The notes: generated by a model from the sequence alone, not told the origin. DNA of 63,395 nucleotides, filler included, from Octopus bimaculoides (GCF_001194135.2; 7 parts of 7 records of this genome joined end to end with filler, not necessarily neighbours in it); one strand, 5' to 3'; shown: positions 1-63,395, numbered from the whole stretch's first letter. A program made the numbers and translations.

Positions 1-53
<53 letters not shown>

Positions 54-810
54 CAATATCTTAGAATTGAAATCACATTACATTTAAACTGTAGCTGTGT
101 GACAAATTCAGTTGATTATAAGCAAAGTCGACGCCTGTTCCTTAGATAAGAAGAGATACAGCATGTATCCCTCTCTATTCCCTTTTTCAGTTCGTTATTA
201 AACAAACGCTGTTTCATTTATCAAATTCAAATAGAAGTCATTTTCAGTGTCTAATGTTTTTCGGAAACATCTATTCGGATTAACCCACTGATAACTTCAT
301 ACTTGTTACTTGCAGTCTGCAAACACACAATTTTCTTTCTACAAATGGCGGCAGCATATAACCAGCAAACCTCTCTCTTTAGACCCTCTAAGAGTGACCC
401 GCAGTATCAGAGAATGACGTCTTCGTATATCAGGTCATTCCATGTAGTACCAGGAAAAAGCAGCCTCAAAATCTGTTCTCTGCGGCGCATTGAATTATAC
501 CGGCTACGTGGGAGATATCATCTAAGATTTATTGAGAACCTGAGAGGGGACATAGGATTGGATTCCATTCACTAACCGAAGATGATAAATGGTGATGCAT
601 AGCGAAATGGTTTTGGTTTCGATGACGAGATGGGAACCTGCCAAACTTTTCTTCTACGTTCAGTACAAATGCAATAGTGACTTCAGAATCAAAAGTCTCT
701 TCTTGAATTCTAAGTAAAATGATTCGAAACTGCATTCGTATCATGCCTACTTTAGACTTATAAGATCTGTGTTTCTTCAACATTCGTTAGTAAATCCATT
801 TGATATGCGT

Positions 811-1004
811 TTAACACCTTTGTAACCATATTCCTGCCATTACTTCAATTAATTTTGAAATTAATGACGAATTTAGTAAAATAATTTTGTCATTATCAAG
901 CTGGTGTTTGGAACATATCATGACATTTTGATGGATCATTTTATAGAAAGTTAGTATCGTAGAATCGAGGGCAGTTTCCCGGGTAGTGGTATCAAAAGGG
1001 ATAA
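811..1004. mobile_element. piggyBac-like (TTAA) MITE
   Basis: Begins ttaa-caccttt and ends aaaggg-ataa (degenerate CCCTTT/AAAGGG TIRs with TTAA-like target). About 190 bp, non-coding. Confidence 0.5.
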
Positions 1005-3685
1005 AGGGCTGTGAGGTAAGATGAAAAATATTGCAAACCTAAGTCAGTGGAATTTCCTTTTCAACTCTCTTATTAATTTGTTTATGACATTTCTTTATGA
1101 CAACCATAACTACCCTATCTGCCCTTCTTCATCAAAGCAAATATGATTGGCTGTTTCAAATCACGCCCTGCTGTCTTAAAACAAAAATTACACAGAAAGA
1201 TATAAAAAGCGGGATTTTCATGGCTGGAATAGCTTTGTTTTAGATCTCTTGGCTTGAGGGAAAACATGTATGTCATTGTTTTCCACGTAAATATAGTGAA
1301 ATGATCGCAAACAGTATTTTAGAGAGAGAGAGAGGGTGAGACAGACAGACAGACAGTCAGAGACGGAGAGAAATAGTCAAACGGAATGACAAAGAGTGTG
1401 GGTAGAGAAAGAACACCTGAGGTTTAAGTGAATTGGTTTTAATAAAACATAATTGCTGTGGCCGATGAACTCTTACCGGCGGCGTGCGCTTGTACATACA
1501 CAGTCAGAAAAACAATATAAAATGTCTACCGCGCATCTAATTAATCGTGGACCAACCAGCAATTAAAAGTGAGAATTTTCCGACAAGTTTTGTGTTTGTT
1601 AAGACTTAATAAAAAAAGCACTCTGCTAAACAAAACTATTAGATGCAGAATTAAAGACAAATCTATCTTATGAGGAATGAACTGAACAAATTGTTGCTAG
1701 TGCAAAGGAACGTAGGTATTTGGACATAGGTGACCGACGGAGATGAATAGCGAATTGCCAAACAGAGAGATTACGAATTATATAAAGACAAAGCCTGAAA
1801 TCTTATAGGATAAAAATCTGCATTCAAAAGTGAGGATTGCTTCACTTATATTACTTTTCTTAAGTTTCATGAGATATCACTTTGCGCTACCTAAGTTATG
1901 AAAAACACATATATTTACGAATAATATAAATATTGATGGAAAAATATATTGAAGATATGTATTTTTTAATTTAGTTTATATCAGAACATAACTGAAAAAA
2001 AGATATAAACCATCTAATCCGGCTCAATGTTTCTAGAACAAATCCCGCCATGAGATATTTAACTTTTAATAACTCTGGGTTTCATAAGCCAGCTAACAGG
2101 CACACGAGATGATTTCATTCGACTGTGTGTGTTCAAACAAATTGGAGTCACTTTACATATGTAATGAATCGCTATTTTAAATATGTGTATTTAGCAGGGC
2201 ATACAAAAGCAAATAAGTTATTGAACATAAACAGAAATTACTTAACTTTGGAAAAAAGATATATCTCGTTGATTGATATTGATTCACACCACGTGATTTG
2301 AACTCTGCTTAGATCGTCTGTTTAGACTTCATGACAATGTCGGAGGTATGTTGAGAGAAGAGTGGAGATGAAATAAGCTGCGATAGGTAATTTATATCTA
2401 CTTTCGGCTGCATTTTGTCCACAACGCTGTTTAAATTAAATTAAAACGAACTGAACTGTACCAAATATATCATATATCACACAGTTCAGTCACTAGTGGT
2501 CACCTGACACAAGTGATTTATAGAAACAAATAAATGATAGGAAAAATATTTTCAATAAAGTAAATGGTAAATAAAATTGTTCCTCGAGTCAAAGTTCCTT
2601 GCATTTATATATATATATTTTTTTCGGAACCAAATATATTAGGAACGCTCTAAATTCTTCGTCTATTTCTGATTTTTTTATTTTTTAGCAAACATTAATC
2701 TATTTTTTTTTCCACAAGATTCGCCATTAATAAACGTCGAAAAACTCTCTTACGGTGTTTACTAAAGAAACTATTACTATCACTTTTGTTTATATTATTT
2801 ATTTTATATTTATATTGTATTATTTTTTTTTGCATGTTTTTGCTTGTTTTAATGATTTATTTATCCGGAAACATCTGTGACGGAAACAAATCAAAGTAAA
2901 AATAAAAACAGTTTAAAATATAAACTAACATAAACGTGAAATAATCAGAAGATAAATTATTAATTAAATTGAACAAACGAAACTTCGTCATTAAAAATCT
3001 TAAATTGCCATCGTGGGTCATTAGAAATTTTCTGATTTACTGTTGAGATTACAAGTTCACGTGTTTTAAGTTAATAAATAAATAACAAGAATTATATAAA
3101 TTTAAATATATAAGAAACAACAAGCAGACAGACTGTTTCTTAGATATCTGGATTCAGGCTACAAGCCAGAATGTCACCCTTCATCATATAATGCTTTATG
3201 GGTTTATGATCATGTGACGCTAGCAGAGTTGCAAAATATATACTCAGTAAGATTCCGAATTCTATCAAATGAAAAAAAGTTGCGGTTCTAAAAAGTAATA
3301 AATTGTTTAACTAATAGATTTATGTAGGAGAGAATTTTATCAGACATTAAGACAAATTTAACGTCTTTAATTTTCTTCAATGTCCATTAGTGTTGTAGAT
3401 TTTATTGAAAAAAAGAGAAAAAACAAGGGAAATTTAAAACAAATTCAGATAAACAAAATGTAAGAGGAATAAAAAGAAGTCGTTTTGATACGATTCAGAA
3501 AAGGACTGTAGAGACATCGTTGAATGTTATTCGCTTCGGTGATAAGCAAACTTGTACAATCTTAATAACTCTGAGAACGGCATGTAGGTCTCTAAAAAGC
3601 ATCTATTTGGTTTTTATCTGTATGCATCCCATACAACTTAGTCAAGTATGCGAAACGTTGTATCAAATTTAATTATATTTATGTG

Positions 3686-3763
<78 letters not shown>

Positions 3764-5205
3764 GCTGGGTGGTATATGCGTACATAGACACATATGAGTT
3801 TGTTATGTAAAATTATATATAAAAAAACAACAACTTAACATTAGACTGAAGAATGAATCTGACAGTGACTGGAGTTTCGGCCTGCTTGCCTTCTTCAGAA
3901 CAGATTGTATTCCTTCAAAGCATCGACGCTTCTGTCCCATTATTATTATATTATAGTTTTCATCTTCCAATACGAAACCATAATTATCTCTTAAAATATT
4001 GATGGTAAGCAAAATCTCAGGGCATTTTTTGAGAACAGGAAAAGAGAAACAGCAAGAAACATTGAAACAATTTAGGAAAACAAAATTGGTGCTACACGGT
4101 GTTATGTTTCGGAGAAGGGCAATGGAAAATAATTATAATTCACTGTTATCATTGTTATATAAGCACAAGGCTTGCAATTTTGTCATGTGGGGAAAATAGG
4201 TTACATTGAGCATGGTGCTCAACTGGTACTCATGTCATCGTTCTCGAAAGGATAGAATGCGAAGTCAACCTCTGAGGAATTTTGAACTCAGAGTATAAAG
4301 AGGGACGAAATGCCGTTGTCTGGCATGCTAAAGATTATTCTAACACGCTGCTTTTGGTTTCTAATTAGGGCACAAGGCGTACAATTTTGATTGAGGGCAT
4401 GGGGTTAGTCTATGCCATCGATCCCAGTACCTGAAAGTTTCTTTATTTCATCGATCCCTGAAGGGGTGAAAGACAACGGAGGCCTAATAATAAGAAAGAA
4501 AGAAAGAAAGTGACTAGTTCTTACACAAGAAGGTGAGAATATAGGAAGATGAAGACGAAAAAGAGGAAAAAGAGGAAAAAGAGGACATCTTTTCCACAAC
4601 AACAAATTAAGCTAGGACAGCAGCAACAAATACGACAATAACAACCAACACACACCGTTATTCTAACGACAACCTAGAACAACTACAACAACAACAACAG
4701 TTAATATCAGAGACAACAGCTACAACAACACCAACTCGATTATCGATCAAACAACTTTTTAATCAAACGGACTAATATTCGGTGTCATGTCTACATCGAT
4801 TTTCGGTTCATTGGAAATGCGGCGGCATGGATGTAATGAAGGCTGTGATAGTAGTAGTAGTAGTAGTAGTAGTATCCGAGCAAGTGATGGTTTTGGTTTT
4901 GCTTTGTGGTGAATGAAAAGAAAAAAAAAGAAAGGAATGAAGAATAAAGAGGAAGAGAAAAGCGTGGTTGTGGAAGTTATAGAAATATTTTATCAACAGA
5001 TTATAAAACTCATCAGACCGGAAGTGGAGAACTTACTACCTTACGTAAAGAAGAAGGGAAAGTCTAAACGCTTTGAATTACGTTTCCGCAAGCGAGATAA
5101 CCTGACGCTGGAGACACAATACAAAATGCTATATAAAATATACACACCAATCCTCATAGTCGTACAGTCAGCTGACGAACAGGAAGTACTATTTATGTAT
5201 TTCTA

Positions 5206-5252
<47 letters not shown>

Positions 5253-5683
5253 TACATACGTATTTATATATATATATACATATATTTCACCGATGTATAT
5301 TCATTCGAAAGCACCGACTTTTCAATGCTTCGTAAACTAGCAGATTTTTCTGTGGTATTTATTCAACCTTGGTATAACATACCAGAAATTGTTACTCTTT
5401 CAGTTTCAAATGCAGTCCACCCAATGTTTCACCAGTGAAAATGTCTAACTTGGTACGTTATTGTTCACTAAAGGCTTTCATTAAGGAAGTAGACAAATAT
5501 TTAAAGATAGTCCAAACTTTAAAATCCAAGATTAGTAAAAATATTTTGTTTCAACTGTTCGTTGCTAAAGGAAGATGTTTACGTAATTTTACCCTTACAC
5601 ACATACACATATACATCTATAAAAATATGTACATATATACATATATATCAATATATATATATATTGATATAAAAATATATGAG

Positions 5684-5716
<33 letters not shown>

Positions 5717-6934
5717 GTTTAAAGCATGATGGTGTCACCATATTTGTTACTTGCATCATTACAAAAATCATTAAATGAAATAGCAAATGTGTCGGGAAAA
5801 AAAATCGGAAAAAATTTAATTCTAGGATTAATATTAGTATTACATTTTCCAACAAGGGAAAGAACTCCAGACATGCTTCCGCTTCAGTGCAATTCTCCTC
5901 AGTGATTTTGTAGCCTAACCATATTGAAGTTAAGTAAAAATCGAAATATTTTACACTCCTGCTGCGATTTGTCGCATTTCTACAACTTAAATGTTGTTCA
6001 TGAACTCAGTGTACTCGACGTGCAGCTTTTTCTTTCAAGATGACTAAGTTCATCTCATTAGGTTTAACTTCATAGAGCACACACACACACACGCACACAC
6101 ACACACACGCACACACACACGCACACACACACACACACGGTATGGTGCGATTCTCAAGTTCTTTTAACCTTTAGATGGTATATAAAATTATTTTTTTATA
6201 TTATTGTTTAAAATTTGTTGTACTGTATATACTATGCAGTCTCTGCTATATTTTGTGGACGTATTATCATATATATATATATATATATATTATAGCTTTA
6301 TATATTTTAAAAGAATGCCATAATGTGTGTATGTGTGCATATATATANNNNNNNNNNNNNNNNNNNNNNNNNNNNNNNNNNNNNNNNNNNNNNNNNNNNN
6401 NNNNNNNNNNNNNNNNNNNNNNNNNNNNNNNNNNNNNNNATACATCTTTTATCCGTTAATGGTCTCAGTCATTGGATTGCAGCTATGTTGGGGTATCACC
6501 CTGAGAATTCTAGTCGAATGAATGAACGCCAGTACCTTTTTAAAACCTGGTATTTATTCTGTCAGTCTCTTTTGCTGAACAGTAAAATTACGGGGGCGTA
6601 AACACACCAACACTCACTGTCAAGCAGATGTGAGACACACACACACACACACACGGCGGGCTTCCTTTAGTTTCAGTTTTTCCAATCCACCCACAAGTGT
6701 TTGGTCGGCCCGAAGCTGTAGTAAAAATCACTTACCGAACGTGCAATGCATTTATAGTCTATTCCAATATCGCTTTCTGCGGTAGAATGAATGTTACGAG
6801 CGAGGAGCTATAAAGAAATGATTTACTTAATACATTTACATATACTCTATAGCTGTATCGAGTACTCTTTTTCAATCCATCAAAAATGCGTGAGAGAGAA
6901 AGAGTGAAATTGAGTGAGAGAAAAGTATGTATAT

Positions 6935-7011
<77 letters not shown>

Positions 7012-8789
7012 NNNNNNNNNNNNNNNNNNNNNNNNNNNNNNNNNNNNNNNNNNNNNNNNNNNNNNNNNNNNNNNNNNNNNNNNNNNNNNNNNNNNNNNNN
7101 NNNNNNNNNNNNNNNNNNNNNNNNNNNNNNNNNNNNNNNNNNNNNNNNNNNNNNNNNNNNNNNNNNNNNNNNNNNNNNNNNNNNNNNNNNNNNNNNNNNN
7201 NNNNNNNNNNNNNNNNNNNNNNNNNNNNNNNNNNNNNNNNNNNNNNNNNNNNNNNNNNNNNNNNNNNNNNNNNNNNNNNNNNNNNNNNNNNNATATATAT
7301 ATATATATATATATATATGAGCACCCCGAGGTGCAGGAGAACGAAGAGAGAGAAAAAAAATATAGTCATACTTCGCGTCTGCAAATAAAAAATTATATCA
7401 CAAAACAGAAATGTAACTGTGTATACGTGTATGTATGAATGTGTTTGTCTCCGTCATTGATAATAAACATACATCTGTCTGTGACTATATGAAAGTGTGT
7501 TCTGAAAGACAATTATTTAACATATTGCGACAAATAGATAAGTAAACGGAGAGAAATGCTTTAGCTGATTCAGGGGGAATTTGTAATGAAAACACACACC
7601 ACACATACACACACAGAGTTAACTGTCATCAACTAGAACCCTTATTACACAACAATATAATCTCAAAGAGGGCTCTGCTACCATAAATCTACGAGCTTTT
7701 ACTGATTCACGAATGAGTTTTATTAATCAGTTAGTATGACTTTTAGAAAGACGCTTTGTCAGATATTTGAGATAATCTTTCTATACTGACGATTCTACAA
7801 CCCAGTACCTTTCAGAAATCGTTATTCCTATACGTTAAGACAAGATAGATCGTTAAGTACAAAACTCATGACAGGTTTCATGTTGAAGTTATTTTGCAGA
7901 GGGCAGAACATAAGGAGTGTTATTGCTTTGATATTGAGAAATATTTGAATTTTACATGTCTTAATTGTGTCATAGTTGGAAATCGTGAAACAGAACTTAT
8001 AAAAAGAAAAAAAGAAAGATGGAAAATTATACAGAAAAAAACTGAAAGACATATTGGAAGGAAGACATTCCTGTACTGAGGCAGAGCAGCACGGCACAGC
8101 ATTTATGAGGCTGTTGCCACATTGGCAATGAAAGCATGAGGATAACTAATTAACTGCAATGTCTCGAGGTGACCAGAATACGATACGAGAGGTTTATATA
8201 ATGACTGGGCTCTCCTTATATCATTAAGGGCCGCGACTAGTCCGCTAGTCAGTCAGTTATAAGAAGTAACTGAGGCTGATTAAGTATTTGAGGCAAAGGT
8301 CCGTGCATCCTAATATATTAATAAAAAAATAGTACTTTTTGTAGAATTTTTATTGTGTTTTCTGGTGTCTGCCGCCAAATCAACATACTTTTACCATATG
8401 AATTTTGTGTTGAGGTGATAATGAATCTTTTTAAGAGTGCAAAGCTTTGCAAATGATCCTGTAGAACATCTGTTAAGAATTGATAAAAATAAAAGCAATT
8501 CCAGCAAGACAGATTGAAAATAAGAAAAACACTATATAATGCTGTCTTTTTGAAGAAACTCTAAAAGACATTTTGGTAAAGTTGTGAAAGCCTAACATAA
8601 AATTATAAATCTGAAATTCAATGTTTTATTATAAACTGCCTTTTCAGTCAAATCATTGAATATTTAAACAGTGACACATTCCTCAATAAGGATAAAGCAC
8701 ATCATTTCTCAATTCAGTTTTGTTTGTGGGGAATAACTCGGCAAAAATGGCTTGTCAAAAAACAAAACAAAAAAAGAAAAGAAAAGAGA

Positions 8790-9080
8790 AAAGTGTGTAC
8801 ATTGTTCTTCGTCAAAATTTTGATTTAGCTGATGTCCATTGCAATGGTAAAAGAAAAGCACTATTATTGCTTCTACTAACCACAAAAGGGAAATTTACTT
8901 GTTCCAAGAATAAATGTACAACCAAGGGATCATGCTGTACTATTCCAAATAGAAAGGCGACAATTTCCAATCAAACTACGCTTTGGTCTTACAATTCACA
9001 AGTCCAAGCACTTTTCAATCACGGAATCTTCATACAGAACATTAAATGCGTCTCTCATGGTTGCCTTTCTGTAGCAACTA
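8790..9080 (+). mobile_element. Helitron PIF1-type helicase C-terminal relic
   Basis: Frameshifted LRQNFD...CNG, VPRINVQPRDHAVLFQIERRQFPIKLRFGLTIHKS and SHGCLSVA correspond to the Helitron motifs LLRNL..LCNGT, RRQFP.RL.FAMTINKSQG and FSHGQLYVA. Confidence 0.85.
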
Positions 9081-9524
9081 AAGATTTAGAATTATGGCAA
9101 CACAAAGCATGAACATAGGGGATTCTTCCAGAGAATGGTCGAATGTGGAGAAATTCACTAAGGTATATGTAATCTGTTTCAATGGATTACAACAGCATTT
9201 GTTTCTATTTAAGAAATTCATTACCCACACTAAATAATACTTTCATCAAGGTTGTCGTTGGGAAAAAGAGAAAGTTATACTTCTCTGTATGTATTGCTGT
9301 GTTACATGTATTGAATCTAATAACGACAAGCACCTGAAAACCTTTCCTCAATTGGTAGACACCAACATGCAACAGTGACAGCTGGGTATCGACTGTATGA
9401 ATAGGTGCAAGCTGAGAAGTTATTGCGAATCTCATGCCACTACTCCCCCTCTCTCTCTCTCCCTCTCTCTTTCTCTCCCTCTCTCTCTCTCAGTACCTGC
9501 GTGTGCGTGTCTACACTTAAGCCG

Positions 9525-9564
<40 letters not shown>

Positions 9565-12500
9565 ATATGATACGATATAACCTTGCTTATATTTATATAT
9601 AAAGCGCTCTTTCTCATACGCACACATACATACACATACACACACACATATATATATATACATACATATGCGCATACACACACACACAACAAACACCGAG
9701 AAAGAGATGGAGGGAAGCTGGTAATAAAAGACATGCTCCATAGAATAGCTAAGTGAATGAATGTTGTCCTATGTAAATGTCATTTGCCATGTCTCTAGCT
9801 GTCCGTCATCTCGTGGTAACGCAAACTGTTTTTATTGCCACTTACATCGAACCACTACCACATATGACATTCAGGAAGATGGCGGAATTGTTCCAATATC
9901 GATTACTATTGATTGCTTATGGAGAAAAAAGCTATGATGATTTACAACTAACTGGTCGATATCAGAGCTGGGATTTGTAAAAAAAAGAGAGGAAGAAAAA
10001 TTGTAAACAAAATGATAATCTCTCTCTACCTCTATATATATTGATATCTATCTATCTATCTATCTATCTATCTAAGTAAAATTAAATATGTTTGAACATA
10101 GGAAGTTATACAGCGTGTGTGTGCGTGCATATCTATATGCAGGCACGCATAGATACATGTAACACACACAAATATGTGTGTGCTTGTTCACGCGCGTGTA
10201 TGCATATGTCAGCGTGTGTGCGCGTGCGCCAAATAAGCCTATATGATGATATGCAAGATTATCGTAATTATTGCAGATAGAAGCAACCGACAATTTTGTG
10301 AAGGTTTCTTAGTTAGTAATTGCATCGATTCTTAGTGATTCCATTCGTAAGTCTTGACACCATTGTCTTCAATTAACAGCAAGAACTGATAAGTCCACAG
10401 CAATTAAGCTGTGGTAGGAGTGGAAAATTAACAAGTGGGTTCAAATTCTACCCGTATCTAAAACAACATTATTTATTTCCTGTGTTTTTTCCACCGTTTT
10501 ATGCCACTTTTGGTTAACACCTTCTTCCTGGTATACATGGCTGAGTATTTGAGTATCCTGCAGTCACGTATGCCCTTTGAGATAATTTCTACAAATAATG
10601 TGATGCTATTTGTGATGAGACTGACCCTATTAGATTCAATCAGTCTGAAAGGGTTCCTCTGTTTCTCTCTTACTAATTTCTTTCACATATTATGGATGGT
10701 CAAGAGATTGTTGTAGAAGACATCTCCTGAACGCGCCTTGCATTGAGATTAAAACTGTACCCTTGTGATTGCGAGGCGAATTCCGTAAGGTTTCTCCGCA
10801 GTAGTTGGTTCAAGGTGCTAGAAATAGTAGCCAAATATCTCTGAAACCACACCCTACTGTTTTATAAAATGAAAGGAATATATGAAAAATAGCAAGACAC
10901 TGTCGGTTGGAAGTATTTTTGACCATAGGTTTGCAAGACCTAGCTTCAGCTAATCTACAATAGCTTTTTTTCCAGAATTCTTATTCTTGGGACAATATAT
11001 TTGTGTTACAATACAAGTTTGCGTACAAATTATCAAATGTTTAGAAAACAGAAATCTTTATCAGTCAGTCAGTTGCGGTCGACCTAGCGAACTGGTGCTG
11101 TAGTAGTTCATACTTATTCACCACTCATTAATCAATCTCAGTATCCATGGTTAAAAAAAATCGAAACAACTTCATGAACATTATCATGCAACTCTGATTG
11201 CTTTAAAAATTCCAACTAATTATGAAGTCGATCATCGCAACTCAGCAACGTTTCCCCAATATGTGCGTGAGAGCAATTAAGAATTGCATTCATGTCCATA
11301 ATACTAACCGTACCATTCAGCATCGTCGTTACGTTAATGTTTTCTATCAGCACAAATTTACTCCCCGAATCTGGCAGGTATTGTGTTCACTCCACTTAGT
11401 CTCTTCCAATTCACTCGTCTTTCATTCTTTTATGACCCATCTTGTGTGCAGCCTACTCATTAAGTACTCACCACCACACCCAGTTTTACGTCCCCAGATA
11501 TTTGGCTCTCTGAAATTCTTTCCTTGCACATATATTTCATTCAATAGTCGACTCGTAACAGCTTAAAAGCATTAATGGTTTCAATGTCACCGGCCTCAGA
11601 AAACCTGTGACAGCATGGGTGTTGTCCCGTCTTCCAGACCTAATAAACAGAATCAAGATCATTTCCGATTGCCTCATGCTTTCCATGACTATCATCCAAC
11701 TTACGTTTACCACAGTAATAGCCTTCTTTCAAAATATTTGTCTTTGAAAACATTTATCCTTTGTTCTATCGTTCATCATTAATTTCATTCATTCAGCCTT
11801 TATTGTTTTCTTTCTTTTATTTAGAAGTTTATCCTTTCTTTCATCTATTTTCCTTCAATCATTCACACATCGTATTTTGTTATCATTCATCGCACACTTT
11901 CCCTCTACTAAATCCATTCATAGATCCCAATATAAACTTATATTTTATTTTACTTTTCGCTTCTTAGCTTATCTCGTCTTGTCTATCAGTCCATTGCCTT
12001 CGAAGTCTGCGGATTGGCGAAGCTGTATTTACTTAGGTCCCTTCCATTCATAGTTGAAGTCCCGTTGAAGTAGACTTTATCGTTCATGGATGTTCGATAT
12101 CAGTCTAATCGATAAAATTGGACGTTACCTTCTGCCAAAATCACTGGTATTATACCTATGATATAAATTATTTTTCTCCAGTGTCGGTAGAAATGACAGA
12201 ATGATTTCTTATTTGCTTTTTATTCTTTAATTCCGCTGCTCCAGAATAATAGGTTGTGCACTTATGACTTTCATAGCTCAGTCAAGACCAATGATATCTT
12301 CACCGTTAATACCTCACATTATATATCACAATTTATATTCATAACATCTCGTGCTGTATCTTATGGGTTTTTCAATTAGAGTTGAAATCACGAGAAGGTC
12401 GATTACTGGGGTCAATATGACCGGATACAACCAAACCAAAAATTATATGTAGTCTTCTACTTATGTTAGAATTCATTATGCTTCCATTCTTTTGGTTCAT

Positions 12501-12615
12501 TTCGTCTATCAAAATATCTACAAATTTTCTTTCTTTCTCGATTACGTTCCGCCATGAAGACTCTTTATTTTTCAAGCATCTGTTTACTTATTTATTCTCT
12601 ACGCCGCTGTGTCCG

Positions 12616-12647
<32 letters not shown>

Positions 12648-13238
12648 ATTGCTGTTATTTTTTTTTGCTTCATCTACCAACCGCCCTTTCTTTTTATTAT
12701 TATTCCGTACGTTATTTCATGATCTATCATTGATTAATTCTTTGTCTTTTTTATGCGTCCGCTCTTTCTTGCATGGTCGTCTGCTTGACGAAAAAGAGAG
12801 ACAGAGAGAGAGAGAAAGAAAGTGGGGGAGAGAGAAAATGAGAAAAAGAACTAAAAACTCAAAGAAGCAGACGATCACACCTGCCAGATGATTATGGCGG
12901 AAAAGACGAAAGTAAAACTCATGAAATTTTTACTGATTAACAACAGTTCCGTTTTTAGGAAAATTATCTTCAGCACCAGTAATGATTAGATTAGACTAAC
13001 CTTCTTGTGAAAATGAATAGATTTTTCTAATTTGGATCTAATGGACTAACGGCGCTGCTAACGTAGGTTTTCTTTCCAAGCTATTAATCTAATGAATTTA
13101 TATTTTATTTTTCTATCACTATCTGACGACATTTTTTTTCTACATGTACATGCTCTTTTTATTTTATATTCTTCCTTTCACATATTTATAAGTGGCAGTC
13201 TGATGCCATTGATCTAGTCCGAGTAGAGCAAGACACAA

Positions 13239-13275
<37 letters not shown>

Positions 13276-13690
13276 NNNNNNNNNNNNNNNNNNNNNNNNN
13301 NNNNNNNNNNNNNNNNNNNNNNNNNNNNNNNNNNNNNNNNNNNNNNNNNNNNNNNNNNNNNNNNNNNNNNNNNNNNNNNNNNNNNNNNNNNNNNNNNNNN
13401 NNNNNNNNNNNNNNNNNNNNNNNNNNNNNNNNNNNNNNNNNNNNNNNNNNNNNNNNNNNNNNNNNNNNNNNNNNNNNNNNNNNNNNNNNNNNNNNNNNNN
13501 NNNNNNNNNNNNNNNNNNNNNNNNNNNNNNNNNNNNNNNNNNNNNNNNNNNNNNNNNNNNNNNNNNNNNNNNNNNNNNNNNNNNNNNNNNNNNNNNNNNN
13601 NNNNNNNNNNNNNNNNNNNNNNNNNNNNNNNNNNNNNNNNNNNNNNNNNNNNNNNNNNNNNNNNNNNNNNNNNNNNNNNNNNNNNNNNNN

Positions 13691-13741
<51 letters not shown>

Positions 13742-13954
13742 TGTGTGTGTGCATGAGTGTGTATAGATATAAATATGAATACATATCTATATAAATAATA
13801 TATGCATACACAGACGCGCATACATAAACTCATTGAACAGTAATCTCAGTGTATCATGCAATCTCGATAAGTGTTTGTATATGTTATGTGTCTGTGTGTC
13901 TGCGAGCGGTGTGTGAGTGTGTGCGCGTGTATGTATATATATATATATACATAC

Positions 13955-13988
<34 letters not shown>

Positions 13989-15385
13989 GTATGTGTGTGT
14001 GTGCAATGAAATGTCCTTGAAAGATAATTCCTTCTGATGATCTTTTTTCATGGGTTATGTTTTCATTATTTATGATTTTATGTTTTGATCATTAGGGTGT
14101 TGTTGTTCTCTACAATGTAACTGTTGTAAATGACTTTGATAGAGAACAGAGTTCTTTTGTCCAACAACAGTGATATGAAACGTGCGATGATTGCTGATCG
14201 ATGATCGGTGATTGGTGATCGATGCTAGATAATTGATTGGTTCCAACCAAAGCACACGCTGCTGTTCACTTAGCAGCAGTAGCAGCATGTAACAGGATTT
14301 CATGATGTAAAAAAAGGTGGGAGAATAACACACACACACGCACACGCACACACACACACACCAGTATATACATACGGAAACACACACACACACAAACATA
14401 CAGACTCACACGAGGATACCCACACAGTGGCACACACACAGGCACACACACATGATCATACACGCACACAAGCATACATAGACAGACACAGCGACAAATG
14501 CACACAAACGCCTACATCAAAAACAACCCTAGAGGCTGAATGTGGAAAATTTAGTGTTTTGGCCTCTAAAGACTGGGCTGAGTAAATATCGAACCGTATT
14601 AATGCAGAACCCGTCGACATGTCATTCTAGTTGTTACTGATGTGTTGTTTGTCAGTAGACCTATAATCAATGTAGATCCATCTTTGACCATCCCGCCTTT
14701 TTTGTATATCAGGAAGCACGTTGTGTGACTTTTTCAAAAAAATTAAAAAAAACAAACAATTGTATGACTTAATTTCAGGAAGATTTAGCTACCATTTCTA
14801 GCAGACGGAAGTGAAGGAGAGGATAAGATGGTGATGAATGTAACAGAAGAATTGGGAAAAAGTGATGAGATGATGATGGTGAAAATAGGGTGAGGGAACG
14901 GGTTAGGGTTGAAGAAAGGGGAGGAGGAAAATGGAAAAAAATAAGAAAGAAGAATCGTCGATGTGTCTCCGAATCAATGACACACACACACACATACACA
15001 CACACACACACACCCACACACACACACATACACACACACACGCACACACACACACACATCGCGACACAGGCGCGGAGGAGTGGTATGGAAGTTCGTATTG
15101 CAACCCAATTTTCTGCAGCCTCTTTTGGAGCGAAGTCATGAGAAGGTAAGTGGAGTTTTGGAAACTGTGGATTGCCATTGGATGGGATGCAATTTACCCG
15201 GAATTCAAAGGTCTAGACTTGACATACACTCATTCAGATTAAGAACTGGTTAACAACGGACCTGTCTGTGGAATATTCAGCCGTTTACATGCGAAGAGAA
15301 TGAGTTGGCGTTTCGGTTCATGGAAGGTATGGTTGCGCTTCTCTGAAATCGACTGAAGGCCAATAAATACACACACACACACACA

Positions 15386-15421
<36 letters not shown>

Positions 15422-15762
15422 CACATACATACATACATACATAAGCAGAAAATAGATATTCAGTGCTTCACAGAACATACACACGTATCAGAAACGTGCC
15501 GTAATAATTACGTAACAGTTGTAGAAACATTATGCATTCTTGTACTACACTCCATCAGCGCCCCGCAATAATTACGATGCTAAAAGCTCCAAATATATTC
15601 GCGTTTCTCGTTATGCAAATTATCAACTAACTCGCATGCCACATGATACGTACACACAACGCAATGTAAAGAACTTAAATAAATGTCTATATTATGAAGC
15701 CCCGCTGTGCGTAAATAAGAATTTAAATATATTCATTCTATACTTTTATAGTATTCTCTTAT

Positions 15763-16140
15763 TTGTTTCAGTCATTTGAATGCGGTCATGCTGGAGCACC
15801 GCCTTTAGTCGAACAAATCGACCCCCAGGCCTTATTCCTTGTAAGCTTAGTACTTATTATATCACTCTCTATTGCTGAAGCACTAAGTTACGCAAACGCA
15901 CCAACTTCGGTTGTCAAACGATGGTGGGCAGACAAATACAGACAAACAAACATATATATACTTACATATATATATATGCATCGGACTTCTTTCAGTTTCC
16001 GTCTACCAAATCTACTCACAAGGCTTTGGTTTGCCCGAGGCTATAGCAGACACTTGCCCAAGGTGTCACGCAGTGAGACTGAACCCGGAAGCATGTGGTT
16101 GGTAAGCAAGCTACTTATCACGCAGCCACTCCTACGCCTA
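15763..16140 (-). mobile_element. tRNA-derived SINE family A (compound, internal microsatellite), representative full copy
   Basis: Head ggcgtaggagtggctgcgtgataagtagcttgc...ttccgggttcagtc, core cttgggcaagtgtc, tail ...gactgaaacaa. Further copies at about 6470-6750, 31870-32212, 39470-39535, 40675-40880, 43190-43515, 45525-46275, 47720-47870, 48645-48992, 50085-50245, 51690-51840 and 52655-52770. Confidence 0.92.
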
Positions 16141-17586
16141 TACTATTGATACATGGAGGTATTTCCGTACTAGATTGTTTCATGGTTTATTGTTCGCTCC
16201 TCTAGGCATACATAACCGGTTTCCTTTCGCAAAATATAGTGTAGATCAGTCGCTTATAGACCTTGTAATACAAAGAGAGATAGAGAGAAGAGAGAGACAG
16301 AGAGAGAGAGAATGAGTGAGAGTAAAAGACAAAGCTAATGTAAGAATTGCGGGATGTGTTCACGGCAGGCAATGAGTAAATGAACGCTGTACAAATACCG
16401 GGAGAAAGAATCACCGAGACAAAGAAGAAGGAATATACGAGTATATACAGCGACTGAGAGAGTGAGTGACAAAGGGGGCGTGGGAGGACTTGTATAATAT
16501 AAATTCAACACAGAGAGTAATTTGTTTTTTCTTAAGAATTTTGAATATTATATATCTAATTATACGTTAAAGTAATAAATATTTCTGTTTTGAAAATTAG
16601 TATTCATTTCGAAATTTTGTAGTAGCACAAACAAATTTGGGAAAAATTAAATTATAATTATTGTGTGCATCCCGTATTTTCTGATATTACTCAAAGCAGC
16701 AAAAATATACTTCCAAAGTTATTTGCAATATGGCAGGTAACATTAATATACATATAAGCACAGGTATATACGTGTATGAACGTGTCTTGACAGACAAGGA
16801 CTCATACGGATACACGCATCTATCCAACCTCGTACATATAAGATGTGATGTCATATATATATCATGACACATGATATATATATAGAGAGTGTGATTTTCC
16901 ATATCTCCATCTTCCTACCACTTCACCAAAACTACAACCTCTAGCGTCAGTATTTGATATCATCATCGTCTGCATTGTCTACAGAATGTCATGTCGCTTG
17001 ATGCTATGGAATACAGTTTCCAGAGTTTCGGTTACAATAGAAACGGTAACATTGACATAGTTAGAAAGGATCTTCTGCCAATATTTTAATCATTGGAATG
17101 GGTTGGATTAGAGGAAGCTTAGAGGAATGGCAGATTTCTGGGTGTGGAAAAAGAAGGAACGAGATGAAGAAGGAAAAGGTGGTATAGAAGGACGAGGGTG
17201 AGGAGAAGGAAAAGGAAGAGGAGTAATTCATTTACAGCTATTTTCGCGACGCAACATCTCCGAGGTTAAAGTGAATGAATTTTCTCCAAAATCAATAAGA
17301 AGAAACTAAAGCACCTACATAACCCATCCACTGTAATCCGTGTAAATGTTTTATCAACAGAGATATTACTTATGGATAAATTATTTCCTGAAACAAACCA
17401 TCACATACCATATCCATATGAATTTGACCGGCTTCCTAAAAACGAAAATAAAAATAAAAATGCCTCTTTCTCTTAAAGGGTGAAGATCGTCGACACAAGA
17501 TTAAACGATTAGACAATGTGGGGCTTTGAATGGCCTAACATTCCGCAGTAAGTTTAATCTTCAAATGTGTTGAACTTTTCAGCTTC

Positions 17587-17796
17587 TAAGAGAAGGTTCT
17601 GAAAAGTTCCTAGCTTTAAGGATATCGCAAAAGGCTTGGTTGGTGGCCCCGAGCCCTTTTGCAGGGCTCAGAAAAGCTGAAGCACCGCTGCAGTAAGTGT
17701 GTGAATCCGAGAGGGGGAATATGTTGAATAACACCATAATTAACTAATCCTTCTCTATTTTCTTTTACCCCAAACCAGAAACTTTCCAACACCCTA
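17587..17796 (+). mobile_element. Mariner-derived MITE (copy 1)
   Basis: Degenerate TIRs (gaaaagttcctagcttt ... aaaccagaaactttccaacaccc-ta). The interior retains a transposase C-terminus remnant (HRCSKCVNPRG/EYVE*). Homologous to 55608-55754. Confidence 0.65.
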
Positions 17797-18109
17797 TCCT
17801 ATTAATCTTAGATGCAGTACTACTATGGACGTGACACTTGCTCTCTCGTCCATTTCTCTCTCTCTCTCTCTCTCACTCCTGCTGTGTGTATGTGCGTGCG
17901 CACGTCTGTGTGCATGCATTTATATACATACAGACACATTCAAACATATCTAAATATGTAATAAACCTAACTGCATATATATTTATGAGTGTACGCATAT
18001 CTACACACACACACGCACACACAGAGCAAAATGCTTTGTATTCATACAAATATATGTATATATATGTGTGTATGCATACATATATGTACATATGCACACA
18101 CATATACAA

Positions 18110-18141
<32 letters not shown>

Positions 18142-18716
18142 ACGCGCGCACACACACGCTCACACACACATATTTGTTTGTCTGTTGGCTAATATGTTCC
18201 CGTTTGTACTTCTATATGTGAGTGCGCGTGTACGTTCACGGCATTTGGTCAAATAAGTTTATCTGGAAATGAAAAACTGGCTCAAGATTTTCCAGCTAAT
18301 AATTTGTCTTTAGCACACACAATAGCCAAATATTTATTCCCGATAAGAAGTTGCACATACTCTTGAAGTCTCTCGGCGCTCGCGCGCGCACACCGTCTTG
18401 TGTACGATCGAACACATACAGACATTGCTTCCTCTCTCATACTCTTCAGAACTTTGGTCAATTTCATTGATTACATCGACCCGCCAGACAACTATCTAGA
18501 CTGTAAGGTTTAAGGCTTTAGAACATGTTTGTAAGTATGAGAGCTCGTATGTATGTATGTATATATATATATGTGCATGTGTGTGTGAGGGAGAGAGTGC
18601 ACTTGCTTGTGTGAATCTGTAATCATACAATATGTACAGAGACAAGAAAGAAACATGAATAAATAAATACATGCATGCATGCATACATACACACACACAT
18701 ATATATATACATATAT

Positions 18717-18763
<47 letters not shown>

Positions 18764-18893
18764 TATATACATATATATATACATATATATATANNNNNNN
18801 NNNNNNNNNNNNNNNNNNNNNNNNNNNNNNNNNNNNNTTAATTAATTAANNNNNNNNNNNNNNNNNNNNNNNNNNNNNNNNNNNNNNNNNNNN

Positions 18894-19225
18894 TGAATGG
18901 TCAAGTAGCTGCTTCAGGACCCAGTCATAATGCTGCTGGAGCTGCGTGAGGCAGCTTCTACCTGGACGGAAACCATGCTGGGTCTCATTCAGCAAGTCAT
19001 TTTCTTCTAGGAACGCAATCAATCTCCTTCTGACAATTCGTTCCATGACTTTGCTAATATGTGAAGTCAGAGAGATGGGCCTGTAGTTCCCAGCCTCTGC
19101 TCTGCTTCCACCTTTATGGATAGGACATATGGTGCCTTCCTTCAGCTTTTTGGGAAGTTTACCATTTGCAAGGAAACTCTGGAAGAGTATCCGGAGTGGT
19201 CCTGCTAATTCTTGTTTACACGATA
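18894..19225 (-). mobile_element. LINE reverse transcriptase fragment (CR1/L2/Jockey-like)
   Basis: LAGPLRILFQSFLANGKLPKKLKEGTICPIHKGGSRAEAGNYRPISLTSHISKVMERIV...QHGFRPGRSCLTQL contains RT domains 0-2 (NYRPISL, QxGFRxGRSC). It runs into a gap. Confidence 0.93.
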
Positions 19226-19599
19226 TATATATCACTCAAAATGTCTGCCCTGTTTTGCCCTCATACCCTCATATCTTAAAATGTTTCTAGACACGAAAAG
19301 AAAGACATGACTATCAAGGCTAGTTTAGATTTCATCGTAGGTTTGGTCCATTATAGTTATATAGGGGTAAAAGACGAATGCATCCTGTTTGTTGCTGGTT
19401 CTACATATACCTAACATTTAAGTTTATCAGGTGTGTGATATGCATTCTTATTTGACACTTTTAAGAGACTTGACAAGATATACCTTCGACAGACTGTATC
19501 AATGAGTATCAATGAGTATCACTGACTATGATAAAGAATATTATCACCGAACCAGCAAAATAGTTGTATTAGAAGTAAAGGCCATTTTCTGCTGTCATA

Positions 19600-19900
19600 A
19601 TTCAACATTTACTCAGGGTACCAGCAAGCAAAATGTAAAAGGCGTTGCCCCGAAGGATAGCGAGGGAGATGCGCTGGAACAGTCACTCGGACGCACGGGC
19701 CTCGCACTTCCGTACAAAAATCTCCGTCCTGATAGCAGTGAGAAGGGATATGGACCGGGGGCCAAGAACGCTGGAGGTCTCTACTGCCACAGTTTCGACC
19801 ATATACCTGTTCAGAGGTTTTGTCAAGACGAATACCCCAGTTTTCTGCCTTCTAACAATACGTCCGTATTGTCATTTTCTAATGGATAATTCTGATAATC
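19600..19900 (-). mobile_element. CRE-clade non-LTR retrotransposon 3' end (RLE domain)
   Basis: Minus strand reads RYMVETVAVETSSVLGPRSISLLTAIRTEIFVRKCEARASE*LFQRISLAILRGNA, the CRE-type C-terminus (AVET.G..G ... LFQRISxAIxRGNA). One W has become a stop. Confidence 0.8.
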
Positions 19901-22034
19901 TTATAAAAGTGTGTTACTGATGCGTACGATGTGTTTCTGTGGGTTTTTTTCGTCTATATAAGAAGTATAGTAATACATGCTCATCAATTTTGTCAACAAT
20001 GCAAACAAATTCAGACATATAAACCCAAATGTTTACATATTCAATCGGCTAGTAACCCAAAAACACATTCGTTCCCAAGACTGATTTGCTATACTACGGT
20101 AGATAAAATAATAAGTTGGTATAATATCTTAATACTTAAATTAGTTTCTTAAAGTCATTAACTATACTTTCACTATAATCATATGAATCTACAATTGTTT
20201 ATAAAAATGTTGGCCGAACGCATTTAACTTTATGTCCGTAATAAAATGGAGTGATTGTGTACTGTATTTCTATAAAAATAGAAATTCTGTAAAATGTTCT
20301 CCATTTATAACTTTCGAATATTTTTGTAAAAGAATTGAAGACAATTTCACCGGAAAATATTTAACTTCTCGAAAAAGGGTGGATTACGCTGATTCAAGAA
20401 CAAGAAATCAAGGGTTAATGAACGAAATTCCGATCATTCTGTACCACCTGGACAGAGACGCTTTCGTTTGATAAATGATCCTAAAGTCCCAACTGAATTA
20501 TGTGATGTTAATCGTTAATATATATGTAACTGAAAATAAAATTATAAAATATTCGCATAAACATTCCATAAAACATAGATTTAATGCTATTCAAATAACA
20601 ATAATAGATTACTCACCTTCAATTGTAAGGAAAAAATTGATACAAAAGTGAATTACAGTGAAATGCATTGTAGACAAGTTCTTATTTCATATACTTCAAG
20701 CTTTAAACGGTAAATAAGTAACAAATGTAATAAGAGAGAGAAACATGCCTATAAATATTACAAACATCAGCACGATATACACCATAACAATCAACATGAC
20801 CTGATTATTTAGCATTCAAGGAAATAAGGAACTAAAAAATAATGAACGTACAGACATACAAACACACACACACAACCATACATACATAATACANNNNNNN
20901 NNNNNNNNNNNNNNNNNNNNNNNNNNNNNNNNNNNNNNNNNNNNNNNNNNNNNNNNNNNNNNNNNNNNNNNNNNNNNNNNNNNNNNNNNNNNNNNNNNNN
21001 NNNNNNNNNNNNNNNNNNNNNNNNNNNNNNNNNNNNNNNNNNNNNNNNNNNNNNNNNNNNNNNNNNNNNNNNNNNNNNNNNNNNNNNNNNNNNNNNNNNN
21101 NNNNNNNNNNNNNNNNNNNNNNNNNNNNNNNNNNNNNNNNNNNNNNNNNNNNNNNNNNNNNNNNNNNNNNNNNNNNNNNNNNNNNNNNNNNNNNNNNNNN
21201 NNNNNNNNNNNNNNNNNNNNNNNNNNNNNNNNNNNNNNNNNNNNNNNNNNNNNNNNNNNNNNNNNNNNNNNNNNNNNNNNNNNNNNNNNNNNNNNNNNNN
21301 NNNNNNNNNNNNNNNNNNNNNNNNNNNNNNNNNNNNNNNNNNNNNNNNNNNNNNNNNNNNNNNNNNNNNNNNNNNNNNNNNNNNNNNNNNNNNNNNNNNN
21401 NNNNNNNNNNNNNNNNNNNNNNNNNNNNNNNNNNNNNNNNNNNNNNNNNNNNNNNNNNNNNNNNNNNNNNNNNNNNNNNNNNNNNNNNNNNNNNNNNNNN
21501 NNNNNNNNNNNNNNNNNNNNNNNNNNNNNNNNNNNNNNNNNNNNNNNNNNNNNNNNNNNNNNNNNNNNNNNNNNNNNTATATATATATATATGCGTAAAC
21601 GAAGATAGCATAACTGCGCAGAACGAAACTTTGGAAACAAAATGACAATGACATATGTAAAAGATTGACAGGATCTACAAAACAGGCGTTCTAGAAGATT
21701 TAATTTATAAGGCAATTCATACATGAACATGCATCCTCTTTTTTCCATGACAAGAATATACAAGATGCAACTGAAGTTTAAGTTTATGAAAATGAAGATT
21801 TTATAGACACTATCCAGTTAATATTCTTGTTTTATGGTCTACATTAAATTCTAGACTAACTGTCCATGTTGTAGTGTATCCGTGGTTAGGCGGATTTTAC
21901 ATAGACAGGCACCGCCTTCTTGTCTATATACTTGTATGTATGTGTGTGTAGATATATGTATGTTTGTTTATGTAAGTACGGATGTGCACATACATGCGTC
22001 TTTCCTTGTTTGTGTCAAAATATCCATATGGAGA

Positions 22035-23240
22035 GAGAAAAGTTCATAAGCTAAATATGAATGAGTAATACTAAAGCTGTAACATCTTGCATGCATTAAT
22101 TTCAACTCTACCTATTGCTTATTAATAACTGCATTCTACTTTCCCAGTGAAGACTTCAACCATAACTAGTAGTGACTTCACTTGAAAATCGGCAAAATGT
22201 GGTCCTGCAGAATAAAAGCTTTAGCCCCAACGACATTCATGCTGACTCGGTTGCTATATTAAGAGACGACACACCACCTTAATCAGTAGTGCAAAACTGG
22301 GCAGATGAATTTAGGAGGGGAAGGGAGTCTTGAAGATGATCCAACGCCTGAAAATCCTGCTGCTGCCACCACCGACGGGAGCATTGATCGTGTTCACTAC
22401 ATGCTGATGGATGACAGCCGATGGACGATAGATCAAACAAGATATGTTATTGAATATCTCGTAAGACTATTGAGAATATTCTGGTCAATGAACATGACAT
22501 GACAAAGATTTCTGCTCCCTGAGTGCCATGGCTTCGGACACCTGCTCAATAGCGCACCAGGCTGATCACACCACGGGAAAATCTTACATTGTTTGAGGCA
22601 GATTCATCTGATATGTTTGCACGTTTCTAAACCCAGGATGAGTGTTGGCTTCCTGACTTTGAATCAGAGACGTGACAATCCATGTAGTAGAATCACCCCT
22701 CCTCACCTACTCCAAAGAGGGCCTAGGTCATTTCATCTTTAGGGTAAGTGACAGCCTCAGTTTTCTGGAATACAAAACGCATTACTTTTATTGACTCTCT
22801 TCAAACGAGCTAGCCCATCAATGGAAAGTATTATGCTAACTTTCTCAGGTAGTTATGGAATCCTATCAAGAGGAAACGCCCAGCAAAACTGACGAAAAAG
22901 GTCTTGTTTCATCAGGAAAATGCTTTAGCACACAAGTCCTTGATTTTATTGACTGGTGTGCGTTACTGTGGTGTTGAACTAGTTGATCAGCTTCGATATT
23001 CTCCTGAGTTGGTCCCATTTAACTCTCATCTGATCCCAGCATGAAAAACCAATTGGCTGGAAGCAATATCGCAGTGATGATAACGACATACCTCTTGTTG
23101 ATATCCAGCACGATGAAAGCTTCTTCATAAACACTGCAACACCGATGAAAGAAGGGTATGGACCGGAGGAGGACTACGTTGAAAAATATATCTCATTTGG
23201 TCATATTCCATGAGAGAATTTTGGTCAGCCTGTATATATA
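22035..23240 (+). mobile_element. Decayed near-full-length mariner transposon (transposase pseudogene)
   Basis: Remnant motifs: VQNWADEFRRGRESLEDDP, QDE(C)W, VFW, INGKYYA, KRP.KL.K.VLFHQ(E)NA.AH, YSPEL.P, RWKK.MDRR.DYVEK. A left TIR remnant aaaagttcataagct is present. Many stops and frameshifts. Confidence 0.92.
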
Positions 23241-23256
23241 TACATACATACACATG

Positions 23257-23288
<32 letters not shown>

Positions 23289-23972
23289 NNNNNNNNNNGC
23301 AACACCGATGAAAGAAGGGTATGGACCGGAGGAGGACTACGTTGAAAAATATATCTCATTTGGTCATATTCCATGAGAGAATTTTGGTCAGCCTGTATAT
23401 ATATACATTTATGCATATGAATGTGTGTTTATATTCATATGGGTTTGAATGCCCGAATGTGTATTTATATGCATGTCTGAGCCTTTATCTGCCAATGATT
23501 GTAAATGCAGTTGCTCCATAATAGCATATTTGCCCATAGATGCAATTACTAGATATGCCTGGCTGAGAATACAATGCATCAAGACAAAGATATTTCGTAC
23601 TGTATCAATAACAAATGCACATTCAGTTGATTAATGCTTAAATGCTAATATGACTTCGATATTATATGTAAGACACGTAGTCTTACATTTAGTTACAATC
23701 GATGTTTGGCCACCCACTGCTTCACATTCCAAAACACTTCATGTACACAGACGTGCAAAAATACAATACTCATAATGTAATTTTTCTATTTATGTTAGCT
23801 AAATATACTTCCGTGCAGATCAATCTCAAACTGTTCTTAGATTACAAATATTTGTATATTATAGTTTATAATTTGATACTAGTGTTATTTAGAAAGATGT
23901 GATAAACTGTAGCTGATAAAATGTACTGACTTCTTAAGTTTCACTACAGGGAATGCACCATAAATTTTAAGA

Positions 23973-24035
23973 TTTTAGGGACAAAAGTTGTGGTTTTAGG
24001 GACAAAAGTTGTGGTTTCAGGGACAACAGTTGTGT
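23973..24035. repeat. 21-bp minisatellite, 3 copies
   Basis: ttttagggacaaaagttgtgg x2 followed by tttcagggacaacagttgtgt. Confidence 0.9.
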
Positions 24036-24225
24036 GCGATGATCATAGGCGAGATTTGTTATATCATTAGCTTTCTTTGAAGTCATTTTGTAGCAATATT
24101 TGTTATCATATATTTCATTAGATAACCTTATTATATAAGTATATGTGTGAATATTTTTATGCATGTGGATGAACTTGCACTTGTGTTATATGTGTACTTT
24201 TATATGTGTGTATATNNNNNNNNNN

Positions 24226-24257
<32 letters not shown>

Positions 24258-24596
24258 GGCATGTATATATGTATACATGTACATCTAGAGGCATGTATAT
24301 GTAAGCACACAAGTTTACACGCATGACATGGATTTATTCCAGTTTATTTCACTTTCGTATATACTATTGTATTTTATTTTATTTTATTTCTTCTGTATTT
24401 ACTATTTATTTATTCTATTTTTACTTATTACCTTTATACTCATTTTAGATCTTTTATTTTATTTCTGATCATATATAAATCAACTATATACCTAAAGGAG
24501 TAAATTAGAAACGAACATATTATGCCAGTACAAATAAATATTGATGTACATAGAGACATACCTACTTGTTGCGTGCGTGGGTGTATGTGTGTGTGA

Positions 24597-24643
<47 letters not shown>

Positions 24644-25291
24644 TGTATGCATGTACGTAGGCGCATATACGCACACACATGTACAAACATAGATATAAAT
24701 TTTGTTTCACTTTTACGTTATTTATCCCATGAACAGAAATTTTATTTATTATTATTTTTATTTTCCTTTGCTCTTACTTTCTTATATTCATTACTTTAAT
24801 TAACCCATATATCATTTAGCCCATCATTCATGATTGTTAATATTACTATTATTGAATTTAAATAAAAGGAATAATTTTAACGCATGCGTACACACCCACC
24901 CACACACGCCTTTAGATACACGCATTATAAAAACGTTTATATATTCTGTATATTCCGAAAATATCCTAATGTAGTCCTTATTGTCCTCTGAAAACCCTGA
25001 CGATTTTCCTCATAAAGTATTTAAGATGTTATAGTATATTTTTATATATGTTTTGTAATTCTAATCTTATTTGAGAAATGAAATAATTGTTGGTTAATAT
25101 GTTGATTAATTAATAAACTAATATTTATCCATTAGATCTCTCCGTTTTCCAACTCAATAAAAATGACTGATATCTTACGATATTGTATATAATATGTTCA
25201 CTGAAGGATTATCTCCTCAAAATTTAATATACTAAGCCAGTGTATCTTGGATAAATATCCCTATAAGAATGTTTGAATATCCTCTTGCGAC

Positions 25292-25346
<55 letters not shown>

Positions 25347-27762
25347 NNNNNNNNNNNNNNNNNNNNNNNNNNNNNNNNNNNNNNNNNNNNNNNNNNNNNN
25401 NNNNNNNNNNNNNNNNNNNNNNNNNNNNNNNNNNNNNNNNNNNNNNNNNNNNNNNNNNNNNNNNNNNNNNNNNNNNNNNNNNNNNNNNNNNNNNNNNNNN
25501 NNNNNNNNNNNNNNNNNNNNNNNNNNNNNNNNNNNNNNNNNNNNNNNNNNNNNNNNNNNNNNNNNNNNNNNNNNNNNNNNNNNNNNNNNNNNNNNNNNNN
25601 NNNNNNNNNNNNNNNNNNNNNNNNNNNNNNNNNNNNNNNNNNNNNNNNNNNNNNNNNNNNNNNNNNNNNNNNNNNNNNNNNNNNNNNNNNNNNNNNNNNN
25701 NNNNNNNNNNNNNNNNNNNNNNNNNNNNNNNNNNNNNNNNNNNNNNNNNNNNNNNNNNNNNNNNNNNNNNNNNNNNNNNNNNNNNNNNNNNNNNNNNNNN
25801 NNNNNNNNNNNNNNNNNNNNNNNNNNNNNNNNNNNNNNNNNNNNNNNNNNNNNNNNNNNNNNNNNNNNNNNNNNNNNNNNNNNNNNNNNNNNNNNNNNNN
25901 NNNNNNNNNNNNNNNNNNNNNNNNNNNNNNNNNNNNNNNNNNNNNNNNNNNNNNNNNNNNNNNNNNNNNNNNNNNNNNNNNNNNNNNNNNNNNNNNNNNN
26001 NNNNNNNNNNNNNNNNNNNNNNNNNNNNNNNNNNNNNNNNNNNNNNNNNNNNNNNNNNNNNNNNNNNNNNNNNNNNNNNNNNNNNNNNNNNNNNNNNNNN
26101 NNNNNNNNNNNNNNNNNNNNNNNNNNNNTATATATATATATATTATATATATATACATATATAACATGCATATATACATATATACTTTTATACACATATA
26201 TATATTTATACATCTATGTATAGATATATGCTCACATGCACACATACACACACGTCATATTTATGTGTGCTCGTGTGTGTGTGTATGTGTGTGTGTGTGT
26301 GTGTGTGTGCGCGTCTATACGTGTGTGTATAAAGTCAGCATGAAATTTCACCTATCGGTATATATTCAATTTGACTGTTAAACGTTTGTTGCAATTGTCT
26401 GGTTTAGAGTTGAAAACAATTTACAGAATCTGTCTATTGTTGACACCATTATTTACTCTATTTATTTGCTTTTATTTGTTAAAGTACTGTTTTAATCGAA
26501 ACGTCAAAAGGTGGTATGGCATGAAGAAAACATTCGATAAACTACTTATCAACTACTTATCTTGCAAGTGTGTGAAATTTAGTATTTATTATCGTTGAGC
26601 AAAGGCATATAACTTCATTTACCTAATTGTGTTAAACTTAGCAATAAACTGCAAATATAATATTGAACTCCTAATTTAAATAATGCTGTCAGTACATTTT
26701 AGATAGCATTCTGTGAAAAATATCCGTTGAATGTAATCGTGAAATGTATTGGTAGCATTCGTTTAATATTTGTCTCATCTATATTCTGTTAATTAAATAC
26801 TTATAATTAGTAATGGGATTGTACTTGTTTATGTTGTTTTTCTCAATTCTCTTTCATGACTTTTATATTCAAACAAACTGGTTTTTTATATTAAACATTA
26901 TTTTGCTTTTAATCCATGTTTCTAACGGGTTTTGTAGGCTACTTTAATTTTGTAATTGCTTAAATGCAGGCAAATTAATTATTTGTCTACTATACAGTTA
27001 CGTTGCCTCTGTAATTTTTGAAATATTGTAGTTAAATATCGAATTTTTTATATGATTTCAAATCACTGATATGCATCGAAGAGTAGTTCATTTTCAAATA
27101 GTAATAATGGATTTGAAATATATATGCTTGGTCTCAGCATCTCTCATAAATAACGCTTCACTCCCAGCCAGACATATACACACATGACCTTTTTTTTTCT
27201 TGCATTTATAAAAGATCTATTGAATAACATAGATCAACATCGCTTTTGCGTTACTCAATTATCTTTTTATTTAGAGATAATTCGGCAAGTTTGGCATGCA
27301 CATATACTTAAAAGTTGTTGATCAAACTAAAACTAAAATTGTTTACACATTTAAATAATACGAATTATTTCTATTTTCATGGATTTAACCACTAATAGTA
27401 AGTGAAATAATATTTGTTTGTTTCTATACAATGGGGTAAGTTGCATCTTACTCCTAAAGAATACGAATACGGGAGTTTTAATCACTGAATCGGGTTTTGT
27501 TTTCTTTTTTCTCAGATATATATTCGAACACTCAAAAGAATATGAATTCGAAAGATAACAAAAAATGTTCACTAAAATATATACAGATAGTTTGTATGAA
27601 TATAGATAAATAGTATATATAAAGGCATACAAATAAAGTATAAAATAAAAATAAAGACATTTACAATACCTACGTTGATGCACAGTCTATGTTTATTTTC
27701 TTACGGATGCACAAGCATTCTAGTATAGAGTAATATACCCATTCACATTTTAAAAACCTTAC

Positions 27763-27820
27763 CTTGGGCACCATACTGCCAGAACAGAACTAGCAAGGCC
27801 AGAAGCAGCATTTGGTCCAT
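27763..27820 (-). CDS. Signal-peptide first coding exon of a secreted or membrane protein
   Basis: ATG...MDQMLLLALLVLFWQYGAQ(G)|gtaag: 58 nt, hydrophobic core, small residues near the C-terminal end, phase-1 donor typical of leader exons. Confidence 0.65.
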
Positions 27821-28953
27821 ATAATCTCGCTTCATTCTTTTACATCACTTATTAGAAGCAACAAGAGAGCCTATCAATTAAGATATATGAAGCAAGAAGT
27901 GTCAGATGTAGAAAAAAGACAGAGAAAAGACGTTTTGGTGGGATGGAGATGCACCAATGCAGTACAATAATACATGACATTCATATAACATAATTGAAGA
28001 CACAGATAAGACAACTTCAAAATATAGAATACATATAATGTTGTATGTACCATATATTATTAACGGAGATATGTACATGTATGTATTTAAATACAATATC
28101 CATCTATGCATATAACAATACGTCTATGTAAGCAACAAGTACACATTTGAGCATGGCATGAATACGTTATATACGGATTGCAAATGTATAAATTTCAGAA
28201 TTTCAGAATCCATTCATATAATGGATGACGTAGTAACTATTAACATTCAGCATCAAAACTTCAATTCTTTGAAAATTAATTAACACCCCATTTAAAAACA
28301 ACTACTTTCACAAACCCTTTTCTAATAGTATATTTGATGTAAGTTAAATATGCTCCCATAGCTCAGCTGTGGGATCAATTAAAATCGATATCCGTATGCA
28401 ACAAGTAACAGCTTACTGTTATTCACTAAACGTCTCTGTATGGTCTATTGAGATATTTTAACGGTCCGGCATTGCAATCGATGGACAAATGAAACGATGA
28501 CAGAGATGAAAAAGAAAATTTTATGCAACAACTTTTGCGAACACCAATGAATAAGAGACCCATTTACAAAACAAGTATTCACCTTCCATTTTATAAAAAT
28601 AATGCACGAAAAGACATAAGAAGAAACACTTATAGCCAGACAATCGTAGTTTCATTTAATCGAGCAGCGAGTAAACAAAATGCAAACAAGAGCACTCAGA
28701 GAGCACAAACCTCCGCCAATGTTTCTTTATTTTGGCACTAAGGCTACAACACAGAGGGGACACTACAAAGACAGATACAACACCACAGTGGAGACAAAAA
28801 CATAAAACGAATGAAAATGTAATGTTATATAAAAATGAGAAATGAAATGGTTGCATGGGCCCCACTCCCATGCAGTATCATTTGAACGTTTATATAGACT
28901 ATTAACAATCGTTCTATTATCATATTGTTTTTTCTTAATCACGTTTTTCCCCC

Positions 28954-30590
28954 TTTTTTTAAATAAAACAACTTTATTTTTTCCTTCTTTCTTCAATAAA
29001 ACAATTTTACTTACTTTTTCCTTTTTAATATCTCATGAAAGGTTCTAAATCTTTTCGCTCCACTACAGGTGGCAATTCATCGAACTCCACCATGACTCCT
29101 GGCGGGTCAATCCCTTCTCCACACGTCTTTTAGTCTGTTGTAGGTGTCCTTGTCAACCACGATGGCCTTCACATTCTCGGAATGCACATCCGTGGGCAAC
29201 TTTACTCTTATAATATGTTTAAACTTTAATACTATCTTTTCAGTTTCTTTGCATTTTGCGTACGTCACAAAATTCCATCGAAATTTTCCTTTTCTTATTA
29301 GTTTCCTCTTTTCCTGCTCCGCTCCTGGTACCTACTTCTTTTCTTCCAACACCCTGAACAGTCTCTCCACTTGCGTTTCTAAATTTTCTTCCTCCACTGG
29401 AATAACCGGTGTCTTCACCAATGTCTCTTCCTTATGCAACTCCTCTTTGAACACTTGAAGTTCCTGTTCGGTTATTTTGTCCACCACCATTTCGTCTTCC
29501 TTCCTTCTGGTCTTCTCCTTTTCCATCACTTCTTCTTTTTTTGCTGCTCTGGTGGAGAGCTCACTCTTCCACTTCTATTTCTTTTTTTAAACACCATGAA
29601 CCCCTCCTCCGCTGCTTTCTCCTTTATCTCGACCTGTACCACCTGGTCCGTGCTCTCTGCCTCCCCGTCTGCTGTATCTGTTGTTCACTCTGGGAGCACC
29701 TCGCCTTCATGTGGTCCTTTTCCCCACATTTATAACATATAGGTGGCCTGCCCTCCACCAACACTCTCAATCTTACGTCATCGAGTAGCACTATCTCTTC
29801 GACAATTCTGTTTAGGTCTTCCATTGTTTCTTGAATGGTTAACTATGTTCCATATTTCCCAGTAGTTAACTCTTTCGGTTCTTGTGGCCTTCAATATCTT
29901 GGTCTCCTCATTCATGTCATACATTATGACTGTCATCAGCCATGCTTATTTAAGCTCTGGGGGCACTTTGACAACTTGCACCCTGGCCACATGTTTGCCA
30001 CAGTACGATAGCAAAATTACCCATGGAGGCAAACAGATCTTCCGATCTGTTTGCCTCCATGTAGAGCTTAATTGCTTCCACTTCTGATGCAAAACGCACC
30101 TCCACAGTAGTGTACTTTCTCTCTCTTGTTATAAATGTGGTTACTCTTTTTATATTCTCTAAACATTCTGCAATAGCCTCTATTGTCGCTATTTCTATTT
30201 TCCGTGTTGCTAACTTCATTGTCTTAAATATCACCGTTCGTTTCATTACATTGGTTGTTAGTTCCACAGGCGACGTTATTTCCAGTGTATTTCCGTCTAT
30301 GTCCAGCAACTTCTCACATTCCTTCATTTTTAGATGTTCAACCTTTATTTCTCGTGCCTCCAGCGTTTCCAAGTCTATCCATTTTCCAGTTGCAGCCGCA
30401 TAACTGGCTACCTTCTGGCGTTTTTTCCATTTTTCCCAAAATGGTAAAAAAAAAACAATTTGAACAGTAACAATCAATCAAACAAATATTTAACACTATG
30501 ACTTACGTCTAACATGACAAAAAACAGCTCAGACCACTTGTGACACAAATGTCCGCCAAGAGAACACCAGCGGCCTCTCAACGATTAGTC
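28954..30590 (-). mobile_element. ORF1/gag-only polyadenylated retroelement (L1/Tx1-type ORF1, HAL1-like)
   Basis: Frameshifted ORF with an RRM-like region (KYTTVEVRF), a CCHC knuckle (PPICYKCGEKDHMKARC) and an acidic/basic coiled region. It ends ...FHEILKRKK* (stop 29011-29013), followed by AATAAA (28973-28978) and an A7 tail (28954-28960). No EN or RT sequence is present. Confidence 0.8.
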
Positions 30591-30639
30591 AGAGATGATT
30601 TTAAAAATGAGAATATCTGAAATAAACTCGACTGCTCTC

Positions 30640-30860
30640 AAACATTAAGTAAAAAAAAAGGAAAACTAATCCAGAATCCTTGTGCGGTACCAGATCAGTG
30701 CCAAAATCTAAGCACTTCGTTCCAGTCACGAGAACAAACATCCCTGAATGTTTCAGCCGAATCCATCCAGCGGTTCTTCAGATATTTTGTCCACGGTCAC
30801 GCAAACAAACAAACACGACTGAATAACAATGCCTCCACCTTCGTTAAGGTAGAGGTAATA
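30640..30860 (+). mobile_element. Non-autonomous Helentron/HINE (DINE-1-like) element
   Basis: tttcagccgaatccatccagcggttcttcagatatt...caaacaaacaaacacgactgaataacaat followed by the subterminal hairpin cctccacctt-cgtt-aaggtagagg (30832-30855) and taataat. Confidence 0.55.
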
Positions 30861-31499
30861 ATGAATATGATCCGTATATTATATACAATGTACTGAATGC
30901 TCTCATCCTTTACTGTTGAAAAACCATAACATTTGGGTGTACACACATACACACACAAAAAACACACACACTCACACAAAGCACACATGCGCGCAGATAT
31001 ATATGAAACACACGCACTTACACACACGTACACACACATACACACAGACACACAGACACTCATATATATACACTGATATGACTAGCTGTACGTATGTATA
31101 CCTGATAGTATTTCTTTCAGAAGACTTCATAGATAAGCCTGCATGAACAGATTTATTCTTAGTAAATTTCTGTTCATGTGTCATCAACTAAATAATTAAA
31201 TATGTGTGAATGAAGATATGTAAAATCTCACATACACACATGCCTGAACAAACAAATTCTTTGGTGTGATGTTTTTAAATGCTTCTAATGCATTCTTTAA
31301 CTTTAAGAGAAAATTCCGGTAAATTTGATCGGCAGTTCTACTACTTGGGTGTCTGGCCTTGAAAGCTTAGATGGAATACGATAGGAAGTCGATATAGCTC
31401 ATGTACAAGGAGTATAATAAGACATGCTTTTAATATATACATGAAGGTATAGGTGTGTGAGTCTATGAGCATGCAATAGTATATCTTCACGTTATCGTC

Positions 31500-31566
<67 letters not shown>

Positions 31567-31600
31567 CGCAGCAGCAGCAGCAGCAGCAGCAGCAGCACTG
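31500..31600. repeat. Compound (TAG)n-(CAG)n microsatellite
   Basis: A pure (TAG)n run switches to (CAG)n. Confidence 0.95.
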
Positions 31601-31794
31601 GTAAAGATATAAAAAACGAACAACAAGAACAAGAACTAGAAACAAACAACAACAGTGACGACGAGAAGAAACTTGAATAGAATAATATTGATTTGGATAA
31701 TATTCAGTATAGCCAGACTCCAATACATTTCAACATATATATGTGTATATATATATATATGTGTATATATATATATATGTGTATNNNNNNNNNN

Positions 31795-31841
<47 letters not shown>

Positions 31842-32598
31842 CTTCTTTCATTTACTGATGTAAAGCCTTGACGAATATTTAGTCGAATGAATCGACCCCA
31901 GTGTGTAGTTTTCTTAACCTGGAACTTATTCTGTTGGTCTGTTTCGCAGAACCGCTAAGTTACGGGGGCGTAAACACACCATCACCAATTGACAAGAGGT
32001 GAGGGGGAAAACACAAGCATAAAGACACACTCACTTACATAAACATGTACGACGGGCCTCGTTCAGTTTTCGTCTACCAAATCCACTCACAAAGCTTTGG
32101 TCAACCCGAATCTATAGTAGAACACTCTTGCCGAAGGTATCACGAAGCTGGACTGAAACCCGAATCGTGTGCTTGGGAAGCAAGCATCTTATCACACAGC
32201 CACGCCTGCACCTTCTAAATACAGGGGCATGTATACATGAGACTCATATATACATGCATATATATAAATATATATCTATATGTATACATACATATATATA
32301 TATATATACATATATACATATATACGCACGCACACATACATACATGCATACATCTGAGCTCTATTTGTGATTGTCCCTGCACCGTTTGACGATCAGTGTT
32401 GGTTTGTTTACGTACCCAGAACTTATTAGTTCAGCGTAAGCGGTCTATAGGATAAGTGCTAGACATTAAATTACAAGCCGTAGGAGCGATATGATTTTCT
32501 AGACTATTCAAAGCGGTGCCGCAGAATGATCGCAGTTCCGTGACTGGAAAAAGTAAAACAAATGAATAACATCATACACCGACACACACATATACACA

Positions 32599-32668
<70 letters not shown>

Positions 32669-34289
32669 CACACATAGAGGCTCATACTCTCATGAATCAC
32701 ACATATATGAGTTTGCGTTTATTTTTGTGTGTATGTATACTATATGCGTGTGTACAAATATGTGTCCGTATATATCTTTATATGAATTCCAATATGTATA
32801 TGTTTTATTTTTCTTTGTTAGGCAGTATAGATAGATAAGATACGTGAAAAATGTTTATCAGTTCCATATTCTCTAATACGCTTTCGAATATGTTACTGAA
32901 AAAACGAGTAGAATGACGAGCAGATTAAATTTCCTAATACTGAAGTGTCATACAAAGGCTATTGATATTTATCACGATAATAATACATCATTACGATCCT
33001 GGAATATTTTTTTCAGCGATCTCCCCAACGGTCATCTTAATAATACGGTTTGTTAGGAGTTTAAACCTGTATTATAAAAATGACTATCATCTTAACTTAC
33101 ATGGGATTAACCAAGTATGCAAATAAATCAACAATTAACGTTAGCAATGAAAACAACTTTGATGTCATATTTTGCTACTTTCTACAACCTATGATTTTGA
33201 AAGATTGGACAGATTACGTAACGTGTCTTCATTTCTATTTATATCATTTCTGAATGACTGGATGTAGCTATTAGTACCTCATGCTGAAACTGTGGACAGC
33301 TACTCTCTTTAAACAGAATAGCAAAGAGAACATACATTACATTACATCTTTATAGATCCCAGTTATTAATATTTGTCTTAAATCAAATATTACTGAAATA
33401 TGTCTCATTTGCCGTCAAGTAGAGAGTAAAAATCTTTTCTCACTCATATATATTGTTCATATTGATTCTCTCTGGCTTAACTGCCGATGAATAGGTCTCT
33501 CATCAAAAAAATCACAGATGTAATTATACCGTCTTTCTTGTGAGACAACATTATGCATTACACCGTTCTTCTATTTAACACGATGGAACATGATGCAAAT
33601 TTGCTGCTATTTCTGGAGGTCACTTCGTTAACTTGGTCCTTTACACATGTATTATCTATAAGCATTAACATAAGCACTAGATATTAGTTTCAAATTTTGG
33701 CAAAAGGCCAACATTTTCAGATGAGGAAGTAAGTCGATTACATTGACCCCAGTGTTCGACTAGTTCTTATTTTATCGACCGCGAATTGAAGAAAGGTAAA
33801 TTCGACTTCGAAAAAATAAAAGGCAAATTGGACCTCAGAGGAATTTGAACTCAGAACGTAAAGACGAACCAAATGCCGGTTGAACATTTTGATCGGCGTG
33901 CTAATGATTCTGCCAGCTCGCTGCCTTAACAAAATAGAAATATACATTTTGTGCTCTCCAGGAACTTAATCTATCCGTTTATTCAGTTAGTATTGTGCTT
34001 TATTATATACCTGAACAGCTTGGATCAATTGCATCTATCCTGGCATTTAGCCAATATCTAGGAATATTCTAGGTTTTAGGTTATATAAGAAAGGTGAAAC
34101 TGTAATGTATCGATTCCAAAATCCTGAGACGTTACGTGTTTATGAATCTGACGTAAAACAAATCAATGAACATTTTACGTTACCTTGGCATATCGATGTT
34201 CATTTTTTTCTTTGTAATCTGATAGTTCTTCGCTTCGCTTCCTCATGGCAATAATAACAGATTGTTATTATAATTATCATAATTATTAT

Positions 34290-34838
34290 TGAGTGAGAGA
34301 GCATCGCATGCCATCAAAGTGACACCGGTGTAAAATATACGAAACTTGATATACCCATCATAACTACCCGTCTGATAAGGGCACACCAAATACATGCATC
34401 ACAACCATATGTGCGAGACATGGTGATCTCATATCAAGATAAACAGCGCATGACCTCGCAGGTGGAGCCTAGTTAGAATTTTCTTCAGGTTGAGTACCCC
34501 CTCGCGCTAAAAACGTCCCTGAATAAGGTTTGTTTAAGGTTTTTGAACGAAACACTAATGTTTCCAGAGGTAAATTATTCAAATCCCAACGAATTTCTCT
34601 CAATACATGGCTATGATACTTCCCCACTACTTCTACTCGTGATCAAAGATGCACATATCGTCAGCCACTAAGGGACATGCTCAACTAGTAAAGGTGAAAC
34701 AACAGACAAGCAAATCTGTGGTATTGAGCAGAATATTTGCTGTAGCCCATTTTTTATACCAAGACAAAACATATACATGATAACACTTCCAATCAATTAA
34801 GATCAGAAGACATAAGAGCCAGTGCCTGGTATTGCATC

Positions 34839-34840
<2 letters not shown>
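34290..34840. mobile_element. About 550-bp non-coding interspersed repeat flanked by (ATT)n
   Basis: Complex non-coding sequence bounded on both sides by ATT-type tracts. I recall it as a common octopus repeat; family not assigned. Confidence 0.55.
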
Positions 34841-34904
<64 letters not shown>

Positions 34905-34944
34905 CATTATTATTATTATTACTATTATTACTATTATTATTATA

Positions 34945-36600
34945 GACGTTGCACAGTATACAATATTGTGAGGTTGTTGATTGAAGATATTGTGTCTACC
35001 AGAGGTTTGTACTGTTTGTCAAGTCGCAACAAGGACATCATATAGACAGTACTTTACGCAATATGCGTGCTGTTCCAAGTAATGCCGACTTTTGCAATAC
35101 ACCTAGATTTTAGGATATTTCTACATTTTAAAGATTTTGTTTCANNNNNNNNNNGATATTTCTACATTTTAAAGATTTTGTTTCAGATTGGGTAGTATTG
35201 AACCCAATGCTCCAATGACAATAGGAATAAACTTTATTTTTGACTCTCGTATCTGCCACATCTTAGCGATCTCAATTCTGAGCTCTCCATATTTATCCCC
35301 CTTTTCTCTTTCTTTCAGGATGATATGTTGATCTCCTGGCACTGTCACGTCAATGATTAAGCTCTCTTGTTTCTCCTTCTTAAAGGTTACAATATTCGGC
35401 CTTCAGTGCTCTAATACCTTGTTTGTCTGGAACTGAAAGTTCCAGAGAAGTTTTGCCTTCCCCTTTTTCTCCATTACTTTTTCCGGTGTATGTTGGTACC
35501 AAGCACCCTGTAATCTCATATCCATACTTACGGCATAGAAGTCAGTGGAGGTGCTGGACTCCCTTGTCGTGTCTACGTGTGTACTCTTTCTGCGAAAGAC
35601 CTTTACAAGCACTAACAATGTGGGTCACGCTTTCGTCCCTCTTCCTACACATTCTGCAGAGGTCCGTTGCACTTGTGTGGTATATATTCTTTTTCACTGA
35701 GTTGGTATTCAATGCCTGGGCTTGGGCAGCGATGATTGGGCTTTCAGTATTCTTTTTAGGTCACCCTTCTTAAGCCACCTCCATGATGCTTCCTGCTCAT
35801 TTAATTTGTTGGTTTCACGGTGGAACTGATCCTGTAATCCCATGCCGGGTAGGGTTTCTTCTCTTTCGTTGGCTGTTCTTAATCGAAACTCATGAGCATT
35901 CTCAAGTCCCTTTTTGTTACATCCTTCTGCATTACTGTAGCTGATCTTGTTTGCTGTTTAGCATGTTTCTTCTTTCGCTGTTGGTGCACTCCCGTAAGCT
36001 AATCAGCCTACGTCCACCTTTATCTCTCTTCATGTAGAGCCTGTATACATTCGCCTTATGGTGCAGGGCACCATACATTGTCATTGTCTTTTGGGTAGCG
36101 CTATCGTGTTGGTTAATCTTCGCTTGTGTCCATTTCAGTGTGGGTGCACTATAGTAGACTACAGCAACCGACCATATGTTGATGGCGGTCACAAGGTTTC
36201 TTGAGTTGAGTTTTGATTTCATTAGAAGTTTAGGCGCTTGAAATATGCAATGATCCCCTTGTCTTTCAATTCTTTTTTTGCAAGATATTGTACAGCTCCA
36301 GGATCCCAAGGTATTTGTACCCATCATCATCCAGGTCTTCCATTCTCACTCCGTTCGGCATTTGTATGCCCCAACAATTTACTCTTTTCCCCCGCTTCAA
36401 AGTAACCACTGCACACTTTTAGATACCGAATTCCAACCTTATATCCTTGCTGCACATTTGCACAGTCTCAACCAGCCACGCCATCTCAGGCTCTGTTTTT
36501 GCGAACAGTTTTAAATCATCCACGAAGAGAATGTGTTTGAGACGAAGGCCATTCTTTCTCAGCTCATAGTGCGCGTTGGCTACAGAAAATGGGATCAAGG
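34945..36600 (-). mobile_element. 5'-truncated R4/Dong-clade RLE non-LTR retrotransposon
   Basis: LKHILFVDDLKLFAK (RT), YKYLG, KLLMKSKLNSRNLVTAINIW, LYMKRDKGGRRL, CCHC finger LCRMCRKRDESVTHIVSACK, RLE region RPNIV...LIIDVTVP...KGDKY, LQKSALLGTARILRKVL, then an (AAT)n tail. Confidence 0.95.
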
Positions 36601-36610
36601 TATTAATAAC

Positions 36611-36700
<90 letters not shown>
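36601..36700. repeat. (AAT)n microsatellite. Other long (AT)n, (GT)n and (AAT)n tracts occur throughout, often bordering gaps
   Basis: Directly visible, e.g. 1-50, 3685-3760, 34841-34944, 37050-37530, 49440-49558, 52157-52232, 56590-56690. Confidence 0.97.
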
Positions 36701-36701
<1 letters not shown>

Positions 36702-37047
36702 TGAGGAAACAAACGAACCAAAAAATTATCGCCCCATAACCTGCNNNNNNNNNNNNNNNNNNNNNNNNNNNNNNNNNNNNNNNNNNNNTTAATTAATTAA
36801 NNNNNNNNNNNNNNNNNNNNNNNNNNNNNNNNNNNNNNNNNNNNGAATTTATTTACAGACAACATAATAATTGTTACCGATCCCCACCCCCATCCAGGAG
36901 TGCAAACTAACACCCCGCCTCCTCTATCGATTGCCCACCACTTCTGTCTTCCACCTTGCAAATTCTCTTCCTACCCGTCCACTTACTACAGCTTCCAATA
37001 GCACAATCACATCTGTCCATGCCCTCACCCAAACACCCACAATACAT

Positions 37048-37092
<45 letters not shown>

Positions 37093-37158
37093 TATATACA
37101 TATCATCATCTGTGTCTCTGTGTGTATATATGTGTGTCTCTCTCTGTGTATATATATA

Positions 37159-37234
<76 letters not shown>

Positions 37235-37311
37235 TATGCACCTATATATACAGGTAGATGCAGGTATGCACATACTTGTACGTATAAATGCATATACTCA
37301 TTTATTATTTG

Positions 37312-37352
<41 letters not shown>

Positions 37353-37884
37353 CACATACACACATCCATATATACACACAGATACATGCCTCTCTCTCTC
37401 TCTCTTTATATATATTATCATACATATATGTGTGTCTCTCTGTGTACGTATGTATGTATATATATATAAATATATATATACACACACACACACATCCATA
37501 TATATATACACACATATATGTGTGTATATATTGATCTCTATTCATGTTCTAAGAAACAAATGAAGACCCACCACCACCACCACCATATTCCAAAGGACAT
37601 ATTCTTCCTGTTAGATTAGGAAGTGCAACACCAGCTGCACACAGCTGTGTCATGGCAATGGTGGTGGTGTTGGGGTGGCGAGACTACACGTGTATATATA
37701 TATGTGTTTGTGAGTTTAAGAATTAAAGTGCCAGAATGTACACCCCCACACACACAAGCACGCAGGCAAATGTATTTTAAAAACAACTATGTTTGATTTA
37801 TTAAGGATTTTCCCACAATTCCCTGTTTACCTGTTCAGGTTTTGTTAATCCATTAGGCTGACAACACTTTCAGATTTCTCCAGT

Positions 37885-38296
37885 TTAACCCTTTAAGCAT
37901 TCAGATTAATCTGTCAAACTTAATCCTTATTTATTCACATTGTTTTGAATTAATCCTGCATTATCTCACAACCCAGAGATTTCAACGATGCGACTTTACT
38001 TTCTCAAAATGACATTGTAAGGTTTGTGTGAGAGGCCAGATCTAGCCAGTTTGAACATGAAACAAGTAGAACATGGCTGGTTTAATCCTTTAGCATTTGG
38101 ATTATTTTATCAAATCTAATGCTTATTTATTCACATTGTTTTGACTTAATTTTGTCTCATCTTGTAGCTTCAAGATTCCTATGATGTGATTGCTTATTTT
38201 AAGAATGACATTGTAGGGTAAGCATGAGAGACCAGATCCAGCCAGTTTGAACAGAAAACAAGTAGAACATGGCTGGTTTAATCCTTTAGCATAGAA
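37885..38296. repeat. Head-to-tail tandem of a piggyBac-like MITE (about 197-bp period, 2 units plus start of a third)
   Basis: ttaa-(c/t)cctttagcat starts at 37885, 38082 and 38278, with homologous unit interiors (ttattcacattgttttga...gacattgta...gccagtttgaaca...agtagaacatggctggt). Confidence 0.85.
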
Positions 38297-38490
38297 CCCA
38301 AAGCTACGTGATTCGGAGGTGCAAACTTCCTTACCTACACAACCAGCTGTGGTGCCTTTTTACTTTCCCCCCGTGACAGTAAAATGCAATTGGCAAAAAC
38401 TCTTGGCTGCTATTTCTCGCACCAGGTGGAGCACCAACAAAGAGGTCCTCGTTAACGACACGACATGTTCGTTAGAGTTCATCCACTTAC

Positions 38491-38609
38491 CTTATCAATT
38501 AAGGCTCTCAGTATGTTGTTAATGCATTCGTCAACCGTTGTCTCCCCTGCTTTCAAGACCACGTCGGGATTTTCGGGGGGTTCGTACACAGAGTCGACAC
38601 CAGTGAAAG
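38491..38609 (-). CDS. PAPSS: Internal exon of PAPS synthase, end of APS-kinase domain (equivalent to vertebrate exon 5)
   Basis: 119-nt exon (ttacag acceptor, gtaag donor) in phase with the previous exon (T+CT=Ser). It translates (S)FTGVDSVYEPPENPDVVLKAGETTVDECINNILRALIDK, the FTG(I/V)DSxYExP motif. The 139/119 sizes match those I recall for vertebrate PAPSS1. Confidence 0.93.
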
Positions 38610-38639
38610 CTGTAACGATAAACAAACAGAAGGATTGTC

Positions 38640-39017
38640 GCTGTCAGAGGAGGTGGTCATGGGAATGGTGATAGTGTTGATGGTGGTGGTGGTGATGGAG
38701 ATGGTTGTGGCATTGGTGGAGACGGTTGTGGTGGTGGCTGTAGTGGTAGTGGTGGAGAGGGTTGTGGTGGTGTTAGTGCTAATGGTTGTTATGGTGAATG
38801 TGATGGTTGTAGTGGTAGTGGTGGTGTTGGTAGTGGCAGTGGTGGTTGTAGAGGTGGTGTTAGTGCTAATGGTTGTCAAGGTGATTGTGATAGTTGTGGT
38901 GGTGGTGGTTGTAGTGGTGTTGATAGTAGTGATGGGGTGGTGGTGGTGGTGGTGGTATTTGCGGTCACAGAGATGATGATTATGTGCTTAATGTTTATGC
39001 CGATGGTGGTGGCTGTG

Positions 39018-39056
<39 letters not shown>

Positions 39057-39531
39057 TCATGCAATGTTTAGGCAATATTAGGAGTAAAAGGCCAATTTCC
39101 TGTCCAATATAAAAGACAGTTGACTTTATTTTGGTAAATATTGACATAGTGGTGATGGTGGTGGTGGTGGAGGCAGTTCTAATAATGAAAGTGGTGGTGT
39201 AGGTGGTGTGGATGGCGCCAGTGAAGAGAAAAGTGATGGTGATGGTGGTGGTGGAGGCAGTTCTAGCGGTGTAGGAGTTGCATTGGTGATGAGAATGATG
39301 ATGGTGGTGGTGGTAAGAAAGTCGTGTGTGACACATAAAAATGTGGTGGTGGAGTTAGTGAAGATAATTATGGTGGCGTTGGAGACGACGACAATGGTGG
39401 TGGTGGTGGTGGTGGTGATGACGATGATGATGATGATGGTGATGACAACAGAGGTGTTCAAACAACTGACGTTGATGGTGAGTGGATTTGGTAGACGGAA
39501 ACTGAAAAGAAGCCCGTCGTATATATGTACG

Positions 39532-39580
<49 letters not shown>

Positions 39581-39840
39581 ATGTATGATTGCGATGGTGA
39601 TGATGATGGTGGCAGTGATGATTAATTAGGGCAATGGTCGTGATCGTTATGAACATTATTGTGTCAGTGATGACGATGATGGTGATGGTGGTGGTGGTGG
39701 TGGTGACAATGGTGATGACAAAGTCAGTGGTGATCCAACGATGATGATGATTAGGATGACGGTTGTGATTGTGATGAAGATTACCTGCGGCAGTGATGAC
39801 AAAATCAACAACGATGACGAAGGTGACGACGACGACGAAG
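38640..39840. repeat. Degenerate (GGT/GAT/GTA)n low-complexity tract inside the PAPSS intron
   Basis: Trinucleotide-like low complexity that generates spurious poly-V/T/M ORFs. Confidence 0.9.
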
Positions 39841-39991
39841 GTATTGCTGATTAAATGCGAGATTACACAGGAGGGGGAAAAAAAATTAAAGAAGTAAAAG
39901 ACAAAAGAAAAAAAAACCAAACCAAATTTCCTCAAAATCTTTCGCAAATATCTTTACTTAAAAACTTTCTTATATCATGGCTGCAGATTCT

Positions 39992-40005
39992 GTTGCTATG
40001 GCAAC
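39992..40005. promoter_or_regulatory. RFX X-box-like palindrome
   Basis: GTTGCTATGGCAAC, one mismatch from the canonical palindrome GTTGCCATGGCAAC. Confidence 0.35.
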
Positions 40006-40140
40006 ACATACCACCCACTTCCCCCCCATCCCCGAAGCTAAGATGAACTGGATTCAACCAGATTCAACTAGTTTCAACCAATAACCTGTGTATACCACGT
40101 CATTGGTGTACATATATATGTGTATATATGTCTGTGTATG

Positions 40141-40171
<31 letters not shown>

Positions 40172-40207
40172 GTGTGTGTGGATGTATGTATATAGGAGTG
40201 TGTGTAT

Positions 40208-40440
40208 GTGGGCGTGGCTGTGTGGTAAGAAGCTTGCTTCCCAACCACATAGTTCCAGGTTCAGTCCCACTGCGTGGCACCTTGGGCAGGTGTCTTCTAC
40301 TATAACATTAGGCTGGCCAAAGCCTTGTGAATGGATTTGGTAGACGGAAACTGAAAGAAGCCAGTCGTATAGATGTATATATTTATGCGTGTGTGTGTGT
40401 GTGTCTGTGCTTGTTCCCCAACATCGCTTGACAACCAATG
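40208..40440 (+). mobile_element. SINE family A copy ending next to the PAPSS exon donor
   Basis: Head gtgggcgtggctgtgtggtaagaagc... continues through ...cttgacaaccaatg and stops about 5 nt from the cttac donor at 40445-40449. Confidence 0.85.
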
Positions 40441-40449
40441 TATACTTAC

Positions 40450-40588
40450 ATTTAATAAGTCCAGCCCTAGCTTTCTTGTAAAGACCCTTGATGTCTCGAT
40501 TTTCACAAATCTCCAGCGATGTGTTCACGTAACATTCGATAAATGGTAACTTGTCGTCGTTATGCAGCTGGCGTGCATTATTCCGATC
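40450..40588 (-). CDS. PAPSS: Internal exon of PAPS synthase, APS-kinase domain (equivalent to vertebrate exon 4)
   Basis: 139-nt exon with cag acceptor after a pyrimidine tract and gtaag donor. It translates [46 protein letters not shown], matching the PAPSS/CysC motif DRxxARxxH...C-E[14 protein letters not shown]. Confidence 0.95.
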
Positions 40589-40914
40589 CTGCAAACAAGA
40601 AAACCAAGCACAATCAGTTAGAATCAAAATTAATTAATTAATTAGATAATGAAATCTTATACGTTTTATCTTTTACTTGTTTCAGTCATTCGATAGCAGC
40701 CATACTAAAGCACTGCCTTGAACAAATTTATTTCAATCAAACAAATTGTCCCTGGAAATTTGAAATTTTCTTTTGTAAAGCCTGGTACTTATTTTATTAG
40801 TGTTCTTTTGCTGAACTGTTAAGTTATGTAAACACACCTACACCAGTTATTGAGCGATGGTGGGGGAACAAACCCAGACACAAACACACATACAGATATT
40901 TCGCAGACTACAGG

Positions 40915-41105
40915 CGATTTTTTTCCCCTCTTTCTTCCTTTTCCTTTAGACTTTCCTGTATTTCCTGTTTCCGAAGAAGAGCTGTGCTCGAAATGTAAAA
41001 CAACTACTCCTTTCCTTCTTCGAGCCTCTCATTAATACTTTGCATGTGCTACGTCCTCACATTGTCAACTTATTTTCTTGTCTTTTTCTCTGGTCTTTAT
41101 TCTGT
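40915..41105 (+). mobile_element. Penelope-like pseudo-LTR remnant with a minimal hammerhead-like motif
   Basis: tgttt-CCGAAGA-a-gagc-tgt-gctc-GAAA-tgt-a-aaaca at 40966-41002 within a pyrimidine-rich segment. Confidence 0.5.
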
Positions 41106-41116
41106 CTTTTGAATTA

Positions 41117-41160
<44 letters not shown>

Positions 41161-41164
41161 TAAA

Positions 41165-41375
41165 TGCGCCCTTTTAAAGCCTAGCCAGGCTCATGGGCCC
41201 AGTTTCCCGGTTTCTATGGCGTATGCGTTCCCCAGCTGGATGGGACGCCAGTCCATCGCAGCGTTACTCATTTTTGCCAGCTGAGTGGACTGGAGCAACG
41301 TGAAATGAAGTGTTTTGCTCAAGAACACAACGCGTCGCCCGGTCCAGGAATCGAAACCACAATCTTACGATCATG
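41165..41375 (-). mobile_element. tRNA-derived SINE with a conserved central domain (gttcttgagcaaaacactt)
   Basis: Minus strand has a B-box-like ggtttcgattcc followed by gcgttgtgttcttgagcaaaacacttcatttcacgttgctccagtccactcagctgg. A related copy lies at about 47160-47425. Confidence 0.7.
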
Positions 41376-43546
41376 CGTAAATATATATATACAAACACCC
41401 ACACAAACACACATAGATGTATATACACATACTAACACACAATGGACAACTTGAAGTTACTGTCTGCCAAATCAACTCATTAACGAGAGCGGGGAAACAA
41501 GACCGAGGGGATGGTCCAGGCTGGAATGTCTTCGATCATACGACAACATTTCAATGTAGGCGTTGTGTCATTACCAGTTCGTTAACCCACTCCCGACTGC
41601 ATATCCTGTCGGCTGCACAGCACTGCATCACCCCATCAGTCGCTCCCAGAACGGTGGTGGCGGCAGTGTGTGTGTGGGGGGGGAGGCGGTATTAGGGGGG
41701 GGGAGTACGGGATGAGGTAGNNNNNNNNNNNNNNNNNNNNNNNNNNNNNNNNNNNNNNNNNNNNNNNNNNNNNNNNNNNNNNNNNNNNNNNNNNNNNNNN
41801 NNNNNNNNNNNNNNNNNNNNNNNNNNNNNNNNNNNNNNNNNNNNNNNNNNNNNNNNNNNNNNNNNNNNNNNNNNNNNNNNNNNNNNNNNNNNNNNNNNNN
41901 NNNNNNNNNNNNNNNNNNNNNNNNNNNNNNNNNNNNNNNNNNNNNNNNNNNNNNNNNNNNNNNNNNNNNNNNNNNNNNNNNNNNNNNNNNNNNNNNNNNN
42001 NNNNNNNNNNNNNNNNNNNNNNNNNNNNNNNNNNNNNNNNNNNNNNNNNNNNNNNNNNNNNNNNNNNNNNNNNNNNNNGCCATCACTACGCGCACGCCTG
42101 TTGCTCCACATTATTTCTGCACAGACTTAAACACTAATTCCGCCTCCCCTCTCCCCAACCACCACCACCACTGCCCTACATACAAACCCCCCCAAGCACC
42201 TAGCCCCACCCCAGCCTCACCCACCCTTAGTGGTGAGAGCCAAGGGAAGGGAGGGGGCTGTGTATGAGAGGCAAGGGTGTGTTATGTGCCTGGCCTAGTT
42301 TTATTTCAGTGGAGGGGGCCTTTCATCTCTCCTCTCCCCCCTCTCTCTCTATCACCCCATATTGCTTAAGGTCTGTGTACTTATACCCTACATTTCATGA
42401 CATGTGTCACCCAGCATCTGACTGTGTCTGTCTGCCTGCTTGCCTGTCTGTCCAAGAAGGGGGGCAGTCTACATTTATACATACATGCTGGTACATGTGT
42501 ATATATAAATGTGTGTGTGTGTGTGTACATATATATGTAGGGATGTATGTGTGTATGTGCATACATATATTTTTATAAATGTATAAGTTTATCCAGAGGT
42601 CATAATACAAATAAAGACAATTAGGCTTGACATATATAAAAACATACACCTCTCTCTCTCTCNNNNNNNNNNNNNNNNNNNNNNNNNNNNNNNNNNNNNN
42701 NNNNNNNNNNNNNNNNNNNNNNNNNNNNNNNNNNNNNNNNNNNNNNNNNNNNNNNNNNNNNNAAAACATAAAATGGTTATAAGGGTCCACCTGAGTAAAA
42801 TAGGAATCAAAAACAGTCCTTAGATGGAAAATGGTTGAGAACCATTGTGTTAGAGGGCAGCACTGGGCAGATATGGTGTTTTAGAAGTTAAAAAAACCAC
42901 AAACGTATTTCAACTAATTCTCTTGCATTTGCTGGTTTTTAATAAATGGTTTTTCCCAGGGATGCCATTTGCTTGAAGTTCACCACAAAATCATGTCTGA
43001 GCTTCTTGATGTGTTACACAATCTCAGTAAACAAAAGGCTAATTTGTATGGTGTCGTTTGTTCCTATTCAGGCTGTTTGTTATTCTATAGGCTGTTTGGA
43101 AACAAGTTTGTGAGGTTTGTGACAGGAAGAGCATCCTACTGTTGGAAATGAAAAACTCTGATCCATTCAAGCATGATGGTCTCTTGCTTGTTTCAGTCAT
43201 TAGACTGTGGCCATGCTGGGGTACTGCCTTGAAGAATTTTTAGTCGAATGAATTGACCCCAGCAGTTATTATAAGCCTGGTACTTATTCTATTGGTCTCC
43301 TTTGCTGAACTGCTTTGCTGAAACACACACACAGCCACATACATACCCAGACACACTCACATACATGCAGACACATGCATATATACGACGGGCTTCTTTC
43401 AGTTTCCATCTGCCAAATCTACTCACAAGGCTTTGGTTGTCCCAAGGCTATAGTGGAACGCACTTACCCAAGGTGCCGCTCAGTGAGACTGAACCTGGAA
43501 CCATGTGACTAGGAAGTAAACATCTCATTTGATTTCTTTATTTCAG

Positions 43547-43795
43547 AAAATGTTGTAATTGGAGGAAGTGCAACCCTCTCAATTCGCATTCCAAATATAA
43601 AGAGACCGGCTGTGTGGGTGTGTGGAACTAAAAAATATGAATGCGATAGAACATGCGTTAATGGTTCTGAATTTCAAGTGAGGCAGTGGGGCAACATGTC
43701 TTCTCTTTGGATCAGAAGAGTCATGAACAAATGTTTGACTTGGAAATTCTATGATGACAACTTCAACATGGCGAGAATTCGTTTGAAAATAAATG
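43547..43795 (+). CDS. Exon encoding an atypical Ig-like beta-sandwich domain (nested antisense gene)
   Basis: tttgatttctttatttcag acceptor, G|gtaag donor, 249 nt, phase 1-1, fully open: (E)NVVIGGSATLSIRIPNIKRPAVWVCGTKKYECDRTCVNGSEFQVRQWGNMSSLWIRRVMNKCLTWKFYDDNFNMARIRLKIN(G). It has Ig-like V-x-x-G-x-S-A-T-L, C-strand W and S-S-L-x-I-x-x-V patterns, and two N-glycosylation sequons (NGS, NMS). Confidence 0.75.
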
Positions 43796-44172
43796 GTAAG
43801 AAAATTACTTATTATAATCCTTTCTACTATAGGCACAGAGCATGAAATTTGTGGGGAAGGGTTGATTACATCGGTCCCAGTACATGACTGGTACACAATT
43901 TATCATGGACGGATAGGTGTTCTCATCTTGTTTGATGTCATCAGGTGTCCTGGTGGAATTTCAAACCCAACACTTTATTTGACTATTGGAGTACACTGTT
44001 TTCATTCCGAAGGTATGTTGCTGGTGTTATTTTCCAGTTAATATTATTTTTCAAGTCCCTGCCTGGAACTTAGAGTCCCAGGGCCAGCTTAAATGCTAAA
44101 TGGTTGTTAATGTTTGAGAACCACATGTTCAATGCCTTCTCTCAAACTGTCAATGTATATAATGTTTAATTC

Positions 44173-44404
44173 TATCAGGTTGTCCGGAAAGTTCATGCCG
44201 GTTTTTAAAGGGAAGAAAAAGGTCAATGAATACTTGCCATTACATTTTTAATCAACCAAATATGAACCATTTTGTTGCACAATGCGTCTCCATCTTTCCT
44301 TTAACTTGAAAATACCCTCTTCCCAGAATTGAGGTGGTTTCATGGCAAATAAGTCGAAAGGTAAGCTACTATAAATCGGCACAAACTTTCCGGACAACCC
44401 AATA
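44173..44404 (-). mobile_element. Mariner internal-deletion MITE
   Basis: TA-flanked ~30-bp TIRs (tcaggttgtccggaaagttcatgccggttt / aaatcggcacaaactttccggacaacccaa). The interior encodes the mariner C-terminus FDLFAMKPPQFWEEGIFKLKERWRRIVQQNGSYLVD*. Confidence 0.92.
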
Positions 44405-44515
44405 TATGCAAGACTTCATTATCATTATTTAATTATTGTAACATATAGAGTAATCAATCCTGTTGATTGAATATAAAATCTGAAACTCAAACATTTTTGT
44501 TTTCGTCTTTTACAG

Positions 44516-44554
44516 ATTCGACAAGAATAGAAATTTATAAAATAACCCAAAATG
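44516..44554 (+). CDS. Small phase 1-1 exon, probably following the Ig-like exon
   Basis: Long pyrimidine tract (ttttgttttcgtcttttacag), 39 nt open (D)STRIEIYKITQN(G), G|gtaaat donor. Phase is compatible with 43547-43795. Confidence 0.5.
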
Positions 44555-44659
44555 GTAAATGGATTTACAAACTCCTTTTAAGTTAAACACTGTTTTTTCA
44601 ATTCTGTCTTCTATTTCTTTACTTAACTCTTAGTTCTTAGCCACTTTCTTTTGACTTTT

Positions 44660-44865
44660 TCCAATCGGCTCAATTTTCTTCTTTTGCCTAACGTTTCTCT
44701 TGATACCTTAACACTTTGTTTCGTATGTACACTGACATTGCACATCCAAAAGAACCTACTAACTTTATTCCTCTCTACTCTTTGTATGTCCTCTGCATTT
44801 AGGGTCCATGTCTCACTATTATGTAGCAGTGCTCTTCATATACAAGCATCATACAATGTGCCTTT
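44660..44865 (-). mobile_element. RTE LINE fragment
   Basis: Homologous to 51270-51420 (actgacattgcacatcca...). It ends at a gap. Confidence 0.75.
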
Positions 44866-45734
44866 NNNNNNNNNNNNNNNNNNNNNNNNNNNNNNNNNNN
44901 NNNNNNNNNTTAATTAATTAANNNNNNNNNNNNNNNNNNNNNNNNNNNNNNNNNNNNNNNNNNNNTATGTATGTATGTATGTTTGTATGTATGCACGTCT
45001 GTTTGTCTGTATGTATATATATATATATATATATACATATATGATATAATATAATCTAATTTAATATAATATATATGTATGTCTGCGTATATACATCTAT
45101 GTATGTTTATATGTTCGTATGTATTTCTATCTGCATCGCCGTATGCATACAAAAGCCGTCCGCTTAATCTCGCCAGCATCTCCCCGATAACCAGAATTCC
45201 TACTTTCGTTTAACCTCCAGCTATTTTCGGATGTTAGCTTTTGCACTAATCATTCTGCATTATCTTGTCTGTCCATTAAACTGATCAGTCATTCACTGTT
45301 TCCCTCCAATTATAAATGTGGACTACTTTTATCTCTATGTTAGTTTGCGATGTGGAATAAAGACCTCAAATGTATATGATAGGGCGCCGTAACATGAAGC
45401 CTTTCTCTACAAATATTGTCGAGGGTGCTGAAAGGGAATGACCCCTTATAATGCATCAGAGAGGCTGGGATGTAGTATTATATTATTTTTTATCGTTTAT
45501 TTTTTTTTTGCTTCGTTCAATCATTAGACGACGGCCATGCTGGGGCACCACCTTGAGTAGTTTTTTAATCGAATGAATCGACCCCGGTATTTTACCTTTT
45601 TTTAAAGCCTGATACTTATTCTATCTGGTTCTTTTGCCGAACCGCTCAGTTCCGGCGATTTAAACTCGCCACCTCCGCTCGTCAAGTGATGGTAGGAGAC
45701 AATCACAAACGCAAAGGCACACACACACACAAAC

Positions 45735-45778
<44 letters not shown>

Positions 45779-46823
45779 NNNNNNNNNNNNNNNNNNNNNN
45801 NNNNNNNNNNNNNNNNNNNNNNNNNNNNNNNNNNNNNNNNNNNNNNNNNNNNNNNNNNNNNNNNNNNNNNNNNNNNNNNNNNNNNNNNNNNNNNNNNNNN
45901 NNNNNNNNNNNNNNNNNNNNNNNNNNNNNNNNNNNNNNNNNNNNNNNNNNNNNNNNNNNNNNNNNNNNNNNNNNNNNNNNNNNNNNNNNNNNNNNNNNNN
46001 NNNNNNNNNNNNNNNNNNNNNNNNNNNNNNNNNNNNNNNNNNNNNNNNNNNNNNNNNNNNNNNNNNNNNNNNNNNNNNNNNNNNNNNNNNNNNNNNNNNN
46101 NNNNNNNNATACACACACATACATAAATATGAATATTTACGACGGGCTTCTTTCAGTTTCTGTCTGCCAAATCCACTCACAAGTCTTTGGACGGCCCGAC
46201 GCTAATGTGGAAGACGCCCAATGTGCCTCACAGTGCCACTGAACCTAGTACCATGTAGTTGAAAAGCAATCTCCTCACCACATATCCACGCCTGCAACTA
46301 TTCTTTCGCTGCATCGGCCAGGAACATTTAATAAACATTTTACATTACTTCATCTGTAAGTCTTATTTGCAGACCATAGAACCAAGAAGAAAACATAATT
46401 ATGACCAAATTTGAAATGTGAGGTTTCCACAAACAATTTTTGGCAAATACGATGTTCCCTTTTTGTTGCGGCTCAGAATTTCAGTTTCCCTTTTAGTGTC
46501 TGAGATTTTGTACAAGAATGCTTAGATTCTTCGAGAAATACGACACCATTGTGTAAGACTTACGATCAAAATATTCCAGGGTGACCAGCCAGTCTTTTTA
46601 AAGATATCCAGAACAGGCTACGTTTCCTTATGCGTCTAATTTCTTTTAAGACAATAAGGTTGTATTGGGGACCGAATTACCTCTATATCTAGCACGTTGA
46701 GTACCCACGTAAAAGTACCGCAATTGTTTCAAATGTTAGCTATCAAGTCCACAGTGCAATTTCAGTAGAGTAACGTCTAAAACCGTCTCCGCTTTTTCTT
46801 TTTTATATCGTAATCAGTAACGT

Positions 46824-47032
46824 AAAGGATAAAAAGCGAAGTCGACCACGGCGGAATTTGAACTAAAAACTTAAAGACAGAGGAAATACCACTAAGCATT
46901 TCGCCCGGCGTGCTAACGTTTCTTCCAGCTCGCCGGGGTCGATAAAGTAACTACCAGTTGCGTACTGGGGTCGATGTAATCGATTCATCCCCTCACTCAA
47001 ACTTTCGGGCCTTGTGCTTAGAGTAGAAAAGG
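46824..47032 (+). mobile_element. SINE (family B) with an inverted 5' half
   Basis: 46824-46934 is the reverse complement of the head of the intact copy at 56692. It is joined at 46935 to the forward 3' half (ggggtcgataaa...). Confidence 0.85.
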
Positions 47033-47903
47033 ATATATGTAAAATAGTGCTATCCTACCATAAGTCACGTACTTAGAGTATGCGTCACTTGGATGATGTC
47101 CCTTATCTATATAAAGCTACAAGTGCCACTCCCATTGCTCCTGCTTACGTTAATGATTACGATATAAAGACCGCCCCCTTCGGTCACGAATGACCATGGG
47201 ATTGCAACCAGAAAGTTTCCCTCCGAGGCACAAGTCGGGGCAAAGTTGTTTAAAGAAGACCTGTAATCGCCCAAGCATAACACCCCCCTCTCTCCAAGCC
47301 ACCAATGTTATCCAAAGGAAAAACAAAGGGGCCGATACAGCCTGGCACCAGTTACCTTGCCACTCATTTCTGCAGCTGAGTTAACTGGTGCAACGTGAAA
47401 TAAAGTGCCTTGCTAAAGAACACAGNNNNNNNNNNNNNNNNNNNNNNNNNNNNNNNNNNNNNNNNNNNNTTAATTAATTAANNNNNNNNNNNNNNNNNNN
47501 NNNNNNNNNNNNNNNNNNNNNNNNNATATATACATACACATATATATACACACATATATATATATATATACACATATATATAGACATATATATATATATA
47601 TATACACACATATATATATATATACATATATATATGCATATATATGTACTATTTAAGACAGTTTGATTGTATGCATGTTTTATGTATGTTTGTATGTTTT
47701 GTTTGTTTGTATGTATGTATACGACGGATCTCTTTCAGTTTCCATCTACCAAATCCACTCACAAGTCTTGGGTTAACCCGGGGCTATGGTAGAAGACCCT
47801 TGCCCAAGGTAGCATGGAGTGAGACTGAACGAGAAACCTTGCGGATGGGAGGTAAATGTATTATCAAACAGCCAGGCCTGTACCTAATATTTGTTTAATT
47901 TAG

Positions 47904-48010
47904 ATTGTAGCCACCCGTGGTTCGGGAAAATCAGCAGTCCGGAATGGCTTTTGAAGCAAAGGTGCCGGAAAATCGATGTTGTACTCTGTATAATAAACGA
48001 CACGATATAA
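47904..48010 (+). CDS. Candidate terminal exon of the nested plus-strand gene
   Basis: Branch-like cctaat, tttgtttaatttag acceptor, phase-1 frame (D)CSHPWFGKISSPEWLLKQRCRKIDVVLCIINDTI*. An alternative candidate is 46373-46398 (D)HRTKKKT*. Confidence 0.25.
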
Positions 48011-48528
48011 ATATTCGTTAGCTCGTTGGTTCGAATAGCGATAGACATCAAGAGATAAAAGATCTGTCAGGCGGTAAATATAAAGTGTGAAACTAGGTGT
48101 ATGTAGGTGTACGTATATGCGGCGATAAGGGGGAATAATCACAGGCGTTTTAGAGTGTATGGCAGGCAGAAACAGAGAGAGGGGGCGGCGAGACAGGTAG
48201 ATAGACGGACTGACAGACTTAATATACTAAAAAAAAAACAACATACTGATTAAACTTTGAAGAAAATTAGTGGTTTTTAGAGTCAATAAAGAAAAAGACT
48301 TGTGAAAAACAGAAAGAAGGGGAGGGGTAGAATCAACAGCAGCCACAAAGACAATTATAACGAGAATAATAATAATGATAATAATGATAATAATAACAAG
48401 ATGAAAGGTAATAATAAAAAGGTGTTATCTTAATTGTTTTTGAAGTGGTCAGTATTAGCAAGAATTGAAATATGTGAAGCGAAGCAACAAATGAAGTTAT
48501 TCGTTCAGAGAGAGAATCGAATCACACA

Positions 48529-48570
<42 letters not shown>

Positions 48571-48794
48571 CTGTCTGTGAGTCTGTGTGTGTCTATGTAT
48601 TTCATACATATACATAGGTATATTTTATTCTTTTATTCTTTTGCTTGCTTCAGTCATTTGACTGCGGCCATACTGGAGCACCGCCTTCGGTCGAACAAAT
48701 CGACCCCAGGACTTAGTCTTTGTAAGCTTAGTACTTATTCTATCGGGGACGTAAACACACCAACATCGGTCGTCAGGCGAAGGTGGGGGAGGGA

Positions 48795-48838
<44 letters not shown>

Positions 48839-49451
48839 TATATATAACAATCGGATGGTGGTGGTATATATATATATATACGACGGGCTTCTTTCAGTTT
48901 CCGTATACCAAATCCACTCACAAGGCTTTGGTCGGCCACAAACTATAGTAGAAGACACTTGAAGTGGGACTGAACCCGAAACCATGTGTTTGNNNNNNNN
49001 NNACACACACACACACACACACACACACACGAATATGCGCAAATAGTGTATATCAAAGGCAACAGGCGTAAAATTCAAATTAATTGCTAAAATCACGATT
49101 GTTAATACTCCACCCACGCCAACCACGACCCCCACCACCAACACCCCACCATTCCCCATCCCCACCACAACCACCACCATCCGATTGTTATACTTTTTTT
49201 TTTTACTCGGGGTAAATGTGTTTCCTTGTTTTGATATCCTTTTTAAACAATTTTATTTCTATTTTATTATCTTTTAAAAGGGGGGTGGCCTACTCTGCCA
49301 CCCCGTTCTTCCCGCACCTACCCTTACGCCTACCCCGGTTCACTGTTCTCTTATTTGTCTTGATGGTTTCAGCGAGTCAGACAGAGTTAAATTAGGGAAA
49401 TAACAGTAAAAATCTTGCAGTCATAAGAACGATAATAACAACAACAACAAC

Positions 49452-49498
<47 letters not shown>

Positions 49499-49508
49499 CA
49501 ATAAGAAA

Positions 49509-49558
<50 letters not shown>

Positions 49559-49739
49559 NNNNNNNNNNNNNNNNNNNNNNNNNNNNNNNNNNNNNNNNNN
49601 NNTTAATTAATTAANNNNNNNNNNNNNNNNNNNNNNNNNNNNNNNNNNNNNNNNNNNNAGGCTACAGTAGAAGATACTTGCCCAAGGTGCCACGCAGTGG
49701 CACTGAACCCGGAACCATGTGGTTGGTAAGCATATATAT

Positions 49740-49979
49740 GGACAGCTGTGTGAAGAAGTATCAAATCCTAATAGTGGAAGGAACCTGTAGAAAAGGTAGA
49801 CCCAGGAAGACATGGGATGAGGTGGTGAAGCACGACCTTCGAATATTGGGCCTCACAGAGGCAGTGACAAGCAACCAAGACCTTTGGAGATATGCTGTGA
49901 TTGAGAAGACCTGGCAAGTCAAGTGAGATCGTAGCCATGGCTGATGCCAGTGTTGTATAACCACTGGGCCATTGCGCCT

Positions 49980-49980
<1 letters not shown>
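49740..49980 (+). mobile_element. RTE LINE 3' end
   Basis: DSCVKKYQILIVEGTCRKGRPRKTWDEVVKHDLRILGLTE, the RTE C-terminal GRPxxxW motif. Confidence 0.85.
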
Positions 49981-50033
<53 letters not shown>

Positions 50034-50249
50034 TCAACCTATGCCAGCATGGACAATGGACGTTCAGTGATGATGATGATATACAGATGTGGCTGTGTGG
50101 TAAGAAGTTTGTTTCTCAACCACATGGTTCTGGGATCAATCCCACAGAGTAGCACTTTGGGCAAGGGTCTTCTGTTATATAGACTCAGCATCACCAAAAC
50201 CTTGTGAGTGGATTTGGTAGATGGAAACTGAAAGAAGCCCATTGTATAA

Positions 50250-50289
<40 letters not shown>

Positions 50290-50499
50290 GCAAACTGGCA
50301 TTCTGTCGGTTATGACAATGAGGGTTCCAGTTGATCCGATCAACATAACAGTCTGCTCGTGAAGTTAATGTGCAAGTTGCCTGAGTGCTCCACAGAGACA
50401 TGTACCTTTAACATAGTTATCAAAAAGACTTAGTTTGATACAGAATGCGACAAGGCTGGATGGCTCTTTGTAATACAGGTACTACTCATTTTTGCCATT

Positions 50500-51640
50500 A
50501 AATGATGATGATGATGATGATATGTATATACATGTATATATCATCATCATCATCATCATCATTTAACGTCCGTTGTCCATTCTGGCATGGGTTGGACGGT
50601 TTGACTGGGCTGGCACAGTGGAAGGCTGCACCAGACTCCAGTCTGATTTGGCATGGTTTTCTACAGCTGGATACCCTTCCTAATGCCAACCACTCCAAGA
50701 GTGTAATGGATGTTTTTATGTGCCACCGGTTCGGGTGCCATTTTCATGACACCAGTATCTGAACAACTGCAATTTTGCTCAGCCTGATGGGTCTTCTTCT
50801 CAAGCATGACATAATGCCAAAGGTCTTGGTCATTGCCTCCATGAGGTCCAACACTCAAAAGGAACTCAGCCCCTATGCCTCCATGAGGCCCAATGCTCGA
50901 AAGAAACTCAGCCTCTTTGCTTCTGTGAAGCCCAACTTCCAAAGTTGAGTTTCTTATATGCCACCAGCATAGGCGCACTTCGCTTGACAGGTCCTCTTAA
51001 GCAGAGCAAATCAGCAAAGGTCTCGGTCATGAGTCACAGCCTCTGTGAGGTTCAAAGGTCGAAGATCATGCTTCACCACCTCGTCCCATGTCTTCCTGGG
51101 TCTACCACTATCACAGGTTTCCTCCATAGTCAAAGACTGGCACTCCTTTACAGCACTCCTTTACACTGCTGTTCTCATCCATACGCATCACATGACCATA
51201 CCAGTGCAGTCACCTCTCTTGCACACCACATCTGATTCTTCTTATGCCTAACTTTTCTCTCAAGATGCTTACAGTCTGTCAAACATGCAAACTGACATTG
51301 CACATCCAGCAAAGCATACTAGCTTCATTTCTTTCAAGCCTACGCATGTCATCAGCTGTTATAGCTCATGTTTCACTGTCATACAGCATAGCTGTTTGCA
51401 CACAGGCATCAAACGATCTGCCTTTCACTCTGCGAGAGAGGCCCTTTGTTGCCAGCAGGGATAGGAGCTCTCTGAACTTTGCCCCACCTAATCTTATTCT
51501 CACAGCTACTCTCTCGGAACGTCCACCCCCACTACTAACCTGGTCGCCTAGATACCGGAAGCTATCTACTACCTCTAGCTTGCCCCACTGGCAGTTGATG
51601 GAGTCTACTTTCTACACATGTTCAGCATTCATTATGCCTG
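50500..51640 (-). mobile_element. RTE LINE 3' fragment plus 3' UTR with (GAT)n tail
   Basis: Minus strand contains KGLSLRVKGRSFDACVQTAMLYDSETWAITADDMRRLERNEASMLCWMCNV...LREKLGI...WYGHVMRM...GRPRKTWDEVVKHDL. The tail lies at about 50500-50560. Related 3' UTR copies are at 51960-52080 and 52260-52555. Confidence 0.9.
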
Positions 51641-51645
51641 TGCAC

Positions 51646-51681
<36 letters not shown>

Positions 51682-51855
51682 AATATGACAGGCTTCTTTC
51701 AGTTTCCATCTACCAAATTCACTCACAAAGATTTGGTTGGCTCTAGTTTACAGTAGAAGACACTGGCCCAAGGTGCTACACAAAGGGACTGAAACAAAAA
51801 CCATATGGCTGAGAAGCAAGCTTCTTACCCCTACACCAGCACCATGTTATATATG

Positions 51856-51909
<54 letters not shown>

Positions 51910-52154
51910 ATATAAGCACATAAAGATACACACACACAGACACACACACACATATATATTGATGTATCATCATCATTGCCATCAGTTAGTGTCTGCTTTC
52001 CGTGCTGGCATGGGTTAGACAGTTTGACTGGAACTGGTAAGCCAGAGAGCTGCACTGTCTGGTGAACAAGTTATTTGTGTGTCACTAAAGGCTGCTGCCG
52101 TCTACAATGGCCCTAGACTGACCAAGCTTTTTGAATGGATATTCCACAGAGACA

Positions 52155-52236
<82 letters not shown>

Positions 52237-52827
52237 ATCTGTATGTATATGTATCTGTATGTATATGTATATCATCATCATCGTTTAACGTCCGCTTTCC
52301 ATGCTGGCATGGGTTGGACGATTTAACTGAGGACTGGTGGAACCTGAAGGCTACACCAGGCTCCAATCTGATTTGGCAGAGTTTCTACAGCTGGATGCCC
52401 TTCCTAATGCCAACCACTCCGAGAGTGTAGTACGTGCTTTTACGTGCCACCGGCACGAAGGCCAGTCAGGGGGTACTGGCAATGGCCACGCTCAAAATGG
52501 TGTATTTTATGTGTCACCCGCACAAGAGCCAGTCCAGGGGCACTGGCAACGATCNNNNNNNNNNNNNNNNNNNNNNNNNNNNNNNNNNNNNNNNNNNNTT
52601 AATTAATTAANNNNNNNNNNNNNNNNNNNNNNNNNNNNNNNNNNNNNNNNNNNNCTAGGCTTACAAAGAATAAGTCCTGGGGTCGATTTGCTCGACTAAA
52701 GGCGGTGCTCCAGCATGGCCGCAGTCAAATGACTGAACCAAGTAAAAGAGTAAAAGAGTAAAAGAGTATATATATATATATACATGGTGTGAGTGAGAAA
52801 GAGAGAGAGAGAGAATGTGCGTGTGTA

Positions 52828-52867
<40 letters not shown>

Positions 52868-54939
52868 GCTGTATGAGTTCCTTTTAAATGTTTTGAGTGT
52901 CACATGAAGTGTGAGTAGATAATGTCACTGGGGTAAAAAGGAAAATAGCAAACACGATATAAGAAATTAGTGGAAGGTAGAATACGGCGAATTGATTTCT
53001 CGTTCGGCTTAAATGAGTTTTGTTATTTCAGACTAGCAGAATGAAAGTTTCGTTCGAAGAAAAAGCAATTAGTCTGTTAGTTCTTGTGTTATTTACATTT
53101 TCTGAGTGAAAATGAAATAATTTGTCTTGTTTATAAAGCGGGAATGGCCCAACGATTAGTGGTCTTTGATTACCCCGGAAAAATTGGTGAAAAAACAGGG
53201 AATGACCAAAACCTGACCACGGTTCATGCAGCTCGCTGCACAAGCAATTCCTAACTAGAACAATGTGTATGTGTATGTGCATGTGTGTGTGTGTGTGCAT
53301 GTGTGTGTGTGTGTGTGTGTGTGTGTAATGGAACTCATGGTTAAATTTCCATCTGTCTTACTTTCTCCTGAACATAATACCGACACAACTCGATAGCAAT
53401 GTCGTATGTTAAATACGTAAATTGGAGTAAAAATTGTTTAAAAGAAAGTCGATTCGTTTACTTGATGCTAAGAGAACAAAGTCCTGTAAAACAAACTCAA
53501 TAAAATAGATATAAAATAACGAGTAGAAACTCTTCTTTCTATTTTCTTTACTTATTTTATCCTGTAAGGTGATGGTGAATGTATCTTCGCATTTCAAATT
53601 TAATGTTTGCTCTCACTAGGCTTAACTAACCGATCTATCAAAGTCACAACCATTGAGAGTAAAAACCAGATAGCAGCCATTAGCATAAAACTGCAGACAA
53701 AAATTACCAAAAAACGGCTGAAGAAACGACAGCGAAAAGCAGCCATTAAAGAGAGAATTAACTTGATTACAGATTAGAAAATGTTGAAATCTCGCTGTGA
53801 GTAGAAAAGCGTTGTTACTGACACAGCAATAAGTAAAGAATAATTATAGAGACATATGTTGTTTTAGAGTAGAATAGTGTCGGAGCAATTGATAGCCTCT
53901 TTCTCCATATTTGTCACTGAGTCGCTAAACAGCTCAAAGTCATATGTTTCAGTTCTTTATTTCAGCTCGAGACAATTGATTTAACGTCCGAGCAATTCCT
54001 CGGAGACTAACACTTGACAATGTGTCGACGTATCCTATCCAATCATATCACCTTGGCGCATTCGCCATCCAATAATATATTTCTACAGTAGCCCAATGGG
54101 GCTATAAACATTAATAAACTAGTTGAAATCTTCAGCTTGCCAAAAGCGTGTCGTCAGGGCAAACTTTATGTATTTTTTATGATTTCATAAAAATCAAACA
54201 TATGGACCAGAACGTTATTTTAGCGTTTATTTCATTTTAAAGTTGCGAATATAGGATAGACAGCTTTCACTTTTGGATGAGAGATAATGCTTTGTGTAAT
54301 ACTAAATATAACTTTACATTTGAAGAGCTCGTTCAATAAGAGATGACAGTAACTTGTAGTATAAATCTTTTGATAATAAGGAAAATAATAGCAATAGATC
54401 TACAGGAAAATCTTGACTGAGAATTTCAAAATATTAGACCAGATATTAGACCTCGTTCAATATTTATTATTAAAACCACTCCACAGTCTGCAAATATGAG
54501 GAAGTAAATCTTCATAACTTTACTTCTCGAGTTAATTTAATGGACATGAATGTTACAATTACACATCTCAGATCATTCCATGTATAATTAACTGTACACA
54601 GAAAACAGACTGTAAATATTGACTGGAACAGACGATAAATTAATGTTATTTTGTCAGAGTAGTTGTCTTATAAATGATGACCTTTTTTTTGTATATGCTT
54701 TTTCCTCCCTTCAATATTCTTTTCATTTCGAATTCTTCAATGAATTTCGATTTAGTTTTCTCTGAAAATAGTCTTTAATTTGGATTATAATTCCATCAAA
54801 ATTAGGAAAGATCTAGATATGTAGATATGAACGAAGTCAATAATTGTATTTCATTTCAAATTCAAGTTATGTGTTGTGACGGTTGTTGTTACCACTCCTG
54901 ATGTTATTTGATGCAAAAGAACACAAGAGATATTCTCAC

Positions 54940-55080
54940 CAGTCTTATCTTTCCTGTGCTTCTGCTTTGGTTTTCGTCCAGTTGTGACCTCTTTCTATCT
55001 GGATTTTTTTCAAAGAATAACTGGGCCAACATCATACACTTTCTCTGGTATCTTGGAAGCTCTAATTTACTGCATTGCAT
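54940..55080 (-). CDS. Candidate first coding exon of PAPSS
   Basis: ATG-initiated 47-codon frame MQCSKLELPRYQRKCMMLAQLFFEKNPDRKRSQLDENQSRSTGKIRL ending at CTG|gtgag (phase 0). The basic RKRxxL patch resembles PAPSS N-termini, and a CACGTG E-box lies about 30 nt upstream. No strong homology, so assignment to PAPSS is inference. Confidence 0.35.
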
Positions 55081-55254
55081 ATTAGACGACTTTTAAGCAA
55101 GCAGCGAACCACGTGATTCAGTAATCATCATAAACTCCAGCATTGTTATTTTATTCATAATACAATACTGTCGTTATATCTCCAACCATCTCCCACAAAA
55201 TCATTCCAGTTAAACTTCAAGATTCTTCTTAAGCCATTGTTTCCAGGCATCTTC

Positions 55255-55477
55255 TTAATTACAGTTCTATATTTAAGAGATGAGGAATCATGTACATTAT
55301 TTACAATTGACGGATATCTGTCCTCATCTTGTTTGTTGTTAACACAACGTTTCGGTTGATATACCCTCCAGCTTACATCAGGTGTTTTGGGGAAATTTCG
55401 AACCTGGGTTCTCATTCCTAAGGTATTTTTCGATGTTGTTGTTGCTGTTGTTGTTGTTGTTATTGTTGTTGTTGTTG

Positions 55478-55546
<69 letters not shown>

Positions 55547-55610
55547 TCACTGCCTGGAATCGAACTCGGAACCTTGAGGTTAGTAGCCCGCGCTCTTAAC
55601 CACTACGTCA
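55255..55610 (-). mobile_element. tRNA-headed SINE with an internal (AAT/AAC)n tract and a Penelope-like, hammerhead-containing tail
   Basis: Minus strand: A-box-like tgacgtagtgg, B-box gagttcgattcc, (AAT)n/(AAC)n, then aacac-CTGATGT-aagctg-gagggtatat-caacc-GAAACGTT-gtgtt. Confidence 0.75.
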
Positions 55611-55754
55611 ATATATTTCCTCCTCAGATTCACACACTCTATGCAGCGTTGCTTCAGTTTTCCTAAGCCCAATAAAAGAACTCGGATGTTTGGGCCTCCA
55701 ACCAGGCCTTTCGCGACACCCTTAAAGCCAGGAACTTTTCAACACCCACTCGTA
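55608..55754 (-). mobile_element. Mariner-derived MITE (copy 2, truncated)
   Basis: The reverse complement (tacgagtgggtgttgaaaagttcctggctttaagggtgtcgcgaaaggcctggttggaggccc...aagcaacgctgcatagagtgtgtgaatctgag) aligns with 17587-17730. Confidence 0.75.
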
Positions 55755-56596
55755 TATATAAAGTGAATAAAGTTTATGGAGAGGTGAATGACTGTGTCAT
55801 TAGTAAAATAAACTTCAATAAGAAAGAAAGACAAGTGTTAGCATATATTTGAGTGTAGTTAAAATGTAATCCCTTCTCGAATGTTCCATGTCTTGCTATT
55901 AATCTTAGTAAGAATTCAACAGAAAAGAAAAAAATCTAATAAAACCATGCATAAGAACACACCAAAAACATAAAGAGAAAAGATTCACTAAATATTATAG
56001 AAGCAAATAAAGAAATATAAAATAAAGACGAAAACCAATAAAAATGTAATGTGAGGTGGGGGTATTAAAGATGGCGGAGGCAGGTAATACATTTTAATTT
56101 TCAATTACTAAATCCATTGGAAGCCATTTTGAGTTAAATGATGACATGATAATAGTTTAAAATTTATTAAATTAACATAGTTTTAATTAATCTGAATAGA
56201 GGAGTCACAGCAGTGGTCTTGCAGTGAAGAGTGACAGTAGCTTGGTAAATGGTGGCGGTGGGGGTTGATGTAGGGTAGTGGTGGTGATGTTGATGATGTT
56301 GGTGCAGAACAGTAGTAGTGGGGGGAGTTGGCGATGGTGATGGTGGAAGGTGGTGGTGGCGGTAATGCTGGTGGTAGAGGTGCGGGTGATGTTGGTGGTG
56401 GTGGTGTGTTAAATAGTGGTGTAATGATTGATGATGTTTAGCTTAAGAGTGGATGGGGAGTTGATATTGGTGGGGTGGGGGTTACGGTGAGGCTTCTGTG
56501 TTGGTGGTGGCGATCTCTTGACCGAAATAATATACACTACTCACATTTATTAGTGTGTATATATCTATATACATATATATGTATCTACACACACAT

Positions 56597-56691
<95 letters not shown>

Positions 56692-56692
<1 letters not shown>

Positions 56693-56920
56693 CGGTGAGC
56701 TGGCAGAAACGTTAGTACGCAGGGCGAAATGCTTAGCAGCATTTCGTCTGCCGCTACGTTCTGAGTTCAAATTCCGCCGAGGTCGACTTTGCCTTTCATC
56801 CTTTCGGGGTCGATTAAATAAGTACCAGTTACGCACTGGGGTCGATGTAATCGACTTAATCCGTTTGTCTATCCTTGTTTGTCCCCTCTGTGTGTAGCCC
56901 TTTGTGGGTAGTAAAGAAAT
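56692..56920 (+). mobile_element. tRNA-derived SINE family B, intact reference copy
   Basis: ggtgagctggcagaaacgttag...gagttcaaattccgccgaggtcgactttgcctttcatcctttcggggtcgat. Other copies at about 4195-4440, 33735-33930(-), 59990-60208(-), 62275-62460 and 57060-57140. Confidence 0.9.
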
Positions 56921-57267
56921 AACACGCACATACACATACACAGACACACACACCCATACACACGCACACACATGTATATATATATGAATAAACTGCCGAT
57001 ATTACAAGAACTGAGTAGTCTTTTTAACCAACGCCTCTACTGTTAAATATAATTATGTTATCGCCCTTGGATGGACGAAAGACGAAGTCAACATCAAAGC
57101 GATTTGAACTCAGAACGTAAAGATCCCTACCAAAATACCGCAGCATATTTTATTAACAGTTTTAAAGACATTTAGATGGGGACAGTAACACTAGATGTAA
57201 TTTGGTATAGTCCGGAAAATTTCCTCACACATCTGTGAATTCTTCCGCGACACTTTCCGTCTTCGTG

Positions 57268-57318
57268 TGTGCTCTTGCTACGCTTATTCCGTTCTGGAAT
57301 AAGCGGAGCAAGAGCACA
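57268..57318. repeat. 23-bp near-perfect inverted repeat with a 5-nt loop
   Basis: tgtgctcttgctacgcttattcc-gttct-ggaataagcggagcaagagcaca, one mismatch. Confidence 0.9.
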
Positions 57319-57499
57319 GCTGTGTGATGAAAGATTTCTGGACAATGGACATGAGTTAGAATAAGAACAGTAATAATTTCTCATATTTTCATATTTAATA
57401 TCATCCGCCTACGTTCTCAGTTCAAATCCTGGCATATAGATATATCACTAGTCATTTGTTCAGGGCCGCTAGATTATATATATGCATACCAGTAACTTG

Positions 57500-57875
57500 A
57501 ATGGAGGCGCAATAGGTTAGGGCAGCGGTTTCGCGGTCGTAGGATCACGGTTTCGATTCCCAGACCGGGTGTTGTGAGTGTTTATTGAGCGAAAACACCT
57601 AAAGTTCCACGAGGCTCCGGCAGGGGATGGTGGCGAACCCTGCTGCACCCTTTCACCACAACTTTCTCTCACTCTTTCTTCCTGTTTCTGTTGTACCTGT
57701 ATTTCAAAGGACCATCCTTGTCACACACTGTGTCACGCTGAATCTCCCCGAGAACTACGTTAAAGGTACACGTGTCTGTGGAGTGCTCAGCCACTTGCAC
57801 GTTAATTTCACGAGCAGGCTGTTCCGCTGATCAGATCAACTGGAACCCTCGTCGTCGTAACCGACGGTGTGCCAA
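57500..57875 (+). mobile_element. tRNA-derived SINE family C
   Basis: tggaggcgcaat...ggtttcgattcccagaccggg head. Its 3' part recurs inverted at about 50296-50400. Confidence 0.85.
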
Positions 57876-58483
57876 CCAACCAGTTACTTGTATATACATC
57901 GCATATGTTGATAACAGCATATACAGTTATCTACTTAGGTGATTTCATTCTTGTGTCTACCGCCAGGAAAGAATCACACACACAATATTCTTTAGAATTA
58001 ATTTACTGCAATGCAAAAGAAAATACGCATCTTCTTACCTTTGCATGTATACACGCACACACAACTAACATTGCATTGAACGGCTGGCGAACTTTCGCGC
58101 CAAAATAGTTGCCATGTGATTGGCTCACTTCAGGAAGGCGGTGGGTAAAACCTATTCGTGGAAGCGTGGTGACGAGAGGCGAATAATCGAGTGAATGAAT
58201 AAATAGATGTCTAATCTAGAACGGTTTGTCGTGCAACTTCTTTCTTCTTTTTCTTTCTCACCCAGAGGAAATGAACGACTGTAAATCAACGAGATCAGGA
58301 CGAGATTTGATTTGAGACCAATGAGATTTCTGATCAGTGTCAAGCAGCGAAGAGACGAAATTAAATCAAATCTTGCTTTCTTTCTGATTTACACATTTTC
58401 AATAAAAACAGGAGAACAGAGGAAATAAATCTCCGCTTACTTCAGACCAAGCTAGCGTTTTCAAGAAGTATAGCAAACACACG

Positions 58484-58552
<69 letters not shown>

Positions 58553-58656
58553 GTACATACATTCAAACGTACGTACAGCCATAAACGTTAACAGTCACAC
58601 AAACACGTATATGTTCCTATTGTGTGGATGTGTATGAGTATATGTAACATATATAT

Positions 58657-58693
<37 letters not shown>

Positions 58694-58933
58694 CTGATAT
58701 AATATATATATATATATATATACACATACATTTACATGTATGTATGTGTATGCATGCATGTGTGTGTGTGTGTGTGTGCGTGTGTATGCGTGCGTGTGTG
58801 TGTTCGTGTGTGTAATTACGGCTATATACATACCGTTACCTATATACATGCATCCATATAGATATACATATAAGTATCCATTTTTGTATATATTCCATAC
58901 GCACGCGTACATATTTTTGTATGTATATGTCTA

Positions 58934-58970
<37 letters not shown>

Positions 58971-59680
58971 TGTATAAGGGATTATTAATGACTTTCGCCT
59001 TCAGTCTCCGCTACTTAGTCTAACACTTTCACACAAACCTGAACAAATGTGTGTGCGTCTATGTAAGTATGTGTGTGTGTGCGCGTGTATGTGTGTATGA
59101 GTGTGTGCGCGCGCGCGCGTGCGTGTGTAGATGTCACATGATTGATCAACTTTTGCCCTGCTACAATTCTTTCCGTTTTTCTGTTTTTTCTTTGTTTTTT
59201 TTTTCCTTTTTCGTCTTTAAGTTCCGTAAACTTGTTCTCTCAATGTTCTATTAATACTTTCATTCTTTCCAGTCGTTCGCTTCCTCTGGCCTTAGACCTT
59301 TCTACTCTCACTCCTACCTTTACTTCCTCATATCCTATTAACCCACAAATCTTCCATCTCCTTCTTTAAAATATCCCCGTCTCCGCTACTTCTACATCAA
59401 ACACCTCTCGTTCCCTTTCCAAGTCGAATCAAATGTGTCACTTCTTCCTCGTTCATGGATATTCCCAACTATACTTGAACGCTGCTCTCCACCCATCCTG
59501 ATCCATTAGACGTTCTGCCACATATAGCCCACACAGTCGGCCACCCGGAATCCAGATATTCTTCCTCACGATTATTTCATTACACCCTCCCTCACACCTG
59601 CCTTTTTCTCTTCTCTGCTCCCACAAATATTCTTAGCTTTTCCGATCCTCTTCTCCAGTCATTCAAAAGAGCTATCAATG

Positions 59681-59737
59681 TCTAGACATGATATCAATAT
59701 CTAGACATGATATCAATATCTAGATATGATATCGATA
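59681..59737. repeat. 19-bp minisatellite, 3 copies
   Basis: tctagacatgatatcaata x2 followed by tctagatatgatatcgata. Confidence 0.9.
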
Positions 59738-62465
59738 TAAAGACATGATTTCTCTTTCTCCCAGAGTCTCAATATAACGTTTTCTACCCATTCCCGATCT
59801 TGAAATCTCATTTGTTTCCTCTTCCGTACAATGATTTCAATAATAGCAACGTGACCAACACCTCTGACTGCTCTCCCTTCCATCATAATGAACGGCACGA
59901 AGTACAACCTCTGTGGTTTTCTATATATCGTCAAAACGTATCTCCGCTTCGGTATCGAGGTTGCATGAGCATTTGAAGGTCATTAGTAATAATCCTTTCT
60001 ACTATAGGCACAAGGCCTGAAATCTAGGGGAGGAAGTTTGTTGATTATATCGATCCCAGTGATCCACTGGTTCTTATTTCATCGACCCCGAAAGGATAAA
60101 AGGCAAAGTCGACCTCGGCGGAATTTGAACTCAGAACGTAAGGACGGACGAAATGCCGCTAAACATTTTGCCCGGCATGCTAACGGTTCTGCCAGCTCAC
60201 CGCCCTTAGCCATTAGTAATAACCCCTAAGGGTTCCAGTTTGTTTTGTTCTCCAAAATGTGGCGTCTAATAAAACCCACAAACATAAAAATAAACTTTTC
60301 AAGCTGAGAACTTCGGTTACACAAGATCTGAACACACGCCCCAACTTCTAGTTTATCTCCTCAATCTGATCCACCCGTCCACCCTACAATAGGTTTTTTT
60401 GTCATTGTATGATGTCTGTATTTATGTTGTGCTCTGTGTGTGAGTTTGTCTATATTTATGTGAATATATCAGGTGTTCGCATGTGTGCACTTCCAATATA
60501 ATAAACGCGAAAACGAATTTCTGTGTGTCAGTGTGTCACACTTTGACCCCCTCTCTCACTACTCAATGACACTTCTACTATTCCTCGTGCTTGGGTGAGA
60601 GTAATAGTAGGCATAGAGACAGTGATGGTAGTGACGAAGACAGACAGTGAGAGAGAGAAGAAAATGAGAGGGAGAGAAAGAGACAAAGACATTTAGGGAG
60701 AGTTGATGATGTTTTATTAAAAGTAGTAGTGTTGATGGTGGCAGTGAGGGGAGAGAGGGAAAGATTGGGCATGCGAGAGAAAGAGGCCAGCATACTGAAC
60801 ACTATCATTTTTGTTTTATATTTTGCTTTCTTTAATATATATATANNNNNNNNNNATATATATAATACACTTTAATTGAAATAAAGTTTCCCCCAAAATA
60901 AACACTTTTAATATAATAAATGTGAAATGAAATGTGATCATCATTGGGATATGACTCTGGGGGAAGTAATTGCAACAAATTCTCCAGAACAAGTCTCTGT
61001 TTGCAGATCTTCCCATTCGGGGTCAATAGCTTATAAGCTATATACTAGCTTACAAGCCACCCTATCGGGCGGCATTTAAGCTGGTATGTACATACAAGAC
61101 ACTCACTATGTACTTGTATGATATTTTTTATTTGTTTACTTTGAATCCAGCTCCCCATCTTCTCCACTTCAGACATATGCAACTTATCTATTCAGTTGTC
61201 GACCACTCCTTACTGCTACCAAATATTTGGTAATAGCCATCAAAAGTAACGGTTTAATTTCTTTTTCATTTAACTAATTCTTAATCTATTTTCCTTCTTT
61301 AAACCCCCAGCACATACACACACATATAGGAGGAATTTCAACCATGTTTCGTGGTCTGCTACCACAACAGCTCCTTTATAGGATCCAGTTAGCTCAAGAC
61401 ATCATCAGGAGGAACCACGTCCGGTTTCGGCCCCTACTCCTCTACCATTTTGACGTGGCGCCCCCCCCCCCTTTGGGTGCATGTCTTCTTTCTTCTATTC
61501 CCTGGCCTCTTCGATGCAGCATCAACGAGTGTCAGTGTCCTCTCTATTTATTAATGCAATTTACCTCTAAAATGCTTTTCCTCCTGTTTTCTGCCTCTTT
61601 CACTGCAGCCACTACTTTCTCCTTCGACAAAAAAGACACGTGACATACCTTGGCTTTTTATAATATTAATTCTCGACTATTCCTTTCTAATCTTCGCTCT
61701 CTGCTAGCTTCCTCTACCATACAGTTCCCTTTCTCTATCCCACCTCTTTGTGTTCTGTGTCACAACGGGGAATAGTAAGATTTCACTTGGCTGGCGGAGA
61801 CATTAAACATTAAACATCAAATATGCTGCTCGGGGTGAGGAGGGCCAGGAGAAATCTGAGGCTCTTTTTTTCGAACTCCTTCAAAGTTTGGCAGCTAACT
61901 TCAACTTTGTGTCTTATTTCCACAAAACAGAATGGTAAAATAAAGAATCGCTTTCTCTCTGTTCTCATATTTTCAACGTAATCCATCAAATTCATTAATC
62001 CAGTAAGCTGGTAATCACACCCATAAATAACAAGACTTAATGCCAAATAGTTTCTATTTAGCGACTGTGAAATATAAAATAAAACTTATCAAATATCACT
62101 TTTGTTCTTAGTTTTTGTTTCATTGATTACGCTTATAGTAATTAGACTACTGCATAATTAACACACACACACGCGCATATTTATGTTTATATAGGAGTAT
62201 ATGCGTGGTGTGCTTACATACATAACTACATACTTTTCTACCTACTTACATATAAACATACATAGTATAGCATAGCGCGTCGAACAGAATGCTGATTGGC
62301 ATTTCTTCCGGTTCCATACGTTCTGAGTTTAACTACCACCGAGGTTAATTTTGCCTCTCATTCGTTCAGGGTCGATGAAGTAAAGTACCATTCAAGTACT
62401 GGGGTTGATATAATCGACTAACCCTACCCTCAATAATTGCTGGTCTTGAACCAAAATTTGAAACA

Positions 62466-62680
62466 TGTTGTTGTTGTTCTTCTTCTTTTTCTTCTTCTTC
62501 TTCTTCTTCTTCTTGTCTTCTTGTCTTCTTTTTCTTTTTCTTCTTCTTCTTCTTCTTCTTCTTCTTCTTCTTCTTCTTCATCTTCTTCTTCTTCTTATTA
62601 TTATTATTATTATTATTATTGTTGTTGTTATTGTTGTTGTTGTTGTTGTTATTATTATTATTATTATTATTATTGATATT
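62466..62680. repeat. Compound (TTG)(TTC)(TTA)(TTG)(TTA) microsatellite
   Basis: Successive TTN trinucleotide blocks. Confidence 0.95.
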
Positions 62681-62876
62681 ATTATTTATCAGTATGCTGC
62701 CACTTTGATTAGCTGGATAGGAGGCGAAGAGAAAGAGAGAGAAAGAGCAAGTAGAGTGTTAGCGGTGAGAGCTAGGAGAAAGGGAATATGTACGCAGTAT
62801 TGTTATTGACGTTGCCTTTTTAATCGCAGCTCAGCCTTGGTCAAACAAAGCAATAACCGTTATAGTAAGCACATAC

Positions 62877-63005
62877 CCTTAAAACGAACCCTTGCTCTAC
62901 GGTATAAGGAAAGAATGATACACTGTTGAATGGTACCTGAGATAAGGTTTGTCTGAAACAAACAGAGTAGGGATGTTCATGGCTCGAATGCAATTGTTTA
63001 CAGGC
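62877..63005 (-). CDS. Candidate symmetric internal exon of an unidentified gene
   Basis: ctctattccttcag acceptor, AGG|gtatgt donor, 129 nt, open only in phase 0 (ACKQLHSSHEHPYSVCFRQTLSQVPFNSVSFFPYTVEQGFVLR). No recognisable homology. Confidence 0.25.
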
Positions 63006-63213
63006 CTGAAGGAATAGAGCTGAAGCTGTTCTGACATCAACAACTACAACAATGACAACATCAAGACAGCACAACTACAACAACATAATTACAACGAAAA
63101 CAACAACAGCAAATTTCAACGACAATCACAACAAAACAACAAAACAATCACATCATCAAAAAGCGCAATAGTAACAACAACCACAATTAAAACAACAATA
63201 GCCAGCAATCCGT

Positions 63214-63380
63214 AGACGTAGGAGTGGCTGTGTGGTAAGTAGCTTGCTTACCAACCACATGGTCCCGGGTTCAGTCCCACTGCGTGGCACCTTGGGCAAG
63301 TGCCTTCTGCTATAGCCTCGGGCCGACCAAAGCCTTGTGAGTGGATTTGGTAGACGGAAACTGAAAGAAACCCGTCGTAT
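63214..63380 (+). mobile_element. SINE family A, young-looking 5' part
   Basis: gacgtaggagtggctgtgtggtaagtagcttgcttaccaaccacatggtcccgggttcagtcccactgcgtggcaccttgggcaag...cccgtcgtatata. Confidence 0.93.
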
Positions 63381-63395
63381 ATATATATATATATA

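What the first reader, a model, noticed from the sequence alone, without database searches (positions are those of the whole stretch)
43547..44554. Nested antisense gene with an atypical Ig-like domain inside the PAPSS locus
Seen: two clean phase 1-1 exons on the plus strand, upstream of the minus-strand PAPSS exon at 40588 and below the candidate first exon at 54940. The 83-codon domain has Ig-like strand patterns but lacks the canonical B-strand Cys (ATLSI) and the DxGxYxC motif. It instead carries four Cys (WVC, ECDRTC, KCLTW) and two sequons. Knowledge: phase 1-1 single-domain exons are typical of IgSF genes. Inference: a lineage-specific secreted or surface Ig-like protein with a rewired disulfide pattern, nested in a housekeeping gene. 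I cannot assign it to a named family.
Basis: partly seen in the sequence, partly recalled or inferred. Interest (0 to 1): 0.72.

Follow-up and report, generated by a model that had tools for sequence, protein, structure and literature searches.

The report
Octopus-specific Ig-like surface protein exons
These are two real coding exons of an undescribed, octopus-only family of cell-surface proteins built from immunoglobulin-like domains with an unusual cysteine pattern; they lie on the strand opposite a PAPS synthase gene, but whether they sit inside that gene cannot be checked in this piece.

Summary
Exon 43547-43795 (249 nt) and mini-exon 44516-44554 (39 nt) are open, phase 1-1 and have canonical splice sites. 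Those sites match, in position and nearly in sequence, the annotated exons of Octopus bimaculoides LOC106867739.

The 82-residue domain has no Pfam hit. It matches 29 cluster representatives (21 at E<=1e-10). Every named relative is an 'uncharacterized protein' of Octopus sinensis, O. vulgaris, O. bimaculoides or Argonauta hians. The full-length relatives have a signal peptide, 1-4 tandem copies of this domain joined by 13-residue 'YKITQ' linkers, a transmembrane helix and a short tail.

AlphaFold2 models the window domain at pLDDT 96. All top Foldseek hits are Ig domains (titin/obscurin I-set, VL). The linker mini-exon supplies strand A of the next domain.

The canonical B-F cysteines are absent. 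Cys25 and Cys62 appear or disappear together across paralogues, and Cys32/Cys36 are near-invariant.

The window copy looks intact: dN/dS is 0.32-0.38 and its profile score is mid-range.

Nesting in PAPSS is plausible but untestable, because only two 3'-ward APS-kinase exons are in the piece. No signal-peptide or transmembrane exon is present. The function is unknown and is inferred to be surface recognition.

The parts
43547..43795 (+). Domain exon: 249 nt, phase 1-1. It encodes strands A'-G of one Ig-like domain (82 full codons plus split codons).
   Evidence: Open frame and splice sites. Homology to 29 octopod family representatives. Splice positions identical to the annotated exons of LOC106867739. 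AF2 pLDDT 96.2 with seven strands. Ig-domain Foldseek hits. dN/dS 0.32-0.38 against paralogous exons. Leave-one-out profile score ranks 14th of 34.
43796..44515 (+). Intron of 720 nt, running from gtaaga to ttttacag. It carries a 228-nt TIR element at 44175-44402.
   Evidence: Canonical GT..AG boundaries. With the insert removed, the sequence is colinear with paralogous introns in L001 and L002.
44516..44554 (+). Mini-exon: 39 nt, phase 1-1. It encodes the inter-domain linker and strand A of the following domain, (D)STRIEIYKITQN.
   Evidence: 11 of 14 residues are identical to the P0007 linker NSTRIEIYKMTQNA, and it matches P0017 at E 1.2e-5. It is homologous to the three annotated 39-nt exons of L002. 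In the AF2 model of a linker+domain unit, the linker forms strand A.
44405..44515 (+). Conserved intronic flank upstream of the mini-exon. It continues at 44122-44174 on the other side of the TIR insert.
   Evidence: 74-79% identical to five paralogous copies, against 60-67% for the domain exons.
44555..44650 (+). Conserved, pyrimidine-rich intronic flank downstream of the mini-exon.
   Evidence: Alignment with five paralogous copies. Indels break any reading frame, so it is non-coding. RefSeq model P0017 wrongly reads into the homologous intron.

Best explanation
The two exons are consecutive coding exons of one member of an undescribed, octopod-restricted gene family. The family encodes type I membrane glycoproteins. 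Their ectodomain is a string of 1-4 divergent Ig-like (I-set/V-like) domains.

Each domain is split between a 39-nt mini-exon (linker plus strand A, consensus xSxAxxYKITQx) and a ~249-nt exon (strands A'-G). Both exon types are phase 1-1, so units can be duplicated, skipped or swapped without breaking the frame.

The window holds the body of one domain and the linker/strand A of the next. The signal-peptide exon, the first mini-exon, the next domain exon and the transmembrane exon lie outside the piece or in its assembly gaps.

The domain lacks the canonical B-F disulfide. It is inferred to be stabilised instead by Cys25 (end of strand C) paired with Cys62 (E-F turn), and by a local Cys32-Cys36 bridge at the C' end.

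Shown here: the exons, the homology, the exon architecture, the predicted fold, the signature of purifying selection, and transcription and splicing of another family member.

Inferred: the disulfide pairing, expression of this particular copy, and function. I take the function to be extracellular recognition or adhesion at the cell surface, with domain number and identity varied by cassette splicing.
For: Homology:
- 29 representatives, 21 at E<=1e-10. All the named ones are octopod 'uncharacterized proteins'.
- The full-length relatives show a signal peptide, tandem domains, a TM helix and a short tail.

Gene structure:
- LOC106867739 (locus L002) is SP exon + [39-nt exon + ~250-nt exon] x3 + TM exon. 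Its acceptor and donor sequences are almost identical to the window's.

Integrity of the window copy:
- All near-invariant residues are kept: W23, E31, C32, C36, V44, W65, D69, L79.
- Its leave-one-out HMM score is 122.8 bits, rank 14 of 34.
- dN/dS is 0.32-0.38 with dS about 1, the same as among annotated paralogues (0.26-0.39).

Fold:
- AF2 gives pLDDT 96.2 and pTM 0.85 with seven strands.
- All top-50 PDB Foldseek hits are Ig domains, with TM up to 0.73.
- With the linker included, 120 hits reach E<=1e-3; the 50 listed are all Ig domains (VL, titin, obscurin, sDscam Ig1, one nanobody), and the linker forms strand A.
- Viral-library hits are also Ig-like proteins.
- Pfam I-set sits just under threshold for multi-domain relatives: P0001 scores 23.6 bits against a 23.7 cut-off.

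Cysteines:
- C25 and C62 are both present in 20 sequences, one alone in 4, and both absent in 14.
- C32 and C36 are both present in 37 of 38.

Expression of the family:
- A 1,067-nt Logan contig (run SRR3401912) carries an intron-less SP-linker-domain-TM ORF.
- RefSeq isoforms of LOC115225115 differ by whole mini-exon and domain units.
Against: - No signal-peptide, first-linker or TM exon was found in the 6.7 kb upstream or the 311 nt downstream. The piece contains 458 nt of N gaps at 41721-42078 and 42663-42762.
- No annotated protein identical to this exon was recovered. The word index also missed the known family members whose own domain segments made up the query, so this absence is weak evidence.
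- A 228-nt TIR element interrupts the conserved flank about 110 nt upstream of the mini-exon acceptor. It could impair splicing.
- No expression data exist for this locus.
- The fold and the disulfides are predictions. Foldseek E-values for the bare domain are modest (about 1e-3).
- The window domain itself has no Pfam Ig hit.
Confidence: 0.78

Rival explanations
1. It is a relic fragment. On this reading the exon pair was copied by segmental duplication of a family gene into the PAPSS region. It is not part of a complete, expressed gene, and is still intact only because it is young or by luck.
For: - No 5' (SP/linker) or 3' exons are detectable in the piece.
- Family members are scattered over several chromosomes and small contigs.
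- A TIR element is inserted in the conserved mini-exon flank.
- No identical annotated protein was found.
Against: - The frame is open.
- All near-invariant residues and both pairs of splice sites are preserved.
- The profile score is mid-range for the family.
- dN/dS of 0.32-0.38 equals that of annotated paralogues, while dS is about 1. The copy has therefore been under constraint for most of a long divergence.
- The piece ends 311 nt after the mini-exon, whereas in L002 the next domain exon lies 545-1440 nt downstream. Absence of the 3' exons is therefore expected.
Confidence: 0.17
2. It is a chance open frame, or antisense non-coding sequence within the PAPSS locus, with no protein-coding meaning.
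For: A 110-codon open frame (43513-43845) is not extraordinary in 8 kb of 40% GC DNA. Pfam finds nothing.
Against: Homology down to E=7e-100 with annotated octopod proteins, conserved exon boundaries, dN/dS well below 1 and a confident fold prediction.
Confidence: 0.01
3. The domain is cargo of a mobile element. On this reading the SINE-like sequence that abuts the acceptor, and the dispersed distribution of copies, reflect transduction or retrocopying rather than a cellular gene family.
For: - A SINE-like element (43180-43525) ends about 20 nt before the acceptor.
- The same junction is seen upstream of domain exons in L001 and L002.
- Copies lie on several chromosomes.
Against: - The SINE-like sequence is intronic. 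It stops before the polypyrimidine tract and is not translated.
- Annotated members are ordinary multi-exon genes with SP and TM exons, lying in tandem clusters.
- No transposase or reverse-transcriptase ORF is associated with the unit.
- The shared junction is more simply explained by a SINE insertion that predates the exon and gene duplications.
Confidence: 0.02

Closest known systems
Unnamed octopod family of 'uncharacterized proteins' (e.g. O. sinensis LOC115225115 / XP_036369928.1, LOC115229017; O. bimaculoides LOC106867739, LOC106878976; O. vulgaris CAI9744053.1; Argonauta hians GAB1602944.1)
   Same: - The same ~82-residue domain, at 28-68% identity.
- The same near-invariant W, E-C-x3-C, V, W, D and L residues.
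- The same 13-residue YKITQ linker.
- The same 249-nt and 39-nt phase 1-1 exons with near-identical splice-site sequences.
   Different: - No relative above 68% identity was recovered, so this copy appears to be a distinct paralogue, or an orthologue that was not retrieved.
- It has Ile where many RefSeq models start at an internal Met (MKRP).
- It lacks the common NVT sequon at position 57.
- It is the only copy seen here next to PAPSS.
I-set immunoglobulin domains (Pfam PF07679; titin, obscurin, twitchin)
   Same: - The predicted beta-sandwich has A, A', B, C, C', D, E, F and G strands.
- TM-score is 0.66-0.71 and rmsd 2.5-3.4 A to titin I27, obscurin and twitchin Ig26.
- The strand-C Trp is conserved.
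- Pfam I-set is the best sub-threshold match for relatives.
   Different: - There is no significant sequence match for the window domain.
- The canonical B and F positions are Ile12 and Tyr68, not Cys.
- The four Cys sit at other positions (C25, C32, C36, C62).
- The family is extracellular and glycosylated, with a TM anchor, whereas those I-set examples are intracellular muscle proteins.
Shortened Dscam (sDscam) / Dscam Ig1 and other diversified invertebrate IgSF receptors (mollusc FREPs; the FREP comparison is from memory)
   Same: - Cell-surface proteins with Ig-like domains encoded by tandemly duplicated, frame-symmetric exons.
- sDscam Ig1 structures (7y5j, 7y95) are among the Foldseek hits for the linker+domain unit.
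- Predicted isoforms differ by whole domain units.
   Different: - No sequence homology and no canonical Ig cysteines.
- No fibrinogen domain (as in FREPs) and no FnIII domain or long cytoplasmic tail (as in Dscam).
- No evidence here of mutually exclusive splicing or of any immune or neuronal role.
Ig V-type domains that lack the B-F disulfide, such as CD2 domain 1 (established knowledge)
   Same: A surface adhesion protein whose Ig-like domain folds without the canonical disulfide. CD2 (1hnf) appears as a weak profile hit (E 0.94).
   Different: The similarity is not significant, and CD2 d1 has no replacement 4-Cys pattern.

Membership tests
Octopod 4-Cys Ig-like tandem-domain membrane protein family (unnamed) | Significant full-length sequence similarity of the domain to family members | tested here: met
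   phmmer against 1.84 billion representatives: 21 hits at E<=1e-10, covering query residues 1-82. Leave-one-out profile score 122.8 bits, rank 14 of 34.
Octopod 4-Cys Ig-like tandem-domain membrane protein family (unnamed) | Near-invariant residues W23, E31, C32, C36, V44, W65, D69, L79 | tested here: met
   All are present in the window sequence (alignment A1).
Octopod 4-Cys Ig-like tandem-domain membrane protein family (unnamed) | Exon architecture: ~249-nt phase 1-1 domain exon alternating with a 39-nt phase 1-1 YKITQ mini-exon | tested here: met
   Window exons are 249 nt and 39 nt. Their boundaries are positionally identical to the annotated LOC106867739 exons.
Octopod 4-Cys Ig-like tandem-domain membrane protein family (unnamed) | Signal peptide and transmembrane segment in the same gene | tested here: inconclusive
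   tblastn with 50+ family proteins found no SP or TM exon in 36845-44865. The piece has 458 nt of gaps and ends 311 nt after the mini-exon.
Octopod 4-Cys Ig-like tandem-domain membrane protein family (unnamed) | Transcribed and spliced | not testable with these tools
   There is no RNA data for this locus. Another member is seen as a spliced transcript contig (L003).
Immunoglobulin superfamily (Ig-like fold, I-set/V-like) | Two-sheet Greek-key beta-sandwich of 7-9 strands | tested here: met
   This is a prediction only. AF2 gives pLDDT 96.2 and 93.8. All top Foldseek PDB hits are Ig domains: TM up to 0.73, and 120 hits at E<=1e-3 for the linker+domain unit.
Immunoglobulin superfamily (Ig-like fold, I-set/V-like) | Canonical intersheet disulfide (Cys in strand B, Cys in the F-strand YxC motif) | tested here: not met
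   The B position is Ile12 and the F position is Tyr68. No family member has a Cys in strand B.
Immunoglobulin superfamily (Ig-like fold, I-set/V-like) | Conserved Trp in strand C | tested here: met
   W23 is conserved in at least 90% of the sequences and lies in predicted strand 21-25.
Immunoglobulin superfamily (Ig-like fold, I-set/V-like) | Match to a curated Ig profile (Pfam I-set, V-set, Ig_3, ig) above threshold | tested here: not met
   The window domain has 0 families at E<=10. The best relatives fall just below the cut-off: I-set 23.6 bits against 23.7 for P0001 and 21.6 for P0034. Four of 38 single domains give weak I-set hits.
Gene nested in a PAPSS intron | PAPSS exons on the opposite strand on both sides of the plus-strand exons | not testable with these tools
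   Only the exons at lower coordinates are present: 40451-40591 and 38491-38616, which match the APS_kinase profile at positions 87-152. Exons for the first ~136 residues are absent from 40592-44865 and would have to lie beyond the piece.

The most novel reading that the evidence does not exclude
The family is an octopod-specific, clustered and cassette-spliced repertoire of surface Ig-like receptors. On this reading it is used for diversified cell-cell or self/non-self recognition, as a functional analogue of Dscam/sDscam, FREPs or clustered protocadherins. The unusually conserved introns around the 39-nt mini-exons would then act as the splicing-control elements that choose which domain units are included.
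Probability: 0.1. Interest if true: 0.75.

Novelty: new variant of a known kind. Interest (0 to 1): 0.42.

Why it matters
Octopods have no antibody system, and their large nervous systems are thought to rely on lineage-specific expansions of surface recognition molecules, protocadherins being the known example. This finding points to a second family that has not been described. It is a clustered, octopod-only set of Ig-like membrane proteins that no Pfam model detects. Its cysteine framework is non-canonical, and its exon design (a 39-nt exon plus a 249-nt exon, both phase 1-1) makes domain number and identity easy to vary.

If the family is expressed in neurons, suckers or haemocytes, it would be a candidate recognition system. 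It would also add a natural example of an Ig fold stabilised by a C-strand to E-F-turn disulfide.

For this window specifically, the practical result is an annotation: two coding exons of such a gene lie antisense to PAPSS.

Tried and rejected
- **Pfam on the domain.** No hit at E<=10.
- **Word-indexed homologue search.**
  - The 82-aa domain found nothing.
  - The 38-sequence alignment found only 4 proteins and missed the family members whose own domain segments made up the query. This index is unreliable here, so its silence is not evidence that the gene is absent.
  - The third search used the PAPSS exons, to try to reach the annotated PAPSS locus and test nesting. It returned only 61-66% identical fragments from unnamed contigs, so that route failed.
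- **Exact look-ups of P0007, P0002 and P0001.** None is on record, so the loci of the closest relatives could not be inspected.
- **Search for further family exons in the piece.** tblastn with all family proteins at E<=1 found none. A weak minus-strand match at 43099-43176 (E 0.2) was judged to be chance.
- **In-frame similarity just upstream of the acceptor** (FDFFISE against YKIIQSE). Rejected: it is the polypyrimidine tract and the AG read in frame, and annotated paralogues splice at exactly this AG.
- **Read-through of the mini-exon donor**, as in RefSeq model P0017. Rejected: indels among the paralogues destroy the frame.
- **Mariner transposase identity of the 44248-44397 minus-strand ORF.** Pfam does not confirm it. 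The label rests on the TIRs, the TA duplication and my recollection of mariner C-termini.
- **Profile search against PDB sequences.** Only non-significant titin, CD2 and obscurin hits.
- **Literature.** No paper mentions the LOC identifiers, and two keyword searches found nothing on this family.

Full report
**1. The observation**

The piece (36845-44865) is AT-rich, repeat-laden animal DNA with two assembly gaps, at 41721-42078 and 42663-42762.

On the plus strand, 43547-43795 is a 249-nt segment.
- It is preceded by tttctttatttcag and followed by gtaaga.
- Read in phase 1 it gives 82 full codons with no stop: NVVIGGSATLSIRIPNIKRPAVWVCGTKKYECDRTCVNGSEFQVRQWGNMSSLWIRRVMNKCLTWKFYDDNFNMARIRLKIN.

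A second segment, 44516-44554, is 39 nt.
- It is preceded by cgtcttttacag and followed by gtaaat.
- It continues the frame as (D)STRIEIYKITQN and again ends in phase 1.

**2. It is not chance**

Pfam finds nothing, and the word-indexed homologue search found nothing. An exhaustive phmmer scan of 1.84 billion cluster representatives told a different story.
- It found 29 proteins at E<=1e-3, 21 at E<=1e-10 and 7 at E<=1e-30.
- The best was P0001 at E=7e-100, because it contains four copies of the domain.
- Three of the weakest hits (P0024, P0025, P0028) are unrelated proteins from unnamed contigs.
- Every named relative is an 'uncharacterized' or 'hypothetical' protein, apart from one model named zinc finger protein 239-like (P0023). 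They come from Octopus sinensis, O. vulgaris, O. bimaculoides or Argonauta hians.
- Many share one scaffold per species: a 21.3-Mb scaffold in O. sinensis, a 34.6-Mb scaffold in O. vulgaris, and the 12-Mb CM046629.1 in O. bimaculoides. The family is therefore largely a tandem cluster, with some dispersed members.

**3. What the family looks like**

The full-length members have four parts:
- a signal peptide;
- one to four copies of the ~82-residue domain (consensus ..VLG...TL.I.IPNMKRPVVW.C.NYKYECD.TCA.G..YKVTQ.GN.STLWI..VT..CLTW.F.DDN.N.G.I.LKI.);
- 13-residue linkers between the copies (x-S-x-A-x-x-YKITQ-x);
- a transmembrane helix and a short cytoplasmic tail.

The window's mini-exon peptide is such a linker. 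It shares 11 of 14 residues with the O. vulgaris protein P0007 (NSTRIEIYKMTQNA).

**4. Gene structure in an annotated relative**

I fetched the O. bimaculoides locus of LOC106867739 (L002) and mapped its protein onto the DNA.
- The gene is an SP exon, then [39-nt exon + ~250-nt exon] three times, then a TM exon.
- Its acceptors and donors are almost letter-for-letter those of the window. L002 has cctgatttctttatttcag|AAAATGTTGT where the window has catttgatttctttatttcag|AAAATGTTGT. For the mini-exons, L002 has catcttttacag|G...AAAATG|gtaaat where the window has cgtcttttacag|A...AAAATG|gtaaat.

A second O. bimaculoides locus (L001, LOC106878976) shows the same unit. The window's exon boundaries are therefore homologous to annotated ones.

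A 1,067-nt Logan contig from run SRR3401912 carries an uninterrupted SP-linker-domain-TM ORF. It is a spliced mRNA of another family member.

**5. Is the window copy intact?**

- It keeps all eight near-invariant residues.
- In a leave-one-out profile test it scores 122.8 bits, 14th of 34 domains.
- Against the L001 and L002 domain exons its dN/dS is 0.32 and 0.38, with dS about 1. Annotated paralogues among themselves give 0.26-0.39.

This shows long-term purifying selection. It cannot exclude a recent loss of function.

No signal-peptide, first-linker, further-domain or TM exon is detectable in the piece. The piece ends 311 nt after the mini-exon, however, and in L002 the next domain exon lies 545-1440 nt downstream. 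The upstream region also contains 458 nt of gaps.

By analogy with P0007 and P0008, the gene probably continues into a membrane-proximal variant domain and then a TM exon. This is inference.

**6. Fold**

AlphaFold2 was run on the window domain with a 38-sequence family alignment.
- It gives mean pLDDT 96.2 and pTM 0.85.
- The model has strands at residues 8-13, 21-25, 28-32, 42-47, 50-55, 64-68 and 74-78.

Foldseek against the PDB returns only Ig domains in the top 50.
- They include titin M1, I27 and I81, obscurin, twitchin Ig26 and antibody VL.
- TM-scores are 0.55-0.73, the best rmsd is 2.5-2.6 A, and E-values are about 1e-3.
- The viral library gives herpesvirus, adenovirus and poxvirus Ig-like proteins.

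A second model covered a linker+domain unit (P0002 residues 118-213).
- It has pLDDT 93.8.
- The linker residues VY-ITQ form an extra N-terminal strand.
- Foldseek then gives 120 PDB hits at E<=1e-3. The 50 listed are all Ig domains, mostly VL and I-set types and including sDscam Ig1.

Structurally, then, a complete domain is a mini-exon (strand A) plus a domain exon (strands A'-G). The window's mini-exon belongs to the next domain.

At the sequence level, Pfam I-set is the best match but stays below threshold.
- P0001 scores 23.6 bits against the 23.7 cut-off, and P0034 scores 21.6.
- Four of 38 single domains give weak I-set hits.
- A PDB profile search gives only non-significant titin, CD2 and obscurin hits.

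**7. Cysteine framework**

In the 38-domain alignment:
- C32 and C36 are both present in 37 of 38 sequences.
- C25 and C62 occur together in 20, singly in 4, and are both absent in 14.
- An alternative pair, C68/C73 (motif FCDxxFC), occurs only when C25 and C62 are absent. It marks the membrane-proximal variant domains.

In the model, C25 ends strand C and C62 sits in the turn just before strand F. C and F are neighbouring antiparallel strands of the GFC sheet in Ig domains (established knowledge), so a C25-C62 bridge is sterically natural. C32-C36 would close the C' end.

This pairing is inferred, because I could not read the model coordinates. The canonical B and F positions are Ile12 and Tyr68.

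**8. How it most likely works**

The gene encodes a glycosylated type I surface protein. Its ectodomain is a chain of these Ig-like modules. With a short tail that shows no recognisable domain, the most likely role is extracellular binding, that is, recognition or adhesion.

All internal exons are phase 1-1, so units can be duplicated or skipped in frame. RefSeq isoforms X8, X9, X11 and X12 of O. sinensis LOC115225115 differ in two ways:
- by exactly one 13-residue mini-exon unit, with two linkers spliced back to back in X8 and X9;
- in X9 only, by which domain exons are used in the middle of the protein.

Function, ligand and tissue are unknown. These statements are inference from architecture.

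**9. Surroundings and the nesting claim**

On the minus strand, 40451-40591 and 38491-38616 encode APS-kinase profile positions 87-152, equivalent to human PAPSS1 residues ~137-223. This is a PAPS synthase gene running leftward.

Exons for its first ~136 residues are not in 40592-44865. If the gene is intact they lie beyond the piece, and the Ig-like exons would then sit in a PAPSS intron. My attempt to reach the annotated PAPSS locus failed.

**10. Comparison and novelty**

The closest thing is the unnamed octopod family itself. The window meets its sequence, residue and exon-structure criteria.

The family works like, and is predicted to fold like, an I-set/V-like Ig domain. It fails two defining IgSF sequence features: the B-F cysteines and a curated profile match. 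I therefore call it a divergent Ig-like family rather than a standard IgSF member.

I found no paper on it. Ig domains without the canonical disulfide are well known (titin I-set domains, CD2 domain 1), and lineage-specific IgSF expansions are common. The finding is a solid new variant, not a new kind of system.

**11. Verdict**

These are real exons of a real, undescribed octopod Ig-like surface-protein family, and the copy looks intact. Nesting and expression are unverified. Interest is moderate.

Noticed in passing
window 43180-43525 (inverted partial copy at 40228-40402; related pieces at 40669-40808): A SINE-like element ends about 20 nt before the domain-exon acceptor. The same SINE/intron junction (...cttcttacc|tgatttctttatttcag) lies upstream of the domain exons in L001 and in L002 domains 1 and 2. 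The insertion therefore predates the exon and gene duplications and travelled with the duplicating unit.
   Followed up: partly
window 44175-44402: A 228-nt element with ~33-nt terminal inverted repeats (35-nt arms including the flanking TA, 83% complementary), flanked by TA...TA. It is absent from the homologous position in five paralogous introns. It looks like a mariner-type deletion derivative (MITE). Its minus-strand ORF (44248-44397...FWEEGIFKLKERWRRIVQQNGSYLVD) recalls mariner C-termini from memory, but Pfam does not confirm this.
   Followed up: partly
window 44122-44174, 44405-44515 and 44555-44650; L001 ~7960-8280 and 11037-11203; L002 ~10255-10476, 11903-12186, 13146-13368: The introns flanking the 39-nt mini-exon are 73-79% identical among paralogues. 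The domain exons are only 60-67% identical, with synonymous sites near saturation. The flanks are non-coding, since indels break any frame. Possible explanations are splicing-control elements for a very short exon, or gene conversion. This remains unexplained.
   Followed up: partly
window 40451-40591 and 38491-38616, minus strand: Two exons of a PAPS synthase gene (APS_kinase PF01583 positions 87-152). They are 66% and 38% identical to human PAPSS1 residues 137-183 and 182-223.
   Followed up: yes
window 38630-39800 and 37040-37560: A long G/T-rich imperfect (GGT/GTG)n-type array with GC skew up to +0.74, and TA/CA/TC microsatellite blocks. Both generate many spurious long ORFs on both strands inside the PAPSS introns.
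   Followed up: no
window 37893-38284: A tandem duplication of a 196-nt unit, 77% identical (family D9).
   Followed up: no
window 41721-42078 and 42663-42762: Runs of N (358 and 100 nt) inside the piece. These assembly gaps could hide the upstream mini-exon or signal-peptide exon of the plus-strand gene.
   Followed up: no
relatives P0017, P0009, P0023, P0007/8/16/22/35/38-40: Several database models of this family look like annotation artefacts.
- P0017 reads through the mini-exon donor into the intron.
- The C-terminus of P0009 is a frameshifted reading of a domain exon.
- P0023 fuses C2H2 zinc fingers to a domain copy.
- Many models start at the internal Met of MKRP because their 5' exons were missed.
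   Followed up: partly
alignment A1 (family domains); e.g. P0003 residues 219-296, P0007 residues 83-161: A membrane-proximal domain variant lacks C25 and C62. It carries FCDxxFC (C68/C73) instead, with C68 at the canonical F-strand Cys position. The two cysteine patterns are mutually exclusive.
   Followed up: partly
O. sinensis LOC115225115 isoforms (P0001, P0030, P0031, P0032): The predicted isoforms differ by whole 13-residue mini-exon units, and X9 also by which domain exons it uses. In two isoforms, two linkers are spliced back to back. This is cassette usage made possible by the phase 1-1 design.
   Followed up: partly
L003 (Logan contig SRR3401912_19461, 1067 nt): An intron-less SP-linker-domain-TM ORF of 138 aa. 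It is a spliced transcript of a single-domain family member. The species and tissue of the run were not identified.
   Followed up: partly
window 43099-43176, minus strand: A weak similarity (E 0.2) of SCLNGSEFFISNSRMLFLSQTSQTCF to the middle of the family domain. It is probably chance, but could be a decayed inverted fragment.
   Followed up: no
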